A stretch of DNA of 64,000 bases from Octopus vulgaris (Eukaryota), in assembly GCA_951406725.2 (NCBI GenBank), contig OX597824.1, positions 41,974,001 through 42,038,000 on the forward strand, written 5' to 3'. The notes beneath the pieces were generated by a model that made no database searches, had not been told where the DNA came from, and worked only from the letters and a program-made list of their open reading frames with translations. Below, in pieces: positions 1 to 64,000 of the stretch. The position numbers and the translations under genes were made by a program. Numbering within the stretch: position 1 is the first letter of the stretch; each line of letters begins with the position of its first letter.

Positions 1-132
1 GGCAGATTGAACTGCGTCATGCTGCAGTTTTTCTCAAAGACGGCGACCGTGTAGTCGCCAAAATCAAACAAACATGCACATGCACGAAGTTAAAAAAATA
101 TCAAATAGCGATAATTTACCCATGACACCCTA
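1..132 (-). mobile_element. Terminus of a Tc1/mariner-type DNA transposon, running out of the window
   Basis: Minus strand reads TA|TAGGGTGTCATGGGTAAATTATCGC...GGCGACTACAC. This is similar to the end at 39689 (TA|CAGGATGTGATGGGAAATTGTC...GCCGACTACAC). CAGGGTG-type ends in TA targets are typical of Tc1/mariner. Confidence 0.5.
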
Positions 133-165
133 TATATATTTATTTACACACACGCACACATATCT

Positions 166-566
166 GCGCAGGAGTGGCTGTGTGGTAAGTAGCTTCCTAC
201 CAACCACATGGTTCCGGGTTCAGTCCCACTGCGTGGCATCTTGGGCAAGTGTCTTCTGCTATAGCCCCGGGCCGACCAATGCCTTGTGAGTGGATTTGGT
301 AGACGGAAACTGAAAGAAGCCTGTCGTATATATGTATATATATATATATATAAGTGTGTGTGTATATGTTTGTGTGTCTGTGTTTGTCCCCCTAGCATTA
401 CTTGACAACCGATGCTGGTGTGTTTACGTCCCCGTCACTTAGCGGTTCAGCAAAAAGAGACCGATAGAATAAGTACTGGGCTTACAAAGAATAAGTCCCG
501 GGGTCTATTTGCTCGACTAAAGGCGGTGCTCCAGCATAGCCACAGTCGAATGAGTGAAACAAGTAA

Positions 567-570
<4 letters not shown>
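166..570 (+). mobile_element. SINE family A (tRNA head, CORE-like segment, internal TA/TG microsatellite, LINE-like tail), full length
   Basis: A-box-like TGGCTGTGTGGT, B-box-like GGTTCAGTCCC, CTTGGGCAAGT segment, tail GGCGGTGCTCCAGCAT...TGAAACAAGTAAAA. More than 10 copies or fragments in the window. Confidence 0.9.
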
Positions 571-646
<76 letters not shown>

Positions 647-661
647 TTCTTTTCTTTTTTC

Positions 662-1059
662 TTTTTTACTTGTTTCAGTCATTTGACTGCGGCCATGCTG
701 GAGCACCGCCTTTAATCGAGCAACTCGACCCCAGGACTTATTTTTTTGTAAGCCCAGTACTTATTCTATCGGTCTCTTTTGCCGAACCGCTAAGTAACGG
801 GGACATAAACACACCAGCATCGGTTGTCAAGCAATGCTAGGGGACAAACACAGACACACGAACACACACACACACACATATATATATACATATATACGAC
901 GGGCTTCTTTCAGTTTCCGTCTACCAAATCCACTCACAAGGCTTTGGTCGGCCCGAGGCTATAGTAGAAGACACTTGCCCAAGGTGCCACGCAGTGGGAC
1001 TGAACCCGGAACCATGTGGCTGGTAAACAAGCTACTTACCACACAGCCACTCCTGCGCC
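662..1059 (-). mobile_element. SINE family A, full length, inverted relative to 166-570
   Basis: Reverse complement of the 166-570 element, separated from it by a (TA)n tract. Confidence 0.9.
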
Positions 1060-1449
1060 TACTTAACTATCTGCAACTGATCTGATCTTTTAGTTAGCCC
1101 TGTTTTATCTCTATTAGTATTATTGTTATGACTTGTGAAATTTAGCCTCACGCCTTGTGTCTTTTTTATATGTACATATAATTCTATAGTTCATCTTAAT
1201 TATATATCGTTGTCTCATGTCTTGTGTTAAATATATATTTAATCTTAAAGCTTGCCCCTAATTTTATTTTATTTTTTTCGATCAGTCTCACGCCTCGTAG
1301 ATATAGAATAAATGTATTTATAATTTATAATTTATAGCTCCTTATCGTCCACGCTTCTCCCATAGATTAGGCAAAATTTAGGTATTTATTTATAGCTACT
1401 AATACCTATTTCTCTCCTAAGAAAGGAATGGCTGCCGCCCGGTTTTCTA

Positions 1450-1485
<36 letters not shown>

Positions 1486-1625
1486 CATATACAAACAGCT
1501 GTAATTTACTAGATGTATCATTTATTTGTATCAAATAATAAAACTGAATTGAATTTATCATTTAATGATTAAATTATTTAATTGTTCAATTTGTTGTTTT
1601 GGTTTCCATTTCAAATTTATACATG

Positions 1626-1663
<38 letters not shown>

Positions 1664-2579
1664 TACATACATACATACATACATACATACATACATACAT
1701 ACATACATACATACATACATACATACATACATGCATATATATACACATACATCCTTAATTTAAGAATATCCTTCTCTCTTGTTCCCACTATCTATTTATT
1801 TATCTTCTATTCTCTTCTAGTCTGTCTTTCTGTCTGTCTGTCTCTCTCTCTCTGCATGTATGCCCACATACACACACACACACAAATACAGCTTTGTTTT
1901 CTCGGCTGAGTTGATCACCTCCTAATCTCTTCTTTGTTTAATTTGCAAGTCCTCTCTCTCTCTCTCTAGCTCTCTCTCTCTCTCTTCCTCCCTCCCTACC
2001 TCTCTTTATCTAATTCTCCCTCGCTTACTCTCTTCCCCTCACTCTGTCCCCCCTCTCACTCTCTCTCAATAATACTCATATTTCTAATTTCTCTCCTACA
2101 TCATTCTTATTTTCCTTCTTTCTTTCGTCGCCCTTTCTACAGTTCTTCCTTCACTTAAATTTGTTCTTATCGCTTCCATTTTTTCCCTACCTCTCCACAA
2201 ACCTCCATCAGAACTCCTTATATTTACAGCCAACCCACTCACCTCATCACCCAAACCTACCGGTCTTCAATGTTTCCAATGTCTGGACCATTCTTTGTCC
2301 TCCTAATTCCTTCTCTTTTCGACTTGTTTTCTTGCTTTTATTATCATTCTTTTTCTTTTTGCTTTTCTTTTTTTTTTTTTTTTTTTTTTGCTACCAAAGG
2401 ACATATTTACACACGAGCAAGTCTGCTGTCCTGTTAAAGAAACTGGACAGTGGTCAAACAAGATTCAATCAAGATGTCAGACTACGTATAGACGAAGATA
2501 GTGGAAGAGGGGAAAAGAGCGGGCAGTTGTTGTTGGTTTTGTTATTGATGTTAGATTTTTACTTTTCTTTTGTTGTTGA

Positions 2580-2611
2580 AATCATCATCATCATCCTCAT
2601 CCTCATCCTCA

Positions 2612-2703
<92 letters not shown>

Positions 2704-2710
2704 ATTGTTG

Positions 2711-2808
<98 letters not shown>

Positions 2809-2810
2809 CG
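2580..2810. repeat. Compound trinucleotide microsatellite (ATC)(ATT)(GTT)(ATT)(AGT)
   Basis: Directly visible; source of the poly-I/V/S/L ORFs. Confidence 0.95.
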
Positions 2811-3163
2811 TAATAGCTGCACGAGAAGTAGTGGTAGTAGTTGATGAGTAGGTAGTGGAGGTGTTGGTAGTCGTATTAGTTATTATTAGTTGCTGCTGTA
2901 TCGGTGATGGTCAAGCTTGTGCAATCAAGATGGTGGTAGCTACAAACACCGTTGTTGTCGGCGGTGTTGAGTAGACAGTAGCAGCAGCAGTGTTGGAAGG
3001 TGGTGGTGGTGGTGGTGGTGGTGATGACGGTGGATGTGATGGTTGTGGTGATTGTGTTGGTTATGGTGGCGGTGATAGTAATGGTTTTTGTTAAAAGGTG
3101 GCGCTGGGAAGCGGTAGATGAGGTTAAATTCTGTAGTCGGTGAAGATAGCAATAGTCATGAAC

Positions 3164-3735
3164 AAAATGAGTGACTTATGGGGAACAGATAGACATCAGT
3201 AATGGCGGTGATGGAAGAGGAATTGTGGGGAGGATGACGATAGCAATGACAATATTGATGGTAATGACAGACAACGACAAAACTGATAACCAATGGGAGA
3301 AATGATCTCCTAGAAATAGCAGTCAAATCTCATTCAAATTACCTTATGTAATAAGAAATAAACAAAAATAAAACTGGATGGTCATGGTTGGAAAGCTGTT
3401 AATCAAAGGTCTGTTAATCAGGGCTGACTGGGAATGGACTAAAATGAGTGACTTATGACGGATAAATAGATAGACATCAGAAATGACGGTGATGGTGGAA
3501 GAATTGGGGGAAGGATGACGAAAACAATGGCAATATTGAAGGTAGTGACAGACAACGACAGAACTGGTAACGTGTGGGGAGAATGACCTCATAGAAATAG
3601 CAGTTAAATCTCATTTAAATCACAACATGTAACATCCTAAAAGAAATAAACAAAAATAGAACTGGGTGATCATGGCTGGAAAGCCGTTAATCAAAGTTCT
3701 ACTGGATCAGGGCTGAGCTGGTAATTGACTAAAAT
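3164..3735. repeat. Diverged tandem duplication, 2 units of about 280-295 bp
   Basis: Units start AAAATGAGTGACTTATG at 3164 and 3441 and share ATAGACATCAG, GACAGACAACGACA, TAGAAATAGCAGT and ATCAGGGCTGA in the same order. Confidence 0.85.
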
Positions 3736-3854
3736 ATGACAATTATAGGCAAGGGAAGTTCTTCAATGTCGCTTGACCGGTTAGGATTACTAGTCTAATC
3801 TTCTCAAATCATACGCTACCGTGTTAAATAAGGTAAAGATATATGCGTTAAGTG

Positions 3855-4015
3855 AAGGCGTGTAGCCTACCGGTTAGAATTCTGCATTCACGATTGCAAG
3901 ATTCTGGTTTCAATTCCTGGACCGGGCGTTGTGTTTTGTTCTTGAGCAAAACACTTCATTTCACGCTCCCGCAGACCACTCAGCTGTAAGTGAATAAACC
4001 TGTGACTTACTGACG
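3855..4015 (+). mobile_element. Old decayed tRNA-derived SINE (CORE-like)
   Basis: TAGCCTACCGGTTAG A-box-like, GGTTTCAATTCC B-box-like, then CTTGAGCAAAACACTT. Confidence 0.55.
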
Positions 4016-4430
4016 CTAGGTTCAGAGAAAATATTGTGATCTTGGTCAATTACATGTCATGGAAACAAGGTCACCGGCCCTATAAGTCTTAAGACTCGTG
4101 GTAGTAATGTCCAAGGGACTTATATGCATTAGTGTAGTCCTAGGTATCCAAAAGATGGGATGGTCACAGCTGGAATGACTTCAAAGATAGGTTGGGTCGA
4201 CCAAGGATTGATCTGGTACTAAACAACCACAAACAACAATGATGATGATAACGGTGATACTGAGTGGTGGTAATAATGATGATGATGGTGATTGTGATGG
4301 TAGTGATGTTGATGAGGATTATGGTGATGATGAGGATGATGATAATACTGGTGGTGATGGTGGAATGTGGACAATAGTTTTGGAATGGTAAAGATCAGGA
4401 GGAAAGATAAGGTTGCGTATAATGAAAGAC

Positions 4431-4751
4431 GGAGGCGCAATGGCCCAGTGGTTAGGGCAGCGGACTCGTGGTCGGAGGATCGCAGTTTCGATTCCCAGAT
4501 TGGGCGTTGTGTGTGTTTATTGAGCGAAAACACCTAAAGCTCCACAAAGCTCCGGCGAGGGGTGGGTGGCGACCCCTGTTGTACTCTTTCGCTCCAACTT
4601 TCTCTCACTCTCCCTTCCTGTTTTATGAGCAACGCTGCGATGGGCTGGCGTCCTGTCCAGCTGGGGGAACACATACGCCACAGAAACCGGGAAACCGGGC
4701 CCATGAGCCTGGCTAGGCTTGAAAAGGACGCACAAATAAATAAATAAATAA
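4431..4751 (+). mobile_element. SINE family C with 12-bp TSD
   Basis: tRNA-like head GGAGGCGCAATGGCCCAGTGGTTAGGGC...GTTTCGATTCCC and (TAAA)n tail. Direct repeat ATAATGAAAGAC at 4419-4430 and 4752-4763. Confidence 0.9.
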
Positions 4752-6095
4752 ATAATGAAAGACAACTATGATCAAGGTTGTGAATACGTGTCAGTGGATG
4801 ATGATGATGATGATGATAATGATGACGACGACGACGACGATGTTGGTGATGAGGAGGATGATAGTGACAACGGCAATGATAATGACGATGATGATAGTGT
4901 TGGTTGTAGTGACGGTGGTGGTAACGATGAGGGTTATACTGACAGGTGAAGATGTGGACGGGTAAAATAGATTAGCAGTAGTGACGTTCATGATGACGAC
5001 GTTGTTAGTGATTTCGAAAGGGAAAGCAAAGTTGGTGGTGCAGGGACGAGTTGCAACGATCGTATAGTTCGTTCATATACATACATACATACATACACAC
5101 ATATACAAACACACGTGCATGTGTGTATGGAGTGTTGAGTGTAAAGTGGAAGAATGAGGAGACACAAATGAATAGCTTCTTTTGGCCACCGTAGACGTCT
5201 CGTCTTCATGTCTTGCGAAAATTCTAGCCGCAGGCACTCTTCTCCCGTCCTTGCGATAAAAGCACGATCCGACACCGGCGACGACGACGACGACGACGAT
5301 GACGATGACTACAGCAGCAACAACAACAACAGAAACAACAAGAAAAACAACAACAACAACAACAATAACGACGATGACGAGGGCAACAGCTACAATGACA
5401 ACAACCAGTGTAGCAACGATATCGGCGACATTAACAATGAAAATTACAATTGACAAGGTGAATAAAGAACAAGAACAACAAGAACAACTTTATCGACGAC
5501 GATGTCAACAACAACAACAACAACAACAACGAGGCGATGATAACGAAGCTGACAGCAACAATGACAACGACAGCAATAACAGCGGTGACGATGGACGATG
5601 GCAAAGACGCAACTGTTACAATTTTAATACAATAATAATGGCAACAACCACGACAATAACAGAAGTGTCAAATGACCACCACCACGACAACAATAACAGC
5701 AACAATGACAATTAGTAGAATCGACAAGGAAAAACAAACAGCAACAATAACAACAACAACAACAGCAACAATTAAAGAAGTCTCATATATATGTAAAATA
5801 GTGGGCTTGATAGAAAAATTTCGGTTATCGGTGATTATTCAAACAATTAACAGATAAAGAAGAAACTCCCTGTAGGATGTTTAGATTTTTTTTTTAAATA
5901 GAGAAGAGAAAGGTATTCAAGGGAGATAACTTCAATATGATTACTTGATTGAACCTTGAGGCACAATATAGACGGTCGTTATAATTCCCACTGCCACCTT
6001 CGAAATCCCCAAACAGTACCACGATTATCGATATCACTAGACGTAATTAACGTATCTTACTCACCCATCCTATCACCCGTTAACATCATTGTCGT

Positions 6096-6865
6096 AAGGC
6101 GGCGAGCCGGCAGAAACGTTAGCACGCCGGGCGAAATGCTTAGCGGTATTTCGTCTGCCGCTACGTTCTGAGTTCAAATTCCGCCGAGGTCGACTTTGCC
6201 TTTCATCCTTTCGGGGTCGATAAATTAAGTACCAGTTACGCACTGGGGGTCGAAGTAATCGACTTAATCCGTTTGTCTGTCCTTGTTTGTCCCTTCTGTG
6301 TTTAGCCCCTTGTGGGTAATAAAGAAATAAGAATCGTTTGCATGCCAGGCGAAATGCTTAGCAGTATTTCGTCTGTCATTACGTTCTGAGTTCAAATTCC
6401 GCCGAGGTCGACTTTGCCTTTCATCCTTTCGGGGTCGATAAATTAAGTACCAGTTACGCACTGGGGTCGAAGTAATCGACTTAATCCGTTTGTCTGTCCT
6501 TGTTTGTCCTCTCTGTGTTTAGACCCTTGTGGGTAGTAAAGAAATAGGTATTTCGTCTGTCTTTACGTTCTGAGTTCAAATTCCGCCGAGGTCGACTTTA
6601 CCTTTTATCCTTTCGGGGTCGATAAATTAAGTAACAGTTGCGCACTTGGGTCAATGGAATCGACTTAATCCCTTTGTCTGTCCTTGTTTGTCTCCCCTAT
6701 GTTTATCCCCTTGTGGGTAATAAAGAAATAAGTAACGTTAGCACGCCGGGCGAAATGCTTAGCGGTATTTCGACTGTCTTTACGTTCTAAGTTCAAATTC
6801 CGCGAAGTCGATCTAATCCCTCTCCCAAAATTTCAGGCCTTGTGCCTAGAGTAGAAAAGAATTAT
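6096..6865 (+). mobile_element. SINE family B head-to-tail array (4 units)
   Basis: Repeated GAGTTCAAATTCCGCCGAGGTCGACTTTGCCTTTCATCCTTTCGGGGTCGATAAATTAAGTACCAG (resembles the Meta/MESC SINE domain, from recall). Three long tails ending AAAGAAATA, then one short tail ending GCCTTGTGCCTAGAGTAGAAAAG. Confidence 0.9.
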
Positions 6866-7499
6866 CGTCGTCGTCATCGTGTCATCGTCATCATCGTTGT
6901 CGTCGTCGTTGTCTTTGTCGCTGTCGTCGTCATCGTCGTCATCGTCGTCGTAGTTGTCTTTGTCGTCACCCTCTTCATCGTCGTAAGTTGCTTGCAATGA
7001 ACTACTTTATGCACTGACAAACACACATTCACACACACACATATGCTAATCAAATGAAACTGACTATACAAATATAAACAACGCAAGTTACACAAATAGC
7101 ATTAAAAGTCATAATAGAATTATCACCCAGTATAATGCTACTTACGGAATTCAGGTAGCATCGGATATTTGAAAAATTCTCTTTAGGGCATTAAATAAAC
7201 ATTTTTTTCCTCTAGATATTCCACTAAAACTTATCTAGCTGATAATAAAGCTGATAGTAAGAAATTGAATACTTATAGAAATAGCGACTGTAAGTTTAAT
7301 TAGTCAGGCGGCAAATACTATTACAAATACTGTTACAAATAATATGCTATCTGGTACAAAAATGGTGACGGCAATAATATTGTGTCTCCTCTTGGTAATA
7401 ACATTAACTGTAAAATAAATAAATAAATAAATAAATAAGCTCCCTGATGACAGTAAACTTAATAGTATTTTCAACTATAGGAATAGTAATATATTTAAT

Positions 7500-7692
7500 A
7501 TGTAAGCACTTAGCCACTACACACAGTTTTTTTCTCTCCTTGTTTCTCTCGTTTTTTTTTTATTTTTCTGTAGAAGAGAGTAGGCTAGAAACGTAAAAGG
7601 CTTTTTCAATTCCTGAGCGTTATACTAATACATCTGTTTGTTTTCTACACCACCTGTTTTCGTCTTTTGTTTTTTTCGTGAACTCTCCCTAT
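7500..7692 (+). mobile_element. PLE-like fragment with variant hammerhead motif (CUGUNGA family)
   Basis: 7563-7600: ttttt CTGTAGA a gaga gtag gcta GAAA cg TA aaagg. Homologous to the copies at 39485, 49770, 50567 and 58130. Confidence 0.65.
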
Positions 7693-7696
7693 ATAA

Positions 7697-7750
<54 letters not shown>

Positions 7751-8022
7751 GGGTTGACATTTCAAAAAAGAAGCTATTTTCAACTGCTTAGAATAGTGTA
7801 CTCAAAGATAAATCTTCTGAGAGTGAATATAGATAACTCGCACCATATTTGTTAGTCTGGCAATATATATATTCTGATCTGATTTGCCTATGCCTCATCG
7901 GGAACTCATGAGCCATTGACGAAGCAATATATATTTCATCAGATTAACGAATACGGATTACATAATCTCCCTGTCTGTCTCTATATATATATTTAGAGAG
8001 AGAGTGAAAGAGAGAAAAAGGA

Positions 8023-8057
<35 letters not shown>

Positions 8058-8187
8058 AAGAGGGAGAGAGATAAGTGCCAACGCACGAATTTTCGGCCCT
8101 TGAGTCACTCTGTTGCTTCTGCTAAATATTAATAAAATTATACATATACTCAAATTTCGAGTTCTATTTTTCATATATGCATCCCCA

Positions 8188-8264
<77 letters not shown>

Positions 8265-8273
8265 GTTTCTCTG

Positions 8274-8332
<59 letters not shown>

Positions 8333-10629
8333 GATCTCGGAACTCCATTATATGGAACAAATGTTACAAACCACCGTGCCCTCGAAAAGATGAAGGGCAA
8401 ATCCAGTGGGATTTGAACTCCAAGGGTCTGTAATCGGAGCAAATATAGCAAAGCCATCTACTCCCCCCATCTCTCTATCTCCCTCCCTTCTCCTTTCTCT
8501 TTGTTTATTTTTGTTAGTGGTGTCCTACGAGTATGGCAGTATTTAAACATTTTATTATAATTGGAAATCTGACAGACTTAACGGAGACATACGTGTTTGT
8601 GTGTGCGTGTGAGTTGTGTTTATATTGTGTATGTGTATGTTTGTGAGCTGGAAGAATACGAGGGTGGGGGGGCATACAATTTGAAAGAAGGAGAGAGGTG
8701 GGGGTTCTGAGTTGAAATATTCTAGAAGGTAACATCGTCCTCCAGTCAATAACAAGCGATCAGGTAACAGATTAAACATTAGATATCAGTGACGTGATGT
8801 AATTTCTACCACAGTTCAATCAACATGACAGTAAAACTTGGACAGAGGACGGCGGTAGTTTGGGCTGAGTGATTGATAGAAAGACAGAAAAACAGGGAAA
8901 ATATGTGTGTGTGTATATATTGATATTGATGTACGAGTAGGAGGAGGAAGAAGATCGCATGAGAAGGAGAAAAAGGGGGAAAGGAAAGATGAGGTGTGGT
9001 GGTGGTGAAAACTGATAATGAACAAGCAAGAGATGATATCAGACATTTTAATGACAAATTTGAGAAACAGAAAGTACTATAGTCGCATTGAAGATAAAAC
9101 AGCCATTCAGCAATCGACATAAGCGTGGTTCGAAACTCAACAGTAACCTTCTTGATTTCTTTCTGCATTAAATGGATGATGACTGCAATGCTGAAGGCGG
9201 TGGAACATTAGAACTGTGAGAATGTTGCACAGGAAGCCTTGTGATATTTCTTCCGTGTTTTTTTTGGGAGGAAGGGGGCTCTGAATTCAAATACCGCAAT
9301 GGCCCACTTGAGAGGTAAACTCAACCCGCCACCTGGTTTAGCACTAGTACCTGATATCTTATGTAATTTTAGTCCACACTACTGCAAGCATTTGGGCCAG
9401 GTTTCCTCTCTCCTTTTCCACACATGAGCTCTGCATTTCATCCCGATTAAGAAGTTAAAAAATACACTAACTTAATTAGCTCTTTGCAAATTACCAGCGT
9501 GCCTTAAACCCGACGCCATGTTATTCTAGTCTGATATATCTTTCTGTTCTATCATCATGTGCTCCATTGGAATCTTTTGTTATTCCTATATCATAGTTCC
9601 CTCCATAACTCTGGTCGTGAAATACCACGATTCTATCATTCGAATTATGTTCATAATTTTTTATATATATCTTTATTTGTTGTTCATGGTTTGAGAATTA
9701 TTTAAAAATTATAAGAAATCTTGGAAGGCTAAAAAACAGTAACCGATACATATATCAAGAAAATTCTTCACACGACATCATGAGCAGTATACAGAGCGCT
9801 TACGATCGTTCCAGAGCGTTGGAATTATTACAGTTATCAAGGGAGTCTACTGGCGGAATCACATCCTAAACGTAAGCAGTATCTCATTGGCTGGTGCTTC
9901 TCGCCAGGACTAAAAGAGATTGCACTCCACCTCAATGATTATTCACGATCTACAAAGCACATGCGAAGCCCACAACGGAGTATTGTGTCTGGAACGGTGC
10001 TGTTGCTGCAGACACAGACACTTTAGCCCGCAACCACTGAAGAGTCGCTCAACTGATTGGCATAGAATCACTCAGACACACTCTCAGAATCCAGGTCCAG
10101 GAGCACACTGTTTCTTCTCCATGACGACATTACCAGCCCTGACGTTAACCTTCCTTTCATTGCGCTTGTTTGTCCAACTTCCTTATCCATGAACTAAACA
10201 CTACGCATAGTCCTTCCTTCACCGACTGGCAGCCTGCTCATGTTTTTTTTCTCTGGTAGTATTTACTGCAATAGTTCGATAGGAATATTCATATTATCAA
10301 TCTCAATTGTATCGGAAGGCCCGTTAACGTCAAAGGCACTGCAACATGCAACAAGGAAAACATAGATCGATTGACAGAGCATTTGATGCGCAGTATATAG
10401 AAAGCTAGGGATATATAAATTAGATTGATGAATAGCTAGCAAATTAGATAGATAAATATATTTATCTAGTATATACCAATACACTATATACATGTATATA
10501 CAAGGACAGCAGAATCCTACGAAAGTACTGGTTAATTACCTAAACAAAGAATATTGAACATAATACTTAATACTCAATTGCAAGGTAACTATTTAAATCT
10601 TGGTTTATATATATTGTATTTATTATAAT

Positions 10630-10992
10630 AAGACGAGAAAATAGAGCGGTAATTAATAAATTATCATTTATTAATTAAAAAAATTGACAAACATCCCTTA
10701 CAGATGTTTCAGTTCAGACCTCCAGAAAATTAATTAATTAAATTAAAAAGTATTTGAAAGTCGAATCTCTTCAGAGGTAGATAAAGATTACAGAATAGGT
10801 GTTGAATTTCCTCATATTGAGTAAATGGCTGAAGAGATTCGATTTTCAAATAATTCGACTTTCAAATCATTTTTAATTTGATTAATTAATTTTCGGGGGG
10901 GGGGGGGTTCTGAATTGAAACAGCTGAAAGGGATGCTTGTCAATTTTTTAATTAAATAATAATTAATTAATTACCTCTCTATTTTTCGTCTT
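10630..10992. mobile_element. PLE-like inverted pseudo-LTR pair with hammerhead motifs
   Basis: 10630-10774 is the imperfect reverse complement of 10829-10992. Minus arm: cct CTGAAGA ...long stem II... GAAA catctg TA agg. Confidence 0.65.
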
Positions 10993-11002
10993 ATTTTATA
11001 TA

Positions 11003-11200
11003 CAGGCATAAGAGCGGCTGTATAATAAGAAGCTTGCTTCCAAAGCACATAGTCCGGGGTTCAGTCTCACTGCGTGGCACCTTGGGCAAGTGTCTTCTAC
11101 AATAGCCTCGGGCTGACCAAACACTCGCGAGTTGATTTGGTTGACGGAAACTGAAAGAAACCCATCGTATATATATACATACATATATATGCATATATAA

Positions 11201-11233
<33 letters not shown>

Positions 11234-11470
11234 TGTATGTATGTATGTATGTATGTATGTATGTATGTAGTAATTGTGTGTCTTTGTTCCCCCACCATCG
11301 TTTGATAACTGATGTTAGTGTGTTTACGTTCCCGTAACTTAGCGGTTCGGCTAAAGATACCGATAGCATAAGCACTAGGCTTACAAAGAATAAGTCCTGG
11401 GGTTGATTACTTCGACTAAAATCAGTGTTTCAGTATAGCTGCAGTCAAATGACTGAAACAAGTAAAAAAG
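11003..11470 (+). mobile_element. SINE family A, full length, diverged
   Basis: Head, internal (TATG)n and tail CAGTCAAATGACTGAAACAAGTAAAA. Confidence 0.9.
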
Positions 11471-11473
11471 AAC

Positions 11474-11511
<38 letters not shown>

Positions 11512-13185
11512 GGTGATTAAGAGAGAGATAGACAGAGAGAGAGAGAGAGTGAGAGAGAGAGAGAAAGCGAGAAAGAGGCATACATACAAAAAGCCATAAA
11601 GATAGATAAGTAGATAGAAAGATAAGTAGTTCGTTAAATGGATGGATACATGGATACGTAGATACATAGTGATACATCCACAGATAGAAGTCATATAGAA
11701 AGATGGTATGTAGATTGAATGATAGATAGGTAGATGAATTTCAGGGATAGACGGTAGACGGATAGTTTGATATATGGATAGGAAGACATGGATAGGAAGA
11801 CAGGGATTTGGAAGACAGGCAGATGAAAAGTAGGCAGATAGAGGGTTATATAGATAAAGAGATAGAAACGTCACTGATATAATGACCTGTATGACAGAAG
11901 TACAGAGACAGCAAGATACATTGATAGATTATTGGCACAATCAAGGAGCGAAGGATTTATTCAGTACAAGGGATAGAGATGTAAGTTTATTGGAAGCTGA
12001 ATACGCTATTAGCACTTGATCATCTGCCGTTCATGTAGCGGTTAGCGAAGTTTCCCGTAACAAATTTATACTTACCAACGAATTACCTACTTACCTACCT
12101 ACCTAAAAGGATGGGTATATATATTTTTTATGCTGGAAAGCATTTATATACATTGGAAAGGTTACCTTCTTCAAGACGATAAATGCTCCCAAATAATATA
12201 CAGTTTGACGGAGAGAAGTCACTCCCAGAAATATGCAGACTGTGATGATTGTATGTATCCATGCAGGCACATAATTAACATATATGTATAAACTATTCAA
12301 ATGCACACATAAAAACAGAAAATATATGTTAACACTTATTTAAACTGGTACATATGAATACAAAGGGTTTTTTCGCTATTCGAATTTCAGGCATGGAAAT
12401 CTTATTTACATATTCAAAATGTTACGCTCTAGTTTGTAATAATCAGTCATATTTAGTCTATCAATTATTATGCGGTTATCGTTCTTACAGGTTTGTCCAT
12501 TATTATTAATGAAGCTGTTGTAGTATATTCGTCTTGCTTACAACTCCGAAAAATCATTCAATATGAATGAATTTGACAACCTGTACTAGAATAGGATCTC
12601 ATTTTTCGCATTGTGTAAGCATGCATCTTGCATAATGATACTACATTTTCCTGCAACACATTACGGACACTTCTCAGACACATTTACTTAAGGTGTCACA
12701 AAAGCTATTATGTCCATTCTATATCTATGTTAACATTTTTCTCTTTTACGAATCAAATAACAAGAGAAAGAGGTTGTATTTCTTTTATGTATCTTGCGGA
12801 ATGTGTTCATATGATATATTTGGGACAGTATTAAATGTTCGATGCTCCAATGGAATTGGTAGTTTTTTAAAATTATTTCTTAATTTAAAAATTACAGGTT
12901 TACATTTTTGGTATAGTACATTTGAATATATTTATAACTAAAGCCTGTATATTACAAGCTACTTTGCTAATCATTTTCTTGATGGCATGCTTTTGGTCTC
13001 TCTTGTCGCTGTAGATAAATTTTGCATTGTTTCTGTTAAAGAGCAGACGGAACTCATGGTCAATTGTAAAATGTAGAGGAATTAGTAATAACAAAAAATC
13101 TTCCCCACATTCGGCGGTACGTTCAGACAAAAAAATAGGTATATTATTGACATTATTTACAATTGACGTATATTTGTCCTCATCT

Positions 13186-13290
13186 TGTTTGTTGGTAACA
13201 CAACATTTCCGCTAATATACCCTCCAGCCTTCATCAGGTGTCTTGGGGGAAATTTCGAACCTGGGATTTCATTCCTAAGGTATTTTTCGA

Positions 13291-13342
<52 letters not shown>

Positions 13343-13470
13343 CTTCTTCTTCTTCTTCTTCTTCTTCTTCTTCTTCTTCTTCTTCTTCTTCTTCTTCTTC
13401 TTCTTCTTCTTCTATTTATCCGTCAATAGTAAATAATGAAAATAATTCCTCATCTCTTAAATATAGAACA
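13186..13470 (-). mobile_element. PLE-like fragment with decayed minimal hammerhead and internal (GTT)n(CTT)n
   Basis: Minus 13242-13197: gacac CTGATGA aggctg..tagcg GAAA tg TT gtgtt. Confidence 0.6.
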
Positions 13471-13727
13471 GAAAAATAGGTTTAGCCAAATTATCTTGTT
13501 TCATGATTCCATTGGGATTTTGTTTAGTTTCTTATGCAGGAACGGTTATGTTTCCTTCCTTACATCCCGATACTTATTTACTGCTTCATTACATGGTTTT
13601 TAGTTTATCTGCATTTAGACATCCTAAAGGAATATAGAAAGATAGGGATATATTGAATATATAAAAAATGGATTGCATTTTTTAAACAACGTATCGTTAC
13701 ATACACGCGCACACACACACACACAAA

Positions 13728-13763
<36 letters not shown>

Positions 13764-13777
13764 AACAACAACGACAG

Positions 13778-13811
<34 letters not shown>

Positions 13812-14106
13812 TATGTCACACATTCCTTCTTAATATGTTCCAAGAGATTCGAGCGTGTATATGACATGCGTTTTTATATTAAGTTAAAGTTATATATAAA
13901 AACAATTAAACATTGAGCTGCAGAATTACTCAGTAACTTTTAGTACTTTATATATTTATAAACTTTCATGAGGAAATAATTGACAGTGAATTCGAAATTT
14001 AGGTTTTCTCCTCGTCATCAACCCATCTGATGGAAGTGTGCAACGCACAAAACAAATCTTCAAAGTCAAAGTCAACATTTCTTCTTAAAATGTAATAATA
14101 CACATA

Positions 14107-14255
14107 GGCGCAGGCGTGGCTGTGTAGCAAGGAGCTTACTTCCCATCCACACGGTTCAGGGTTCAGTCCCACTGCGTGGAACCTGGGGTAAGTGTCTTCT
14201 ACTATAGCCTAGGGCCGACCAAAGCCTTGCGGGTAGATTTGGTAGACGGAAGCTG
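14107..14255 (+). mobile_element. SINE family A, 5' half
   Basis: GGCGCAGGCGTGGCTGTGTAG...GGTTCAGTCCCACTGCGTGG...GGTAGACGGAA. Confidence 0.85.
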
Positions 14256-14734
14256 GTTATATATATGAAAAATATTCACAAACGTAAATATGAACTGCAA
14301 AAGCAGAAATTTAATTTACTGCACAAATTCCCGAATTGTAAAGAACTATATATGGGCCAGACTAGAAATGCACTAACATAACGTTCACGTGTACACCGAC
14401 AGCAAATTAGAAACCCAGATGTCCATCAGATAACTTTGAGTACCCATCTAGCAACATGTGGTTGGAAAATATTTATAATATTTCCATTCCATAAGCTACA
14501 CAGTGAAATCGAGAGAAAAAACTTTATTGATATATCCCAACCCGAAATAAATAAACAATAATAATAATACTTAGAGGCACTATTTCTACTTCTACGACCA
14601 CTACCATTAACAACAACAGCAGTAAAGGTTTTCATGATGATGAGAGCAGGAAAATACTAGCTAAGTCAAGAGAAAAGTCAGTTAAAATAATCTTAATTTG
14701 GGTTTAAAGTTCTATTACCACAGCTACTTCTACC

Positions 14735-14766
<32 letters not shown>

Positions 14767-15078
14767 CGACAACAATAATAAAGATGATGATAATGGTGAT
14801 GAGGATAACTGAAATGTAAAAATCCCTGGGAAATGTTGTTTACAACATTTCTAAAAGTAAGCCAAATACTTACTGCTTTGGCCAGGGTCAAAATACACGT
14901 TCAACAAACTGTGACGCTTAAACCAAACATCAATCAACTTAAGTAACTTAAGTAAAGTCAAACACTGATTGGTCAGAATACAGTTTGCAAAACTTAACAT
15001 TCTGGAGCCTATACAAATATATTTAAGGCACACGTTTTAGCTATCTCACTACAGTTGTAAATTGTCACCACTACTATA

Positions 15079-15123
15079 TGAACCTGAAGATTGCCTAGTT
15101 TAATGCATGAAAGTACTAGTTCA
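15079..15123 (+). ncRNA. Minimal type-I hammerhead ribozyme motif (PLE-associated)
   Basis: tgaac CTGAAGA t-tgc..gca-t GAAA gtac TA gttca. Stem I is 5 bp, stem III is the palindrome AGTACT, triplet CUA. Confidence 0.65.
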
Positions 15124-15237
15124 ATCAGAATGGACATTTAATATTCTATCATTTCATTATATTATATTATCTTATATTATATTATTATAAGATTATAAAT
15201 AAAGCGTGAAAATCAAAGTTGGAATTTCTTTGAGTAA

Positions 15238-15313
<76 letters not shown>

Positions 15314-15329
15314 CATACATATGTGTATA

Positions 15330-15480
15330 ATCTGTGTGTGTGTATGGTGTGAATTTGTCTGTGTTTATGTCCCCCGTAACTTAGCGGTTCGGAAAAAGAA
15401 ACCGACAGAATAAATACTAGGCCTACAAAGAATAAGTCCTGATGTCGATTTCTTCGAATAAAACCTTTTAAAGCGGTGAA
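15330..15480 (+). mobile_element. SINE family A, 3' half
   Basis: CCCCGTAACTTAGCGGTTCGG...ACAAAGAATAAGTCCTG...AAAGCGGTG. Confidence 0.8.
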
Positions 15481-15499
15481 AGAATAAAACAAACTCATG

Positions 15500-19900
<4,401 letters not shown>

Positions 19901-19971
19901 TGTTTTTCGCCCGTGTTGTAATTGCTGATATGATTTCTTCATTTACTTACGGAACTTGGTGTTGTTGTTGT

Positions 19972-20003
<32 letters not shown>

Positions 20004-20427
20004 GGTGTCATTATTGCTACAATACCTAGATTGAGGGGCATATGCTTGTACACTCACACCCACGTACATGAAGCGTGTATATGTACGTTTTTATGTGAAT
20101 ATGTGCATATGTGTGTGTAAGCAAGTGCTTGTGAGTGTAAGTCTATGTGTGTGTTTGGTTCAAATAGGCGGGATTTCATCTTCATTCTACAGTATTATGC
20201 ATTTATGTTCATTTATATTTTATTCCTATTTATATGTACAGGCATATGTGTTTATTCACACAGAGACAACGAAAGCTTTCAGTGCCCACACAAGCACACA
20301 AGCACCCCCACAAGCACACAAGCACCCCCACACACACATCATATATACGTAAAAATATATATACGTGTTGCGTGTATACATATGTTTTCTTTGTGTTTGT
20401 ATATATATATATATATATATGTTTGTA

Positions 20428-20498
<71 letters not shown>

Positions 20499-20585
20499 TT
20501 ACACACAGGAGCAAACGCTTTTACATATAGATAAATATAGATTGATATATGCATACATACAACGTTTGTTTGTATATGTATTAGT

Positions 20586-21160
20586 AGCTGGCAGAATTGT
20601 TAGCACGCCGGGCAAAATGCTTTTCTATTCTAGGTACAAGGCCCGAATTTTTTGGGAAGGGGTCCAGTCGATTAAATCAACTCCAGTACGCAACTGGTAC
20701 TTAATTTATCGAGCCCGAAAGGATGAAAGGCAAAGTCGACCTCGGCGGAATTTGAACTCAGAACGTAGTGGCGGACGAAATACCTATTTCTTTACTACCC
20801 ACAAGGGGCTAAACACAGAGAGGACAAACGGATTAAGTCGATTATATTGACTCCAGTGCGTAACTGGTACTTATTTAATCGACCCTGAAAGGATGAAAGG
20901 CAAAGTCGACCTCGGCGGAATTTGAACTCGGAACATAACGGCAGGCGAAATACCGCTAAGCATTTCACCAGGCGTGCTAACGATTCTGCTAGCTCGCAGC
21001 CTTTCGGGCAAAATGCTTAGCGGTATTTCATTCGCGTTTACGTTCTGAGCTCAAATTCCGCCGGCGTAGATAAAATAAGCACCAGCTGAGCACTGGGTTG
21101 GATGTAATCGACTCATCCTCTCGCCCAAAATTGCTGCCACTATGGCAAAATTTGAGACCA
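20586..21160. mobile_element. SINE B (+) interrupted by an antisense SINE B dimer with 14-bp TSD
   Basis: CGGGCAAAATGCTT at 20609-20622 and 21005-21018 flanks two minus-strand units. Confidence 0.85.
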
Positions 21161-21367
21161 TTGTTTTGAGTATTGCTTAAAATTGTTTTGCTAATTAATC
21201 TACTCTAGCTTTTACCTTTTCTGAAGCTGAGATTGGAGGCAAAGTTTTCTTTATGGTCCTTAAATGTGACAGGCATTTCACCTTAGTCTAACATTATATT
21301 GTATTATCTAACTTTAGTTATAGCGTTAGACATTTTGCTTGAATTCTTTTCTTTCTTTTTCTTTCAC

Positions 21368-21659
21368 TTTACTTGTTTCAGTCATTTGACTGGTGCCATG
21401 CTGGTGCAACGCCTTGAAGGTTTTTTTTAGTCGAACAAGTCGACTGCAGGAGTCATACCTAAAGCCTAATACTTATTCTATCGGGTAATTTTGCCGAACC
21501 GCTAAGTACGGGGGCGAAAAAACAGCGACACCGGTTGTTATCGGTGATGGTGAGCCAAACATACTCAAAGACACGCGCACACACACAGAGACACAGACAC
21601 ATACACGTATATCTATATATCTATCTATCTATCTATCTACATGTATATATATATCTATC

Positions 21660-21720
<61 letters not shown>

Positions 21721-22290
21721 GCAAATTCCATAAACAAACCTTTCAATAGAAATATTCTCCTGAATTGAACTGCGACTGCTAGCCGCCACTGACCATTCAA
21801 AATACGACCATCAGAGCACTCCCAGATTTTCCCACCCCCTCTCCTCATCAGCCTTCTTCTTCTTCTACCCTACCAAGAATTCACAACGACCTCGAACACA
21901 CAAGTGCAAACAAGGGAGACAGAGAAAGGCAGAATGCCACTTATATTTGAACACTATACAAATATTCCTTTAAAAAAACTTTTCTTCTAATTTTTCTAAA
22001 TTTAATTATTTAATCGTTACAGTTGAAAAGGTCTCAAAATGACCGAAACCGGTACTGAAATGTTCTTTATAAAATTATTTTAGCATTTTCTATTTTGACT
22101 TGTTTTTTCATATATATATATATATATATATACACGATGTGTTTTTACCGTCTATCAAATTCACTCACAAGGCTTTAGTCGGCCCGAGGCTATAGTAGAA
22201 GACACTCGCTCAATGTCCACGCAGAGGGACTCAACCCGGAACCATGTGGGTTGGGAAGCAAGTTTTATACCCCACAGCCACGGCTGCGCC
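21368..22290 (-). mobile_element. SINE family A split into a 3' half (21368-21600) and a 5' half (22135-22290) by sequence inside its internal microsatellite
   Basis: The halves are colinear on the minus strand. About 530 bp lie between them, including the HHR motif at 22017-22060. Confidence 0.7.
22017..22060 (+). ncRNA. Minimal hammerhead motif with U3-A8 core
   Basis: cag TTGAAAA ggtc tcaaaat gacc GAAA ccgg TA ctg. All three stems pair; stem III is the palindrome ACCGGT; triplet GUA. Confidence 0.65.
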
Positions 22291-23189
22291 TATTTGTATC
22301 ATTTTTGTATTTAATTTGTATTCAACATTCGTATCATTTTAAGTTTGTATGGTTGTAAGTTTATTAAGCAATCAAAAGAGCTTGTTTTAGTAGAAAATCT
22401 GAAATATTTTTAGAAAACCTAATTTTCTTAATATAAGAGGAAATTTGTTTTGAGAGGTGTTGTGTAACTACAAACACGTTTCTGTCAAATTTATGTAATG
22501 TTAGATACCACTACTAAAACATTATTATCTGTCAATGTGCGCATATAATTTGATATGTATTAATGTGTAATATGTAGCCATTGTAAAAATATGCTTCTGA
22601 ACCACATTGTTCTGGATTTCATTCCATTGCGTGTTGACTTCAGCAAGTGTCTTCTGTTATAGCCCCAGGTCGACCAAAGCCTTGCGAGTGGATTTTGATA
22701 GGCAGAAACTGAAAGAACTCCGTTGTACACACACATGTATACATATGTGTGTGTGTATTTGTGTGTAATTTGTGTTCGTGCTTCCTATATATAAAATATC
22801 GGAACGTTAGTATAAAATATAAAGGTTGGTTGCATGGACAAAATAAAGGACCTTAATATTACCTTGTGAAGAATATACATACATATACGTATACATACAC
22901 GCACACACACACACATACATATTTATGCGTATATATATATACACACACGTACATATATATGTATATATTTGTATGTATGTGTGTGTATATACATAAGTAA
23001 TACATTCCGTTATAGAATACGTAATGTAACCGGAGGTCATAATTAAATGCCTGTATTCGACACCTCTAGAATATTCATCCGTTTAGTTGCATACCGGAAT
23101 GAAAATATTAGAAGTTGCACAGTTTTATATACAACATGATTTGCTTGTCTTTAACGGTAGAAGGATGGAAATATATAAAAATATAACCT

Positions 23190-23340
23190 TTTCTAGTATA
23201 GATAGATACAAAGCCTGAAATTTTGTGGATAGGCGATTAGTCGATTACATCAACCACAGTGCTTAACTGGTACTTATTTCATTAACCCCAAAAGGATGAA
23301 AGGCAAAGTCGACCTCGGTAGAATTTGAACTCAGAACCGG
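23190..23340 (-). mobile_element. SINE family B fragment
   Basis: GGATGAAAGGCAAAGTCGACCTCGGTAGAATTTGAACTCAGAAC. Confidence 0.85.
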
Positions 23341-23424
23341 AATGTTGGTGTACTACAGGAGCAATGAAATGAATATATCAATATATATAAACTATATATA
23401 ATGTCAGCATATGCTCTTTTACCC

Positions 23425-23889
<465 letters not shown>

Positions 23890-23964
23890 GAAATAAGGAT
23901 AATATCGATATTATCAAGTGGCTAGCATGGGAATAAATACCATACAAAAGTAATAATTTTTTAC

Positions 23965-24015
<51 letters not shown>

Positions 24016-24129
24016 ATATCGACTATATATAACATCACTATATTTTATATCAACAGGATCAACCATGAATACGCCAATGTCTGATGTATATACAAGCATA
24101 GCAATACATATACATTAATTTATGGAATC

Positions 24130-24345
24130 AGTGCATGTGGTGTTGATCAGGGACATTAAAAGCAGATTGATTCACTTGGTTATGAAGAAGAGAAAAGAAT
24201 ATGAATTAAAAATTGGTTGAACGCTAAGAGCAGAGCCGTTTGGTCAACGGCAGTAATAATTCCCAAGTATTTAGACGGTATTTATCAAGGTGTGGGTATT
24301 TGTAAAAAGTTTCAGAACTATTGCTCAGATGATACAACTAAGGTA
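24130..24345 (+). pseudogene. Highly decayed CR1/L2-group reverse transcriptase fragment
   Basis: Frame-broken reading VDQG..IDSLGY..*IKNWLNAK..LVNG ... SDDT resembles the RT motifs VDHG..LG..WIKNWL..R.Q.V.VNG and FADDT. Confidence 0.45.
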
Positions 24346-24815
24346 GCCTGAAGTTCTCCTGAGCTGTACATAAATCACAAAATTTACTACCATTCCTACA
24401 GAGTCTCGATCTCTCAAAAATTTCCCAAGGAAAGCTGAACCAATGGTATGTTTTTTTAGCTTCCGTATGAAACTAGAAAATTAGATTTTCTCTTTTCTAC
24501 ATGCCTGAAAGAAGTACGATTGAATTACTGTTGTTTAAAATCACCTTTTTAAAAGTCGTACGTAATATTTACTTTTTCTCTCTCATGATATGCCTGTATA
24601 TGTATATGTACGTGTGAGTATGTGTACGCGCATTTGTGTCTACCTAGGTGAACAGTTGTTGACGTAAATGACCATTACTCGGAATTTGAAATGCGTTTCA
24701 GACACCTATGTAAAAGTATAGTTGCTAATGCGCTCTCTCTTTCTTTCTTTCTCTCTCTCTTTGTACACACACATGTGTGTGTGCGCGTGCGCGCGTGTAT
24801 ATATATATATATGTG

Positions 24816-24871
<56 letters not shown>

Positions 24872-25533
24872 CATATACATACATATATATATAAATATAT
24901 ATATATATATATGTGTATATATATATAATATACTTATATATGTGATTGTGTGCGTATGTGGGTGTTTGTGTTTGTGTGCGTGCATGTGTAGGTGTGTATG
25001 TTTGGACGCTGAGTGCGTTTTTGTATATAGTCCTGTGTATGCGTGGGATGTGTGCTTATACGTGTTTTTGTTTGTACCAACCAGCTGATTAGCGATTATC
25101 TTGGATTTCTGCTTCTTCTTCTTCTTTTTCTTCTTCTTCTTCTTCTTCTTCTTCTTCTTCTTCTTCTTCTTCTTCTTCTTCTTCTCCTTTTTCTTCTTCT
25201 CGTCGCCTTCTCCTCCTCGTTTCCTCCTCCTCCCCCCTATATCTTGCACGCCTTCCATTACCGGAAGTGCTGTATCCTGACAGCGCTGACTGATAATTGA
25301 CTTAAATGGCCCAAGTCTCTGCTGATAGCGACATTGAGAAATAGGGTGGGGGGCTAGAGGGGTGGATGAAGTGTATGGGATGGTAGAATACAAATAGGAA
25401 GAAAAAGACAGACAGACAAAGACACATAGACACACAAACACATACATATATACATACATGCTCATACACACACATACACACATACATGCACATATATGTA
25501 TTAAATGAGAGAGAATGAGAAGGAAAGAGAATG

Positions 25534-25569
<36 letters not shown>

Positions 25570-27124
25570 GAAACAGAATCAAGCAATAATTGAATGGAGA
25601 AGGAGAGAGACAATTCAAATACAAAGAATGGCAGATATAAGTGGAATATAATAAATATAGAAAGCAAATAGACAAAACATGAAAACGGAGAAACAAATAT
25701 AATAAATAAATAAACAAAAACAAATGAAAATAACGAAGCGTGAGCAAAACAGACAATTACTAAGCGAAATAATGAAAGAATGGTTAAGGAATGGTTAGAA
25801 ATCTTCGGCCTGTTTGTGAGCGAAATTGTCTATTGAGATGCTTTAGTGTTTCAATATTCCGGTAGGTAAGAAATGGCGGACTAGACAGGATTATCCGTGC
25901 TTTCAAACGCTTCCTTTCCAATTGTCTGTTTGTCTACCAAAGTGGGGGAAGAGATATCCAGGAGGAGATTAAAAGACAGAGTGAGATAGATAGATAAGAA
26001 GAAATACAAGCACAGAGAGAGAGAGGGAGAGAGAGAGAGAGAAGGAGAGAGAGGGAAAGAGAGTGAAAGAGAGAGGGAGACAGAACGAGGGAGGGCTAGA
26101 GTGAGCTAGGCGTTTATACACTCACACGTGCAAATCTACATGAATATATCACGGTGCTCCAGCATGGCAACAGCCTTTGGAACACATAAAAGATATGTGT
26201 GTGTGTGTGTATGTGTGTGTCTATAAATGTATATAAATATATGTGCGTCTGCATGTCTGCGTGTTTTATTTACAATGTAATTCTTTACAATGTACTCTAA
26301 TAATCTTCACCGTGTACTGAACACTTCCTTCCGCTTTCATTTAGAAGCTGTAGTATTTCAATGCATGTATACATACATACATACATACATACATACATAC
26401 ATACATACATACATACATACATACATACATACATACATACATACATACCTGCTACTTTGGTTCTGTTGAAAGTCTCGCAAAGACCTGATCTATTATCATC
26501 ACACTTGTAACTAAAAGTGGAAATGTAGTTTCCGATGTTATATTTCACCGAGAATACTCCAAAGTAACTGTCCGGCTGTGCTTCTGCTTAGTTTGGCCTC
26601 ACATCTACTGTTATACTTTTTACGGAATTTTACTGGTTTTCTAACAAGGATTTTCAACAGCCGAAGACTCTAATGTAAACTTATAATTACTTTGTGGACG
26701 ATCCAAATATCTCTGCTCCAAACATTTGCAATACTGGGAAACAGCTGGGTTTAATCATATTTTCTTTTGTGGTAAGGATGGATGTTGGCCTGGAGGGTTG
26801 TTTATATTTAATAACGACACAGAATATCTGTTCCCCGCAAACTTTGCGTAAATGGTATCTCTGGCTTACCTATTCCATACAATCAGTGCTACAAATAACT
26901 AGGTAATAATGGAAATTTGTCATACAAAGTGCTGCGAACAAAGTAACTGGAGAATGTTGTGACAACAATAAAATAAGAAATAAAAATGATAATAAAAATG
27001 CATAATAAATCAGAGTGTTCTTCTTACAATAAGAAAATGTTCCACAATATATTTACAGTACCAGTCCTGATAACAATATTAGGGATACTTTACTGGTTTG
27101 GAAAGAGAATCCAGTCCATAGGTA

Positions 27125-27312
27125 TTAATTTCAAATTTTGGCACAAAACCAGTAATTTTGGGGAAAGAGGGGGTACTTATTTTATCAATCCCGAAAGGAT
27201 GAAAGGCAAAGTCGACCTCGGCAGGATTTGAAATCAGAACTTAAAGACGCAAGAAATGTCGCAAAGCATTTTCCCCGGCGTGCTAACGATTCTTTGAACC
27301 AGCTCACCGCCT
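27125..27312 (-). mobile_element. SINE family B, short-tail type
   Basis: CCCGAAAGGATGAAAGGCAAAGTCGACCTCGGC...GGCGTGCTAACGATTCT. Confidence 0.85.
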
Positions 27313-27935
27313 TTCCACTCTATAGTTATTAAAACTCGTTGGATGGCGACATCAACTGTAAACTTCTACAGAAACGGTGATATTGACAGGTTTGCGGACA
27401 GTGCAGACAACGACTGAGTGCTGTATGGTATCAGTCAGACAGTGTCTACTAAACAACCACAGCAAAAATAAATACATCAGCCAAGTGCTCAAGGAAAAGT
27501 GGATAACATCCTCAAGAATCATTCACTTCCTAATGATCTTCCATGTGAATCTAGAAGCGGAGGTTTAGCATACCTCAACAAGAACTTCGAAAAGAAACAC
27601 TTGGCATACTACAAAAAGCTTTTGCTTTGGTATGCTTCCTGTAACACTTGAGATAGCGGATAATGTAAATATGAAGTTTACTCCCTTTTTGACATGTGAC
27701 CATTACATCATTACGTCTTTAATGGCTAGTATTTTTCGGCAATGGAAGAGACTGCTTAATGCGCGCTTTAACAATACAATCTGAAAGCGGAACATTAAAA
27801 ATATGCATGACATTCCTAAAATACTAGTAACCCATCGTTTTTGTTATGCATATTCCAGTGATGGGGCTGGAATTCTTTGCTAGAAAGCAACTTATTCATT
27901 CGAGGAAGAAATCTGATAAATTATAAAAGAAAGAC

Positions 27936-28475
27936 GTGTGGTAAGTAAGTAGATTGCTTACCAACCACATGGTTCTGGGTTCAGTCCCACTGTGTAGGAC
28001 CTTGGGCAAGTATCTTTTTACGATAGCCTCGAGCCGACCAAAGACTTGTGAGTGGATTTGGTAGATGGAAACTGAAAGAAGTCCGTTGAATATATATATA
28101 TATATTTTCTAGTTTCAGCTCAGAGCTGCGGCCATGCTGATACACCGCCGTTTTGTGCTAGACTGTTATTGCGACGAACCTCGTCTAATATGTGGCACTT
28201 GGTGAAGAATGGAGTTTGATACAGCTACTCTCATTTGCACCTCTTGCCGTGAGGTAGGTTCATCTGGGACTCTTGACAGGAAGATATCCAGCTTTGATTT
28301 AAAAACCGCCACATCTACTTTGTGCAAGTTCCTCAGACTCTTTGGGAGAATATTAAAAAGCTGTGAGCCCTTGAAACCCAGGCTGTTGCAGAAGCTGGTC
28401 CTGAAGCGTGATGGCATTGCTGGGATCTTTGGCACTATGCAGTGTCGTCCCGTTCTAGCATTGGTGTAGCTTACA

Positions 28476-28506
<31 letters not shown>

Positions 28507-28773
28507 GTCTGTCTGTCTGTCTGTCTGTATGTATGTATGTATGTATGTATGTATGTATGTATGTATGTATGAATATGTTTGTGTGCCTGTGTTTGTCCTC
28601 CAACATCGCTTGACAACCGATGCTGGTGTGTTTACGTCTCCGTAACCTAGCGGTCCGGCAAAAGTGACCGATAGAATACGTCCTAGGCTCACAAAGAATA
28701 AGTCATGTGGTCGATTTGCCAAAGGCGGTACTCCACCATGGTCGCAGTCAAATGACTGAAACAAATAAAAGAA
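27936..28773 (+). mobile_element. SINE family A hosting a LINE fragment in its internal (TA)n
   Basis: Head at 27936-28088 and 3' half at about 28570-28773. Confidence 0.85.
28105..28480 (-). mobile_element. 5'-truncated CR1-group non-LTR retrotransposon 3' end (ORF2 C-terminus plus 3' UTR)
   Basis: Open frame ending at 28166: ...RTGRHCIVPKIP..FKGSQLFNILPKSLRNL..VFKSKLDIFLSRVPDEP..SNSILHQ, a typical LINE ORF2 tail. Flanked on both sides by (TA)n. Confidence 0.8.
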
Positions 28774-28989
28774 TAGATACATATATACATGTATACATAC
28801 ACAACTGCGCATGCACACATTCGCACACACGTACATTCACACACATACACTCACTCACAAACATGTAAAGATGATGATTCGCTCATTAACTTTGTACAAA
28901 TAAATACCCACAGGCACATACTTACATCCATAGATACTTGGAAATACACACTTATATGACCTTAAATGTGTTTATAAATATATAAAAAT

Positions 28990-29830
<841 letters not shown>

Positions 29831-31027
29831 TATCCTTATCATCATCATGGTCATCGGTGTCGTCGTCTTTCTTGTCATCTTTGTCAGCGTTGTCATCAAT
29901 ATCATCAACATTGTCGACGCCGTAAACCTCAATGCTTCAATGGCTTATTTTGTTTTTTTTTTGTTTTTGTCCTTCAGCCGGCAATAGTTCAAGCTAGGAA
30001 TCCGATATGCGACTGCATGCGAGGCTTGCCTGGCCGATGAATGGCACGTGATCTCTCGAGGTACCACCACCAACATGAAGACACGACACATGCAGCATGA
30101 AACTGGATGAGTCGAACAAGACTCAAACATAAAAGATAAGATTAGAGAAATAGTGAATCGGGCGAGGGCGGAGTGAGAGAGAAAGAGGGTAGTTAGAGCA
30201 AGGAGGAGGAGAAGGAAGATGAAGGGGACGAGGACGAGGAGGAAGAGAGGGGATGGGTGGAGGGTCAGTGGTGGAGAGATGAGACCCTGGAAAAAAAATA
30301 ATGGATCTCTACTGCATACGAATTCCATGCAAGAGCGTCGTCTGGCCAACCATGGTACAAGATGGCGGCAGTGTTGTGACGATAGTGGCAGTGGCGATGT
30401 TAACAATGATGGTACTTGCAGTTGTACTTTTAAAGGTAGAGGTATCAGGGTGGTGGTAGTGGTAGATGAAGATGGAAGTAGTCGTCTTGAAGGGTTAAGT
30501 GTAGAGGTAATAGAGAGGATATTGATGATGGGACTGTTATTGTCAATGAGTGTGGTGGCTGTTGTTTTTTGTGGTGGTATGGTGGTGTGGTGGTGGCGAA
30601 AATTACATGTTTTGAGATGTTATCGTGCGATAGACCTTCTAGTAGTAGTAATAGTAGTAGTAGTAGTAGTAGTAGTGGCGATTGGATCTTTTAGTAGTAG
30701 TAGTAGTAGTAGTAGTAGTAATAGTAGAAGAGGTGCTGGTGGTGGTGGTCATCGTCGTCATCGTCGTCTTCCTCTCCCTCTTCGTGATTCGTGGTGGAGT
30801 TTCTTGATCGTCTGATGGCATGAGACTTCGGAATCGTAGATGTTGCCATTGTTTAACCTCCGGTCAGCTCTGTTCAAGCGTATAGAACACATATGTTGAC
30901 AAACGGGAGACAATATTAAAAAGAAAAAAATCAGCGAAAGAAAAAGAAGCTAAAAGGGGGCCAAAATTAAGGAATAACCTTATGCTTAGTCAAATAAAAA
31001 GTACAAAATCAGAAGAATAAATCTTTC

Positions 31028-31160
31028 TACTTGGCGTTAGGAAGGGCATGCAGCTGTAGAAACCTTGCCAAATCAGACTGGAGCCTGGTGCGGTCAAACT
31101 TTCCAACCCGTGCAAGCATGGAAAGCGGACGGTAAACGACGACGACGATGATGATGACGA
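31028..31160 (+). mobile_element. 3' end of an RTE-type SINE/LINE with (GAC/GAT)n tail
   Basis: GGCGTTAGGAAGGGCATGCAGCTGTAGAAAC...CCAACCCGTGCAAGCATGGAAAGCGGACG followed by a trinucleotide tail. Family assignment is from recall only. Confidence 0.55.
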
Positions 31161-31174
31161 TAGGCTAAAAAAAA

Positions 31175-31620
31175 AAATGAAATTTTGCGTTGAGTGGGGC
31201 TAGTTGATTACTTCAACTTCAGTGCTCAACTGGTGCTTATTTTATCGACTCCGAAAGGGATGAAAGGCAAAGTCGACCTCGGCAGAATTTGAAATGAGAG
31301 CCTAAAGAAACGGACGAAATGCTGTCCTAACGATTCTGCCAGCTCGCCTTCGTAGTAGTAAAGATAAAGATTTCAAATGTGGGCACAAGGCCAACAGTTT
31401 TGTGGGAGGGGTAAGTCGATTACATCGACCTCAATGTTCAGCTAGTTCTTATTTTATCGACTCCGAAAGGATGAAAGGCTAAGTCGACTTCGGCGAAATT
31501 TGAATTCAGGTCGCAAAGATGGACAAGACTGTTAAAGTAAAGAAACGTAAAGGCTAAGAACATAAAGAAATGGACGAAATGCCACTAAGTATTTTTCCCG
31601 GCATGCTAATGATTCTGCCC
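31175..31620 (-). mobile_element. Two SINE family B copies
   Basis: Two copies of TTTTATCGACTCCGAAAGG(G)ATGAAAGGC-AAGTCGAC. Confidence 0.85.
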
Positions 31621-31623
31621 TTC

Positions 31624-32128
31624 AATGCTTTGATGCAGTACAAGGCAGTAGCTTCCGTGGCTTCTGATCTTAACTGATTAGAAGTGTTAACGTGTACAAG
31701 TATCTTGGTGTCAAAGATGGGCTACAGCAAATATTCCGTTCAGTACTGCCGATATGCTTGTCAGTTGCTTGATCTTAACTAGTTGAGCACATCTGTTATT
31801 GGCTGACGGTATGTGTATTTTTGATCAAGTGCAGGAGTAGTGGAGGAGCATGACAGTCATGTGTTGTGAAGAATTCTTGGGAGGTGTGAATTATATGGTG
31901 TTTTGTTCATCATCTTTAAGCAATCTTTATTCAAAGACCTTTTGAGAGGGATGAGTTACTCGGCCTAAAGAAAATTCTAACTGGGCCCACCTGCAAGGTT
32001 ATGCGCTGTTTATACTGTTATGAAATCACCATGTCACGCACATATAGTTGTCATGATGGGTATACTGGAATTCGTATATTTGTACCTCAGCGTCACTTTG
32101 ATAGCGTATGCTACCCTCTCACTCAATA
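31624..32128. mobile_element. Unclassified repeat D, older copy with deletions
   Basis: Colinear homology to 32414-33287 (GGCTTCTGATCTTAACTGATT, GAAAATTCTAACTGGGCCC, CCTGCAAGGT). Confidence 0.75.
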
Positions 32129-32198
32129 GTAATTATAATGATGATAATGATGGTAATGATGATGATGATGATAATGATGATGATGAGGAGGAGGAGGA

Positions 32199-32276
<78 letters not shown>

Positions 32277-32301
32277 CAAGAACAACAACAATAACAATAA
32301 C

Positions 32302-32384
<83 letters not shown>

Positions 32385-32413
32385 TAATAATAATATTAAT
32401 AATAATAATGATA

Positions 32414-33390
<977 letters not shown>

Positions 33391-33591
33391 TAATCCTTTC
33401 TACTATATTTCCTGACATTTTGAAAAAGGAGCCTAGTCGCTTATGCCAACCCGAGCGCTTAACTAGAATTTTTTCCATCGACACCGAAAGTAAAGTGGAA
33501 TTCGGCGGAATTTGAATTCAAAATGGGAAGACGGGCGAAATGCCGCTAAGCATTTTGCCTTGCGTGCTAGCCGCTTTAATAACTATAACTA

Positions 33592-34088
33592 TAATTATTT
33601 CATTTATTCGCTACTAGGGCTGACATTAAGGGGGAAAATACAGTAGACGGGAACAGTGGGGTTTTTACACAAAAAAACAAGTAAGCAGTTAGGAAAACAA
33701 TAACAATAATAACTAGACAAAAAAAAAACATAATAGTGGAGATGACTGCCCAGGGTTGGCTCAGGTACCTCACCAATCCTGAACCACTCGACGCTTCGAG
33801 GGTACTCGAGAAGGGTACACCTCTCCTCAATTTCACCAGTCTACAATTGCATTATTAGAGTAGGTTCACTCACGCGGGCCATTTTCGCCCACCTTTCAGC
33901 AAATATACTGGAGAGCGTCACGTATCTCTCCACCCGAATATTCCTTCAAGAAGTGATAAGCGATTAGCCGAAGAGAAAAGCACCGGTCTTCAGTCCTTTC
34001 AACCTGGTCCACCATACAACCTCTTTCTCTACTGCTACTAGACAGAGGAACATTGCCTGTCCTTCCTGGTCAAAGGAAGATGGCGGGT
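33592..34088 (-). mobile_element. L1/Tx1-clade retrotransposon 3' end, decayed
   Basis: Minus frame PPSSFDQEGQAMFLCLVAVEKEVVWWTRLKGLKTG..F..RW resembles a Tx1 ORF2 C-terminus. The 3' UTR ends AGCCCTAGTAGCGAATAAATGAAATA. Confidence 0.7.
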
Positions 34089-34094
34089 TAATCT

Positions 34095-34189
34095 TCTCTT
34101 TTGCCGAACCGCTAAGTTACGGGGACGTAAACACACCAGCATCGGTTGTCAAGCGATGTTGGGGGGACAAACACGGACACACAAACACG

Positions 34190-34265
<76 letters not shown>

Positions 34266-34418
34266 CGACGGGCTTCTTTCAGTTTCCGTCTACCAAATCC
34301 ACTCACAAGGTTTTGGTCGGCCCGAAGCCATAGTAGAAGACACTTGCCCAAGGTGCCACGCAGTGGGACTGAAACCGAACCATGTGGTTGCTACTTACCA
34401 CAGAGCCACTCCTGCGCC
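34095..34418 (-). mobile_element. SINE family A, tail truncated
   Basis: Matches the family A reverse complement. Confidence 0.9.
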
Positions 34419-34465
34419 TTGCTGGCCTAGTGCCAAAATTTGAAACCATCATTATAAGCTGGGTT

Positions 34466-34905
34466 AGAGCGGCAAGCTGGCTGAAACGTTAGCACGCCGG
34501 GCGAAATGCTTAGCGGTATTTCGTCTGCGGCTACGTTCTGAGTTCAAATTTCGCCGAGGTCGACTTTGCCTTTCATCCTTTCGGGGTCGATTAAATAAGT
34601 ACCAGTTACGCACTGGGTCAACGTAATCGACTTAATCCCTTTGTCTGCCCTTGTTTGTCCCCTCTATGTTTAGCTCCTTGTGGGCAATAAAGAAATAAGA
34701 AACGTTAGCATGCCGGGCAAAATGCTTAGCAGCGTTTCGTCCCTTTTTACGTTCCGACTTCAAATATCCATCGAGGTTGACATTACCTTTCATCCTTTGA
34801 AAGTCGATAAAATAAGTACTAGTTGAGCACTGGGATCAATTTAATCGACTTACAGCCTTCCCCGAAATTGCCGGCCTTATGCCAAAAATATGAAACCATT
34901 ATTAT
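34466..34905 (+). mobile_element. SINE family B dimer (long tail plus short tail)
   Basis: Junction AATAAAGAAATA|AGAAACGTTAGC at 34697/34698. Confidence 0.9.
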
Positions 34906-35478
34906 TAATTAGATTCTTTTCTTGATAGAAGGGGTGAACAATGGATTTTTTTCCCTCAGGAATATTTGTAACGTAAATAAAAGCGAAGCAAATACAACAG
35001 GGAATCAAAACTAGCGGCCATAGTTTCGGTTCACTGGGTGCTTTTCTCCATACAGTGACTGCCGGTATGTTCTTTTATTATTATTATTATTATTGCTTGA
35101 TATTCTAAAGAATAAAAAAATATTAGATTAGATTCCGAATGAACAACGTGGGGAATTTATAATTTTATTTCTATTCCAACCGTTGTTTTTATAATTAGTA
35201 TTTTTGTGGGATTTATTTGTCTCGATAATGCAAGAAACTCTCTCAGAAATTCAGATTTTCATTTTCTTTTTTTTTCTTTTTCCTTTTGCTTTTATATATT
35301 TGCTTTAGTCGAAGAAAATTTTAAAACGTTTTTGTGTACATTCTCTTCCATACACGTACACATATACAAAAAATACACATATTTGCTACATACACATCCA
35401 TATATGTATGTAAATCTTACATGTCTGCCTGACTGCCTATCTTTCTGTCTGTTTCTGTTTCTCTCTCTCTGTATATAC

Positions 35479-35547
35479 CAGGCCCAGGCATGGCTGTGTC
35501 GTAAGAAGCTTGGTTCACAACCACATGGAAACTGAAAGAAGCCCGTC

Positions 35548-35605
<58 letters not shown>

Positions 35606-35897
35606 ATGTGTGTGTGTGTGTGTGTGTATGTATGTACGTATATGTACATGTTTATATGTATGCGTGTGTGTGTGTGTGTATAAATTTGTGTGTTGCTGTC
35701 TGTATTGCTCCCCCCCCCCACTATCACTAACAACAGAAATTGGTGTATTTACGTCCCCGTAACATTTGCGATTCGGCAAAAGTGACCGATAGAATAAGTA
35801 CCAGGCTTACAAAGAATACGTCCAGGAGGCGATTTCTTCGACTAAAAGGCGGTAACCCAGCATGGCCACAGTAAAAATGACAGAAAGAAGTAAAAGA
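35479..35897 (+). mobile_element. SINE family A with deletion in the head
   Basis: CCACATGG joined directly to AAACTGAAAGAAGCCCGTCG; tail AAGGCGGTAACCCAGCATGGCC. Confidence 0.85.
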
Positions 35898-36230
35898 ATT
35901 GAAGAGTAAAAAAATACACACACACACATCATTCATTTATACGTATATAGGTACACATGAGTGTGTTTTTAAAGATATGTGTATATATATATATATATGT
36001 ATATACGCGCGCGCGCACACATATTTTCGTGCATGCGTATGTGTGTATGTGCGCATTTATGCAAGCGTCGCCGGCTAAAATGAGGCAATTTATTTTTTAT
36101 ATGCTCCATAACTCAGTAAACATTCATTAGAAGACGTTTTATTAAAACAATAAAAATTATTCAAGCTATGAAAATGTGGTTTATTGGGCCCAAACCTCTG
36201 TTTGTGTATGCGTTTGTGAGTGTTTGTATA

Positions 36231-36281
<51 letters not shown>

Positions 36282-36614
36282 TGCGTTCGCACGCGTATGT
36301 ATCCCCAAGCAACATAAATATATAAATATATCTTTTCATGTCAGTTGCTTGCTGTCATTTCTGCACAGCTGCCCCGAAGCCTTAGTGTCCTCCGTTAGTT
36401 GCTACGCGACACAGTGCCGGCACAGTGATGATAGCCAACGCTCCATCACCGAACATCCCCGCCGCTGTCCAGATATCCTAATCCAACAGACAAATATGCA
36501 TGCATTATTCGTATTTAGGAAACTATCTTCGTTGGGTTAAGTTAATTGTAGAGTTATAAGTAACAACAAAAACATCAACAACGACAACAACAACAGCAAC
36601 AACGATAAAGCAAC

Positions 36615-37255
36615 AATCCTTTCTACTATAGGCACAAGGCTTGAAATTTGGGGTAGGAGCTAGTGAATTACATCGAGCCCAGTTTTCGACTGGTAATTAT
36701 TTTATCGATCTTGAAAGGAATGAGAGACAAAGTCGGCCACGCCGGAATTTGAATATGCAACGTAAAGACAAAGGAAATGCCGGTAAGTATTTCATTCGGC
36801 ACAGTAACGATTCTACCATCTTGCCTCATTATTATTATTATTAGTCGTAGCTAAGGCGGCGAGCTGGCAGAAACGTTAGCACGCCGGGCGAAATGCGTAG
36901 CCGTATTTCGTCTGCCGTTACGTTCTGAGTTCAAATTCAGCCGACGTCGACTTTGCCTTTCATCCTTTCGGGGTCGATAAATTAAGTACCAGTTACGCAC
37001 TGGGGTCGATGTAATCGACTTAATCCGTTTGTCTGTCCTCGTTTGTCCTCTCTGGGTGTAGCCCCTTGTGGACAGTAAAGAAATAGGTATTTCGCCCGTC
37101 GCTACTTTCTGAGTTTATATTCCGCCGAGGTCGACTTTGTCTTTCATCCTTTCGGGCTCGATACATTAAGTACCAGTTGTGTACTGGGATCGATGTAATT
37201 GACTTAACCCCTCCCCCCATATTTCAGGCCTTGTGCCTATAGTAGAAATGGTTAT
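36615..37255. mobile_element. SINE family B: minus copy (36615-36828) and plus dimer (36853-37255)
   Basis: Family B core on both strands; junction GTAAAGAAATA|GGTATTTC at 37085/37086. Confidence 0.88.
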
Positions 37256-37274
37256 TGTTCTTAGCAGGTACCTT

Positions 37275-37895
37275 GCCTACGAAGCCTCTTGTAGTATGTG
37301 TTGCCGACGATTTTAAAAGGTGAACAAAATATGCTATCCTTTTCTACTAGTCTACTGATTACTCTATCAAGATACGACCTGTCGTCATCTGTCAGACATT
37401 GGAAACGTTTGGGTAAGTTTACGAGGCTTTTGCACCTTGCTCTTCAAATAGCTAGCTTCACGCAATCTAAACGTGCGTCCAAGATGGCGTTCCAGTCACC
37501 CATCAGCACTAAAGGTCGAGACGTCCTCAGGAAAATCTCTAGACGTCTGAAGAAATCTGGCTGCTCTACCCCTGTCGGGTATTGACAGCCACCAGCATCT
37601 CAGTCGTTACAGTTCCCGTCCAAGACTAAACACGTACGTTCTGGGTCCAGTAAGATGGCCCTAAAATTGTGATCCAGACCTTTCCGGAACAACAATACAG
37701 GTTCCACCCACCATTCCCTGTTGACATAGAAATAAGTAAATCTTGTAGCCACCGAAAATGGACGTGAAAGCTTATTTATTGGAAAGTCTGGCCTCACTGA
37801 TAGCCACGACATATATACTTAGTGACCTGAGGTCATTGAGTAGATGGCCCCGTTTCCAAGGCGACCCTAGGCCTCCTACATATATACTGCCTTTT
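37275..37895 (-). pseudogene. L1/Tx1 AP-like endonuclease domain, decayed
   Basis: Minus-strand pieces VGGLGSPWKRGHLLNDLRSL..VVAISEARL, LFRKGLD..LDPE, PDFFRRLEIFL..LVLMGDWNAILD and SYLDRV match APE motifs (NVRGL, I.ET, GDFN, .LDR). Confidence 0.8.
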
Positions 37896-38794
37896 CGGAA
37901 CAACGCAAAGAGAAGGATACAGGAGAGCATCACTAACCCTATTTCTGTAGAGACACAGGTGTTCTGTCCATCTGGCTATTTATGGGTATCTCTATAAACA
38001 TATCTTTGTAGAGTCTTTTAACTAACATCAAATCCTATTTATACTTCACTTAAGTTTAATAAATATATACTTGTTTATGTGTTTACATGAAAATACTTTT
38101 TCATTTCTCATGTTAATAAGGTTTCTTTTTCTTTTCATTATTTATAGTTTTCTTCTAAGCATAATCTACAGAATTTATCATTAATTTTGTAATTAAATGC
38201 TAAAAGGAGAATCTGGATAAACTGGGATTTTCAGAAAAAAAGTTACATTACAATTCCAATCTGTGAGTGGAACGGTAAAATATGCAAGACTTTTCTCAAG
38301 TTCTAAATTTGAATTTGTCTGTGTTAACTACATCCCAAAGATGGAGCCCTGTATCTTTGTTGGAAACCGGCCCCCACCTCAGTGAAAGATTTATAATAAT
38401 TAAAAAATAGAACACACACACACACACACATATATACACACGATGAGATTCCACACGATTCCTAACAAAAAATATAAAAAAAGACGAAATACAGCATAAC
38501 AAAAACCTATGGCACACCACAAACTGACAATATCTAAATTGCTTATAAATTGCATTTTATGAATGAAATACTCATCAACAAGAAAACAGATGATCACGCA
38601 ATTAAAATCCTCATAAAACATAACAGAGAATGCATTACATCGCGCCGTAAATGAATACTAATCATATAATGCAACAAATAAACAAATAATGATATAATTA
38701 AACACCTACTTATCAGCAACAAACCACAAACACGTAAATCAAAGAAAAGACCACGATTGACTGGGAATGTATAAATTCAATTATAATATATGTA

Positions 38795-39470
38795 TATCAT
38801 TATTCAGTTTATTTCAAGATTTCTTGCCGACAGAAAAAAAGCCAGTTTCTAACCTAGATCCAAGGCTCTTTCATTGGAATTTCAACATCAACAAGGTATT
38901 TTTGTATGTATGTATGTATGTATGTATGTATGTATGTATGTATGTATGTATGTATGTATGTATGTGTGTATGTGTGTATGTATGTATGTATGTATGTATG
39001 TATGTATGTATGTATGTATGTATGAATGTATGTATGAATGTATGTATGTATGAATGTATGTATATATATGTGCAGATTTGTATGTTTTATGTATGTATTC
39101 TCATGCATATAGTTGCGTATCTAGACATATTCATATATATTTAAATGATAAACTTCTGGAAAGACTTACAGATTTTTACAGTCCCAGTGATGGATTGCAT
39201 CTGTAGTTCTGGAATTAACTTTCTCCTTTCTGGTTTTGAAATGCCTAATTTCTCAAGATTGGTATTTAGGCAGTGTGTTACATATCTTAGGGCCCCAATA
39301 ATTACAGGTATAAACCTGAACTTGTAATTTGGTTAGAGTAACTGTAGATTTCTCAATAGTTCAGCATAGGTGTTCTCTTTTTCACTGATCTTCATTTTTA
39401 TGTTAACATCCGCTGGAGAGTTAATTTGCACAACTGTGCACAGTTTTTCTTCTCTATCTCAATTCATTAT
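38795..39470 (-). mobile_element. R4/Dong-like (RLE-type) non-LTR retrotransposon 3' end
   Basis: Minus 39470-39143: DREEKLCTVVQINSPADVNI..EKENTYAELLRNLQLL*PNYKFRFIPVIIGAL..ITGTVKICK, a restriction-like endonuclease C-terminus. The 3' UTR has internal (TACA)n and ends GAATAATGATA. Confidence 0.8.
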
Positions 39471-39484
39471 AACAGGGGTAGGAA

Positions 39485-39652
39485 CAACAAGTAGGTGTAA
39501 TAGTTTAACGCTCGGGAAAAATGGCAGTCTTTTACGTTTCGAGCCTACGCTCTTCGATAGAAAGGATTAACAGAAAAACTGTGGAGAGAGAATGAAAAAA
39601 AAAAAAAAAACGGAGAAAGAAAATGACGGTAAAAAGTCCACCATGGTGAAAT

Positions 39653-39655
<3 letters not shown>
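39485..39655 (-). mobile_element. PLE-like fragment, CUGUNGA hammerhead family
   Basis: Minus: ccttt CTATCGA a gagc gtag gctc GAAA cg TA aaaga. Confidence 0.65.
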
Positions 39656-39688
<33 letters not shown>

Positions 39689-39691
<3 letters not shown>

Positions 39692-39885
39692 GATGTGATG
39701 GGAAATTGTCAGCACTTTTTAAATTTCGCTCATGCGCATTATTTATTTTGGATTTGGCCGACTACACAGTATAATAGGGTCAGTTGAACATCGATTGCCA
39801 AATTTCACTTAACACTTCAACAGCGCTTTTCTCACGGTAAAACAATAGTTTTTCTGTGCATGACATCAGTTTGACATTTCCTAGA
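39689..39885 (+). mobile_element. Tc1/mariner-type terminal fragment
   Basis: TA|CAGGATGTGATGGGAAATTG; related to 1-132. Confidence 0.5.
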
Positions 39886-39914
39886 TGCCTTCGCTAAGCA
39901 GAATAATGTCTTTA

Positions 39915-40160
39915 CCTCTCGCCAACCTCCGACAATCTCTCTCACCAACCTTCGACAATCTTTCTCGCCAACCTCTGAAAACCTCTCTTGTCAACCTCCA
40001 ACAATCTTTCCCTCCTCCAGCTGACAGTTTTTTGTACTATTTCGTGACGGAAAATACATCTTTTGTGGCAGTTATAACGAAATAGCTTTCTTATATCAGA
40101 GTAATAAACGATGTTCAATAGAACATCTTTACTCCCGGGAATTACCGGGTAAAACAGCTA

Positions 40161-40161
<1 letters not shown>
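39915..40161 (+). mobile_element. Helitron-like 3' end preceded by a 23-bp minisatellite (4 units)
   Basis: Hairpin CCCGG-gaatta-CCGGG (40134-40149), then CTAG (40158-40161) followed by T. CTCTCGCCAACCTCCGACAATCT-like units at 39916-40010. Confidence 0.65.
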
Positions 40162-40212
<51 letters not shown>

Positions 40213-40393
40213 CACGACTGACTTCTTTCAGTTTCCGTCTACCGGATCAACTAACAAAGCATTAGTCGAGCTGAGGCTATAGTAGAGTACACTTTCCGAA
40301 TTTGCGTCACATTGGGACTGAACCCGGAAGCAAACTCCTTACCATACAACCAAATATAGATAGATACATAAATAGATAGATAGATAGATAGAT

Positions 40394-40911
40394 AGTAATA
40401 CCTCACTTTAAGAGGACTTACTTTACGAGAACCTGGGTTCACGTGTGTCATTTTTCAAGTACGTGATCCAAATTTTGAACGAAGTGCAAAAGTTTCTACT
40501 ACCATAACAAATGCTTCTCTGTGCTACCGTGAAACTTATACAGAGTGAAAAAAAAGCTTCTTCTAAGCAAACAACTCTAGACCTTTTTAAAAATAAATCT
40601 ACAAATCCGTCTACGAATGCTTGTGATGGCGTCTACAAGCGATGGTGTGCGCGAGTCTAATGTGAGTGAAAGTGATGCAAAAAACGATAATAATAATATT
40701 TTTTATTATAAATGATCTTGACACTCTTTTTACTTTACATAAAATATTCCTTGCATTCTCCTTTTCTTTTATTGTCATTTGTTTACGAGTATTATAAATT
40801 TTCTAGATGAAATATTTTTCTGGGAATGAATTACGACTTATAACATTGCTACTATGGGAAATTATTGCTCTGCTCTACAAGATTTCACTTTACGAGCGAT
40901 CTCCATTACTG
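40394..40911. mobile_element. Decayed pogo/Tigger-like MITE
   Basis: Left AGTAATACCTCACTTTAAGAG, right CACTTTACGAG...ATTACTG|TA, with ACTTTACGAG repeated subterminally. Confidence 0.45.
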
Positions 40912-40947
40912 TATACACACACATACACACACACACATATATATATA

Positions 40948-42178
40948 TCAGACTGAGTAACGAGTAAACAACGTTCATCACAATATATTTTAACTATGCG
41001 GAAATTTTACTCATCAAGGTAAGTACCATTACAATCAACATATTTTTGCCAACGAGTTACAAGATTGTTTATTCCAGTAATATTAAAAATCTGGACCTCT
41101 GGAGCTGATGAACTCTTTGAACGCACTTTCAGCACCAGTTTGGCTTTTTAACCGGTTTGGCTTTTTAACTCCTTCTCTCGCGGGAAGCCATCAAGGTGCT
41201 TGAAATTGTGGTAGTCGGTAGGAGAAAGGTCTGGGGAATAAGCTGGGTGGGGAAAAACTTCATAACCAAGTTCCCTCAACTTCTGGAGCTTTATTAGTGA
41301 AACGTGTGGTCGAGCATTGACATAAAGAAGGACTGGCCCTCTTCTATTGACCAGTCTGAGACGCAGAAGTAGCAGTTTTTCGTTCATTTTCGCAATTTCA
41401 TGGCAATATTTTCGTGCAGTAATGGTTTTTCCAGGTTTTAAGAAGTTATAGTGGATGAGTCCAGCAGTACACCACCAAACAGTAACCATAAGCTTCATTG
41501 TGAAGAGCTCAGGTTTAGAGAAGGTTTTCGGTGCTTCATTTTGGTCCAAAAACTGCGAAGAACATTTTACTTTTTGTACAAAATCCTCTTTTCATCGCGT
41601 TACAATACGGTCGAGAAATGGATCGGTCAGGTTACAGAAAAGAAGAAGCGAGCGCGCATTTTCTAATTTTCATTCAAATCGTGTGGTACTAATTTGTCGA
41701 GCTTTTTTGATTTTCCGATCGCATGCAAATGGTTACTGGCAGTTTTCTAGCTAACTTGAAGTTCTTTTGCCAGGTCTCGAGTGGTTTTACATGATCTTTC
41801 TCAATGACGGTCTTTAATTGACAGTCATTGATGACAGATGGGCGTTCACTACATCTAAGACCTTCAAGGCTCATGTCTCCACTGCGAAATCACCTAAACC
41901 ATTTTCGAGCTGACCACTCACTGGTCATTTCCTCACCAAATGTTTCGTTGATATCGCGAGCAGTTTCAGCTGCTTTACGTCCTTTTTTGAAGTTGAATAG
42001 CAAAATTGCTCGAATATCGCGCTTTGACAGTTCCATTTTAGATGATTGTAACAACAAGGAAAAATACCAATGTTAATCTATTGATGCATTTGGGCAAGTC
42101 TATGTCTGTATTATCAGACAATTGTAAAGAAATGTTTTTAAAAAATCCAAAACGTTGCTTACTTTTTACTCAACCTGA
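40948..42178 (-). mobile_element. Full-length mariner element (1231 bp) with 28-bp TIRs and TA TSD
   Basis: Left TA|TCAGACTGAGTAACGAGTAAACAACGTT versus right (reverse complement) TA|TCAGGTTGAGTAAAAAGTAAGCAACGTT. Confidence 0.92.
41007..42036 (-). pseudogene. Mariner (Hsmar1/cecropia-like) transposase pseudogene
   Basis: MELSKRDIRAILLFNFKKGRKAAETARDIN..WFR*FRSGD, MVTVWW, VNARPH (catalytic D lost), HPAYSPDLSPTDY, RWQKYVDCNGTY; contains stops and frameshifts. Confidence 0.92.
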
Positions 42179-42767
42179 TACATATGTTACATAAAAAATA
42201 AATATATATGATACGGTAACAGCTCCGTATTTACAGATGATTGCCGTTTCTTTTTGCTTTTTCGTTGACAATAGCAATACTGATTACTTTCCGTTCATGA
42301 CCTCTCAGATGGCAATAGTGTCTCGCTGCAGATCTGCATAGCTATGCGCTTCCATATGGTTAACTTTGCACACATCACCACTCTTCCATCACTAAAAGAC
42401 TTACTGTACATGGAATCACAAACCAGGTCACCATAAAGAGACATCTGTACATCATTAGATTACAGCAATAAGTGCTTGCAGAGCACAAGTGCTACTTTCT
42501 GAGTCCCTGTAATTAGCATCTCGTGACAGGCCGGAACGAGATAACCAGATATCGTGTGAAACTGCAGGGTTTACATCAGTGTCTTTCTCCTTGAAGAATG
42601 ATGTAAATATATGTAGTATCTAGGATTTACAGTATGGGATGGAGATAAACTATAACCGCGGATCCTGCCACAAGAATATGTGTATTTCATTGCTAATCTA
42701 AATGTTACTAGCCTAATGTTACTAACAGGAGCTTATAAAGCATCTTCCTCGGATTGATAATCCCTCA

Positions 42768-42853
<86 letters not shown>

Positions 42854-43015
42854 TATACATATATATATATATGCATACACACACACACATATATATATGT
42901 AAGAATAAACTAGTCCTTACGTTTACTCCTCTAACTGCTCAATTTCAAATCTCTTGAGCACTATGAAGTGTATTCTATACAGAGATTACCTACCTTTAAT
43001 CTATCTATCTATCTA

Positions 43016-43088
<73 letters not shown>

Positions 43089-43246
43089 CGACCTATATCT
43101 CTCTCTCTCGATATATATATATATATACATGCGCACATTCATTTGGCTGAGTGTTAAGAAGCTTGCTTCCCAACCACGCGTAGCACCTTGAACAACTGTC
43201 TTCCAGTATAACCTCGGGCCGACCAAAGCTTTGTATGTGTATTCGC

Positions 43247-43289
<43 letters not shown>

Positions 43290-44180
43290 AAGAGAGAGAG
43301 AGAGGGAGAGAGAAAGCGAGGGAGAGAGAGGGGGAGAGAGAAAGAGAAAGGTAGATATATATATACATATATACATATACATACACTCATACATACACAT
43401 AAACACTTATCCACAAACTTTTAAATATTTAAATATACGCAATTTAGCCACACATAAAGGGCACATTGATGTACACGCATACAAAACATAAATGAGAAAT
43501 GAGGGGAAAAATAACCCTGCGGTTATGCTTGTACTTCCCCATGCCATTTCATTATCTCTAGGTTGTAGGGTGATTTGCTATCGATTTATAGATTTAGAAT
43601 ATTCATGGAATATTTATTAAACCTATTATATTACTTGGTTTTGATTAACGCTTGAATAATCTACTGGTGCCTCTTCTCTTACTGCTTTATTACATTAGTG
43701 CTATTTTGAGTTTGGGGCTTCAAATGTCAAAATTAATTATACATTTCGTGCGTTATCTAGTTATGCTCATTACTCGATAAGTTATAAATACATACATACA
43801 TTCATTCATATACAAAATGATTCCCTTCATACATACATAAACACAGACACAAACAAGCACTCATACACAAACAAACAGGCTTACTTACAGAAACACACAT
43901 GCTATCGTAGTGTAAGAGTCATGAAACATATTGAACGCATATGTTACGCAGTGCAAGTACTCAGCACTCTGGTCAAAGTGCATAGATCAGTATATTATAT
44001 AAAATGCTAGCACTCTATTCACAGTTTCACCACGCGTTGGGCTGTTAACGTTTATGAAATATGGATTTTTCAGGCAGTCTTGAACAGCTCATTTCAACAT
44101 AAAATTATGAGTAGAGTATCGGTTTTCATATCTTAAGGACATCCTCTACTGGCCCGTGAGCATACAAACTCATACATTAT

Positions 44181-44232
<52 letters not shown>

Positions 44233-44258
44233 ATACATACACACACACACACACATAT

Positions 44259-44365
44259 GGAGATGCAATGGCCCAGTGGTTAGGGCAGCATGCGCCACAG
44301 AAACCGGGAAACCGGGCCCACGAGACTGGCTAAACTTGAAAAGGGGGCATAAATAAATAAATAAT
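44259..44365 (+). mobile_element. SINE family C internal-deletion derivative
   Basis: Head TGGCCCAGTGGTTAGGGCAGC joined to tail GCCACAGAAACCGGGAAACCGGGCCCA and (TAAA)n. Confidence 0.85.
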
Positions 44366-44493
44366 AATATATTATCGGTGGAGTGACGATTTCAAGAGGA
44401 CGATTGGGATCACGTGGATGAGAAAGGCGCGATCCAGAGAGAAGTGGACAGCGTGCTGTGACCAGCGGTGTCAAATGGATATATACATATATT

Positions 44494-44594
44494 AAATCAA
44501 AATAAGCAACAGGATATCCAGAGGTGATGCAGTACGACCGTTTCAAGCGCTCGTACTGCATCACCTCTGGATATCCTGTTGCTTATTTTGATTT
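44494..44594. repeat. Perfect inverted repeat, 44-bp arms, 13-nt loop
   Basis: AAATCAAAATAAGCAACAGGATATCCAGAGGTGATGCAGTACGA / ccgtttcaagcgc / exact reverse complement. Confidence 0.95.
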
Positions 44595-44689
44595 TATTCA
44601 CCGTAATTTGAAGTTGCGCGGTCAGTACCACACTAATTTTTGGTGCTTCAATTTAAGTACCTAATTCATCTCAATCTCAATTATTTTGC

Positions 44690-44779
<90 letters not shown>

Positions 44780-44939
44780 TTTTGTCTCCCTACATACATA
44801 TACATACGCACATAAATTTATGATGTAGTCAGTATTAGAAACAACATCAACAAATATCTGATATAGTTCACAACAGTTATATTTTTTTCAAGTAGAATCT
44901 TACATTTTGAAATGGTCTGTCTGTCTGTCTGCCTATCTG

Positions 44940-45042
<103 letters not shown>

Positions 45043-45534
45043 GTTTGTATATGGATATGCATGTATATATATATATATATATATGTATTTATTCTTATGT
45101 TTTCTTTCTAGTTCATTCATGTCTTCTGTTTTTTTTCGGCGCGTAAAAATAGATTACTGGAATTTCTAAGGGGAGATATTCCTTTATCTCACGTTGGCAT
45201 CGTGGTTTGTTTATAAAGTTTTACTTCTTTTGTGAGGTTGATAACGTCTGTCTGGAATGGTTGCATGTCCTTCCATTTCGTACACCTTAATACACTACAT
45301 TTTCTATTATTTATTCATTTTTTTTTGTCATAAACATTTTTATGTATAGTGCTCTGAAAGGCACAACTATTTTCTTCAAAGAGTTGGTATTTCAGTGTTT
45401 CTCCATCTCTTTAACCAAATAGTCTCTGCATACTCGAAGTTCTCTACTAACTGACAATTGCTCTGACTACCTGAAGGTTCTGTGCACCCACAAACGAAAC
45501 TCAAAGCAGCAAGACTAACTCGACTAAAAGAATG

Positions 45535-45565
<31 letters not shown>

Positions 45566-46189
45566 GAACACACACGCACGCACACACGAACACACACACA
45601 CACACACATTCTTACACATTCACATACACACATACACATATCTGTGAGAAATTTCCCATGCGCTTATATGCTTCGTCGTTGGTATAGAGATGATACAGTC
45701 GAGGCTTTAGCATATATCTATAGACTTTAGCAAGCACTGTATGTAACAGACAAATGTAAACGTCTTGTCTGTATATGAATATAATAAATTTATATATTCG
45801 TGAACACAGAAAGACGTATCGATCATACGATTGTCAATTCTATATTGGGATTTCATCAACAAACGAGTATCATTGAAAACATTATTGATAAACTCTCTAT
45901 AACTAATTGATTAGACATAATGTATATAAACGCATTCTTGGCAGTTACATTAATAAAATATTTGCACGTTCGGAGTTTTTTAGTTTAACTGATTTAGTTA
46001 AATAATATTTCTGTTTATTCGATTAACTGACGAATTTTAAAATAGTAGGTTGTAAGCAGTGTTTCCAGGAATAGTTAAAGAGTGAACTTAGTTCTTTGAA
46101 ACAAGTTCAGCTGACCCCATGTTTTTTCCTCTCCGTTGAAATACTGTTTTAACAAATAACTTTTTATTATATAGGGTGCAGTATTCACT

Positions 46190-46506
46190 CTATATTGAGT
46201 GAGAAAACGGTATGGACGGATTTTTGGAGTCCAATAATATCCTGTACACCTATTTGATTATGAAGATTTACAAACATACTTTCTCAGTGATACTCAGTTT
46301 ACCCACCATTATAAATAATACCAAATGTTCTTTCTCAGACCTTTCATAATGTGATACAAGTCTTTGGTGTAGCAATTGCATGCGGCTGAGGAGAGCTTTA
46401 AACTATCTGTTATGTTGATTATACATTGATGTAAGAATATGTTTGTTTTATAAAGCTCGAAACATGTGTACCGCGACATCCTTTGTGTTCTGTTTTTTAT
46501 TTCATT

Positions 46507-46510
<4 letters not shown>
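46190..46510 (+). mobile_element. PLE-like fragment, second copy of the 29040-29355 family
   Basis: Colinear homology over about 300 bp; both copies end TTTTATTTCATTTGATA followed by microsatellite. Confidence 0.8.
46381..46475 (+). ncRNA. Type-I hammerhead motif with intact canonical core
   Basis: tgcgg CTGAGGA gagcttta [50 nt] taaagctc GAAA catgtg TA ccgcg. Confidence 0.75.
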
Positions 46511-46567
<57 letters not shown>

Positions 46568-47349
46568 CATACATACATACATATAATGCCTATCATTGTT
46601 TCAAGTAAAGTGGAGGAACTGTTAAAATATCCAAAATATGAAAATATAAAATCTCTCATCAAAGATTTGTAAATATCAACAACAATAACAATATTAATGA
46701 ACGGAAAACAATCCTTGAGATTTATATTTCTTTAATGAAGGATAATATATTTTCATATAAAAGGTATGTGACAGCTCCACTTGCTCCTTTGCTGAGATAT
46801 GTTGGAAATATTTTAGAAAAACCTAGATATAATTAACGACAACTTGAATGCTAAATAATTATGAAATAGTATAACAAAAATGTCTGCCATAGAAATTATT
46901 CTTTGTTACAAGTTTTTACCTTCCATATAAAACATTTAATCTTTATAATTTGTTAAAGATTATCGACCAACCGGATGAAGATATATCGACACTCGATCAC
47001 ATAAAAAAATAATGGTTTTAATAACTAAAATATGTATATTAGCACTAAACATACTGGATTTTACGAAAATTTAAAGAATCCTAATCAGTTATATTCACGC
47101 ATGTATAAAGCAGTTTAAGCGCTGATTATTTATTTAAAATATGTGACCGTAGCTAGTGCTTCATATTTACATTGTCTCCGAGTTCAAGGCAATAATGACA
47201 TTGCTTCATGCTGATTTATATCCCCCACACACACATACACAGGCACGCACACACGCGCGCACACTCACACGCACATTGTAAGAAGCATACATACATACCT
47301 ACAATCACATAAACGTTACATTCTACAGAAATTCGGAAGCAATACATAT

Positions 47350-47396
<47 letters not shown>

Positions 47397-47430
47397 TATA
47401 TACATATCTATCTATCTATTTATCTATCTA

Positions 47431-47465
<35 letters not shown>

Positions 47466-47569
47466 TACATGTACGTAATTTTATATATATGTGTTTGTGT
47501 TTGTGCGTGTTGTGTGTGTGTATACATGCATATATTCATAGGCATATATATATATATATATATATAGAC

Positions 47570-47638
<69 letters not shown>

Positions 47639-48013
47639 TGTATATATATATATATAATATATATATATATATTGATACATAGTTCATAGAGCCTTCATTT
47701 CCGTGCCTCCAAGAGGATTTTCATTTATTGTCAACAAACTTTTCAAATTACTTTTATCTCTTGTATTTATCTCCACAATATTGAAATATTTCCGTGTTTT
47801 CCTTCCTTCCTCTGTTTTTTTCGTATTTTTTTCTTCTCTCGTTTCATCTTGACGCTTCTTATATTTATTCCTGATATTTTTTGCCCTTCAAAACCGAAAT
47901 TGTCTTCTCATTCAGTTCTTATTCCTTAATTTACAACAATTTTTACAAACACGTAGATATTTTCTCATGCCTCTTTCTCATCTTCTCTTTCTCTAGTTCT
48001 CTCTCTCACTCAC

Positions 48014-48050
<37 letters not shown>

Positions 48051-48173
48051 AGCCTTCTTAGACCATCTTTCAAATTCAATACAATACATACATATAAACG
48101 ACAAATATTTATATAATATTTATTATACAATATAGTATATGTGTATATATACATAAATAGCTACACGTATATG

Positions 48174-48257
<84 letters not shown>

Positions 48258-48603
48258 TATGTACATACGTACATACATACATATTTGTAACTACATATGT
48301 GTATACATACACACACACGCGTGTACGAACGCACACTTAATAGCATATTTAGAAACTGCTGAATAAGTATACAAGCGTTTTTTATGTGTCCGTATGTGAA
48401 ATGTTTTTATAGGTTTACAAACAAGGGAACAAAGAAGAGAAGACTCAATACTTGAAATATAGAATTTTATTTATTCGCTTATTTACTTATTTATCCCTTC
48501 ATTCCAAGCCGTAGCCTCGCTGATTTGGCTTCGTGTGTGAGTGTGTGTATGTCTGTGTATAATATATAGTATTCATATATGTACATATATATTATATATT
48601 ATT

Positions 48604-48668
<65 letters not shown>

Positions 48669-48833
48669 ACATGCTTAAGCGTGTGATTGCATAGATGCAT
48701 TCAATTATTCCTTCTCCCAATTAGAACTCTGTGCTATATTATTTGCACGTCTTCTTGCACCATAAACATTTGCATTGCAAGCCGTGTCAAAGGAACCACC
48801 CGCGTGAAAAAACTAGCAATATGATGGTGATGA

Positions 48834-48943
<110 letters not shown>

Positions 48944-49685
48944 GTAAATCTTTTTTTGTGAAAATAAAAAAAACACAAACTCTCTTGTATTCGAGTTTAT
49001 CCGCTAGAGTGGTATATAATTTTTCTTGTTAAAGTTCGCTCCCTAAGGAACGGTTTTTATATCTCTACCTATTTTTTTTTCAAATTGTTTCCATTCACCC
49101 CCAGACCTCTTTCAAAATAAGCTACCCGCCTCCATCGACTCTCACCCCCACCCTCATCGCATTTTATATCCCTATCCTTGAAACAGCAGATATGTTGTAT
49201 AAATACATACGTAGATACTTACATACATGCATACATATACACACACATACATATATATGCCTATATATGTGTACATATATACATTTACATATATACTTAG
49301 TATGTACATATATGTGTATATATATATATATATATATGTATGTATATATATATATATACAGACACAACAACAAACTAAATAAAACAATCAGTTCCGTCAT
49401 CATTATATTAACCCTCTCATTTCCAGAATGTATAAACACATACAACTGGCAGACACGAACACTCAAACATGTATACATGCATACATACACATATGCATAC
49501 ACACATATGCATACATACACACACACGCACACACACACGCTCACACACACGCGCACACACACACACACATATATATATATTAATATATATATACATACAT
49601 ATATATATGAATATATATACATACATATATATATGTATATATATATTTATGTGTGTATATATATATGTATATATATATATGTATA

Positions 49686-49752
<67 letters not shown>

Positions 49753-49996
49753 GTGTGTGTGTGTGTGTATAGGGAGAGTACAAACAGATGTATTAGTATA
49801 ACGCTCAGGATATTGAAAGAGTCTTTTACGTTTCGAGCCTAAAACGAACGTATGGATGTATATAGATCATATGATGGCTTAGCAGGACGAAACGTCGAAG
49901 TTACTGTCAATAACATTTCTCATAAAAAATGTACTCAACTAAATACTCTTGAGTAATTATTCAATTTAAAGTAAACTTGTTATTATAACTGAATAT

Positions 49997-50168
49997 AAGG
50001 CGTCGAACTGGCAGAATCATTATGGCGCCAGCCAAATTGCTTAGCGGTATTTTGACCATCTTTAAGTTATGTGTTTAGAATTCCGCTAACGCCGATTTTG
50101 CCTTTCATCCTTTCGAGGTCGCCCCTTTCCCAAAATTTGAGGCTTTGCACCTCTTGTATAAAAGATTA
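49997..50168 (+). mobile_element. SINE family B, decayed
   Basis: AAGGCGTCGAACTGGCAGAATC...TTTGCCTTTCATCCTTTCGAGGTCG. Confidence 0.8.
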
Positions 50169-50502
50169 CAACGTAAGTACAAACAATACACGCGCGCGCG
50201 CAATTGTTTGCAGGAACCTGTAGAATCAGGGTATTATTTTTACTAAAGTTATCATGGACTTTTTCGATTGTTGCTGAGATTAAGGGAGTCAAAATACATT
50301 TTAAATTATGTCCAAATCTTAAGTGTTAAACTTTATATTGAAATTTAAATTCACCTGAAGAAAACGGCTTTTGTCATGATGCAGTTGATTCGTTCAAGTA
50401 AAAAAAAAACCTATAACAGCTGCAGTGAACCTCAGCCTATTATGTTTTCATATATTTATGGATATATACATATACATACACATACATACATACATACATA
50501 CA

Positions 50503-50534
<32 letters not shown>

Positions 50535-50566
50535 CATATACATATATATATATAAATATATATATG

Positions 50567-50762
50567 TAACGGGAAAGTTTACGAAAATAAACAAAAGACG
50601 AAGGCAGGTGGAGTACAAACAAACAAATGTATTAGAATAGAAATAGAAATAGAATAGAAATAGAAATAGAAAAAGTCTTTTACATTTCGAGCCTACGCTC
50701 TTCGACAGAAAGATACACAGAAAAAACAAGGAGAGAAAAAAATGCGTGTAGGAGCTAACGAT
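50567..50762 (-). mobile_element. PLE-like fragment, CUGUNGA hammerhead family
   Basis: Minus 50713-50676: tcttt CTGTCGA a gagc gtag gctc GAAA tg TA aaaga. Inserted in (TA)n. Confidence 0.7.
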
Positions 50763-51087
50763 GTATATATATATTTATATATATATAAATTCATACGTGT
50801 ATACATTTGCGCTAATCTTACAACATTAAGAGTATTTTAACTTTAATTTTAGCAATGTTGGTGCTTTCACATCCTTAGTCACACTTAGAGATCATTGAAA
50901 CCTATACACACACGCGCGCACGCACACGCACGTACACACATATACAAATATATATATATATATATATATATAATTACATATATATATATATATATATATA
51001 TTTAGGTATGCATATATATATATATATATATATTTAGGTATGCATATATATATATACACCTATGTATATATATAGATACACATATAT

Positions 51088-51169
51088 CTAGCAAAAACTG
51101 TCTGATGAACGGCAACGAGAAACTCAGAGTAATAGATTTTGTTGAATTTTCTGCTGCTTTAAATAAAGC
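51088..51169 (+). mobile_element. 82-bp hammerhead-containing insertion between 16-bp direct repeats
   Basis: ctgt CTGATGA acg gcaa cga GAAA ctcagag TA atag ... AATAAA. ATAGATACACATATAT at 51072-51087 and 51170-51185. Confidence 0.7.
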
Positions 51170-51274
51170 ATAGATACACATATATATATATTTATGTCAT
51201 ATCATGCTATTTTACATAATATTGAGGCCTCATTCATTCTTTTGTTGTCATATTATTATTATTAATATATTTAC

Positions 51275-51310
<36 letters not shown>

Positions 51311-51339
51311 GTGTGTGTATAGACACATATACACCGCCC

Positions 51340-51432
<93 letters not shown>

Positions 51433-51996
51433 AAATATATAGGAATACCTCAATTTAAGTTCTTTGGAGTTACGTTTTTGCCGACGTTACCTCATTTTTT
51501 TTTAAAGAAATTAGTGGGAAGAGTAAACCTTAATTTCAATCGATTTATCAGATTTTACATCGGTTTCAGTGAACATATTTGAAAGCGTAAATATTTTTAA
51601 AAAGCCTCTAAAAACCAATATTGAAGTGGAAATCAAATAAAATACACGTGAAAAATATATACGTACAATTTATTAAAATGGTTATCGGGTAATAAAGGTT
51701 TTGAAATGTTTTTATGTGCAACGTTGTTTTCCAGTTAAATTGCTTGTCATGGAACCAATCATCGACATTAATTGAGGAATGCCTGTGCACACACACATCC
51801 ACGCACACACACGCACACACACATACACACAGTTACACCCAGAAGTACGCATATAAACACATGCAATCGCACACATACAAATGCATATATACACATGCAT
51901 ATTAACATATCAATGCATATGAATATATATATATATATATTATATTATACATATATATGTATACATAACTAAATGCATATATAAATTCACACACAA

Positions 51997-52035
<39 letters not shown>

Positions 52036-52045
52036 CATACATATG

Positions 52046-52101
<56 letters not shown>

Positions 52102-52844
52102 AATACAGTATCAGAGAGAAAAAGAGGGAATAGATAGATAGATAGAGAGAGAGAGAGAGAAAGAGAAAGAGAGAGAGAGAGAGAACTGTAACCCTTCATT
52201 TCTCACCCTTTCGCTATTTGCTTTCACATCTTAATTTGCATGCATCTTTAAGAACTTAAGACCTCACTAAACACTTGTCCAGCTTACTTCTTGTTTCATT
52301 ATTCATTTTCTTATAGTCTCTTCAATCATTTAGTCAATTATTTATTTATTCATGTCTCTCTCTTTTTCACCATCTACCACTGTATCCAATAAACAAACTT
52401 TCACTCAATTTAACTATAAAAAAGATAAATGAATCTACCTTTGTGGTAGCCATGATTTCAAAGTTATCTTTAAATACTTCATTCAGCCATCATCGATAGG
52501 ACCACTTTCGGACACGTAACAGCTGAAGTTTTTTCATCGCTAATTCGGAAGTTATTCTGAAGGCACATATTACAAACTGCTACTTAACATATCTAATAAA
52601 GACCGTCTCTTCTGAAAACTATGGAGATAAAATTTGACATGTGGCGACAAACTGAAAATAACTCAGTTCACTTTTTATTTGTTAAGAATTGTGGTTGGTA
52701 GGTTGGTAAATGATCTAGTATTTTCCCGTAAAACAGAAGGAGCTCTAAGTAATTTGGAACATTTCTCTTAAAATTTAGTGCTTTGGTTGGAGTAATGCTT
52801 CTGTTTCTGCCCTAACTATTTATCTTTCAATATGCATTGAATGT

Positions 52845-53020
52845 AAGGTGGCGATCTTAGTAGTATTTCGTCCGTTTTTATGTTCAAATTCCGCTGCGGT
52901 TGATTTTGCCTTTCATCGTTTCGGGGTCGCTAAAATAAATATCAGTTGAGCACTGGGGCCGATGTAATCGACTTAGTCTCTTCCCCCAAACTTGCTGCCT
53001 TGTGCCAAAAATTGAAAGCA
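52845..53020 (+). mobile_element. SINE family B, decayed
   Basis: GTTCAAATTCCGC...TTTGCCTTTCATCGTTTCGGGGTCG...GATGTAATCGACTT. Confidence 0.8.
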
Positions 53021-54269
53021 ATACTTATTGAATGTGAACATTCTCAGCCTACATCATTAATAGTCAAATTAATAATAAATGTAAAATGAAAATTATTCGA
53101 AATTCACTCTGCACAATAACTCAGTCGGAAGAAACTGAGAGGGTGATACTAAATAAGAAACGACGGGTTTAATTCAATAATAATAACAATAATAAAATGA
53201 TTGTAAGATACCCAAACAAGGTATGCGATAAAAGAAAAAGATATGTGAATGGATTTCAACTTGTCACATGTTATAAGGGATACTATTTAATTTCCATCAC
53301 ATATGTGCTAATTAGTTTTACGGACCTGTGTCCAGTCTTGACGGATAAAAAACGATAAACTTATAACAGATGAAAATTTTACGATAGATTCTACGTGACG
53401 AACGGGCCCAAGAATGGGCCAATACGTGTAGCACAATAGGGGTCGGAAATAATGAGGAGCTCTAAAAGAGTAAATGACTAGACTTCAGTGAAGAATTTTT
53501 TTTTTTGTTACCTTACCGTAAAGCTAGGATTAACTTATCGTCAGTGCACACAATTTATTCAATTATGTGAAATATATTAGTGTATACACTGTACACAAAC
53601 TTTACAACAGTAAATACGATTGACAAGGCCTTGACCGAAACGTCGAGACTCACCTCTCCTCGCGGCACAAGAACTTGTCGTTTTTTTGTTTTACTTTTCT
53701 TAAAAAATGAGAAAAAAACATGTTTTCATTGCTTAATGTAGATACATGCATAGGTGGTGACTAATATTGTAAAATGACAGGCTGACAGAGTGACACAAAC
53801 AGACAGACAACCCAAGGAGACAGAGATGAGGGAGACATCCTGCCATTAAGACGTTGGATGTGGTCTCTCTGTTGACTGGGGATCGGCGTGACAGAAGTGC
53901 GGTGAGGTATATTTGAAAAATAACAATCTCTTAAGAATTTTTCTCATTTTCTATTCTTTCTACCCCCACCGTCAGAACCAATGCGTTCAAAAAGATTCAA
54001 ACTCAACCTCATCTCCCCACTACATGTACCTCACTGAAATTATATCAATTAAATGCTTAAAACTTCAAGTGATGCCCCAGCGGTTATGTATCATTTGTTA
54101 ATCATTGATATTATACGGATCTTAGACGGCTATAAAACACCAAGAAAAATATCAGAAATGCGTTTTAAACATAGAAATTCACCGTTTAATTTATACTTTT
54201 ATGTATTCCGTATAGTTATATGTACTGGATGTACACACATACACACACATGTGAAATATACACACGTAT

Positions 54270-54316
<47 letters not shown>

Positions 54317-55324
54317 CAAATGCATTCATAAATATATATGCATATGAATATATATTGTATATACTAGCGTATATGAAAGCAATATGCATGTATTCACACA
54401 CACACACACACACATACCCACGCGCGCGCACACACACAAACACACACACGCACATACACATATATATGCATATAAATATATATTATCCTTTAAAAAGCGT
54501 ATATGAATGCATTATGTATGTATACACACACACACACACATAGATGTATATAAATGTATACGCATCCATACCTTTATAACTGCTTAGCCTGTGTATATAT
54601 ATCAGTGTAGAGTGTATTGTATCTGTGTGTGTTAACATGAGAAGTGAGAGAATAGGTGGGAGTAAGAACAAGAGAGTAAAAACCGTTCTCTCTTTAGAGC
54701 CCACTAACACCCTCGGGTTCAGCAAATATTTAATATACGCACACACACATATACTCTCTCCCTCTTACTCTCTCACTCTCTCTCACACATGTATTCATAG
54801 GAGGCATGCATATATTTTGAAATTCTCTTCACATGTATATAATTATTGATGTATATCATTATATACACATTTATGATTACAATATACATATATATCTGTA
54901 TGTGTGTATCTGTGTGCGTGTGCGCATAAACGTATATAAGTGTGAATATGTGCATGTCTTTGAGTGTGTGTGCGTGTATGTAAGTACATACACACATATA
55001 TATGTACTCACAGACAAGTAATGTAAAAAACAAAGCTAAAATAGCTTGCACTGCAGGAGATACCCTTCTTCAGTTGCCAACTGCAAATCATAGCCATTTT
55101 AGCCGCCCTTCAGCGATACTTAGCAGTATTGATAGTACTTGAAAACGTCCAGTTTTATTTTGTTCTGCATAAGTAACATGTTTTATTTTCTGTTATCCAT
55201 TAATCCACCACTAAGCACCGGGTGCAGCTGTAACCACTCCAACCTAATACCTGCGTAGTTGACTGTGATCTCGATTTCACATAAATATGAAAACATCGCT
55301 TTGGCTTCATGGAATAATTCTTTT

Positions 55325-56690
55325 TGAGATTGGCATAATGCCAGCTATTTCAAGCGAAGAAGCAAGTCGATTTCTCCTACCTGGTACTTGAGTGGTATTT
55401 ACTTCATCGGCGCCAAATGGAGATGAAGGGCATTGTCGCCCATGGCAAAATTAGAACTCAGAACGTAAAGAGCCACAAGAAATGCCGCTGAGCTAAGGTT
55501 TCTGCCAGCTTAAAAGACTTGAAAGCTTAATGAAAAAAAAAATAATAATAATAATTGTCTCAAATTTTGGCACAAGTCCAGCAAGTTCAGGGAAGCGGAT
55601 AAACCGATTACACCGATTCCAGTGTTTTACTGGTGCATATTTTATCGACCCCGAAAGAATGAAAGGTAAAGTAAACCCCGAAGTAAATTTGAACTGGGAA
55701 CGTCAAGACTGACGACATTCCGCTAAGTATTTTGCCCGGCGTGCCAACGATTCTGCCATCTCATCGCCTTATTTTATCCTTTCGGGGTTGATAAAATAAA
55801 TACCAGTTGAACAATGGGGTGGATGTAATCGACTCATCCCTCCCCCCCAAATTGCTACCCTTGTGGCAAAATTTGAAACTATCAACTATTAGCACGCCGG
55901 GCGAAATGCTTACCGGTATTTCGTCTGCCGTTACGTTCTGAGTTCAAATTTCGCCGAGGTCGACTTTGCCTTTCATCCTTTCGGGGTCGATTAAATAAGT
56001 ACCAGTTACGCACTGTGGTCGATATAATCGACTTAATCCATTTGTCTGTCCTTGTTTGTCCTTTCTGTGTTTAACCCCTTGTGGGTAGTAAAGAAATAGG
56101 TATTTCGTCTGCCGCTACGTTCTGAGTTCAAATTCCGCCGAGGTCAACTTTGCCTTTCATCCTTTCGGGGTCGATTAAATAAGTACTAGTTATGCACTGG
56201 GGTCGATGTAATCGACTTAATTCGTTTGTCTGTCCTTGTTTGTTCTGTCTGTGTTTAGCCCCTTGTGGGTAGTAAAGAAATAGGTATTTTGCCTGTCGCT
56301 AAGTCCCGAGTTCAAATTCCGCCGACGTTGACTTTGCCTTTCATCCTTTCGAGATCGATTAAATAAATACCAGTTGAGTACTGGGGAGGATGTAATGGAC
56401 TATCCGCCTCCACCAAAACTTCAGGCCTTGTGCCTATAGTTAAAAAGATTATGATAAAGAATGCTAAAGCATCGAGCTGGCAGAATCGTTAGCTCTTCGG
56501 AAAAAAAGAGCACTGCGTTATTTGTTCCAGCTCTTCGCATTTAAAGTTCTGTTTCCACTGAGGTCAACTTTGCCTTTTATCTTTTTGGGATCGACAGAAT
56601 AATTTACCAGTCAAGTACAGGGGTCGACGGTATCGACTTGTCCACTCCCCTCCAAAATTTGCTGGCCTTTTTCTTAATTCAGACATCATT
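55325..56690. mobile_element. SINE family B cluster (2 minus copies, then a plus-strand fragment, trimer and old copy)
   Basis: At least 7 family B cores; junctions GTAAAGAAATA|GGTATTT at 56098/56099 and 56282/56283. Confidence 0.88.
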
Positions 56691-57802
56691 ATTGCTTTAC
56701 GTATGTAACTAATAAATTAGTACTATTCTTGGTTCGTAATCCAAAATCTTCCTCGGAACAAATTTTGTTTATAAACTGAGATGTAGTAATACAACCTGGC
56801 AGGTCACATTATTAAGTAATAAATTTAAAGTTTCTACTACTTTTAGTTCTACATAAAGGTCACATGCAGTTGGCCATGCTTTTAGCAAATATACAACTAT
56901 ATCATATCGCTAACCTTCACACATGTCATATATAGAAAGTATGTACGCGCGCGCGTAGTGTGTACGTGTGTGTGCATGATAATTTCCATCTGCCTTCTTT
57001 TCGATGTAGTTTTGTATCACTTGGGGATAAATCTATTGTAAGTATTAATACGCTGTCTTCGTTTTCATTTTGATCTGTAGCTTCTGTTATATGTCTTGAC
57101 TTTGCTCTAATTCATACCCATTTTTTTTTCATTAATAGCCAGCTCAAATATTCCTGCGTCTTTACCCACTTCCCCCCCTCTCTCTCTATTTCGCCCGCTG
57201 TCTTCTCATCTGAGCTTCAAGTGTCTCTTGAGATCCTCTGAGACGAAGTATCAGTAACTTGAGATCGTCTTGTTGATGTTATGTCCGTGGCGTAACTTGG
57301 TGTGTTGTATCTAATCTTCACTGCTCTTGCTCCCCATTGTTCATCCGCTTTTCTCTGATTTACACTTCTATTCCGTTCCACGGCTGAAAAGAAAATGCTA
57401 ACATATTTCATTCTTATGTCTGGATCAGCCTTTTAAGCCACGGACTTCTTTAAAATCATGCTCTTCATATTTTCCACGCTTTAACCCGTTGTATGTTTTG
57501 TTAGATCATGTGTCATCAAACATTACGATAATAAATGTTCATTTTGAAATTACATTATATTTTCCTGTGTCAAATCTTTATTTTTTTTACAGCCATTCAA
57601 TTATAAAATGTTAGGTTCCCATACTAATCTTTGTTTGTGTAAGATTGTTAAATTGTAACATTTACCCAATTGCGATATGTTATGAATAGTTGTGATGTAC
57701 ATCTTGTTATCCACTGATTCCCATTTAAACTTTACGCTCTCTCCCTCTCTCTCTCTCGCATACACATGCACACACACAGATATGTATGCATGCATACATA
57801 CA

Positions 57803-57879
<77 letters not shown>

Positions 57880-58098
57880 TAGTGTAGATTTAAACACAAA
57901 AGAAAATTACCCTTTAACAGGTAATTTTAAATGCTATAAGAAGCAGCCAACACGGCCAAAACCACGATTTAATAGCAATTTTCGAAGGAAATGAAACAAA
58001 AACTTTTACCTTGTTATTTCTATTTGCGGATATACCATGGTTTAAAATTTCTTTAGTAAATGTGATATTTATAACAAATATTCGCTACCCTATATATG

Positions 58099-58129
<31 letters not shown>

Positions 58130-58131
<2 letters not shown>

Positions 58132-58345
58132 ACGGGAAAGTTTACGAAAATAAACAAAAGACGAAGGCAGGTAGAGTACAAACAAACAAATGTATTAGTA
58201 TAGCGCTCAGGAATAGAAATAGAAAAAGTCTTTTACGTTTCGATCCTATGCTTTTCGACAGAAAGATACACAGAAAAAAAAACAGGGAGAGAAACAAGGA
58301 GAGAAAAAATGCGTGTAGGAGCTAACGATCTATCATGGCGTTCTG
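58130..58345 (-). mobile_element. PLE-like fragment, CUGUNGA hammerhead family
   Basis: Near-identical to 50567-50762. Minus 58266-58229: tcttt CTGTCGA a aagc atag gatc GAAA cg TA aaaga. Confidence 0.7.
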
Positions 58346-58629
58346 ACTTCGGACGTTATTTATATAACGTTGGTGGTGAATTTTTATGCAAAGAATCAGA
58401 AAGACTGACCACATTTTGAGAGGTGGGAAAGTTTGAATGCTGTGTGAAACACGAAGGCATTCATTGCCGATCTGCTGGTAGCCTTACAATATTTGCACAG
58501 CTGGGAGAATACCACTCAAATTTGGAAAGTGGCTGAATTCTCCATGTGTTGTAGGTTTTTTTTGTTTTTTTTTACTTGAACAGATGTAGTGTAGTTATGA
58601 ATGATTTATCTAGGGTACTTAAGATATTC

Positions 58630-59470
58630 AGTTCTTTTTGTATATTAGTGGTTGCATAAATAGAGGGATATGGCCAGCTATCTTTGATGGCTCAGTAGCT
58701 AAGAGCATCTGCTACTAAGGACTATTGACATAAAACAAGTGGAGTTCCGACCTGTTGGCTGGCTTCAAGTGCCGTAGAATCATGGCGATGAGGCGTTACG
58801 TTGTATTTCGTTGTGTATTGAGTAGTTGCGATGAGTTAGCAATAGGAAGCCAATAGATGCATATATTGGCATAGATGCAGGTACAGTTACGGTTTTGGAA
58901 AGGGTGGGTTTTGAAGGAGAGGCCAAAGGTGTTTGGAGTATCTTTGTGTCGGTCTGGAATATGTGTAGTAAATGAAACAAGCTGATTGAAAGACATGAGA
59001 ATTACACATTAATCTTTTGGCATCAGTAGCACCAATATGGAATGAGTGTGAGGACCGCAATGAAATCATAGCATGGAAGTTACTGAAGTGGATGATTTTT
59101 TTGAGGAGTGAGATTTGATACATTCTCAGTGCAGGAGGAGATGTGGTCGATGAACTGCTGATGGTTCCAGGAGTAAATGTACTTGGTAGAGAGTGAGACA
59201 GGAATCTTGGTACTGAGAAACTAGAAATCAGTACAGGTGAGATCCATATGAGAAAGGTGAGTAACTGGGAGACTGGGACCCAAGTAAGTTTTAGAGTGGT
59301 GTTTGAATAGAGAGAGTAGCCTGCACAGCGGAGATAAATTGTATAAAGGCATTGATGGATTTATATCTCTTAGAGGAATAGGATGTGTGGTTCGCATTTA
59401 AGAGGTGATGTGAAGGATCTGGATTGGAAAGAAACCCCTGGATATTTGAGAAGAGGAGTGAGAATTCGCT
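58630..59470 (-). mobile_element. Possible ancient LINE fragment (RNase H-like region)
   Basis: Strong C/A skew on the minus strand and an LKLTWVP motif reminiscent of non-LTR RNase H. Frames are badly broken. Confidence 0.3.
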
Positions 59471-59971
59471 GGAGGGCTTAGATTTATTTATCTGTTTATT
59501 TTGGTGGATGCAACATAATGAAATATAGTGGACGAGGACGCAGCAAGTTCAAAAAACTTCTCTCTAGTCGGATACCGGTTTTGAATGCTTTCAACGAAGG
59601 ACCACCGCTAAAAGCACCCATAGGCCAATGGTACCTACCATAATCAAAATTTAGGTGTACTCCGCACTCTGTACAGAAAAAGTTATTTTAGAATGATGAA
59701 AAAATAATAATACCGATACAGTATTAGCATTATTATTATTATTATTATTAGTAGTAGTAGTAGTAGTAGTAGTACTATTACTACTACTACTAATAGTAGT
59801 AGTAGTAGTAGTGTGTACATTTTGGCGCGTGTGTTAATATCTCTAAAAACATGTAGTAACATACTCAAGTACATATGCATATATATATGTATATATGCGT
59901 TTATGTGTATGTATGCATGTATGAATGTATTATAACATATATGTATATATATATATATGTATATGGATTTC

Positions 59972-60011
<40 letters not shown>

Positions 60012-60024
60012 TATGTGCATGTGG

Positions 60025-60080
<56 letters not shown>

Positions 60081-60206
60081 GTATGTGTGCATTATTTATG
60101 TATGTATATATATGTATATATATGCATGTATATATATATACATGTATATATATACATATATATACATACATAAATAATGCACAAATATATATATATATAT
60201 ATGTAT

Positions 60207-60252
<46 letters not shown>

Positions 60253-60853
60253 ATGAATATTGCTAACTTTGTTCAAATAATACTTTTAAAAACTTCAAAT
60301 AATATATTTGCGTGTGGAAAATGGAAGTGGGTAGCGAAAAGAAGACAGGAAGAAGACATAGACAAATAGATAGATAGATAGATAGAGAGAGAGGGGGGAG
60401 GGAGGGAGGGAGCGGGAGAAATAGCCAAGTAAAATGATGAGAGCATGTACATTTAGCAGTACCATTTGGTCTCAGCTGGTGGCCTGAAAACATTACAAAA
60501 ACTCCATGCGAAATTGTATTTGCCATAACGTATACCCAGACGTAAACTCTATTATTGGACGCCGTGAGCAACGCCGGCGTTGGGTGACATATATATCATG
60601 TCAATGAATGATATTCGATATTAGTAATGGACAATAGAAAAACAGCGCAAACATATGTAAATATATACAGACATGATGTACGCTATATGTTCATTTTAAA
60701 TAAAATTCCATTTCACATCAAAGAAGAAATTAGAATTACAATTGTCCTTCATTTTGTGCTATATATACGTGTATACGTGTAAGTGCGTGTGTGTAAGTGT
60801 ATCTATATATAATTATGTACGTATGTATGCATGTATGTATGTATATGTGTCTG

Positions 60854-60912
<59 letters not shown>

Positions 60913-60939
60913 CTGTACGTGCATAAAACATATATATGC

Positions 60940-60996
<57 letters not shown>

Positions 60997-60997
60997 C

Positions 60998-61195
60998 ACA
61001 TGCTTGGTCGTGTGTTAAGAAGCGTGGTTCCCAACCACATGGTTCCGGGTTCAAACTGACTGCGTGGCACCTTGGGCAAGTGCTTTCTACCAAAGCCTAG
61101 GGCCGACCACAGCCTTGTCAGTGGATTTGGTAGACGGAAACTGAAAGAAGCCCGTCATATATATATATATGACGGGCTTCTTTCAGTTTCCGTCT
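60998..61195 (+). mobile_element. SINE family A head ending in a fold-back palindrome
   Basis: Head runs to AGAAGCCCGTC, then (AT)7 and an inverted 25-bp copy. Confidence 0.85.
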
Positions 61196-61483
61196 GGCCC
61201 AGTGGTTAGGGCAGCGGACTCGCGGTTGTAGGATCGTGGTTTCGATTCCCAGACCAGGCGTTGTGAGTGTTTATTGAGCGAAAACACCTAAAGCTCCACG
61301 AGGCTCCGGCAGGGGGTGGTGGCGATCGCTGGTGTACTCTTTCGCCTCAACTTTCTCTCACTCTTTCTTCTGTTGGGCTGCTCGCTTAGCCAGTGGGGTG
61401 GCGTCATTTGAAGGCTAAAACAATGCGAAGCGCATTGTGACCAGCAACATCTGATAGCCTGGTCGGTCACGTGATCACGTGAT
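61195..61483 (+). mobile_element. SINE family C with alternative 3' module
   Basis: Matches the 4431 copy up to CAACTTTCTCTCACTCT, then has an unrelated tail ending (TCACGTGA)2. Confidence 0.85.
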
Positions 61484-61494
61484 ATATATTTATA

Positions 61495-61593
<99 letters not shown>

Positions 61594-61595
61594 AC

Positions 61596-61781
61596 TCTTT
61601 TACTTGTTTCAGTCATTTGACTGCGGCCATGCTGGAGCACCGCCTTTAGTCGAGCATATCGACCCCGGGACTTATTCTTTGGAAGCCCAGTACTTATTTA
61701 CGGGGACGTAAACACACCAGCATCGGTTGTCAAGCGATGGTGGTGGTGGTGGGGGGGACAAACACAGACACACAAACATAT

Positions 61782-61840
<59 letters not shown>

Positions 61841-61967
61841 TTCGACAGGCATTGGTCGGCCCGAGGCTATAGAAGAAGGCACTTGCCCAAGATGCCACGC
61901 AGTGGGACTGAACCCGGAACCATGTGGTTGGTAAGCAAGCTACTTACCACACAGCCACTCCTGCGCC
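61596..61967 (-). mobile_element. SINE family A with two internal deletions
   Basis: Reverse complement of family A. A further decayed plus-strand 3' half follows at about 62010-62185. Confidence 0.88.
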
Positions 61968-62191
61968 ATTTATATATGTTTGTATATATGTATATATGTA
62001 CATATCGATGTGTGTATGTCTTTGCGCCAGTGTTTGTCCTTTGACACCGGTTGACTACTGGTGTTTGTGTGATTATTTCCCTGTAGCAATCGGCAAGAGA
62101 TTCCAATAGAATAAGTACTGGGCTTATAAAAAAAAACGCCTGGGGGACGTAACCAAGCATGGCCGTAGTCAAGTGACCGAAACGATCTCTC

Positions 62192-62235
<44 letters not shown>

Positions 62236-62992
62236 TACATAATGAGACAGAGTATGCCTGTGTCTGTGTGTGCGGGTTACACAATTTAGAGCTTTTGAGG
62301 CAATTCTGCTTGAACAATTTTTATGTCTTAGATACAGAATAATAAGAAAATATTTAAAATACAAGGAGATTTACCAGAGAAGGAAACTTCGAAAATATAC
62401 CGTCAACTTAATTAGTATTATTTATTTGATAATCTTCTAATGTGAAGTACGTTTTTGTTTTCTTTTTGAAATACTGTAAATCTATTTCTTTCTTTTGTTG
62501 AAAGGGTGTGCTTTAAGTGAGATTTAGATATTTTTAGTAACTCAAGTTACCACAGAGACACACGTGTGTGTGTGTGTGTGTGTTTTGTTGTGCTAAAAAA
62601 GCAACTTTTTCTCAGAATATTTTGCACAATAATCTTTTAAAGCCATTTGTAGCGAGAAGAACTTTTTATGTCTGAGTTTGCTGAAAATTTGTTTAAGGGT
62701 TAGTTTAAACATCAGTTACATTGATTTCAAGGCAAAAATGTAAAATTCCAAACATATTCTTAAATAAACCCTGGTGCCATATGGCACCGCTAGGATAGTA
62801 AGAGTACAAAAATACAACTCTGGCTATTTGTTCCTTTTCATCCAGTAATCAAATGTATAATATGTTCCTCTTTTAGAGCAGTGAAAATAATAAAAAGCAA
62901 GGCAATGTGATACATTTTATGATAATTATTATTGAAAAAAATGCTCCTTTATCATATTTAATTTATTATGAGTTAGTCACGACAGTAACAGA

Positions 62993-64000
62993 TTATTTTT
63001 CATGTTAATCTGCAAAACACGAGATACATAGTCCTACATCGCATTTTTCACATTCAGCTCAAGTCTGTGATTTACAAAATTATCATTTGCATTTGCGTCG
63101 CTTGTTTCCAGTTACATAATGTTCAAAGCTATTGTATCACATATCAGAATCTACTGGACATGATTTCTGTTTTTTTTTTTTTTTTTTGCCAGAACTTTTT
63201 GACTGAACCTGAAATCTTCGCAAGTTTGACCTGGCAACTGCTCTTTTGAAGTCCAGTTGATCTAATGCAGAACCCCTTCCTCGTGCTAAAATCCAAGCAT
63301 TTTGAATGGAAACATCTACAGTCCATGTAAAAAGAATCCACCACTATTTTTTTCCTACGTATGCGAATGCGATACGCGTTGATGTTTAGGCCCATCTGAT
63401 CGGTTTCTCCCATATTCTTGTAATTATAAACTGCCTGAGGAAATGGTACCTCTATATGTTTTAACTTTTTCTTAGACTAGCGCTTGACTTTGTTAACAGG
63501 GTTCTTCCCACGAATGGTGATCCCACTGTCACAACAGCGGTATCCTTCCATCTGGTGATTTTTGTAGCATTGGATCCCAGGACTCTGGTGACAGTCTCTG
63601 AAGAGCCTCGCTCGTTTTTATAATCAAAACAGCGTACAGAAGAAATAGGACACGAAGCATCTAATCTGTTTGCTCTCAATTTACTAATATCAATGTATCC
63701 TAAAGTTTTGAGTTGATTTAGAAGTGGCACTGATGTGAACAAGTTATCAAAATATACATGAGGAATATATATAAGGAAGGTGTTTTTTCTCACCACTATA
63801 GGATACCAGTAAATGAAGTACAGTTGATGAACACTTTCCATAAATCGAATCTAATTCTACATTTCCACAGTGGGTCTTCACTTAGGTATCAAAGACTATT
63901 AAATATACTGCAGACAAATTTTGATATCAGATTTGTATCCGAATCTTATAGGTTTATTGCAAACAGATTGCTTGCAGTTATGCTTGCCAAAATAGTCCAC
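62993..64000 (-). pseudogene. piggyBac-superfamily transposase pseudogene, C-terminal part; 5' end outside the window
   Basis: [59 protein letters not shown] and the cysteine-rich tail CEKCDVGLCISCF; contains stops and frameshifts. Confidence 0.9.

What the first reader, a model, noticed from the sequence alone, without database searches (positions are those of the whole stretch)
50676..50713. Multi-copy family with a non-canonical hammerhead core (CUGUNGA plus an extra A)
Seen: four copies (7563 plus; 39529, 50676, 58229 minus) and a partial at 49821 share cuuu-CUGU(C/A)GA-A-gagc.guag.gcuc-GAAA-cg-UA-aaag; the 39529 copy has G5 changed to A. Stem I, stem II, ACGU stem III and the GUA triplet are HHR-like. 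Position 6 is U in all four copies, and one extra A precedes stem II. Known: A6 is nearly invariant in HHRs, and an extra A after A9 occurs in a viroid HHR. Inference: an abundant PLE-like family uses a variant core that canonical searches would miss, or has kept a non-cleaving fold with another role. I am not aware of this variant being described, but cannot check.
Basis: partly seen in the sequence, partly recalled or inferred. Interest (0 to 1): 0.72.

Follow-up and report, generated by a model that had tools for sequence, protein, structure and literature searches.

The report
Penelope hammerhead with fixed A6U core
More than 17,000 copies of a young Penelope-type jumping gene in this animal genome carry a hammerhead self-cutting-RNA motif in which a normally fixed core A is replaced by U while the rest of the motif has stayed unchanged, so it likely survives as a slowed ribozyme that would need a partner copy or the element's protein to cut, which is untested.

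Summary
The motif is real. The window copies are 5'-truncated 3' ends (pLTRs) of a Penelope-like retrotransposon (RT plus GIY-YIG, Neptune/Nematis type). A 99.6%-identical four-pLTR tandem carries the same core. The extra A is ordinary: 54 of 56 published PLE hammerheads have a nucleotide there. A6U is the unusual part: 17,610 exact U6 matches against 226 with A6. U6 is the majority base in all 8 subfamilies compared. Across them only N7 and H17, the positions a hammerhead leaves free, changed (2 of 36 motif columns against 32 of 60 flank columns). Sister families keep A6, and the largest one seen has U4C instead. Selection on the fold therefore likely continued after A6U. Cleavage is not shown: no raw RNA reads were available and insertion ends do not pile up at the scissile bond. 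Best reading (0.5): an attenuated, dimer- or protein-assisted ribozyme. Main rival (0.35): a non-cleaving protein-binding fold. I found no natural A6U in five paper searches, but could not read Lünse 2017. This scan noted a U6 variant before in another genome (e1-9907171). New variant of a known kind.

The parts
50676..50713 (-). Minimal type I hammerhead-like motif: stem I (50712-50709 with 50680-50677), core C3 50708 to A9 50702, extra A 50701, stem II 50700-50689, GAAA 50688-50685, H17 50681. Predicted scissile bond 50681/50680. This copy has C15.2T.
   Evidence: MFE equals stem I + stem II
50705..50705 (-). U6, the variant core base (A in canonical hammerheads)
50567..50766 (-). 5'-truncated 3' pLTR stub of the Penelope-like element, with (TA)n at the 3' end and TA-rich sequence upstream
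   Evidence: 88% to L061, which carries the RT/GIY-YIG ORF
58131..58354 (-). Second pLTR stub, same subfamily type; core 58261-58234 with three decay changes
7510..7689 (+). pLTR stub of the N7=A subfamily; core 7568-7595 with two stem II decay changes
39472..39602 (-). pLTR stub of an older subfamily; core 39560-39533 with G5A
49772..49841 (-). Short stub truncated inside loop II; lacks the 5' half of the core

Best explanation
The motif is the minimal hammerhead in the pseudo-LTR of a Penelope-like retrotransposon whose lineage fixed A6U, and it likely still acts as a much slowed ribozyme that would cut only when two copies pair or the element's own protein refolds it. Shown: the window copies are truncated 3' pLTR stubs; full tandem units carry the same U6 core; U6 is fixed through all subfamilies compared while the rest of the core and both stems stayed unchanged. 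Inferred from published PLE work: tandem units are transcribed together; the RT/GIY-YIG protein nicks (TA)n and starts reverse transcription about 95-110 nt downstream of the scissile bond on uncleaved RNA, which explains the fixed 3' end and why the motif is copied whole. Inferred here: A6U weakens the uridine turn and favours an 'off' hairpin (U4-G16.2, G5-C15.2, U6-A15.1), so most transcripts stay uncut templates and cleavage is a rare or late step.
For: Element identity: (975-aa open stretch, RVT_1 E 1.3e-7 above cut-off, DKG, CX4CX2C linker, CCHH-type GIY-YIG); four U6 motifs spaced 4470-4477 nt, units 99.5-99.8% identical. U6 fixed: 17,610 vs 226; 165 T, 9 C, 1 A of 175 copies. Hammerhead-shaped constraint after A6U: across 8 subfamily majorities up to 29% apart, 0 of 28 core and stem columns vary vs 32 of 60 flank columns (Fisher 1e-7), or vs 8 of 32 columns of the best-conserved downstream block (0.005). 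N7 takes A/C/G/U and H17 takes A/C/U, never G. Contig depth peaks on the motif with loose ends at its borders in runs of four organism labels. Precedent: natural A6C keeps low activity (PMC3088659 section 8; PMC7151607); the anole PLE hammerhead cuts only with protein, and uncleaved RNA is the insertion template (PMC11167929). The off-helix has predicted probability 0.20-0.96 at the 6-15.1 pair in five U6 groups and 0 in three groups of natural A6 copies.
Against: No cleavage data. Deep mutagenesis of a type III hammerhead found all single and double mutants of the CUGA region low in activity except the C-G swap (PMC9901934 passages). PLE minimal hammerheads are already slow, so the product may be near zero. 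Loop II (GUAG) and 15.2/16.2 are also invariant in the U6 lineage, which catalysis alone does not require. 43 of 46 copies with the pLTR-5'UTR junction read through the motif and none ends within -28..+3 of the bond. Of 40 stub junctions, 6 lie at the bond and 7 at a control TA site. The test has little power: the canonical sister shows no pile-up either, 2 of 16. Columns are not independent, two of the 8 clusters are near-identical, and H17 changed only about three times, so absence of G could be chance.
Confidence: 0.5

Rival explanations
1. The ribozyme is dead but its fold has been kept as a binding or positioning signal for the element's RT protein (or a host factor) next to the reverse-transcription start site.
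For: Loop II is as invariant as the core in the U6 lineage. The two most abundant related lineages seen each carry a uridine-turn change: A6U, and U4C in 76 of the first 100 listed of 11,714 matches and 29 of 30 loci. Catalytic mutants of the anole hammerhead did not reduce insertion in vitro. Templates are copied through the motif.
Against: The only motif positions that changed are N7 and H17, the catalytically free ones, and G8, G12, A9, A13 and A14 never changed. A hairpin signal gives no reason for that pattern. The predicted U7-A14 extension of the off-helix is not conserved. Loop II differs in sister families.
Confidence: 0.35
2. A6U is fully compensated (by the extra A, loop II, the dimer or Mn2+), and the RNA cuts as well as sister A6 hammerheads.
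For: A6C barely affects cleavage in Mn2+ (PMC7151607). The invariant loop II could be part of a compensating contact.
Against: No second mutation rescued CUGA-region mutants in the deep scan. Sister A6 families have the same extra A and stem II, so these are not specific compensations.
Confidence: 0.08
3. A6U is neutral decay that hitch-hiked in a master copy; the motif is a relic under no selection.
For: Individual copies decay at all motif positions; all four window copies are damaged.
Against: Master lineages kept 34 of 36 motif columns while flanks diverged up to 29%. The motif is not inside the RT/EN ORF and stops occur near it in most frames, so coding constraint is unlikely.
Confidence: 0.07

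Closest known systems
Minimal type I hammerheads in pLTRs of animal Penelope-like elements (Cervera and de la Pena 2014, PMC4209133; read parts 1-2 of 4 of the text and parts 1-2 of 3 of supplement file 2)
   Same: Location in pLTRs, short stem I, extra nucleotide between 9 and 10.1, G10.1-C11.1, palindromic 15.2-16.2 without stem III, NUH, thousands of solo truncated copies.
   Different: All 56 representatives in their Fig. S3 have A6 (their descriptor also demanded it); the only core variant described is U3-A8. Here U6 is fixed.
Natural A6C hammerhead of phage Bcep176 (PMC3088659, section 8 and passages; PMC7151607, parts 1-2 of 4)
   Same: Natural substitution at core position 6; shows that position 6 can be lost with low residual, Mn2+-favoured activity.
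   Different: A single phage example with C. Here U, in more than 17,000 copies of a successful retroelement lineage and in a stem-III-less scaffold.
Poseidon PAc element of Anolis (PMC11167929, parts 1-2 of 4)
   Same: EN+ PLE, AT-rich targets, internal RT start downstream of the hammerhead, uncleaved RNA as template.
   Different: PAc has a canonical core shown to cut with protein help and its ORF overlaps the motif. Here the ORF starts about 700 nt downstream, and the linker zinc finger marks the Neptune/Nematis type.
Animal non-LTR retrozymes (bioRxiv 10.64898/2026.07.22.740005, passages; PMC7229834, search listing only)
   Same: Some U6 copies form non-coding tandem arrays of about 470-490 nt (L157, L158).
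   Different: The window copies are solo stubs, and the family has its own RT/EN ORF.

Membership tests
EN+ Penelope-like element, Neptune/Nematis type | Single ORF with PLE-type RT (DKG motif, YxDD) | tested here: met
   L155:4794-7718, RVT_1 E 1.3e-7, 32 bits vs cut-off 29.6; KPADKGG and YIDD read
EN+ Penelope-like element, Neptune/Nematis type | C-terminal GIY-YIG endonuclease with CCHH motif | tested here: met
   GIY-YIG E 0.0072, below the Pfam cut-off; IIY-C-x2-C-x2-C...YIG and downstream His read by eye; definition from PMC8557442 passages
EN+ Penelope-like element, Neptune/Nematis type | CX2-5CxxC zinc-finger-like linker between RT and EN | tested here: met
   C-x4-C-x2-C upstream of the EN
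EN+ Penelope-like element, Neptune/Nematis type | Tandem or partial-tandem units forming pLTRs; 5' truncation; (TA)n targets | tested here: met
Neptune clade specifically | RT phylogeny | not tested
   No reference RT set was fetched; Neptune versus Nematis is not resolved
PLE minimal type I hammerhead | Stems I and II around the core; G10.1-C11.1; palindromic 15.1-16.1; NUH | tested here: met
   (stem II P 0.9, stem I P 0.67-0.8 in 120-nt context)
PLE minimal type I hammerhead | Extra nucleotide between 9 and 10.1 | tested here: met
   A in all 11 cluster majorities compared; known feature
PLE minimal type I hammerhead | Core consensus CUGANGA | tested here: not met
   U6 in 17,610 vs A6 in 226 exact matches
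PLE minimal type I hammerhead | Covariation of stems | tested here: inconclusive
   Invariant within the U6 lineage; 1 of 8 pairs changes on both sides against sister families, in a 9-row alignment
Hammerhead ribozyme (catalytic class) | Self-cleavage 3' of H17 | not testable with these tools
   Only contigs were served; genomic junction test lacks power
Rfam hammerhead families | Covariance-model match | tested here: not met
   None among all 43 matches on four loci; none among 150 listed of 464 on the window
Non-LTR retrozyme | Non-coding tandem units without own RT | tested here: not met
   Window copies are solo stubs of a coding element; derivative arrays exist elsewhere

The most novel reading that the evidence does not exclude
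In this Penelope clade the hammerhead has been tuned down on purpose, twice: one lineage fixed A6U and its sister fixed U4C, both in the uridine turn. The result is either a protein-gated switch or a non-cleaving fold that guides reverse transcription, and these weakened forms out-replicated their canonical relatives.
Probability: 0.3. Interest if true: 0.75.

Novelty: new variant of a known kind. Interest (0 to 1): 0.52.

Why it matters
What the hammerhead does for Penelope-like elements is open: in the one in-vitro system, catalytic mutants inserted normally. This genome offers a natural experiment. Sister lineages share stem II and the extra A but differ at the uridine turn (A6/U4, U6, C4), and a nearly intact young U6 element is at hand for biochemistry. 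If U6 cuts, the accepted core consensus is too strict and descriptor searches undercount hammerheads by tens of thousands per genome. If it does not, it is a ribozyme fold kept under selection for a non-catalytic job.

Tried and rejected
Rfam on the window and on four loci: no hammerhead match listed. The repeat finder was swamped by microsatellites. Pile-up of 5' ends at the scissile bond: not found, and explained by TA microhomology; the canonical sister shows none either, so the test is uninformative. Expression and RNA ends: no RNA holder on record was listed and only contigs were served. The contig difference tables did not list even N7, which is known to vary, so I do not use the absence of a listed change at position 6 as evidence. 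An ancestral or revertant A6 subfamily with the same loop: 30 A6 copies scatter over six subfamilies and 19 carry their subfamily's N7. T>A at position 4 gives about 110 copies (30 of the first 100 listed of 363) against 226 at position 6, the same order, though a small A6 master copy is not excluded (about 7 of the first 100 listed in one old subfamily). My idea that U4C stabilises the same off-helix as U6: predicted probability 0, rejected. Coding constraint on the motif: unlikely. An ORF for the C4 sister family: none in 30 loci. First clustering of subfamilies by average linkage failed on old copies and was redone. Lünse et al. 2017 and a hammerhead mutational review are not held in the library, so neither was read.

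Full report
Observation. Each window copy carries one to three private decay changes, including the focal one (C15.2T). The similarity extends well beyond the motif: the copies are 70-230 nt stubs that share a fixed 3' end about 95-110 nt after the predicted scissile bond and abut (TA)n. The window lies in a 2.8-Gb animal genome; earlier scan notes call it octopus (e1-8672306), which I did not test.

What the stubs are. Walking upstream through longer copies led to L061, where the same 3' end follows a broken ORF with RT and GIY-YIG similarity. Copies that reach the 5' end of the ORF carry a second copy of the motif upstream: 6 of 30 loci within the stretch held. At G000:C6:117.39 Mb four motifs follow each other at 4470, 4477 and 4477 nt, and the units are 99.5-99.8% identical. 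One unit has a 975-aa open stretch with RVT_1 (E 1.3e-7, above cut-off) and a weak GIY-YIG hit (E 0.0072, below cut-off). [quoted passage not shown] By the definitions in PMC8557442 (passages) this is a C-terminal EN+ Penelope-like element of the Neptune/Nematis type. All four motifs of this very young tandem have U6.

The extra A is known. Cervera and de la Pena (PMC4209133; text parts 1-2 of 4, supplement file 2 parts 1-2 of 3; file 1 was not searchable) list the conserved nucleotide between 9 and 10.1 as a hallmark of PLE minimal hammerheads. In their Fig. S3, 54 of 56 rows have it and 56 of 56 have A6. Canonical-core motifs with that extra nucleotide also occur 19,673 times in this genome against 559 for the control.

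U6 is the family state. Exact 25-nt matches: 17,610 with T6 and 226 with A6, controls 0. Thirty A6 copies scatter over six subfamilies, and 19 carry the N7 base of their nearest subfamily. T>A at position 4 gives about 110 copies. The A6 copies therefore look mostly like back-mutations after insertion. Among 175 U6-lineage copies not picked by core pattern, position 6 is T in 165, C in 9 and A in 1. Caveats on that set: 40 of the loci were hand-picked from flank-anchored listings for showing the motif and older flanks, and the script dropped hits with under 14 of 18 anchor matches or too near a locus end.

Selection continued after A6U. Clustering 207 copies on flanks alone gave 14 clusters. 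I compared the 8 U6 clusters with 9 or more members and left out two small U6 clusters (6 and 2 members; the 6-member one has a C3T majority) and one 2-member cluster. Their majority sequences differ by up to 29%, two being nearly identical. Of 28 core and stem columns none varies; of 60 flank columns 32 vary (Fisher 1e-7). Against the best-conserved, non-homopolymer 32-nt downstream block the figures are 0 of 28 vs 8 of 32 (0.005), or 2 of 36 vs 8 of 32 (0.04). The two motif columns that change are N7 (A, C, G, U) and H17 (A, C, U). Columns are not independent, so these P values are only indicative. Loop II is also invariant, which catalysis would not demand. Contigs of runs from four coded organism labels pile up on the motif with loose ends at its borders. 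One contig of label D covers 3698-3815 of L155, including position 6, with no other letter and one gap.

Sister families give the polarity and a second variant. Related pLTRs (about 60-67% identical over motif and flanks) share stem II GAGC/GCTC and the extra A, have other loops, and keep A6. The outer stem I pair is C-G in the U6 lineage and G-C or G-U in the sisters; this is the only two-sided change among 8 pairs in a 9-row alignment. Letter-for-letter alignment fixes the register, so the change is a substitution at position 6. One sister subfamily has U4C: 76 of the first 100 listed of 11,714 exact matches and 29 of 30 best matches to one C4 copy. I did not link that subfamily to an ORF. 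Perreault et al. note that U4 contacts the A6-N7 phosphate and that A6C should break one or two hydrogen bonds (PMC3088659 section 8), and mention a viroid U4C variant with low activity in vitro but enough in vivo (passage). That the U-turn needs a purine N7 at position 6 is recalled, not from a call.

Does it cut? Not shown. For: the constraint pattern above; natural A6C retains low, Mn2+-favoured activity (PMC7151607, parts 1-2 of 4); the anole PLE hammerhead cuts only with its protein and no reads end at its site (PMC11167929, parts 1-2 of 4). Against: all CUGA-region mutants but the C-G swap were poor in a deep scan (PMC9901934 passages), and these minimal motifs are slow to begin with. 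Folding puts stems I and II in place for intact copies. It also shows that U6 allows a competing helix with the ACG of stem III: P 0.20-0.96 in five U6 groups, 0 at that pair in three groups of natural A6 copies. The A6 sister families form a different competing helix. Genomic ends do not decide: 43 of 46 junction copies read through the motif and 3 start downstream of it. Of 40 distinct stubs in the first 100 rows, 6 start at the bond and 7 at a control TA site in loop II (counted by eye). The canonical sister has 2 of 16 at the bond. No raw RNA reads were served.

Mechanism. Most likely (0.5) a weakened ribozyme in an element that copies uncleaved tandem transcripts from an internal start downstream of the motif, with cleavage rare or late and dependent on dimer formation through the ACGU palindrome or on the ORF protein. 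Next (0.35) a dead ribozyme whose fold is kept for protein binding. Full compensation (0.08) and neutral decay (0.07) are unlikely. The identity of the element and the fixation of U6 are shown; every step about RNA behaviour is inferred.

Novelty. I found no natural A6U hammerhead in five searches: hammerhead + A6U (one twister paper listed, not read), U6 core strings (25 of 34 listed, none with CUGUNGA), octopus, cephalopod and a general search from 2017 on. Lünse et al. 2017, the largest survey of PLE hammerhead variants, and its supplements could not be read and may hold such rows. This scan noted a U6 family once before in another genome (e1-9907171) and other core variants in this one (e1-8802259); these are unchecked notes, not support. 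Verdict: a new variant of a known kind; it fails the strict core consensus but sits, folds and evolves like a PLE hammerhead. Interest 0.52.

Noticed in passing
G000 genome-wide; e.g. L336, L394-L423: Sister pLTR subfamily with a fixed U4C core, about three quarters of 11,714 exact matches; a second uridine-turn variant in the same clade.
   Followed up: partly
L157 (G000:C8:18599500-18604500) and L158: Near-identical tandem arrays of about 492 and 468 nt made of pLTR plus 5'UTR, each unit with the U6 motif, L157 with an inverted partial copy; retrozyme-like derivatives of the young element.
   Followed up: partly
L032 and L079: Chimeric pLTRs that switch between the U6 lineage and the A6 sister family inside or just after the hammerhead motif; probably template switching at shared sequence.
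   Followed up: no
window 13143-13321 (-), core at 13237: Decayed copy of another abundant repeat family with a canonical CUGAUGA-A core and a longer stem II; the commonest type in the canonical-core listing. Not linked to an ORF here.
   Followed up: partly
window 485-747: Long inverted repeat around a (TA)n stretch, made of a common short repeat in two orientations; hit MIR841 far below its gathering score. A second long inverted pair lies at 20613-20830 and 37040-37257.
   Followed up: no
window 28169-28702 (-): Open stretch whose end resembles the C-terminus of a LINE-type retrotransposon ORF (judged by eye, resemblance recalled).
   Followed up: no
L061, positions about 4800-9700 (-): A fairly complete LINE-like element (gag-like ORF, endonuclease, RT) upstream of the Penelope copy (judged by eye).
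   Followed up: no
L155:3640-4300: The young pLTR-5'UTR is held at about 99% identity in contigs of runs under four organism labels; labels are coded, so horizontal transfer, close species or mislabelling cannot be told apart.
   Followed up: no
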